DNA of 32,852 bases. It comes from Eledone cirrhosa. Its lineage: Eukaryota. Position numbers and translations under genes: made by a program. Position 1 is the first letter of the stretch. Each line of letters opens with the position of its first letter. Of the stretch, positions 1 through 32,852 are shown one piece after another. The notes under the pieces were generated by a model, which ran no database searches, had not been told where the DNA came from, and worked only from the letters and a program-made list of their open reading frames with translations. Location of the stretch: contig CAXHJY010000145.1 of assembly GCA_964016885.1 (NCBI GenBank), positions 1 through 32,852 of the forward strand. Reading direction: 5' to 3'.

Positions 1-229
1 TATATTCTTAGTACATGGCTTGAATTCTTTTCAGAGTTCAACGACCTGCGCATGTATTGTTTTTGGCGGTAGTCTCCTTCCTCCTATTTTCGGGACAGTG
101 TGTTCGGGACAGTGTGTGATTTTCTTTAGAACTGTTGTACTAACAACTTAGCAGCTCCCTCAAGCATTGATGGTGATTATCGCTAAATATTGATGTTGAT
201 TTGGTTATCAATATTAATATTATTGGGCA

Positions 230-352
230 CCCACTGAAGAATTATAAGAGCCCACTTGAATACGTATCTGTTGATCTTATACAAGCTTCTACATAATTTG
301 GTATAATTTCACCCAACTTGTAGAAATCTTATAATGAAACGAGTCGTCTGGG
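230..352 (+). ncRNA. Type I hammerhead ribozyme with long branched stem II
   Basis: Stem I CCCA(230-233)/TGGG(349-352); core CTGAAGA 234-240; stem II ATTATAAGA(241-249)/TCTTATAAT(327-335); GAAAC 336-340; short stem III ACG-AGT-CGT; GTC site 346-348. Confidence 0.8.
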
Positions 353-501
353 AAGTAATATATTGGATATATCTCATATGAAATGATACAGCCAATTTTC
401 CACACAATACAATTAGTTAGCACCCCGAACGTTTAATTAGGAATATACTCAGGTATTTCCTAATGTTTGTTGAGTGAGTTGGAATTTGGCCGGAGTATCG
501 C

Positions 502-1045
502 TGTCTTATTTATACAGTATGATATATTATCCCGAATGTAGAGAAACACCAAAATATCAAAAATATCAAACATATTATAAAACATATCAAACATATTATA
601 AAACATATTATAACAGGCAAAACAGTACCACTGTCTTTGCGCACACCACCACTCACATAATCCATGAAACGCAATATATAGACTACCGGTCTATCACACT
701 ATAATTAAGAATCGACAAGATATGGTTTATAACTTGGTTCTATGCTGAATCATCGTGGATTGTGTGATAGACCTGTAGTCTATATATTGCGTTTCATGGA
801 TTATGTGAGTGGTGGCGTGCGCAAAGACAGTGGTACTGTTTTGCCTATGTTATAATATGTTTTATAATATGTTTGATACTTTTGATATTTTGGTGTTTCT
901 CTACATTCGGGATTATATATCATACAGGTGTATGCGAAAAAATGATTCAACAATACAGCCCACATAATACTATTGATTGCATGCTTTAACTGCCTGATCC
1001 TACAAGTAACAATCTGCCGCACTCTAATCCTGTATAAATAAGACA
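502..1045. repeat. Long inverted repeat (arms ~502-699 and ~763-1045, ~60-bp spacer)
   Basis: 517-699 is the reverse complement of 763-925. TGTCTTATTTATACAG (502-517) matches 1030-1045. The left arm lacks ~100 bp present in the right arm. Confidence 0.9.
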
Positions 1046-1131
1046 CGCGTGCATGCTACACGTGAGATTGTTTCATACACTGACTACTCTAAACTTTCCT
1101 CTTGCTTTATCTTCATAAACTGCCAATGTTT

Positions 1132-1446
1132 CATTTTTATTTTTATTTTTATTTTTATTTTTATTTTTATTTTTATTTTTATTTTTATTTTTATTTTTAT
1201 TTTTATTTTTATTTTTTTTATTTTTATTTTTATTTTTTATATTATTTTTATTTTTATTTTTATTTTTATTTTTATTTTTACTTTTATTTTTATTTTTATT
1301 ATTTTTATTTTTATTTTTATTTTTATTTTTATTTTTATTTTTATTTTTATTTTTAATTTTATTTTTATTTTTATTTTTATTTTTATTTTTATTTTTATTT
1401 TTATTTTTATTTTTATTTTTATTTTTATTTTTATTTTTATTTTTAT
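1132..1446. repeat. (ATTTTT)n hexamer microsatellite
   Basis: About 50 near-perfect copies; source of the FIFI/YFYF ORFs. Confidence 0.97.
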
Positions 1447-1664
1447 CCTTTACCCTTTATATGTAAATCGCCATGCTATATCATTATGATGGATGTCATC
1501 CCACTGTGGGTCAATATATGCATATATTTTTATATGTCTCTTGTGTTGAAAAGAAAGTAAAGTATGTTATAGATCACTAAATAGTTGCTCCGAAGAATCA
1601 AAACCTCGGTTTGGAGGAAACAATTGTAAGCAAATAAATGATTTAAACTGAACTTTGATTATTG

Positions 1665-1810
<146 letters not shown>

Positions 1811-2090
1811 ATGTATGCATATTGTAATGTTTGATTAAAACATCCGAGCATTAACTGAATAAACACTAGATAATTATGTGCAGATTCCACATTTTATTTT
1901 CTATGAAAAACAATGGCATTGTTTCAGTTGCTCACTTATACATTAGATCAATATATAATATAACACAGAATTAACAGACGTTCAATCCAATCTATAATTT
2001 ATATATATGTTATTCCGGGTTAAATCAGAGGTAACCACAGTAAGTAAGGTACTCAATACATAGCAGAGAATAAAAGTTTGAATATAGATG

Positions 2091-2141
2091 ATATTCTACA
2101 GGACTAGAACTGTTTCATTCTTTAGAAATCATCAGGAATAT
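2091..2141 (-). ncRNA. Minimal Penelope-type type I hammerhead in a short non-autonomous element (~2010-2160)
   Basis: Minus strand reads ATATTC-CTGATGA-T-TTC-TAAA-GAA-T-GAAAC-AG-TTCTAGTC-CT-GTA-GAATAT: 6-bp stem I, weak stem II with U.U, GUA site. Confidence 0.7.
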
Positions 2142-2335
2142 ATATTAGCTTTCTCCGATTATGTATTTATATATATATATAATAGTCTAATTAGTCCCTA
2201 CAGTTATCAGTGATATATTAATTAACATTCATACAGGCATATATTGCAATATCTTTGAGATTACCTTCTTCTTGGGTGATAGTTGTCTGCCAGATAAAGC
2301 GTGTATATATATATATATACATGTATATAAATATG

Positions 2336-2399
<64 letters not shown>

Positions 2400-2531
2400 G
2401 TGTGCGCGTGCCTATATAAATATATATATATATATACAAATATATAGATAGACATATATACATTTATTTATCGGGGATATAACACGTGATTTTAACATAC
2501 ACGAGAGACGACATCACTTGATTGTATATAT

Positions 2532-2670
2532 AGAGTGTATGGTGGAGGAGTTCGCTTCGCAACTAAGTTGTTTTGCGTTCGGTGCCACTGGACAGCACCA
2601 TAGTAAGTTGTTTACTATAACCTCTGGTTGAGCAATGAATTGTGAGTGAAATTTTCAGAAGCCCATTGTA
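2532..2670 (+). mobile_element. Degenerate tRNA-derived SINE 5' part
   Basis: Degenerate B-box (GCGTTCGGTGCC); similar to the reverse complement of 13621-13775. Confidence 0.55.
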
Positions 2671-2904
2671 AATATATATAAATATATATACCCAGAAACA
2701 TTAATGTCTGCAGTTCTGTTCACATGCCAACACAAGAGCAAGAATGAAGGGTTCATTCTATTGACATGGCTCTATAAAATTGAGGCTTATTTGCATAATT
2801 GCAAACGAATCGAATGTTATTATTAATATTCGAAAAACTCAGATTACATTTATTGTATTCAGCCATGTAGAGCAAAAAAAGTTTTCTTTTTTATATATAT
2901 ATAT

Positions 2905-3105
2905 TTAGTTTCCTGAGTGTTGGGAGGTAACCACAGTTACAAAAAGGTACGCTATATGTTGGTAAAGTATAAGCATCTTTATCATATATAGAAATAACTT
3001 CTAAAACTATTTCAGTCATAAGGAATCATCAGGAATTCCTGATGATTCCATACAAATGAAACAGTTCTAGTCCTGTAGATGTCATTTCTATATATAATAA
3101 AGATA
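2905..3105. mobile_element. Head-to-head pair of the 2.1-kb hammerhead element fused at a 28-bp perfect palindrome (3022-3049)
   Basis: GAGGTAACCACAGT is shared with 2028-2041. The plus copy has CTGATGA 3039-3045, GAAAC 3058-3062 and GTA 3075-3077. Stems I and II are degraded. Confidence 0.7.
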
Positions 3106-3140
3106 TAATATATATCATCGATACCAACGTCCACACCACC

Positions 3141-3201
<61 letters not shown>

Positions 3202-3499
3202 AAAAAGTAAGTCCATAGGATCATTAGATAAAATATATACAGGAATTCAACTACCAATCAGCATAAATCAACCACACAAAAAAATCATTTAAACGAGGCT
3301 ATTAGTTTAAAATATACCCGTGAAGAAGCAATAGATATATGATATAGCTTCTTATCCGCACTTAAAGCTATAACAAATTTACCTAGTATTTCAAATTATC
3401 TGTAGAAATTGACTAGACATATAGTTAACCATACATAATTAGGTACAAAATCAAAGTTAGAAGAAAAAATGTACATAAACCTTATCAAAATCATCAAAA

Positions 3500-3585
3500 T
3501 ATCTCTACCCCCGGCAATCTCATTCCATTTTGGGATATATCCGATCTTGGATAACTCAACGAGGTTTGGAAATCATCAGGAGATA
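3500..3585 (-). ncRNA. Decayed hammerhead with extended stem II
   Basis: Minus strand: TATCTC-CTGATGA-T-TTCCA...TGGAA-T-GAGAT-TGCCGGGG-GTA-GAGATA. Stem I (6 bp) is intact but GAAA is mutated to GAGA. Confidence 0.55.
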
Positions 3586-3905
3586 ACTCAATTGGACAAA
3601 CATTTTTCTTACATGATCCAGCCAGAAACGAATTCAAAATGGCTAAGAATCCTCACGTGGCTAGTGATCAAGGCAGAAAGTTTGTGATTGGTGCCCGTCG
3701 GCGAGTCGGGTGGTTGCTAGAAAGCGCAGCCGAATACTGCCTAAAGTTTTACTCAACCTTACGGGAGTATATAAAATTTAAAGGGTATATACATATAAAC
3801 TAGACAGAGTCATAGATATATATATATATATATGTTTTTGGCAACCATTCACGGTGTGGCTCAATGAAGAATTAATTAAATAATTAATAATCAGAGCAAT
3901 ATATA

Positions 3906-3966
<61 letters not shown>

Positions 3967-4254
3967 TATGTATACATTGTTGAATATATACCCATCTCTC
4001 ATAAAATTCTGAGGATGGATATAACTGCAGCTCTCTACATTCATTAATATATTTGCTATGCCTGCCCAATATTTGGAGCGTTCACCACTACCCTTTCATA
4101 TATCTAACATAGGGCTAGAGTAGTGTTCTCAATGGAGAGCACTTGGCTTCCAGGTAAAGAATAATGTTCATTGTGTATATATCAAATAAAATACCAATAT
4201 ACTCAGCAACTATAACGACGATCTTGTATTAAATGTTCACAAAAATGCTTCATG

Positions 4255-4424
4255 CTTAAATTCGTTTGGGAGTATACAATTATTAAGGTTTGAAAATCTT
4301 CCTCGTATTATTATAGCGTTAAAACTTACTAGACGGCAATTGAAAATAAGGTGAATTTGAGGAAACCTGGGATTGCAAGGGGAAATTGTGACCTGGGATT
4401 GCAAGGGGAGGAATGTGACCTGGG
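4255..4424 (-). repeat. Dispersed repeat homologous to 13971-14270, with an internal 27-bp tandem
   Basis: The reverse complement contains CCAGGTCACATT...CTTGCAATC...TTTTCAATTG...TCTAGTAA...AACCTTAATAATTGTAT, as at 14122-14252. Confidence 0.75.
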
Positions 4425-5077
4425 TCTCTGATCTAGAGATAGGAAGGTGGTTCAACCTACATATCGACTCGGCAAGAGGATAGACTAGAAGACCGTGAAT
4501 GTATGACGTTCAGTTAAAAATGCAAATTTTGATTAGTACTGTCTAGTCCCCTTCTCCCCCCGTAGTCCGAAAAAAGTCTTGTTTTTGCTCTTCAAAATTC
4601 CTCACAAAGTCTCTGATTAGTAATGATGTTTATGTTTAACAACTAATACAAAAAACACTTTCAGCTGATATGGAATGACGGCTTGCCTATGAAATTAGGG
4701 TGTATGCAACAGAGCATTTCGTCAATCTCAGATTTTAAGAGTGACAGGGTGATAAGGCTGGTCTTTTGAATTACAGGTGCAGTTCATCCGGTGGGCATAT
4801 GTGATAAATGTCTTTACTCATATATAATTGTCTTAATTGTTTAAGAAAATTCCATTTAATTTGTTTATATATGTCTATTTAATTATTTAGCTAACCATTT
4901 GAATAATTTCAGATTAATTTTAGGTAGTAATTTTTATGTTTAGATTGTATTTTTTTTTCTTGATTGGGCTTTCGTATTACGTTTTTTAAAGTAGGTTCGA
5001 TTTTATGCATTTAAGTATTTGCAAATTAAAATGGTTTAGGAGGGGTTCATTTGGGACTAACGGTGATTGCTGGGATG

Positions 5078-5198
5078 TCGGTTTGTTAGGTGCGATAGGG
5101 TTCTAGTATTTAGAGTGCATTATTTACGTTTAGGGATATTCAGTGATTACTTTGCATTTGTTTTAGGTGTACTACGTCCGGATTTAAGTATTTGATTG

Positions 5199-5267
<69 letters not shown>

Positions 5268-5364
5268 TATAATAACTAGAAATTGATTAACATATATATA
5301 AATAAATATAAACATGAATAATCACAGCAGATAATTTTTACAAGCGTGTAACCACGCATGTGAA

Positions 5365-5425
<61 letters not shown>

Positions 5426-5763
5426 ATAAGAAACGGAGAATCAGTGGTGCGACGAATTAAAATTTATTAGACATATTACAATCGTTTTTCTGTGCGCGTC
5501 TATGTGCGCAATTGTATCAGAGTCTGTATAAGCAATTGTTTCCGAGTTCATGTGTATGTGTGTGTGCGGATTGGTGTGAACTTGTGAGTTTACATGTGAG
5601 TGTACATGTAAACTCACAAGTGCACACACACATACACATGAACTCAGAAACAATTGCTTATACAGACTCTGATACATTTGCGCACATAGACGCGCACAGA
5701 AAAACGATTGTAATATGTCTAATACATTTTAATTCGTCGCACCACTGATTCTCCGTTTCTTAT

Positions 5764-5816
<53 letters not shown>

Positions 5817-6117
5817 ATCAAATACTTAAATCCGGACGTAGTACACCTAAAACAATGCAAAGTAATCACGGAATATCCCTAAACGTAAATAATTGTTTCT
5901 ACTTTAGGCACAAGGCCAGCAAATTACCCAGTACATTACTGGTACTTTATTTTATCGACCCCGTAAGGATGAAAGGCAAAGTTAACCTCGGCGGGATTTG
6001 AACTCAGACTGTAAAGGGACGTAACTATGCTAGAAAGCATGGCGTCCAACCCTCTACCGATACTGCCAATTCAATGCACTCTAAATACTAGAACCCTATC
6101 GCACCTAACAAACCGAT
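5078..6117. repeat. Nested ~1-kb palindrome: inner hairpin 5421-5768, outer arms 5078-5200 and 5813-6117
   Basis: Inner arms of ~170 bp meet at a spacer of a few nt near 5600. TA tracts separate the inner and outer arms. The right outer arm is interrupted by a SINE. Confidence 0.9.
5894..6072 (-). mobile_element. tRNA-derived SINE
   Basis: The minus strand has A-box-like TGGCAGTATCGG and B-box GAGTTCAAATCCC. A near-identical copy is at 14995-15171. Confidence 0.85.
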
Positions 6118-6124
6118 TCTCGTT

Positions 6125-7780
6125 TAAATGCGTGTGTATGTGCAGATATGTGCACGTGTGTGTGTTGGTAGATTTTGTGTGTGCATTTGTTGCGAGTTTA
6201 TGTGCACGTGTGAGTGTACGCGTGTTTGCGCGATTGTGTGTGCGTGTATATGCGCCGTGTGTGCATGTGCATTCGCGCAGTGTTTTTGTGCGCGTTTTGA
6301 GCGCACTTTAATGCACCTTTTGTGCACTTTCATGCGCATCGTTTGCACAATACTGTGCATGTTTTCTGCGCGTTTTTTGTGCGCGTTATTGCGCGAACCT
6401 TTGTGCGCATTTTGTGCACGATTTGCGTGTGTTTTTGTGCGCGTATTTGTGCGCGTTTTTGTGCACGTTCCTGTGCGTCTTTTCGTGGAGTAATTATGTG
6501 CGCTTTTTCTGCAAGTTTTTGTGCACGATTTGCGCGTGATTTTAGTGCCCATTTTGTGCAAGATTTTGTGCGTTTTTGTGCATGTTTTTGTGCTCGTTGT
6601 CGTCTTGTTAAATGAGCACTTTTGGTGCACATTCTGTGCGTTCTTTGGTGCAAGTTTTTGTGTGCGTTTTCGTGCATTATTTTGTGCACGTTTTCGGGCA
6701 TCTTAATGCGCGTTTTTTGCGCGAGCTTTTGTGCGCCTTTCGTGCACGATTTGCGTGCGTCTTTGTGCACGTTTTTATGCATCTTTTTTCTGCAAGATTT
6801 TGTGCGCTTTTTGTGCACGATTTGCGGATGATTTTAGTGCACATTTTGTGCGTTTTTGTGCACATTTTTGTCAAGTTTTCTGCGCGTTTTTGCACGATCT
6901 TTTGTGCGCTTCTTTTGTGCACATGTTGTGCATGATTTTGTGCATTCTTTTGCACAAGATTTTGTGCGCGTTTCATGCACGTTTTTGTGCGTCTTTTTGT
7001 GAAATATATTTGTCCGCTTTTTCTGTCAGTGTTTATGCGCTTTTTCTGTACAATTTGTGAACTTTTTAGTGAGCATTTTGTGCACATTTGTGCATGATTT
7101 TGTGCATGTTTTCGTGCGCGTTTTTGCGCGAGATTTTGTGCGTTCTTTTGTGCTAGTTTTTGTGCGCATTTTCGTGCATTATTCTTGTGCGCGCTTTTGT
7201 GACCTTTTGCACTTTTGTGCAAGATTTTGTGCGTTCCTTTGGGCATGCTTTAGTGCGCGCTTTTGTGCACGTTTCTGTACGCTTGAGCTTTTGTGCATTT
7301 ATTGCACTTTTTGTACACGTATTGCGCGCGTTTTTGTGCACATTTTTTTGTATCTTTTTCTGAAGTATGTTTGTGCGATTTTTCTGCACTTTTGTTTAAG
7401 ATTTTGTGCGTTCTTCTGTGCATGTTTTTGTGCGCCTTTTTGTCACGTTTTGTGCGCTTTTTCTGCACGATTTGTGCGCGTTGTAATGCACATTTTGTTC
7501 ACTTTTGTGCAAGATTTAGTGCGTTCTTTTGTTCATGTTTTTGTGCGCGTTTTCGTGCACGTTTTCTCATGAGCCTTTGTTCGCTTTTTGTGCACGGTTT
7601 GCGCGCGTTTTTGTACGCGTTGTTTGTGCGCTTTTTTGTGCCTTTTTAGTGCGCCTTTCTGCAATCTTTTACTCTTTTTGTGCTTGATTTTTGTGCTTTT
7701 TGTGCGCGTTCTTGTCTACGTTTGCGTGCAGGTTTTTGTGCGTTATTTTGTGCGCTTTTCACGCAAGGTTTGTGCGCTTT
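6125..7780. repeat. Degenerate TTTTGTGCRC minisatellite (~10-12-bp period)
   Basis: Reiterated T-tract plus GTGCAC/GTGCGC motifs with strong strand asymmetry; source of the overlapping low-complexity ORFs. Confidence 0.9.
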
Positions 7781-7847
7781 TATATATATATATATATATA
7801 TAAACATAGTATATCTATATATATATACATAATATATATACATATAC

Positions 7848-7911
<64 letters not shown>

Positions 7912-7949
7912 CATATATACATTATATATATATATATATATATATATAC

Positions 7950-7993
<44 letters not shown>

Positions 7994-8180
7994 ATATACA
8001 TAATATATACTTAATATACATAATATATAGAAATATATACTTAATATATATATATATATATACATACATAATATATATATATACATAATATATATATATA
8101 TATATACATAATATATATATATACATACATAATATATATATATATATATAAATAAATTTATACATTATATATATATACAT
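7781..8180. repeat. (TA)n-rich tract
   Basis: Directly visible. Confidence 0.95.
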
Positions 8181-8181
8181 T

Positions 8182-9133
8182 CACTGGCACCTAGAAGTCT
8201 TATATATTTTTATGTGAGCTGATAGAGGACAGTTTAAGGATTTACACAAACCCAAGAAGCTAGATTTACCATCTTTCTAGCGGGTCCGGGTATGCTTTTT
8301 ACATTCATTTGATTTATTGATTTATTGATTTTTTATCTGTGTGTCCCGAATCTTCCAGATCGCAATTTTTCGGTTGTATGGTTGATTATAGACTTGTTCT
8401 ATGTGTGACGGTATTTTAACGATAGTTATAGCTCTGATTTATCTAAATTATTGAGCCCTCTGCCGCTCATATCGAATTTTGTTTATCGTGAACTCGTGCG
8501 CCGATTTTTCGATACTCGATTATTCTACTATATTTAGCTCTAGACCTAGCTATTGACCAGTTAATTCTATTGTTCATTTTTTGTCGATTCTATTAAATGA
8601 TGAATAGCTCCTGTTTATTTTAACATGTCTATTGAGCACTCTTATTCGATATGTGTATTTCCACATTTTCCCGAATATTTTTCGCGGATATAGAGGTTAT
8701 CTCCCTTGCTGAATTACATGTGCGTATTTAGCCTGGGTTATGCCTTTTCATTCGTTTGGACAAAGCTCGTTGAGGAAGTAAACTCCCGTCCACTGGCACC
8801 TAGAAGTCTTATATATTTTTATGTGAGCTGATAGAGGACAGTTTAAGGATTTACAGAAACCCGAGAAGCTAGATTTACCATCTTTCTAGCGGGTCCGGGT
8901 ATGATTTTACATTCATTTGATTTATTGATTTATTGATTTTTTATCTGAGTGTCCCGAATCTTCCAGATCGCAATTTTTCGGTTGTATGTTTGATTATAGA
9001 CTTGTTCTATGTGTGACGGTATTTTAACGATAGTTATAGCTCTGATTTATCTAAATTATTGAGCCCTCTGCCGCTCATATCGAATTTTGTTTATCGTGAA
9101 CTCGTGCGCCGATTTTTCGATACTCGATTATTC

Positions 9134-9140
<7 letters not shown>
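8182..9140 (+). mobile_element. Retrozyme-like element, 609-bp unit x ~1.6 (subfamily of the main array)
   Basis: 8182 onward repeats at 8791 onward; clearly homologous to the 616-bp unit; flanked by (TA)n on both sides. Confidence 0.9.
8765..8900 (+). ncRNA. Variant type I hammerhead (UUGAGGA core, long stem II)
   Basis: Stem I GCTCG/CGGGT; TTGAGGA 8770-8776; stem II base GTAAA/TTTAC; GAAAC 8856-8860; stem III ACCCG/CGGGT; GTC 8893-8895. Confidence 0.75.
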
Positions 9141-9196
<56 letters not shown>

Positions 9197-9422
9197 TAAT
9201 AGAAGTACAGCACATTCGAAGCTCCAGCCTCAGCTAAGCCGACGAATGCATTCAGAAGTGCAGCCAAGCACTCGACAAGGTATAACATGTTAGATTAATA
9301 ACATACAGTTTAAAGGGCTTTTCAAATTGAAGATAGCGACCGGTAATTCGTATCTTTAATCAAAAACATTTTGAACACGTTGCGCTATCATTTTACGGTA
9401 CTGACTATGTCACTTACTTCTT

Positions 9423-9513
9423 TTTTCGGCAAAGGAAGGGAGAGAAGCTGACAGATTCTGTTTCACACTGTTGGTGTTCCTCAGAGCAACGTACTCCCCG
9501 CCTACGCCGAAAA
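9423..9513 (-). ncRNA. Canonical type I hammerhead ribozyme
   Basis: Minus strand of 9447-9487 reads GCT-CTGAGGA-ACAC-CAACA-GTGT-GAAAC-AG-AAT-CT-GTC-AGC. Stem I is extended by TTTTCGGC/GCCGAAAA (9423-9430 with 9506-9513). Confidence 0.85.
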
Positions 9514-9659
9514 TTATAGAGGCTAGATTCTTATAGAATTCCTGTAATAATCAGGAACTGATTATACAGAGCGATTGCCGGTCTAGCAATAATTAAAAAT
9601 TAGGATTGGTGCTCTGAAATAGCGATGTATACATGAATGTATGTATAGTATATTTGGCA

Positions 9660-10115
9660 ATATACCGTATGTTCAATTATTGCATTAATTTTACACTTGC
9701 TGAATTCACCTGCCAAGAACTGGGGTTACCTCCCTTGCAGAGATATACCCGTGGTGTCTCACTACTCCATACTATTGCATTAATTCCGCATGCTGGCGTA
9801 GAATAAAATACTTGTTGAGGAAGTGACAGCTTGTTCGATCATTATACCAAAAGCTTATTATTGAAGCAGGCAGTATAATTGATTTAAGTGTCGCAGAAAC
9901 CCTTTACTAGATTATACCATCATTTCCCTGAGTCCGGGTAAATATTCTTTTGTTTGACCTGTTTGGCTTGCCTCTCTTTTTTTGGCTTAGGTGGTTGATG
10001 ACTTCATGACCGCCATCTCAATTTGTTTGGCCTTTATAACCTATGTTTATTGGTATGGTCTTTTTTTGGTCCATGGAGCGCTTGCCAGCATAACTCGGAT
10101 ATTGCCTTTCGCTTT

Positions 10116-10119
<4 letters not shown>
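9660..10119 (+). mobile_element. Diverged partial retrozyme-like unit with hammerhead at 9809-9940
   Basis: Stem I TACTTG/CGGGTA; TTGAGGA 9815-9821; stem II GTGACA/TGTCGC; GAAAC 9896-9900; GTC 9932-9934; stem III degraded. Ends in (TA)n. The 5' boundary is approximate. Confidence 0.7.
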
Positions 10120-10145
<26 letters not shown>

Positions 10146-10152
<7 letters not shown>

Positions 10153-10262
10153 AGCTTTCACCGTATTTTTGACTAAAGAAATTTTAGCCTGATAATGGGG
10201 TTCTAAACCCCATTATCAGGCTAAAATTTCTTTAGTCAAAAATACGGTGAAAGCTATTCTAT
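10146..10262. repeat. Perfect 57-bp-arm hairpin with a 3-nt loop
   Basis: 10146-10202 is the exact reverse complement of 10206-10262; the loop is CTA. Confidence 0.95.
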
Positions 10263-10309
10263 TTTCTAATTTCAAACCTGCTCACTGTTTCAAAACATAC
10301 TTACTTGTC

Positions 10310-10387
10310 ATATATATATATATACATATATATATATACATATATATATATACATATATATATACACACACATATATATATATATAT

Positions 10388-10476
<89 letters not shown>
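10310..10476. repeat. (TA)n/(CA)n microsatellite
   Basis: Directly visible. Confidence 0.95.
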
Positions 10477-10481
<5 letters not shown>

Positions 10482-10917
10482 GGGCCATTATATTGCTGGC
10501 CTTGTGACAAAAGTAGAAACAATTATATTAGCAGTTGCTAGTTAATTGCGAAATTCATTAGAGCGTCGGATATAATGTATTGTGGTATATGTTCAAATCA
10601 CACCGAGGTCATCTTTAACTTTTATTATTTCGGGATTTATAAAAAAAAAATTACCAATCCATGGAATTGGTAGTGTCGGTTGTGATTCCTTGTGGTATTT
10701 GTTCCTGTGCTTTCAAATCACACGTTTTCGTCTAGGAATTCAAATAACAACAATAGTGAATGCCAACAGCCCGACCACGGGGCCACAACTGAATATGATA
10801 GCTGCAATGTGTTGGGGGAATTGTGGCTATCTGTTAAAGCAGTCGAACGATGCTGATGTGGCGACGGTAGTAAAGACAGAAGGAGGCACCATCACAACTA
10901 TGTTGTGTCTTATGCTG

Positions 10918-11082
10918 GTGGGGTGTGGGTGTGTGTGTGAGCGGGTGTGTGGGTGTGAACTGGTGTGTGTGCGTGTGTGAGCTGGTGTGTGCATGTGTGT
11001 GTGCGTGTGTAGGTGTGTAGGTGTGAGAGAGAGTGAGTGTGTGCATGTGTGTGTGTGTTTGTGCATGTGTGTGTGTGTGTGT
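10918..11082. repeat. (GT)n-rich degenerate microsatellite
   Basis: Directly visible. Confidence 0.9.
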
Positions 11083-11677
11083 TTGAAAGTGAGTTGCTTG
11101 GAAGAGTTAGTGGTGCCGCATTGTGGGATTGAAACTGAAACCACGTAGTCGCAAGAGAACACATTAAAGAGAACACATTAAACTATGGTTACATATTTGA
11201 AAGAAATGATGACGAGATGGTCAAAGGTAGATTGTCTGTTTATTGATCTTTTCGATCGGGTCAGGGAAGAAATGAGAGAGAGGGAGATATAATCATCATC
11301 ATCATCATCAACAACAACACAAACAAAAATAACTCTGAACCCAAACACTATGATAGTTTATGTTGGAGTGTCCTATTATAATCGATTTCTATACTTTTAT
11401 ATTTCTCATCCTTACTCCCATCATACCAAAACCCATCTTTCCATTACGACCACCTTACCATCCCTAACACAACCATAAACTTCAAACCCTCTCCTGCCTC
11501 GACCACAACCACTTTTACCAAACTTTCTATTTAATCTTGCGTCAACTAGTTTCAGACAGGAAGTAAGGTTTCGCCGCTCACCAAATCCAAGACAAGGTCC
11601 AAGAAAAACTTATTGGAAATCCGAGCAAACAACCAACAACCCACCTAATATTGCTACAGCGTGTATCTCTCTCTCTC

Positions 11678-11711
<34 letters not shown>

Positions 11712-11849
11712 CAAAGTTATCATAACGTGTATGTGTGTGTGACTCACTTCATTCTCTGTTGCTATTTCCAGATGAAAATGTCAGTTCTTCCATTTCCTGT
11801 CCTGTTCCTACTTGAGGTATTTAATCTGTCTTCTGTTTATGTACAGATC

Positions 11850-11892
<43 letters not shown>

Positions 11893-12077
11893 CATACATA
11901 TTTATGCATATATACATACATATATAGTGCTTATTGATGTTTAAGTACATATTCAATATACACTCTCCCAACATGGAATATATGAAGTTTACGTACGCAC
12001 ATCTATATTAGTGAATATACGTATACCTGTTAGTACATATACCCTAACAGACATACGAGTAAACATCTGTGTTTATT

Positions 12078-12108
12078 TATATATATAAATATACACACAT
12101 ATATATAT

Positions 12109-12206
<98 letters not shown>

Positions 12207-12331
12207 CTGTACATTTTAAATGTATATGAACATAGTTTTATATGTATAAACTATCAATCTCTGGCTAATCTTTCCCCACCACACACACTGCAGGTTTACA
12301 TAAGTATACATATTTAAATATGAATATACGC

Positions 12332-12363
<32 letters not shown>

Positions 12364-12392
12364 TACATACATATATATATATACATACATAA

Positions 12393-12425
<33 letters not shown>

Positions 12426-12556
12426 CATATATATATACATATATACATACATATATATATATACATATATATATACATATATATATACATATATACATAC
12501 ATATATATATATACATATATATATATACATATATACATATATACATACATATATAT

Positions 12557-12626
<70 letters not shown>
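12078..12626. repeat. (TA)n/(TACA) microsatellite region
   Basis: Directly visible, with a short unique spacer near 12205-12320. Confidence 0.9.
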
Positions 12627-13407
12627 GGTGTGTCCACTATCGATCTTCCCATCCTTATATCTTCCATTTCGCACCTCAAATCAACCCCACCCCCACCATC
12701 GCCACCACCACCAACTCATATCTTCCACCATTTTCTCTTGACCCTTACGCTTGATTATATACACCAAAAATGTGCATTTCGGCAGTTCCCTACTTCTAGA
12801 ATCAATTCTGCACAAATAATAATGGAATATTCTTTATATATCATACGAGATTGTGAGCTCGGGAGTTTATCTAAGGGGAAGTGGTGAGAGGGTGGTGGAG
12901 TGTGTGTGTGTGTGTGGTGGTGGGGGGGGGGTAAGGATAAGGGTGGCAGTTAAGGAAAGGAAGGAGAGAAATTGGGAATCATAAAAATAGATAGATAGAT
13001 AATTACATAGAAACATATAATGGGCAATGAGAAAGATAGAATGAGTGAAGAGACGCTGTGTGTATGTGTGTGTGTGTGTATGACAATAATGGTTGAATCC
13101 ATTAAAAGAAATTATATATATATAGAGTGAGCAATAGATAAATAGATAGAAAATGTTTACATACACATATTCACGCACGCAACCATACACATATTGCATA
13201 TGTGTATATAATAGCTTATATACCCGTCGTTGCACGGGTAGAAATTTAGATTTGAAAAGTATAAATTAGTTGATTTGTTTGTTTCTTTCAGCAAATTATT
13301 TAATAAGTAGAGAAATTAAAAATACAAAATATAACTTTTGTATTACGAATTTCTAAAAGGAATATTGTTGTGTTTTTCGTAATTAGCATACAAAAATGTT
13401 ACAAATC

Positions 13408-13775
13408 TTTTACTGGTTTCAGTTATTAGACTGCAGCTATGCTTTCATTTCGTCGACCATATCGACCCAATATAATTTTTTTCAAATCTGGTATTTATTC
13501 TATCGATCTCTTTTTGTCGAACCGCTATGTAAGAAGCCGTAAACACAGACGAACGTAAACATGGACATGCGTGCACACTCAAATATTATATATGTGTGTG
13601 TGTATATATATATATATTGACGCCATGTTTCTGCAGTTTCCGCCCACCAAATTTCACTAACATATCCGAGGCTATTGTAGAGGACGCTTGGTCAAGTTGC
13701 CACAGAACGGGATTGAACCTATATTTATGTGGTTGGGAAGTGAATTCCATAACCACGCAGCCATGCTCTGCGTCT
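13408..13775 (-). mobile_element. tRNA-derived SINE (cephalopod-like) with internal microsatellite
   Basis: The minus-strand head has A-box TGGCTGCGTGG and B-box GGTTCAATCCC. The 3' part (13408-13550) is assigned from recalled similarity to Octopus SINE tails. Confidence 0.7.
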
Positions 13776-13970
13776 CTCTAGAAATTTTCACTGAAAAAAA
13801 CAAAAACCTGCCCCTGTTCGCCAAATAGAAAAGGTTCGTAATTTGAATTTAAAATACATCTTTATATACAGTATTGCATGTTGTTGTTTTTTTGTTTTTT
13901 TGCCCGAAAGGAGATTGTACATACAGATTGTTAGCTGTTCCTATTCTACCGCAACGATTCTTAGTGACTG

Positions 13971-14270
13971 GAGTCACATTCCTCTCCTTGCAATTTCTGG
14001 GATTTCTTCAATTTTTCCTACATTTTGAATTGATATCAAGTAATTTTTCACTGGAGCACCATATTAACCTAAGCAAGCTTTTCATAACTTAATAATTGTA
14101 AAATCCGTGGTACTCAAAAAACCAGGTCACATTCTCACCCTCTTGCAATCTCAGATTTCATCAATATCTCCCCATTTTCAATTGTCATCTAGTAATGTTT
14201 CACGCAAACACCATATTAACTTGAGCAAGTTTCAAAACCTTAACAATTGTATTATCCTAAACAAGATTAG
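13971..14270 (+). repeat. Two diverged ~150-bp tandem units, related to 4255-4424
   Basis: GTCACATT...CTTGCAAT...AGTAAT...CACCATATTAAC...AGCAAG occurs twice. Confidence 0.75.
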
Positions 14271-14632
14271 GTCGAAGGCAACACCTTTTTGTGAACTGTT
14301 AGTTCTAGATCGGCATAGATGGGCATGTTAGTATCAAATTTGATACATATGCAATGTAAAATATTCTTTTTTTCAATTTGGATGCTTCCTAAATACATTC
14401 TTTAGCAATCCCCTGGGAGCCAAGCGCCCCCTGTTTGAGAATCCTTGTTTAGAGAAGCAGTCTTCTTGTAATTGTCGTTCTTGTAATTGTCTTGCAATTC
14501 TGTTTATCCCTGTGACTTGTGGATGAACATAGCAAAATCTAATTGGAAACGGCATCTGTGAAGAAGGAATTATTCTATGAATATATATACATACACAAAT
14601 TTATACATTGCCGTATATGTGAATGTAGTAAA

Positions 14633-14640
14633 GTATGTAC

Positions 14641-14671
<31 letters not shown>

Positions 14672-14891
14672 TGTATGTATGTATGTATGTATGTATGTAT
14701 GTATGTATGTATGTATGTATGTATATGTTTGTGTCTTGATATAATTTGGGAGCGTCATGTTGCCAATACAAAACGATATATACATACATACATACATACA
14801 TACATACATACATACATACATACATACATACATACATACATACATACACACATACATACATACATACACACATACATACATACATACATAC
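14633..14891. repeat. Inverted tetranucleotide arms (ATGT)n - spacer - (ACAT)n
   Basis: Complementary microsatellite arms flank a ~55-bp spacer. Confidence 0.9.
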
Positions 14892-14994
14892 AGAGATTAT
14901 ATTTAATTTGTTGGGATTCAACAAGCTGAAACATTTTTTATAACTGATATAAAGCACTCAACAGTTTAGTGGAGTAAATACACAATATATTAAT

Positions 14995-15171
14995 TGTTTC
15001 TACTTTAGGCACAAGGTCAGCAATTACCCAGTGCATTACTGGTACTTTTATTTTATCGACCCCGTAAGGATGAAAGGCAAAGTCAACCTCGGCGGGATTT
15101 GAACTCAGATCGTAAAGGGACGTAACTATGCTGGAAAGCATGGCGTCCGACCCTCTACCGATACTGCCAAT
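14995..15171 (-). mobile_element. tRNA-derived SINE (same family as 5894-6072)
   Basis: Near-identical sequence, with A and B boxes on the minus strand. Confidence 0.85.
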
Positions 15172-15201
15172 CCACGGAAACTATATTTATAAAACCATAT
15201 T

Positions 15202-15278
15202 TATTTTATTATATATATTGTATATATATTTCAAGGGCAACCAAGGCAAATTATGGTGCGCCTTCATCAGATAAAATA
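15202..15278 (-). ncRNA. Type I hammerhead with an (AU)n stem III and AUA site
   Basis: Minus strand: TATTTTAT-CTGATGA-AGGCGCACCA...TGGTTGCCCTT-GAA-ATATATAT-ACA-ATATATAT-A-ATAAAATA; 8-bp stems I and III. Confidence 0.7.
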
Positions 15279-15378
15279 CAGATCTGTTTTAAAAATAAAT
15301 ATTGACATACCCGGAAAAAAAGACAACCTTAACGGTTGGAGCTTCCTGGATAGTGGAGATAATATTTTATTGAGGGTA

Positions 15379-15807
<429 letters not shown>

Positions 15808-15808
<1 letters not shown>

Positions 15809-16510
15809 AAAAAGAGCGGAGCAAGCGGTTATCAAATAATTCTCTAAATAAATTTTAAAACGATTTAAATAATCACCTGTTCCATTGCTGTTACCGACGG
15901 TTTCACCATTCCAAAAATTAGAAATCCAGAGAATTTCCAATGGAAAGAAATGGATCTTCAGACAGCTTATTTCCATACTATAAGGTTGCCAGCCTTACAG
16001 CAAGTAAATATTTCGATTCCTGCCCAACGCATGCGGTCAACCCGTTAAAATGACACACGCAAAATCAGGTCGCAGATAATAGCTGTTTATTATAAACGTG
16101 TTGATACTGCCACTAAAATTAGCAGCATTATTCAACGTTTTGTTCTCTACATAAGGAGAAAAATTATAAAAGTGGATGAATACTTCAACAGGCACTAAGT
16201 ACTTGTAGAAATATGCAAGGTGTTTATAATAGTTGTGGTTCGATGGTACTAATTTGAGATACCAGAACAATAGAAAAAGAGCGGAGCAAGCGGTTATCAC
16301 ATAATTCTCTAAATAAATTAAAAAACGATTTAAATAATCACCTCTTCTATTGCTGTTACCGGCGGTTTCACCATTCCAAAAATTGGAAATCCAGAGAATT
16401 TCCAATGTTCTGGTATCTCAAATTAGTACCATCGAACCACAACTATTATAAACACCTTGCATATTTCTACAAGTACTTAGTGCCTGTTGAAGTATTCATC
16501 CACTTTTATA
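15808..16510 (-). mobile_element. 465-bp-unit retrozyme/pLTR-like element (1.3 units) with an inverted 5' segment
   Basis: 15808-15941 repeats at ~16274-16407 (period 465). 16406-16510 is the reverse complement of 16165-16269. Both flanks are TA. Confidence 0.85.
15887..15966 (-). ncRNA. Type I hammerhead with extended stem II
   Basis: Minus strand: GCTGT-CTGAAGA-T-CCATT...AATGG-T-GAAAC-CGTCG-GTA-ACAGC; GUA site. Confidence 0.8.
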
Positions 16511-16581
16511 TACATATATATATATATATATTTCAAAACATACTTGATATATATATATATATATACATACACATATATATA

Positions 16582-19500
16582 TATATGTGAGCTGATAGAG
16601 TACAGTCTAAGGATTTACAGAAACCCAAGAAGCTAGATTTAACACCTTTCTAGTGGGTCCGGGTATGATTTTACATTCATTTAAATTATTGATGTATTGT
16701 TTTATTGATATTTTTTATCTGATTGTCCCGAATCTTCTATTATCGATTTTTTATCGTATGGTTGATTTTAGACTTGTTCTATGTGTGACGGTATTTTAAC
16801 GATAGTTATAGCTCTGATTCATCTGAATTATTGAGCCCTCTGCCGCTCATTTCGAATATTGTTTATCGTGAACTTGTGCGCCGATTTTTCGATACTCGAT
16901 CTTTCTAATATTTTTAGCTCTGGACATAGCTATCCACCAGTTAATTTTATTGCTCATTTTTTGTCGATTCTATTGAGTGATGAATAGCTCCTGTTTTATT
17001 TTAACATGTCTATTGAGCACTCTTATTCGATATGTGTATTTCCACATTTCCTCGAATAGTTTTCGCGGATGTAGAGGTTATCTCCCTTGCCGGATTCCAT
17101 GTGCGTATTTCGCTTGTAGTTAGCCTCTTATCCGCTAGGAAAAAGCTCGTTGATGAAGTAAACTTCCATTCCGCTTGCTCTAGAAGTCTTATATATTTAT
17201 ATGTGAGCTGATAGAGTACAGTCTAAGGATTTACAGAAACCCAAGAAGCTAGATTTAACACCTTTCTAGTGGGTCCGGGTATGATTTTACATTCATTTAA
17301 ATTATTGATGTATTGTTTTATTGATATTTTTTATCTGATTGTCCCGAATCTTCTATTATCGACTTTTTATCGTATGGTTGATTTTAGACTTGTTCTATGT
17401 GTGACGGTATTTTAACGATAGTTATAGCTCTGATTCATCTGAATTATTGAGCCCTCTGCCGCTCATTTCGAATATTGTTTATCGTGAACTCGTGCGCCGA
17501 TTTTTCGATACTCGATCTTTCTAATATTTTTAGCTCTGGACATAGCTATCCACCAGTTAATTTTATTGCTCATTTTTTGTCGATTCTATTGATTGATGAA
17601 TAGCTCCTGTTTTATTTTAACATGTCTATTGAGCACTCTTATTCGATATGTGTATTTCCACATTTCCTCGAATAGTTTTCGCGGATGTAGAGGTTATCTC
17701 CCTTGCCGGATTCCATGTGCGTATTTCGCTTGTAGTTGGCCTCTTATCCGCTAGGAAAAAGCTCGTTGATGAAGTAAACTTCCATTCCGCTTGCTCTAGA
17801 AGTCTTATATATTTATATGTGAGCTGATAGAGTACAGTCTAAGGATTTACAGAAACCCAAGAAGCTAGATTTAACACCTTTCTAGTGGGTCCGGGTATGA
17901 TTTTACATTCATTTAAATTATTGATGTATTGTTTTATTGATATTTTTTATCTGATTGTCCCGAATCTTCTATTATCGATTTTTTATCGTATGGTTGATTT
18001 TAGAATTGTTCTATGTGTGACGGTATTTTAACGATAGTTATAGCTCTGATTCATCTGAATTATTGAGCCCTCTGCCGCTCATTTCGAATATTGTTTATCG
18101 TGAACTCGTGCGCCGATTTTTCGATACTCGATCTTTCTAATATTTTTAGCTCTGGACATAGCTATCCACCAGTTAATTTTATTGCTCATTTTTTGTCGAT
18201 TCTATTGAGTGATGAATAGCTCCTGTTTTATTTTAACATGTCTATTGAGCACTCTTATTCGATATGTGTATTTCCACATTTCCTCGAATAGTTTTCGCGG
18301 ATGTAGAGGTTATCTCCCTTGCCGGATTCCATGTGCGTATTTCGCTTGTAGTTAGCCTCTTATCCGCTAGGAAAAAGCTCGTTGATGAAGTAAACTTCCA
18401 TTCCGCTTGCTCTAGAAGTCTTATATATTTATATGTGAGCTGATAGAGTACAGTCTAAGGATTTACAGAAACCCAAGAAGCTAGATTTAACACCTTTCTA
18501 GTGGGTCCGGGTATGATTTTACATTCATTTAAATTATTGATGTATTGTTTTATTGATATTTTTTATCTGATTGTCCCGAATCTTCTATTATCGACTTTTT
18601 AGCGTATGGTTGATTTTAGACTTGTTCTATGTGTGACGGTATTTTAACGATAGTTATAGCTCTGATTCATCTGAATTATTGAGCCCTCTGCCGCTCATTT
18701 CGAATATTGTTTATCGTGAACTCGTGCGCCGATTTTTCGATACTCGATCTTTCTAATATTTTTAGCTCTGGACATAGCTATCCACCAGTTAATTTTATTG
18801 CTCATTTTTTGTCGATTCTATTGATTGATGAATAGCTCCTGTTTTATTTTAACATGTCTATTGAGCACTCTTATTCGATATGTGTATTTCCACATTTCCT
18901 CGAATAGTTTTCGCGGATGTAGAGGTTATCTCCCTTGCCGGATTCCATGTGCGTATTTCGCTTGTAGTTGGCCTCTTATCCGCTAGGAAAAAGCTCGTTG
19001 ATGAAGTAAACTTCCATTCCGCTTGCTCTAGAAGTCTTATATATTTATATGTGAGCTGATAGAGTACAGTCTAAGGATTTACAGAAACCCAAGAAGCTAG
19101 ATTTAACACCTTTCTAGTGGGTCCGGGTATGATTTTACATTCATTTAAATTATTGATGTATTGTTTTATTGATATTTTTTATCTGATTGTCCCGAATCTT
19201 CTATTATCGATTTTTTATCGTATGGTTGATTTTAGAATTGTTCTATGTGTGACGGTATTTTAACGATAGTTATAGCTCTGATTCATCTGAATTATTGAGC
19301 CCTCTGCCGCTCATTTCGAATATTGTTTATCGTGAACTCGTGCGCCGATTTTTCGATACTCGATCTTTCTAATATTTTTAGCTCTGGACATAGCTATCCA
19401 CCAGTTAATTTTATTGCTCATTTTTTGTCGATTCTATTGAGTGATGAATAGCTCCTGTTTTATTTTAACATGTCTATTGAGCACTCTTATTCGATATGTG

Positions 19501-22500
19501 TATTTCCACATTTCCTCGAATAGTTTTCGCGGATGTAGAGGTTATCTCCCTTGCCGGATTCCATGTGCGTATTTCGCTTGTAGTTAGCCTTTATCCGCTA
19601 GGAAAAAGCTCGTTGATGAAGTAAACTTCCATTCCGCTTGCTCTAGAAGTCTTATATATTTATATGTGAGCTGATAGAGTACAGTCTAAGGATTTACAGA
19701 AACCCAAGAAGCTAGATTTACCATCTTTCTAGTGGGTCCGGGTATGATTTTACATTCATTTAAATTATTGATGTATTGTTTTATTGATATTTTTTATCTG
19801 ATTGTCCCGAATCTTCTATTATCGATTTTTTATCGTATGGTTGATTTTAGAATTGTTCTATGTGTGACGGTATTTTAACGATAGTTATAGCTCTGATTCA
19901 TCTGAATTATTGAGCCCTCTGCCGCTCATTTCGAATATTGTTTATCGTGAACTCGTGCGCCGATTTTTCGATACTCGATCTTTCTAATATTTTTAGCTCT
20001 GGACATAGCTATCCACCAGTTAATTTTATTGCTCATTTTTTGTCGATTCTATTGAGTGATGAATAGCTCCTGTTTTATTTTAACATGTCTATTGAGCACT
20101 CTTATTCGATATGTGTATTTCCACATTTCCTCGAATAGTTTTCGCGGATGTAGAGGTTATCTCCCTTGCCGGATTCCATGTGCGTATTTCGCTTGTAGTT
20201 AGCCTCTTATCCGCTAGGAAAAAGCTCGTTGATGAAGTAAACTTCCATTCCGCTTGCTCTAGAAGTCTTATATATTTATATGTGAGCTGATAGAGTACAG
20301 TCTAAGGATTTACAGAAACCCAAGAAGCTAGATTTAACACCTTTCTAGTGGGTCCGGGTATGATTTTACATTCATTTAAATTATTGATGTATTGTTTTAT
20401 TGATATTTTTTATCTGATTGTCCCGAATCTTCTATTATCGACTTTTTATCGTATGGTTGATTTTAGACTTGTTCTATGTGTGACGGTATTTTAACGATAG
20501 TTATAGCTCTGATTCATCTGAATTATTGAGCCCTCTGCCGCTCATTTCGAATATTGTTTATCGTGAACTCGTGCGCCGATTTTTCGATACTCGATCTTTC
20601 TAATATTTTTAGCTCTGGACATAGCTATCCACCAGTTAATTTTATTGCTCATTTTTTGTCGATTCTATTGAGTGATGAATAGCTCCTGTTTTATTTTAAC
20701 ATGTCTATTGAGCACTCTTATTCGATATGTGTATTTCCACATTTCCTCGAATAGTTTTCGCGGATGTAGAGGTTACCTCCCTTGCCGGATTCCATGTGCG
20801 TATTTCGCTTGTAGTTAGCCTCTTATCCGCTAGGAAAAAGCTCGTTGATGAAGTAAACTTCCATTCCGCTTGCTCTAGAAGTCTTATATATTTATATGTG
20901 AGCTGATAGAGTACAGTCTAAGGATTTACAGAAACCCAAGAAGCTAGATTTAACACCTTTCTAGTGGGTCCGGGTATGATTTTACATTCATTTAAATTAT
21001 TGATGTATTGTTTTATTGATATTTTTTATCTGATTGTCCCGAATCTTCTATTATCGATTTTTTATCGTATGGTTGATTTTAGACTTGTTCTATGTGTGAC
21101 GGTATTTTAACGATAGTTATAGCTCTGATTCATCTGAATTATTGAGCCCTCTGCCGCTCATTTCGAATATCGTTTATCGTGAACTCGTGCGCCGATTTTT
21201 CGATACTCGATCTTTCTAATATTTTTAGCTCTGGACATAGCTATCCACCAGTTAATTTTATTGCTCATTTTTTGTCGATTCTATTGAGTGATGAATAGCT
21301 CCTGTTTTATTTTAACATGTCTATTGAGCACTCTTATTCGATATGTGTATTTCCACATTTCCTCGAATAGTTTTCGCGGATGTAGAGGTTATCTCCCTTG
21401 CCGGATTCCATGTGCGTATTTCGCTTGTAGTTAGCCTCTTATCCGCTAGGAAAAAGCTCGTTGATGAAGTAAACTTCCATTCCGCTTGCTCTAGAAGTCT
21501 TATATATTTATATGTGAGCTGATAGAGTACAGTCTAAGGATTTACAGAAACCCAAGAAGCTAGATTTAACACCTTTCTAGTGGGTCCGGGTATGATTTTA
21601 CATTCATTTAAATTATTGATGTATTGTTTTATTGATATTTTTTATCTGATTGTCCCGAATCTTCTATTATCGACTTTTTAGCGTATGGTTGATTTTAGAC
21701 TTGTTCTATGTGTGACGGTATTTTAACGATAGTTATAGCTCTGATTCATCTGAATTATTGAGCCCTCTGCCGCTCATTTCGAATATTGTTTATCGTGAAC
21801 TCGTGCGCCGATTTTTCGATACTCGATCTTTCTAATATTTTTAGCTCTGGACATAGCTATCCACCAGTTAATTTTATTGCTCATTTTTTGTCGATTCTAT
21901 TGATTGATGAATAGCTCCTGTTTTATTTTAACATGTCTATTGAGCACTCTTATTCGATATGTGTATTTCCACATTTCCTCGAATAGTTTTCGCGGATGTA
22001 GAGGTTATCTCCCTTGCCGGATTCCATGTGCGTATTTCGCTTGTAGTTGGCCTCTTATCCGCTAGGAAAAAGCTCGTTGATGAAGTAAACTTCCATTCCG
22101 CTTGCTCTAGAAGTCTTATATATTTATATGTGAGCTGATAGAGTACAGTCTAAGGATTTACAGAAACCCAAGAAGCTAGATTTAACACCTTTCTAGTGGG
22201 TCCGGGTATGATTTTACATTCATTTAAATTATTGATGTATTGTTTTATTGATATTTTTTATCTGATTGTCCCGAATCTTCTATTATCGATTTTTTATCGT
22301 ATGGTTGATTTTAGAATTGTTCTATGTGTGACGGTATTTTAACGATAGTTATAGCTCTGATTCATCTGAATTATTGAGCCCTCTGCCGCTCATTTCGAAT
22401 ATTGTTTATCGTGAACTCGTGCGCCGATTTTTCGATACTCGATCTTTCTAATATTTTTAGCTCTGGACATAGCTATCCACCAGTTAATTTTATTGCTCAT

Positions 22501-25500
22501 TTTTTGTCGATTCTATTGAGTGATGAATAGCTCCTGTTTTATTTTAACATGTCTATTGAGCACTCTTATTCGATATGTGTATTTCCACATTTCCTCGAAT
22601 AGTTTTCGCGGATGTAGAGGTTACCTCCCTTGCCGGATTCCATGTGCGTATTTCGCTTGTAGTTAGCCTCTTATCCGCTAGGAAAAAGCTCGTTGATGAA
22701 GTAAACTTCCATTCCGCTTGCTCTAGAAGTCTTATATATTTATATGTGAGCTGATAGAGTACAGTCTAAGGATTTACAGAAACCCAAGAAGCTAGATTTA
22801 ACACCTTTCTAGTGGGTCCGGGTATGATTTTACATTCATTTAAATTATTGATGTATTGTTTTATTGATATTTTTTATCTGATTGTCCCGAATCTTCTATT
22901 ATCGATTTTTTATCGTATGGTTGATTTTAGACTTGTTCTATGTGTGACGGTATTTTAACGATAGTTATAGCTCTGATTCATCTGAATTATTGAGCCCTCT
23001 GCCGCTCATTTCGAATATCGTTTATCGTGAACTCGTGCGCCGATTTTTCGATACTCGATCTTTCTAATATTTTTAGCTCTGGACATAGCTATCCACCAGT
23101 TAATTTTATTGCTCATTTTTTGTCGATTCTATTGAGTGATGAATAGCTCCTGTTTTATTTTAACATGTCTATTGAGCACTCTTATTCGATATGTGTATTT
23201 CCACATTTCCTCGAATAGTTTTCGCGGATGTAGAGGTTATCTCCCTTGCCGGATTCCATGTGCGTATTTCGCTTGTAGTTAGCCTCTTATCCGCTAGGAA
23301 AAAGCTCGTTGATGAAGTAAACTTCCATTCCGCTTGCTCTAGAAGTCTTATATATTTATATGTGAGCTGATAGAGTACAGTCTAAGGATTTACAGAAACC
23401 CAAGAAGCTAGATTTAACATCTTTCTAGTGGGTCCGGGTATGATTTTACATTCATTTAAATTATTGATGTATTGTTTTATTGATATTTTTTATCTGATTG
23501 TCCCGAATCTTCTATTATCGACTTTTTAGCGTATGGTTGATTTTAGACTTGTTCTATGTGTGACGGTATTTTAACGATAGTTATAGCTCTGATTCATCTG
23601 AATTATTGAGCCCTCTGCCGCTCATTTCGAATATTGTTTATCGTGAACTCGTGCGCCGATTTTTCGATACTCGATCTTTCTAATATTTTTAGCTCTGGAC
23701 ATAGCTATCCACCAGTTAATTTTATTGCTCATTTTTTGTCGATTCTATTGATTGATGAATAGCTCCTGTTTTATTTTAACATGTCTATTGAGCACTCTTA
23801 TTCGATATGTGTATTTCCACATTTCCTCGAATAGTTTTCGCGGATGTAGAGGTTATCTCCCTTGCCGGATTCCATGTGCGTATTTCGCTTGTAGTTGGCC
23901 TCTTATCCGCTAGGAAAAAGCTCGTTGATGAAGTAAACTTCCATTCCGCTTGCTCTAGAAGTCTTATATATTTATATGTGAGCTGATAGAGTACAGTCTA
24001 AGGATTTACAGAAACCCAAGAAGCTAGATTTAACACCTTTCTAGTGGGTCCGGGTATGATTTTACATTCATTTAAATTATTGATGTATTGTTTTATTGAT
24101 ATTTTTTATCTGATTGTCCCGAATCTTCTATTATCGATTTTTTATCGTATGGTTGATTTTAGAATTGTTCTATGTGTGACGGTATTTTAACGATAGTTAT
24201 AGCTCTGATTCATCTGAATTATTGAGCCCTCTGCCGCTCATTTCGAATATTGTTTATCGTGAACTCGTGCGCCGATTTTTCGATACTCGATCTTTCTAAT
24301 ATTTTTAGCTCTGGACATAGCTATCCACCAGTTAATTTTATTGCTCATTTTTTGTCGATTCTATTGAGTGATGAATAGCTCCTGTTTTATTTTAACATGT
24401 CTATTGAGCACTCTTATTCGATATGTGTATTTCCACATTTCCTCGAATAGTTTTCGCGGATGTAGAGGTTATCTCCCTTGCCGGATTCCATGTGCGTATT
24501 TCGCTTGTAGTTAGCCTTTATCCGCTAGGAAAAAGCTCGTTGATGAAGTAAACTTCCATTCCGCTTGCTCTAGAAGTCTTATATATTTATATGTGAGCTG
24601 ATAGAGTACAGTCTAAGGATTTACAGAAACCCAAGAAGCTAGATTTACCATCTTTCTAGTGGGTCCGGGTATGATTTTACATTCATTTAAATTATTGATG
24701 TATTGTTTTATTGATATTTTTTATCTGATTGTCCCGAATCTTCTATTATCGATTTTTTATCGTATGGTTGATTTTAGAATTGTTCTATGTGTGACGGTAT
24801 TTTAACGATAGTTATAGCTCTGATTCATCTGAATTATTGAGCCCTCTGCCGCTCATTTCGAATATTGTTTATCGTGAACTCGTGCGCCGATTTTTCGATA
24901 CTCGATCTTTCTAATATTTTTAGCTCTGGACATAGCTATCCACCAGTTAATTTTATTGCTCATTTTTTGTCGATTCTATTGAGTGATGAATAGCTCCTGT
25001 TTTATTTTAACATGTCTATTGAGCACTCTTATTCGATATGTGTATTTCCACATTTCCTCGAATAGTTTTCGCGGATGTAGAGGTTATCTCCCTTGCCGGA
25101 TTCCATGTGCGTATTTCGCTTGTAGTTAGCCTCTTATCCGCTAGGAAAAAGCTCGTTGATGAAGTAAACTTCCATTCCGCTTGCTCTAGAAGTCTTATAT
25201 ATTTATATGTGAGCTGATAGAGTACAGTCTAAGGATTTACAGAAACCCAAGAAGCTAGATTTAACACCTTTCTAGTGGGTCCGGGTATGATTTTACATTC
25301 ATTTAAATTATTGATGTATTGTTTTATTGATATTTTTTATCTGATTGTCCCGAATCTTCTATTATCGACTTTTTATCGTATGGTTGATTTTAGACTTGTT
25401 CTATGTGTGACGGTATTTTAACGATAGTTATAGCTCTGATTCATCTGAATTATTGAGCCCTCTGCCGCTCATTTCGAATATTGTTTATCGTGAACTCGTG

Positions 25501-28500
25501 CGCCGATTTTTCGATACTCGATCTTTCTAATATTTTTAGCTCTGGACATAGCTATCCACCAGTTAATTTTATTGCTCATTTTTTGTCGATTCTATTGAGT
25601 GATGAATAGCTCCTGTTTTATTTTAACATGTCTATTGAGCACTCTTATTCGATATGTGTATTTCCACATTTCCTCGAATAGTTTTCGCGGATGTAGAGGT
25701 TACCTCCCTTGCCGGATTCCATGTGCGTATTTCGCTTGTAGTTAGCCTCTTATCCGCTAGGAAAAAGCTCGTTGATGAAGTAAACTTCCATTCCGCTTGC
25801 TCTAGAAGTCTTATATATTTATATGTGAGCTGATAGAGTACAGTCTAAGGATTTACAGAAACCCAAGAAGCTAGATTTAACACCTTTCTAGTGGGTCCGG
25901 GTATGATTTTACATTCATTTAAATTATTGATGTATTGTTTTATTGATATTTTTTATCTGATTGTCCCGAATCTTCTATTATCGATTTTTTATCGTATGGT
26001 TGATTTTAGACTTGTTCTATGTGTGACGGTATTTTAACGATAGTTATAGCTCTGATTCATCTGAATTATTGAGCCCTCTGCCGCTCATTTCGAATATCGT
26101 TTATCGTGAACTCGTGCGCCGATTTTTCGATACTCGATCTTTCTAATATTTTTAGCTCTGGACATAGCTATCCACCAGTTAATTTTATTGCTCATTTTTT
26201 GTCGATTCTATTGAGTGATGAATAGCTCCTGTTTTATTTTAACATGTCTATTGAGCACTCTTATTCGATATGTGTATTTCCACATTTCCTCGAATAGTTT
26301 TCGCGGATGTAGAGGTTATCTCCCTTGCCGGATTCCATGTGCGTATTTCGCTTGTAGTTAGCCTCTTATCCGCTAGGAAAAAGCTCGTTGATGAAGTAAA
26401 CTTCCATTCCGCTTGCTCTAGAAGTCTTATATATTTATATGTGAGCTGATAGAGTACAGTCTAAGGATTTACAGAAACCCAAGAAGCTAGATTTAACACC
26501 TTTCTAGTGGGTCCGGGTATGATTTTACATTCATTTAAATTATTGATGTATTGTTTTATTGATATTTTTTATCTGATTGTCCCGAATCTTCTATTATCGA
26601 CTTTTTAGCGTATGGTTGATTTTAGACTTGTTCTATGTGTGACGGTATTTTAACGATAGTTATAGCTCTGATTCATCTGAATTATTGAGCCCTCTGCCGC
26701 TCATTTCGAATATTGTTTATCGTGAACTCGTGCGCCGATTTTTCGATACTCGATCTTTCTAATATTTTTAGCTCTGGACATAGCTATCCACCAGTTAATT
26801 TTATTGCTCATTTTTTGTCGATTCTATTGATTGATGAATAGCTCCTGTTTTATTTTAACATGTCTATTGAGCACTCTTATTCGATATGTGTATTTCCACA
26901 TTTCCTCGAATAGTTTTCGCGGATGTAGAGGTTATCTCCCTTGCCGGATTCCATGTGCGTATTTCGCTTGTAGTTGGCCTCTTATCCGCTAGGAAAAAGC
27001 TCGTTGATGAAGTAAACTTCCATTCCGCTTGCTCTAGAAGTCTTATATATTTATATGTGAGCTGATAGAGTACAGTCTAAGGATTTACAGAAACCCAAGA
27101 AGCTAGATTTAACACCTTTCTAGTGGGTCCGGGTATGATTTTACATTCATTTAAATTATTGATGTATTGTTTTATTGATATTTTTTATCTGATTGTCCCG
27201 AATCTTCTATTATCGATTTTTTATCGTATGGTTGATTTTAGAATTGTTCTATGTGTGACGGTATTTTAACGATAGTTATAGCTCTGATTCATCTGAATTA
27301 TTGAGCCCTCTGCCGCTCATTTCGAATATTGTTTATCGTGAACTCGTGCGCCGATTTTTCGATACTCGATCTTTCTAATATTTTTAGCTCTGGACATAGC
27401 TATCCACCAGTTAATTTTATTGCTCATTTTTTGTCGATTCTATTGAGTGATGAATAGCTCCTGTTTTATTTTAACATGTCTATTGAGCACTCTTATTCGA
27501 TATGTGTATTTCCACATTTCCTCGAATAGTTTTCGCGGATGTAGAGGTTATCTCCCTTGCCGGATTCCATGTGCGTATTTCGCTTGTAGTTAGCCTCTTA
27601 TCCGCTAGGAAAAAGCTCGTTGATGAAGTAAACTTCCATTCCGCTTGCTCTAGAAGTCTTATATATTTATATGTGAGCTGATAGAGTACAGTCTAAGGAT
27701 TTACAGAAACCCAAGAAGCTAGATTTAACACCTTTCTAGTGGGTCCGGGTATGATTTTACATTCATTTAAATTATTGATGTATTGTTTTATTGATATTTT
27801 TTATCTGATTGTCCCGAATCTTCTATTATCGACTTTTTATCGTATGGTTGATTTTAGACTTGTTCTATGTGTGACAGTATTTTAAGGATAGTTATAGCTC
27901 TGAATCATCTGAATTATTGAGCCCTCTGCCGCTCATTTCGAATATTGTTTATCGTGAACTCGTGCGCCGATTTTTCGATACTCGATCTTTCTAATATTTT
28001 TAGCTCTGGACATAGCTATCCACCAGTTAATTTTATTGCTCATTTTTTGTCGATTCTATTGAGTGATGAATAGCTCCTGTTTTATTTTAACATGTCTATT
28101 GAGCACTCTTATTCGATATGTGTATTTCCACATTTCCTCGAATAGTTTTCGCGGATGTAGAGGTTATCTCCCTTGCCGGATTCCATGTGCGTATTTCGCT
28201 TGTAGTTGGCCTCTTATCCGCTAGGAAAAAGCTCGTTGATGAAGTAAACTTCCATTCCGCTTGCTCTAGAAGTCTTATATATTTATATGTGAGCTGATAG
28301 AGTACAGTCTAAGGATTTACAGAAACCCAAGAAGCTAGATTTAACACCTTTCTAGTGGGTCCGGGTATGATTTTACATTCATTTAAATTATTGATGTATT
28401 GTTTTATTGATATTTTTTATCTGATTGTCCCGAATCTTCTATTATCGATTTTTTATCGTATGGTTGATTTTAGAATTGTTCTATGTGTGACGGTATTTTA

Positions 28501-29841
28501 ACGATAGTTATAGCTCTGATTCATCTGAATTATTGAGCCCTCTGCCGCTCATTTCGAATATTGTTTATCGTGAACTCGTGCGCCGATTTTTCGATACTCG
28601 ATCTTTCTAATATTTTTAGCTCTGGACATAGCTATCCACCAGTTAATTTTATTGCTCATTTTTTGTCGATTCTATTGAGTGATGAATAGCTCCTGTTTTA
28701 TTTTAACATGTCTATTGAGCACTCTTATTCGATATGTGTATTTCCACATTTCCTCGAATAGTTTTCGCGGATGTAGAGGTTATCTCCCTTGCCGGATTCC
28801 ATGTGCGTATTTCGCTTGTAGTTAGCCTCTTATCCGCTAGGAAAAAGCTCGTTGATGAAGTAAACTTCCATTCCGCTTGCTCTAGAAGTCTTATATATTT
28901 ATATGTGAGCTGATAGAGTACAGTCTAAGGATTTACAGAAACCCAAGAAGCTAGATTTAACACCTTTCTAGTGGGTCCGGGTATGATTTTACATTCATTT
29001 AAATTATTGATGTATTGTTTTATTGATATTTTTTATCTGATTGTCCCGAATCTTCTATTATCGACTTTTTATCGTATGGTTGATTTTAGACTTGTTCTAT
29101 GTGTGACGGTATTTTAACGATAGTTATAGCTCTGATTCATCTGAATTATTGAGCCCTCTGCCGCTCATTTCGAATATTGTTTATCGTGAACTCGTGCGCC
29201 GATTTTTCGATACTCGATCTTTCTAATATTTTTAGCTCTGGACATAGCTATCCACCAGTTAATTTTATTGCTCATTTTTTGTCGATTCTATTGAGTGATG
29301 AATAGCTCCTGTTTTATTTTAACATGTCTATTGAGCACTCTTATTCGATATGTGTATTTCCACATTTCCTCGAATAGTTTTCGCGGATGTAGAGGTTATC
29401 TCCCTTGCCGGATTCCATGTGCGTATTTCGCTTGTAGTTAGCCTCTTATCCGCTAGGAAAATGCTCGTTGATGAAGTAAACTTCCATTCCGCTTGCTCTA
29501 GAAGTCTTATATATTTATATGTGAGCTGATAGAGTACAGTCTAAGGATTTACAGAAACCCAAGAAGCTAGATTTAACACCTTTCTAGTGGGTCCGGGTAT
29601 GATTTTACATTCATTTAAATTATTGATGTATTGTTTTATTGATATTTTTTATCTGATTGTCCCGAATCTTCTATTATCGATTTTTTATCGTATGGTTGAT
29701 TTTAGACTTGTTCTATGTGTGACGGTATTTTAACGATAGTTATAGCTCTGATTCATCTGAATTATTGAGCCCTCTGCCGCTCATTTCGAATATTGTTTAT
29801 CGTGAACTCGTGCGCCGATTTTTCGATACTCGATCTTTCTA
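16582..29841 (+). mobile_element. Tandem array of 616-bp hammerhead-containing (retrozyme-like) units, ~21.5 copies
   Basis: GCTGATAGAG recurs at 16591, 17207, 17823 ... 29525 (22 times; spacing 616, twice 615). Units differ at only a few sites. There are no ORFs in the track, and (TA)n flanks both sides. Confidence 0.93.
17145..17280 (+). ncRNA. Variant type I hammerhead (first of 21 complete copies in the array)
   Basis: Stem I GCTCG/CGGGT; TTGATGA 17150-17156; A.A then GTAAA/TTTAC, GCTCTA/TAGAGT and CTTATATA/TATGTGAG; GAAAC 17236-17240; stem III ACCCA/TGGGT plus CTAGA/TCTAG; GTC 17273-17275. Confidence 0.78.
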
Positions 29842-29883
<42 letters not shown>

Positions 29884-29909
29884 GTGGGAAAGTGAAAAAT
29901 CGGAGAATA

Positions 29910-29987
29910 GACCGTTAAAACATGTTTATTGAAAACATCACCTACGTACGTTTCGCCCAGTTGGGCTTCTCAAGGGCATAAACGGTC
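29910..29987 (-). ncRNA. Penelope 3'-UTR hammerhead, U3-A8 variant with palindromic stem III
   Basis: Minus strand: CC-TTGAGAA-GCCC-AACT-GGGC-GAAAC-GTAC-GTA-GG. Distal stem I GACCGTT/AACGGTC. ACGTACGT is self-complementary, typical of dimeric folding. Confidence 0.8.
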
Positions 29988-30228
29988 ACAAGTGTTCCTT
30001 ATATAGTTTGGAAAGAGATTTGGGGGTTAAATCGACATCAAGATTCATTGTTCGCAAAAATATCTTGTTTTGATTTTGCAGCAGGTCAAGGGAGGTAACT
30101 TTGGCCGGTGTTAGGGCAGTCTTTCCCGGATAATTTTTGGTATGCAGGGATCGTTTTCTGGGTGTTATTTTGCTGCGCCTGCCCGCCGGGGTGTTAAGAC
30201 TTGTTGCAGGGAGATCCAGTGTGTTATT

Positions 30229-31254
30229 TCACTCTCCATTCTTAACCCATCTAAAGAAGGATATTTTTAAGCGATGTGTACAACTTATCGCTGTTTCAGC
30301 TCTGCTGTTGATGTGCTCGTGGGGTGCAGTTATGATGTGGTAGAGCTCCATGAGGCAAAGATCGCATTTCCTCTTGAAGTTGTACGGTGCAGCCCTGTCG
30401 ACAATCTCCCAGTGCGTGGAGAAGCTAATGTTTAAGTCCTTTAGTGATGTGATGTAGTCCGCGAGCGAGGTGGAGTGCCTTAGTTTTCTATTTGTGAAAG
30501 AGTGGAGATGTGTTCGAAACCTAATTTTGAACGGGCCGGAGGTGGCCCCTATATAATGTTTAACGCTATTGTGGCTAGTAATAGTGCATCTATATATAAC
30601 TCTATCGGTCAAGCAGTATCCTCTAAGGGGGCACCGTCCTCTGTCGCGGCAGTTGCAATTTCTGTCGCTGTTCCGTCTATTTCCCACGATAAGGCTATCA
30701 TTGTTGATGCCTACGTTGTTAGCTGCGCTACTGCAGCTGTCGTTAGCACAATTACAGCCCACAGCACGCGGGATGGTGCGATTGTTATTCCGCACGCCAT
30801 GTTTTGCATGCTTCCCAGTCACTTCGCGGTCATTCTGGTTGCGTCTGCGGATGCCGTTGCCAACACTATTGGATGCTGTCAGGGAGTTGTTAAGGCCGAT
30901 ACAGTTATTGTCAGGTGTAGGTGCATCTGCGTCGAGGTGCTGTGTCTTGGTGATCTTACTGTGGTTCGTTGTTCCTATGATGTCTGCTAGGTTAGGAGTA
31001 GTAGAGAAGGATATTTTTATATTATTCCTATTAAGAATTTTTCTATACCTATGGTTGGGTGGGAAGTTCTTCTCTAAGGCTTCGAAGAATATCCGGGGTA
31101 TGTTGGAGGCCACACTTCGAGAGTAGGGGGGGTGGAACCATAGGACGTTACGGTGGCGATTACGTGTCCTTGTACTTTTGCTACGGGTGGTTCCATCTAA
31201 GTGATCGCTCTTATGTGTGTTAATGCGCTGTCGCCCGTTCGGTGCCCCTTTCAC
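30229..31254 (-). CDS. C-terminal part of a Penelope-like ORF: linker, Cys knuckle and GIY-YIG endonuclease; RT absent
   Basis: WFHPPYS, CNCxxxxxCPLxGxC, VIY...YIG, FKxRxxxH, CxLCLxE and INSRxE motifs, uninterrupted for 341 aa. The GTG start lies at the junction with another element and is probably not the real start. Confidence 0.9.
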   Translation of the reverse strand: MKGAPNGRQRINTHKSDHLDGTTRSKSTRTRNRHRNVLWFHPPYSRSVASNIPRIFFEALEKNFPPNHRYRKILNRNNIKISFSTTPNLADIIGTTNHSKITKTQHLDADAPTPDNNCIGLNNSLTASNSVGNGIRRRNQNDREVTGKHAKHGVRNNNRTIPRAVGCNCANDSCSSAANNVGINNDSLIVGNRRNSDRNCNCRDRGRCPLRGYCLTDRVIYRCTITSHNSVKHYIGATSGPFKIRFRTHLHSFTNRKLRHSTSLADYITSLKDLNISFSTHWEIVDRAAPYNFKRKCDLCLMELYHIITAPHEHINSRAETAISCTHRLKISFFRWVKNGE

Positions 31255-31262
31255 TTTATATA

Positions 31263-32074
31263 AATCACATATACTTTTATTTGTTTGACCCGAATTACTT
31301 GGTCGTTTTGTGGCTGTGCGGATGATTGTTTAACCATCATCTCAGTGTGTTTGGCCTTTAACGTATGTTGTAGCTCTGGTTCATCTGAATCAGTGAGCGC
31401 TTGCCACACATCACGGAAGTTGTTTTTCGTTAATTCCTAAGCCGAAATACGATTCTCGCTAATTTATATTTGTATTAATCTCCAGCGTCTAGCTATTGAC
31501 CAGTTAATTTTCTTGATTTTTTTAGTTGATTCTATTGACTGATGAATAGCTTGTGTTAACTTATAACCATTCTGTTGAGAGCTTTATTCGTTTTGTGATG
31601 TTTTGCATTCTTGCAATTTTATACACATACTGAATTCATCCGCCTAAAATAAGAGTTGCCTCTCTTGCCGAGCCTTTGTGGGTCGGTAACGGTAATTCCT
31701 TAAATTAGCACTCGAACTAAAACCTGTTGAAAAATGACTTCCTTGTTCAATCATCTTACCAGAAGCCTAACATTATTCATGTAAGCGGACAGTACTTGAT
31801 TTAGAAGTCGCAGAAACCCAAATGCTGGATTTTACCAACCATCCAGGGGTCCGGGTAAATTTTCAATCACATATATTTTTATTTGTTTGACCCGAATTAC
31901 TTGGTCGTTTTTATGGCTGTGCGGATGATTGTTTAACCATCGTCTCAGTGTGTTTGGCCTTTAACGTATGTGGTAGCTCTGGTTCATCTGAATCATTGAG
32001 CGCTTGCCACACATCTCGGAAGTTGTTTTTCGTTAATTCCTAAGCCGAAATACGATTCTCGCTAATTTATATTT
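31263..32074 (+). mobile_element. Diverged retrozyme-like element, 602-bp unit x ~1.35, hammerhead at 31722-31856
   Basis: 31263 onward repeats at 31865 onward. Stem I ACCTG/CGGGT; TTGAAAA 31727-31733; stem II TGACTTC/GAAGTCG; GAAAC 31813-31817; ACCC/GGGT plus CTGGAT/ATCCAG; GTC 31849-31851. Confidence 0.8.
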
Positions 32075-32095
32075 ATATATATACACCCCCCCCCC

Positions 32096-32151
<56 letters not shown>

Positions 32152-32469
32152 TTATTAGATAGATTGTATAAGATATACATAAAAAGATAAGGGTAAGATA
32201 GTTAAAGAGGTGGAAGAGAGAGAAAGACAGATAAGACTTTCGGGAGATATAAATCTGAATTCTGACGTTAATGAAAGGAACAAAAAACAAAAACAAAATT
32301 AACGATTTAGTTAAATTGTCAGTGTTGAATATGACAGAGTGATAGATATGACATCCATTATAATATAGATTCAACGTACATGAGACGAGAAAGTTAAATG
32401 GCTAGATAATTCATATTTCGATGTGTAAATATTCACATGAAAGTGAGAATGAAATGGGGGAGAGGATGG

Positions 32470-32663
32470 CGAGGAGAGAGAGAGAAAGAGTAAGAGAGAA
32501 AGGAGAAAGTAGAGAGAGAGAAAGAAGAGGGAGAGAAAGAAGAAAGAGAAAGTGAGAGAAAGAAAGAGAGAAAGGAGAGAGAGAGATAGAGAAAGATAAA
32601 GAGAGAAAGATAAAGCGAGACAGAACGAGAAAGATAAAGAGAGACAGAGAAAAAGAGAGAGAT

Positions 32664-32734
<71 letters not shown>

Positions 32735-32805
32735 AAGAGAAAGAAAGAGAGAAAGAAGACGAGAAAGAGAAGAGGAGAAAGAAAGAGAGAAAGAGATATA
32801 TGGAA

Positions 32806-32836
<31 letters not shown>

Positions 32837-32852
32837 AAGAGAGAGAGAGAGG
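32470..32852. repeat. (GA)n/(GAAA) purine-rich low-complexity tract
   Basis: Directly visible. Confidence 0.95.

Follow-up and report, generated by a model that had tools for sequence, protein, structure and literature searches.

The contig analysed here carries, at 17145-17280, a sequence that folds like a hammerhead ribozyme with an unusual core, and this raises the question of whether the fold cleaves its own transcript and what kind of element it belongs to. The window (the whole stretch of DNA that was analysed, one complete contig of 32.9 kb from a 3.0-Gb genome) is AT-rich, with abundant (TA)n. An earlier note on this DNA had proposed a ribozyme; the hammerhead architecture is upheld below, while the host, a 616-bp tandem retroelement, had been overlooked. 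We propose, with a probability of roughly 0.7, that the motif is a hammerhead-type fold in a non-coding, (TA)n-targeting tandem retroelement, and that it likely cleaves the transcript after a GUC triplet, A8 and G8 both serving as partners of U3. About one insertion in four starts just beyond the predicted cut, U3·G8 subfamilies included, which makes self-cleavage of the transcript likely. The repeat is best read as a non-LTR retrozyme whose U3·R8 hammerhead has a long stem II, and its mobilisation by Hydra-clade Penelope elements is likely.

A hammerhead fold in a tandem, non-coding repeat

The motif belongs to the earliest full unit in a plus-strand tandem array (16574-29841), which has a 616-bp non-coding unit, 21 complete hammerheads, a 5′-truncated first unit and (TA)n on both sides. 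The longest Met-initiated open reading frame in the two units examined is 59 aa, and the predicted fold of a single unit is stabler than 20 of 20 shuffled sequences (z -4.5). Variants within the array (16654-29588) recur every 8 units, as does, for example, a deletion common to units 5 and 13; this spacing is a higher-order duplication, typical of DNA-level copying, so the array in the window probably reached its length by duplication of DNA.

The window holds three other plus-strand loci of the same family. Locus 2 (8178-9136) comprises about 1.6 units of a 608-bp sister subfamily, with a U3·G8 hammerhead at 8765-8900; locus 3 (approximate limits 9650-10118) is a partial unit from the second main branch, with a U3·G8 hammerhead at 9810-9939 whose stem III has decayed; and locus 4 (31263-32072) comprises 1.3 units, starts 14 nt past an upstream cut site and has a U3-A8 hammerhead at 31722-31856. 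Also present are long, near-perfect inverted repeats flanked by (TA)n (5378-5811, 10143-10265 and 15860-16500), of the kind left by inverted, 5′-truncated Penelope-type insertions; weak matches of these to microRNA models were rejected as artefacts. A degenerate 12-bp tandem repeat of about 113 copies, GTTTTTGTGCAC-like and with marked strand asymmetry, occupies 6431-7741, and certain short flanking repeats may be similar to cephalopod SINEs.

At 17145-17280, the first complete type I fold on the plus strand, stem I pairs 17145-17149 with 17276-17280. The 5′ strand of the core (17150-17157) reads U3 U4 G5 A6 U7 G8 A9 and then an extra A (A or C in the family); it leads into a stem II arm of 77 nt (17158-17234), with a G-C closing pair and internal loops, and from there into the 3′ core and stem III (17235-17275), which consist of an extra A, G12 A13 A14, stem III between A15.1 at 17239 and U16.1 at 17274, and C17 at 17275. 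Hammerhead numbering puts the predicted cut site between 17275 and 17276, after the GUC triplet. Three helices surround the core, with stem I open, as expected of a type I hammerhead, and the conserved positions U4 G5 A6, A9, G12 A13 A14, A15.1-U16.1 and H17 are present. The minimum free energy fold of 17140-17285 is a three-way junction of hammerhead topology (z -2.4); loci 2, 3 and 4 fold less cleanly than this, stem III being broken at locus 3, and of the 45 aligned copies only 16 have an ensemble in which the predicted junction is dominant.

The fold departs from canonical type I hammerheads at the stem II junction, in its loop contacts and, in a quarter of copies, at the 3-8 pair. Stem II does not close directly on A9 and G12, but is flanked by the extra A or C on one side and the extra A on the other (equivalently, a 10.1·11.1 mismatch), and no tertiary contact between loops 1 and 2, such as canonical animal motifs have, was found. 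A search of the window, and of 17100-17330 (231 nt), against Rfam gave no hammerhead match, as the earlier note had anticipated in saying that standard descriptors would miss the motif. Its description of the four loci was largely borne out: U3 is present in each of the quoted cores (TTGATGA at 17150, TTGAGGA at 8770, TTGAGGA at 9815 and TTGAAAA at 31727), and the stem I strands GCTCG, GCTCG, ACTTG and ACCTG all pair with CGGGT. The stem II of about 80 nt, said to be opened by an A·A mismatch, is 72-77 nt at these loci and 72-80 nt in the family; the mismatch is not uniform: among 45 distinct copies, 33 have A as the extra base after A9 and 12 have C. The assignment of all four loci as U3·G8 holds for loci 1 to 3 and fails for locus 4, where the pair is U3-A8 and the junction lacks one base, so that the four loci already held two states.

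Two further ideas about the region of the cut fared poorly. An extended stem I was rejected, its observed energy over 46 flank pairs being -3.9 kcal/mol against -4.3 kcal/mol when shuffled. A splice donor at the cut, where GT follows in a GTRAG-like context, is weakened by one subfamily that reads GTCTG/GTTTG and by there being no conserved acceptor seen.

Conservation and covariation across the family

A pattern made from the 3′ half of the motif alone, which distant families may escape, matched 5,177 places in the genome, more than chance would give, against 0 for the reversed-pattern control. The fetched loci yielded 86 distinct motifs, which were thinned to 47 and aligned as 45 (alignment A1), with a chimeric row (L033) and a false match (L069) left out. 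These copies were chosen via the 3′ strand of stem I, proximal stem III and GAAA, and the conservation of these parts is therefore partly built in; stem II and positions 3 and 8 were not used in the choice.

Without constraints, RNAalifold recovered stems I, II and III from the 45 diverged copies and nothing in the core, and 93% of cells pair on a plain MAFFT alignment of these copies. Over the whole structure 45 cells are doubly changed, compared with 13.2 +/- 6.1 after shuffling (attained in 0 of 500 shuffles) and 5-15 in slid controls; stricter, pair-level measures are weaker, 29 of 500 shuffles attaining the observed number of pairs with a double change and 89 of 500 the number of further pair types. 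Covariation had been claimed for all the helices, and an alignment of genome copies proposed as the check. The claim survives in stem II, where two-sided changes are concentrated (5 of 8 pairs, U-A/C-G and G-C/A-U); variation in stem I is mostly one-sided, from C-G to U·G in 4 of 5 pairs, while one pair has changed on both sides to U-A; there is almost no variation in proximal stem III.

Within the core, G5 is conserved in 45 of 45 copies, A6 in 44 and U4 in 44, whereas position 7 shows all four bases, the free variation that had been reported from four loci. Only 18 copies in the genome carry G12A. The covarying stem II and a position 8 restricted to purines support the proposal that an atypical architecture is under selection.

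An excess of insertions starting beyond the predicted cut

The 3′ end of insertions is fixed, lying 190-245 nt (to an anchor motif) beyond the predicted cut and adjoining (TA)n; in the array this end motif is at 17496-17527 (plus strand), about 240-250 nt beyond the cut, and in the genome it adjoins (TA)n. About 997 and 1,276 plus-strand matches in the two branches have their 3′ ends against (TA)n. The 5′ ends are variable, and units are 572-624 nt long. Fixed 3′ ends with variable 5′ ends are a mark of retrotransposition; on this ground the element would be a retroelement that is target-primed and non-autonomous, with the hammerhead strand as its RNA.

The 5′ ends are not spread evenly. Insertions for mapping were chosen only by their 3′ end (the first 100 matches listed per 3′-end search, all on contig 1, less four of those listed), giving 86 mapped insertions, two of them open-ended; the ends of L181 and L185 were shifted by hand out of the cut bin, and BLAST mapping of 5′ ends, which is confounded by (TA)n flanks, was not used. 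Among the matches listed, ends fell in the bin from 0 to +26 in 25 of 88 passes, compared with 58 of 1,574 elsewhere. When five further insertions and four long-array starts were added to the mapped insertions, 26 of 93 5′ ends lay at 0 to +26, with 3 at -27 to -1 and 3 at +27 to +53 (p 1.5e-5, again among the matches listed). The TA-rich loop of stem II draws few ends by comparison (1 of 54 and 4 of 58).

At a finer scale, a genome-wide, non-redundant, minus-strand count of the 615/616 group has 40 TA-flanked starts at about +5 to +16, 10 at -5 to -23 and 1 at +1. Most starts lie 5-25 nt downstream of the cut, in AT-rich sequence where mapping is uncertain. Three are exactly at the cut: L117 and two members of a 20-locus set of starts round the cut, the other 18 of which begin 5-23 nt upstream, with none at -4 to -1 or at +2/+3. 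Most simply, the cut would supply the start of many template RNAs, the cDNA joining the target at the next TA. At L117:8-60 and L056, the 3′ end of a Penelope family (that of L233, below) is fused to the exact +1 base of the repeat without (TA)n, which looks like a template jump by the reverse transcriptase (RT).

The pair at positions 3 and 8

Counts over the whole motif, which are of copies and are inflated by arrays, give a Watson-Crick U3-A8 pair in 3,125, a U3·G8 wobble in 1,098 (the window copy included), a C3·A8 mismatch in 59 and C3-G8 in 1. Only 7 copies are U3·Y8 against 4,223 that are U3·R8, so position 8 is restricted to purines. G8 makes up 26% of copies here and about 1% in sister Penelope elements, and it is borne by whole expanding subfamilies rather than arising through decay. 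The C3·A8 state defines a subfamily of about 50 copies (L032:1408-1554, L066) with an otherwise strong predicted junction. Canonical C3-G8 minimal hammerheads do occur elsewhere in the genome, in other short repeats (L087:4449 and L099:4626, both on the minus strand, and L216).

On a midpoint-rooted tree of 54 of 83 rows, from which the U3·G8 copies of the second branch are absent, one of the two branches is U3-A8 throughout and the other is so at its base; branches with strong support call for at least 5-6 switches at position 8, with at least 3 gains of G8 and at least 2 returns to A8. From sequence comparison, U3-A8 is likely the ancestral state of the family, and G8 is derived from A8, not from C3-G8. 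The earlier view of U3·G8 as the family state, reached from C3-G8, is not supported, and the natural ‘repair’ is G8A, not U3C.

Single changes at the 3-8 pair are generally held to impair cleavage. The earlier note had suggested a perhaps attenuated ribozyme, and it might be supposed that U3-A8 copies are active while those with U3·G8 (or C3·A8) have lost some or all of their activity and hitch-hike, poor cleavage aiding read-through and the growth of arrays. The derived status of U3·G8, its reversions to A8, its avoidance by sister elements and the slightly lower share of copies with a predicted junction (3 of 11 for G8 and 12 of 32 for A8, p 0.72, not significant) all point that way. Against it, the ends at the cut are equally frequent in the two states: 8 of 26 passes assigned to G8 and 17 of 62 assigned to A8 (Fisher p 0.80), a weak proxy for activity in which states were assigned by nearest neighbour; of 27 assignments that could be compared with the core of the element itself, 3 disagreed. 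Since U3·G8 subfamilies show the same 5′-end excess, attenuation is not supported. The U3·G8 elements L118, L173 and L189 begin just beyond an upstream cut; G8 was gained repeatedly while Y8 never spread; and long arrays occur with either state. We consider impaired, hitch-hiking U3·G8 copies rather unlikely.

G8 being frequent here and almost absent in sister Penelope families suggests instead that it is tolerated specifically in this architecture. We would venture, tentatively and at somewhat less than even odds, that the mismatch-opened stem II of 75 nt makes U3·G8 competent, so that the pair can flip between U-A and U·G, and that the 5′ ends of insertions record cleavage whose incompleteness enables spread.

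Other origins of the 5′-end excess

The fold could also be selected as a structural signal with little or no self-cleavage, the pile-up of ends then marking the place (+5/+6) where stem I begins and RT stalls, or else a site of transcription initiation. Many starts do fall at +5, where the 3′ strand of stem I ends, exact +1 starts are few, the core departs from the consensus in two or three respects, and the promoters of Penelope-like elements (PLEs) sit in the terminal repeat. This reading accounts poorly for catalytic positions conserved beyond what pairing requires, and for a stem I of only 5 bp with G·U pairs halting an enzyme when the stronger stems II and III cause no pile-up; three joins exactly at +1 also speak against it, and we regard it as improbable.

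An ordinary satellite amplified as DNA, with a fossil hammerhead inherited from a Penelope terminal repeat, would fit the 8-unit spacing of variants in the window array and a local amplification of such a kind proposed in a preprint, and may still hold for array length, but for dispersal it is largely refuted by thousands of fixed 3′ ends against (TA)n with variable 5′ ends and by compensatory changes across subfamilies, which leaves it very improbable overall.

Penelope-like elements and a possible route of mobilisation

Hammerhead-bearing PLEs co-exist with the repeat in this genome. A 5′-truncated PLE on the minus strand (29883-31255), with a Hydra-type CxCX5C linker and, at the C terminus, a GIY-YIG domain, is joined head to head with locus 4 via a short TATATA; the pair may derive from a single event involving two RNAs or from two insertions, one nested in the other. 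It contains a minimal U3-A8 hammerhead-like core near 29935-29978, with a stem I of only about 2 bp; this core has 1,155 genome matches, with G8 in 1 among 100 listed. Its 3′ end and that of the repeat have the 10-nt word CCGATTTTTC in common, possibly by chance. Naiad was rejected as the clade of this element, whose endonuclease is C-terminal with CxCX5C. An autonomous Hydra-type Penelope family of at least 811 copies (L233:2000-7460) has in its terminal repeat a U3-A8 type I hammerhead with a stem II of ~50 nt and a stable stem III (G8 in 9 copies, A8 in 802); it forms inverted partial tandems, and in one case the 3′ end falls about 18 nt beyond the family's own predicted cut.

Autonomous elements nearby have RW[K/R], DKT and CxCX5C motifs, use (TA)n and carry U3-A8 hammerheads; Pfam gave only sub-threshold GIY-YIG matches to the PLEs. 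PLE reading frames are often near the repeat, with (TA)n or other sequence between in the six loci viewed, and the repeat was not found directly flanking an RT-endonuclease frame in 36 loci of 8 kb. No homology of the repeat to an autonomous partner was seen among the matches listed. Hydra-type elements are likely the RT source by their common target and U3-A8 core, and not by detected homology.

We propose that arrays would be transcribed and that the ribozyme would cut some of the junctions. A Penelope-like RT-endonuclease, probably of the Hydra clade, could then prime about 240 nt downstream of the cut, at nicked (TA)n. About one pass in four would run off the cleaved 5′ end and be joined where TA microhomology with the target is first met (+5 to +16), and the remaining passes would read through uncut or re-ligated, possibly circular, junctions to give copies or arrays with intact ribozymes. 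Partial processing or re-ligation to circles would be as described for published retrozymes (PMC7229834), and we infer cleavage and circular RNA for this element also. As priming takes place downstream of the cut, a copy able to found insertions can arise only if cleavage is incomplete or the ends are re-ligated; incomplete cleavage would therefore be favoured across the family, and this need may explain the tolerance of a sub-optimal core with its A·A/C·A mismatch and U·R pair. Several results weigh against the cleavage that we propose: the junction is dominant in a minority of predicted ensembles, the loop contact was not found, a C3·A8 subfamily exists, few starts fall exactly at the cut and, in a preprint, only 1 of 9 predicted retrozyme dimers cleaved in vitro.

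If this is so, ribozyme cleavage in the course of Penelope-driven retrotransposition would be recorded in the genome itself, by where thousands of insertions have their 5′ ends. Published papers describe as unclear what hammerheads do in Penelope elements and retrozymes, and insertions that start just past a predicted cut allow in vivo cleavage to be tested by counting in a genome. Natural sister copies that are nearly identical but differ at position 8, such as L034 and L243, offer a clean test of wobble tolerance at the 3-8 pair. Rfam and descriptor searches overlook such motifs by the thousand in a single genome, so surveys of retrozymes undercount. The literature covered, outside which lay most subscription journals, bioRxiv supplements and file S2 of PMC8557442, contains no description of the family or of the 5′-end footprint, and no report of repeated U-A/U·G switching was found in it.

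Comparison with known systems

The repeat most resembles the non-LTR retrozymes of animals described by Cervera & de la Pena 2020 (PMC7229834): these too are dispersed, non-coding tandem repeats with one type I hammerhead per unit and thousands of copies, are low in GC, have PLEs alongside and a stable predicted unit fold. In contrast to units of 170-400 nt there, ours is about 580-625 nt, with a U3·R8 core, an extra base on each side of a 72-80-nt stem II and a long, monomer-competent stem III. A 2026 preprint gives retrozyme consensus lengths of up to 972.

The U3-A8 pair, rightly called a natural variant in the earlier note, is documented in two papers: in the Cercyon Penelope hammerheads of Schistosoma (Cervera & de la Pena 2014, PMC4209133), and by Perreault et al. 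2011 (PMC3088659), where a U·U mismatch at the base of stem II is also known. The extra base after A9 in Penelope hammerheads is likewise already published. Compared with the Penelope hammerheads of PMC4209133, the present motif has another additional A, just ahead of G12, as well as a much longer stem II and frequent U3·G8, in an element without an ORF.

Targeting of (TA)n is common to the repeat and to the Hydra clade, whose hammerheads are called canonical by Craig et al. 2021 (PMC8557442), and the autonomous neighbours in this genome show the motifs of that clade. Unlike the elements described there, the repeat has no ORF and no detected homology to them, and we infer the partnership. Lastly, U3 together with G8 appears in the written core of one variant from a halophile (PMC7151607); there, a single microbial case has a 2-nt insertion before position 3, whereas here U3·G8 is found in 1,098 animal copies and has been gained and lost repeatedly.

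Follow-up and report, generated by a model that had tools for sequence, protein, structure and literature searches.

Hammerhead elements and motif copies in the analyzed window

The window analyzed here, a stretch of 32,852 nt from Eledone cirrhosa, contains part of a Penelope-like element (PLE, family A), hammerhead units of a second family (family B), and hammerheads of a third (family C). A 13-nt motif occurs upstream of the ribozyme cores of families A and B. The features are as follows, with window coordinates.

2010-2140, minus strand: hammerhead element of a separate family (C), with the partial match at 2028-2035 on the downstream side of its ribozyme
2905-3085, unstranded: two family-C-like hammerheads in inverted orientation; the minus-strand core has the partial match at 2922-2931 downstream of it
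8180-9136, plus strand: ~1.6 units of family B, with the motif at 8696-8708, the core at 8770, and cuts predicted after 8286 and 8895
9680-10118, plus strand: one family B unit, truncated at its 5' end and from a different subfamily, with the motif at 9725-9737, the core at 9815, and a cut predicted after 9934
16586-29841, plus strand: tandem array of 616-nt family B units with 21 motif copies and a type I hammerhead in each unit
29883-30228, minus strand: 3' pseudo-LTR of family A, whose short 3' end abuts (TA)n; other copies have the same layout
29937-29979, minus strand: minimal type I hammerhead as read from the sequence, U3-A8 core, core start 29973, predicted cut after 29943
30087-30099, minus strand: motif in the family A 3' pseudo-LTR, 113 nt upstream of the core (sequence match)
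30229-31259, minus strand: 5'-truncated ORF of PLE family A with linker, Cys-rich stretch, and GIY-YIG endonuclease
31263-32076, plus strand: ~1.35 family B units; core 31727, predicted cut after 31851
31655-31667, plus strand: motif variant in a family B unit, 59 nt upstream of the core (sequence match)
31964-32015, plus strand: covarying 3' hairpin region of family B, about 70-80 nt before the 3' end

At no more than one mismatch, the window holds 24 motif matches against 0.05 expected (100 shuffles). The letters that the earlier note had given for 30087-30099 (minus strand), 9725-9737, 8696-8708, 17077-17089, and 31655-31667 were recovered exactly, as was the C form in three array units (20772, 22620, and 25699). 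Full-length copies in the window lie throughout in the ribozyme sense, upstream of the core, and the spacing put earlier at ~60-115 nt is 59-61 nt in the array and at 8696 and 31655, 77 nt at 9725, and 113 nt in the PLE. The motif is more degenerate than first written, positions 4-7 being R-Y-Y-Y, and in a second PLE family (family G) it often ends in A. Because 23 of the 24 matches fall within one homologous family of ~600-nt hammerhead units, the window offers only two independent cases. Surroundings described as unrelated proved to be so between the PLE and the units (best profile E value 0.049) but not among the units, which are 66-73% alike. An Rfam scan of the window returned no hammerhead or other relevant family, only microsatellite artefacts.

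Two other repeats were observed. A SINE-like repeat with A-box-like and B-box-like stretches (6013-6025 and 15114-15126, minus strand) holds a motif look-alike with other central letters and accounts for many of the look-alike matches obtained with fixed flanks. A degenerate 12-nt tandem array of ~113 copies occupies 6431-7741.

The partial matches at 2028-2035 and 2922-2931, counted earlier with the motif, are not cases of it: they begin 100-101 nt downstream of their cores and belong to family C, in which the letters after the partial match diverge from the motif. This family has 12,054 pattern matches genome-wide (~12,000 copies), and the motif is absent upstream of its ribozymes. The partial match at 3580-3588 abuts a core without the GAAA half. 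We also observed a TATA box ~30 nt before the family C ribozyme (2010-2140, 2905-3085, and loci L141-L170), and many family C copies fold back as palindromes, with the joint at the 5' arm of the ribozyme. In two further hammerhead families (L225, L231, L257, and L223), one of them a 310-nt tandem, a motif variant lies directly 3' of the cut, inside stem I.

The motif in Penelope-like elements

The family A copy in the window lacks the reverse transcriptase (RT), which is present in the full-length copy L171. The latter has the order pseudo-LTR, RT, GIY-YIG, pseudo-LTR, with direct pseudo-LTRs 3.4 kb apart, and carries the RT core and C-terminal endonuclease in one (broken) frame series, as defines an EN+ PLE; Pfam scores for the family are weak (RVT_1, E 0.004; GIY-YIG, E 0.041, below the cut-off). 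Family A also shows what is expected of PLE pseudo-LTRs, which hold a type I hammerhead of minimal form, come with 5'-truncated partners in tandem and inverted arrangement, and may have a 3' tail. Inverted pairs were seen in L172-L177, and there are two alternative 3' ends ~165 nt apart. Our PLE structure terms follow the available text of PMC8557442, where the Neptune clade has a CX2-5CxxC linker ahead of the GIY-YIG motif; family A shows a Cys-rich linker and (TA)n targeting, with a linker spacing that is not literally the published one. Its hammerhead has 2,460 pattern matches genome-wide and resembles known PLE pseudo-LTR hammerheads in minimal architecture and U3-A8 core covariation (PMC4209133, available portion). 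The single strand at 29937-29979 gave no hammerhead fold on folding. In L171 we additionally noted an acceptor-like tract shortly before the ATG, which may mark a pseudo-LTR intron with a counterpart in family B.

Family A was sampled by its ribozyme rather than by the motif, yielding 30 copies, of which six are truncated and 24 reach the motif position. The degenerate motif was present with at most one mismatch in 21 of these 24, and its distance to the core was 111-114 nt in 21 of 23 measured copies. Among representatives it lies in sense in 15 of 17 and in antisense in none, and it forms a local conservation peak (0.75 versus a median of 0.60; rank 66 of 488 windows). A TATA-like box is kept only in the youngest subfamily.

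Family G, which like the LTR family D described below was first met through the motif, is a second PLE, 34-41% identical to A in the aligned protein pieces, with 5,272 ribozyme matches genome-wide. The motif occurs with one or two mismatches in 9 of 12 copies counted as reaching its position (one of the three misses, L377, is really truncated), always 107 nt from a downstream C3-G8 core. The stretch from motif to ribozyme contains a GC-rich palindrome and an ETS-like box, and some copies add a TATA-like box. Of 18 truncated family G copies, 17 have their start between motif and ribozyme, 7-54 nt ahead of the core (p = 1e-4 versus uniform truncation), and the 5' ends of family A copies show a milder cluster at 16-39 nt. 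Families A and G share ~24 alignable nucleotides around the motif at near-equal distance from the core (107 vs 112 nt). A third PLE, L296, has the motif ~200 nt after the stop codon, in the 3' flank; in several other PLE clusters, some of them truncated, it was not seen after the endonuclease.

The family B retrozyme and a covarying 3' hairpin

The units at 8.2, 9.7, 16.6-29.8, and 31.3 kb form one family, to which the 21 array copies of the motif and those at 8696, 9725, and 31655 all belong. In the array, the first copy is at 17077-17089 and the last at 29395-29407, each 59-60 nt upstream of its core. Stem II is ~100 nt long, and cores are U3-G8 or U3-A8 (for example, 17150-17245). This hammerhead is missed by Rfam; a pattern search gave 5,236 matches genome-wide, with arrays of at least 60 units. 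The three-way hammerhead is the minimum-energy structure of the array unit at 17140-17285 (z -2.38) and of the 31.7-kb unit (z -0.47); the minimum-energy fold of the 9.8-kb unit is not a hammerhead. The units have no long ORF and no open frame in common. Tandem non-coding units with one type I hammerhead each are the marks of a non-LTR retrozyme, and family B, as read from its sequence, qualifies as one.

Sampling by the ribozyme gave 35 copies of family B, 10 truncated and 25 reaching the motif position. Among the latter, 14 match with at most one mismatch and seven with two or three, and in four the motif is absent. It lies in sense in 15 of 22 representatives and in antisense in none, and it is again a local conservation peak (0.77 versus a median of 0.59; rank 42 of 586 windows). 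Beyond the motif, profile comparison found no homology of B to the pseudo-LTRs of A (best E value 0.049) or G (0.081), the two PLE families covered by the comparison among a larger number, nor of G to A (0.24). The alignments of A and B show no conserved fold or pairing at the motif; a local hairpin around it, present in single subfamilies, was absent from the alignments and was discarded.

Some 65-80 nt from the 3' end of family B is a hairpin with double changes in six of nine pairs and 91.5% pairing, a value reached in none of 500 shuffles and far above that of slid controls; it was drawn by eye from the same alignment used for the test, and RNAalifold does not predict it. Its four closing pairs occur in 16 of 22 B, 4 of 10 long-ended A, 8 of 8 C, and 2 of 3 G sequences. 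They switch from G-C to A-U between families and lie 38-83 nt from the 3' end (L012, L141, and L007).

Three side observations concern family B. The truncated PLE and a family B unit meet head-to-head at 31259-31265, separated by a few TA letters, with the geometry of a PLE inverted partner; no second junction of this kind was found among the loci examined. A donor-like GT follows the predicted cut (for example, at 17275-17285), and the 3' end is closely followed by an acceptor-like tract. The corresponding intron-like joint was not found in X1-X3, contigs of unknown kind with DNA-like behaviour.

The motif in an LTR retrotransposon family

Family D has its own integrase and no hammerhead. LTR pairs were found in six of eight stretches, with 460-nt LTRs 99% alike, and the LTR-retrotransposon features are present: paired LTRs starting with TG, PBS-like and PPT-like flanks, and pol domains. 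L276 encodes RNase H, H2C2, and rve (integrase) domains in the Ty3/gypsy order. The motif starts at LTR nucleotide 8 or 11 in all 30 PPT-anchored LTRs, exactly in 24 and with one mismatch in six. Of the 188 13-nt windows in the first 200 nt of the LTR, it is the most conserved among 13 lineage representatives, a conservation that could partly reflect the nearby integrase end. The family varies at the same degenerate positions of the motif, and in most copies ETS-like and TATA boxes follow 58-98 nt after it. Separately, L271-L275 are short (1.6-2.1 kb) non-coding derivatives of this element with 300-380-nt LTRs and 707 PPT-pattern matches genome-wide.

Genome-wide distribution of the motif

The exact motif has 4,912 matches genome-wide, against 64 and 1,277 on the two strands for the reversed control. 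A hammerhead 5' core follows within 50-85 nt in 1,611 of the exact matches and in none of the control. The first 40 exact matches comprise 16 from family A, 11 from family B, and 13 others, and the excess of these 13 can be cancelled by the 1,277 control matches on one strand (2 or 22 expected). With the flanks fixed, the 16 RYYY centres average 139 matches each versus 22 for the other 240 centres and five for the reversed control, a 6-fold excess per variant over the other centres and a 29-fold one over the control; part of this excess consists of further repeat families, including chance matches in RT frames. The genome-wide excess is defined by these reversed-pattern and fixed-flank controls. 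Near hammerheads the motif stands above background, as expected of the cis signal that the earlier note had proposed.

For sites outside the known families, 40 loci were hand-picked from 70 remaining rows, leaving out those that looked like families A or E. Seemingly unique sites turned out to be other repeats in 21 of the 40, and among the chance families the motif matches fall inside gypsy and LINE reading frames. No significant CpG excess was found at sites outside known families (p = 0.14, n = 24; p = 0.35, n = 19). A conserved octopod gene has a single-copy site 58 nt ahead of its ATG, and the relatives of a neighbouring gene place the host among the octopods. A strict hammerhead descriptor placed a core downstream of 0 of 39 singleton sites (background 11 of 1,500), a weak test that detects just 10 of 33 family A sites.

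A putative upstream promoter element

The motif is a conserved cis signal, as shown by its position, its orientation, and its retention in four otherwise unalignable families. This part of the earlier proposal holds up well: the motif keeps a fixed distance and always the sense orientation in three ribozyme-anchored hammerhead families. Of the two functions suggested for it, a promoter element fits the data; an RT or endonuclease binding site fits poorly for a motif that occurs in LTRs, has no conserved fold, and lies far from 3' ends. The further idea that it links parasite RNAs to their helper was not sustained, since this PLE shares the motif with other elements and a further large hammerhead family lacks it upstream.

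Judging from these sequence patterns, we consider it probable that the motif is a DNA site for a host transcription factor that acts as an upstream promoter element. In the mechanism we propose for tandem and pseudo-LTR arrangements, the upstream copy's motif would recruit the factor, RNA polymerase II would start ~55-110 nt past the motif, near the hammerhead 5' arm, and the transcript would run on through the next copy. Such a transcript would carry the motif in its 3' part, so that each long insertion would receive a copy, much as LTRs regenerate their U3. Retrozyme B would keep the motif for its own transcription and not for reading by the enzyme of its helper. RNA 5' ends between motif and ribozyme would place the motif upstream of the start site. 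An alternative source of the 5'-end pile-up in families G and A is RT pausing at structure, and many of the ends are fold-back junctions. We also considered a downstream core promoter, with the motif at +18 to +30 of an Inr-like word and 5' ends predicted ~17 nt upstream of the motif; it was rejected because the (TA)n-adjacent 5' ends spread over 3-54 nt. Tentatively, and with more doubt than for the promoter role, a single octopod factor may have been captured independently by PLEs, retrozyme parasites, and LTR retrotransposons, the link between parasite and helper being the separate 3' hairpin.

Three other explanations were weighed. The motif might be an inherited relic, with A, G, and B descending from one ancestral pseudo-LTR of which a ~25-nt block survives, through a PLE-local cause or slow drift, and with coincidental matches in LTRs and host sites. 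The block alignable between A and G, the U3 core variant and similar 3' ends common to A and B, the reported derivation of retrozymes from pseudo-LTRs (bioRxiv 10.64898/2026.07.22.740005, available text), and the existence of chance motif families in gypsy and LINE reading frames all agree with this. However, the sequence around the block cannot be aligned, which drift alone would not leave, and the LTR family varies at the same degenerate positions while keeping the motif as its best-conserved window; we regard the relic as unlikely. Less probable still, a host factor may bind the motif for another job, such as insulation, escape from silencing, nucleosome positioning, or RNA export or stability. 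The same recurrence across families and the genome-wide excess would be expected, an RNA-level signal would equally agree with the sense orientation kept strictly in all families, non-family sites are without a CpG-rich promoter signature, and in two hammerhead families the motif sits just 3' of the cut. Two facts, on the other hand, would be expected of an upstream activator: the motif sits in U3 ahead of ETS-like and TATA boxes, and family G 5' ends accumulate shortly after it.

The least probable of the three is that the motif is an RNA or DNA site for the PLE RT or GIY-YIG endonuclease that licenses mobilization of retrozyme B. Its sense occurrence in two autonomous PLE families, the L296 flank, and the retrozyme is compatible with this, as are the ending of both A and B against (TA)n and the one head-to-head joint of PLE and B unit in the window. 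Yet a signal of this kind should lie at or near the 3' end where copying starts, be usually structured, and be specific to its enzyme, and the motif has none of these properties: it lies far upstream of 3' ends, shows no conserved fold, and recurs in the LTRs of an element with other enzymes. It is missing upstream of family C and from 18 of 30 G, 6 of 30 A, and 10 of 35 B insertions, although truncated cDNAs could account for the latter. In the one PLE tested in vitro, from Anolis, RNA downstream of the ribozyme is needed, and it is there that reverse transcription starts and the RNA is probably bound (PMC11167929, available portion). The covarying hairpin near the 3' ends is a better candidate than the motif for the recognition site of the PLE RT.

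Comparison with known systems

The nearest precedent for the proposed promoter element is Penelope of Drosophila virilis, whose promoter lies in the pseudo-LTR, downstream of the start site; there, too, regulatory sequence in the 3' UTR/pseudo-LTR drives the downstream copy of a partial tandem (PMC2377424, available portion). That promoter differs in being internal, with an Inr, a downstream element, and an intron, and in having the element RGACGTGY (same source), whereas the octopod motif has another sequence, would lie upstream of the start, and is common to retrozymes and LTRs.

An enhancer/promoter in U3 is a familiar property of LTR retrotransposons. Host factor sites there lie upstream of the TATA box and are copied from the RNA 3' end (PMC2377424, available portion); the octopod motif differs in also serving elements without true LTRs. 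Non-LTR retrozymes of animals are tandem non-coding units with one type I hammerhead each (PMC7229834; bioRxiv 10.64898/2026.07.22.740005), which co-occur with PLEs and for which a pseudo-LTR origin has been proposed (the latter source; available portions of both). Family B departs from the known ones in its ~100-nt stem II, its U3 core, and a sequence that, beyond the motif, cannot be aligned to the local PLE pseudo-LTR. The available portions of these two texts name no shared promoter motif for retrozymes, and that of PMC4209133 describes no upstream motif for minimal PLE hammerheads.

Among catalogued factors, RFX was considered. Its X-box consists of two inverted half-sites, GTNRCC N0-3 RGYAAC (bioRxiv 10.1101/2022.11.11.515474, available text). 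The monomer site GTTRCY fits the first six letters of half of the motif variants, but the commonest form in the array and family G has T at position 5, and the X-box was rejected, the invariant 3' half of the motif not being an inverted second half-site. A cephalopod motif study lists catalogued factors only (PMC13652810, available portion). Six 12-nt forms of the motif used as literature queries gave 21 matches that, as listed, were all on unrelated topics, and searches found no mention of the motif in openly available texts. PLE hammerheads, retrozymes, and their PLE origin were already known; the motif is real and probably regulatory.

The available parts of published retrozyme and PLE texts do not address how retrozymes are transcribed or recognized by PLE enzymes. 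The present finding separates two candidates for these tasks: the 13-nt motif ahead of the ribozyme, as a likely promoter site, and the covarying hairpin near the 3' end. If the promoter reading is true, one transcription-factor site has been spread through the octopod genome by thousands of insertions, and the same cells would express helper and parasite with no enzyme reading the motif. If, further, PLEs, retrozymes, and LTR retrotransposons have each captured the same factor, a single host switch, possibly a germline one, would co-activate three mechanistically different kinds of retroelement.
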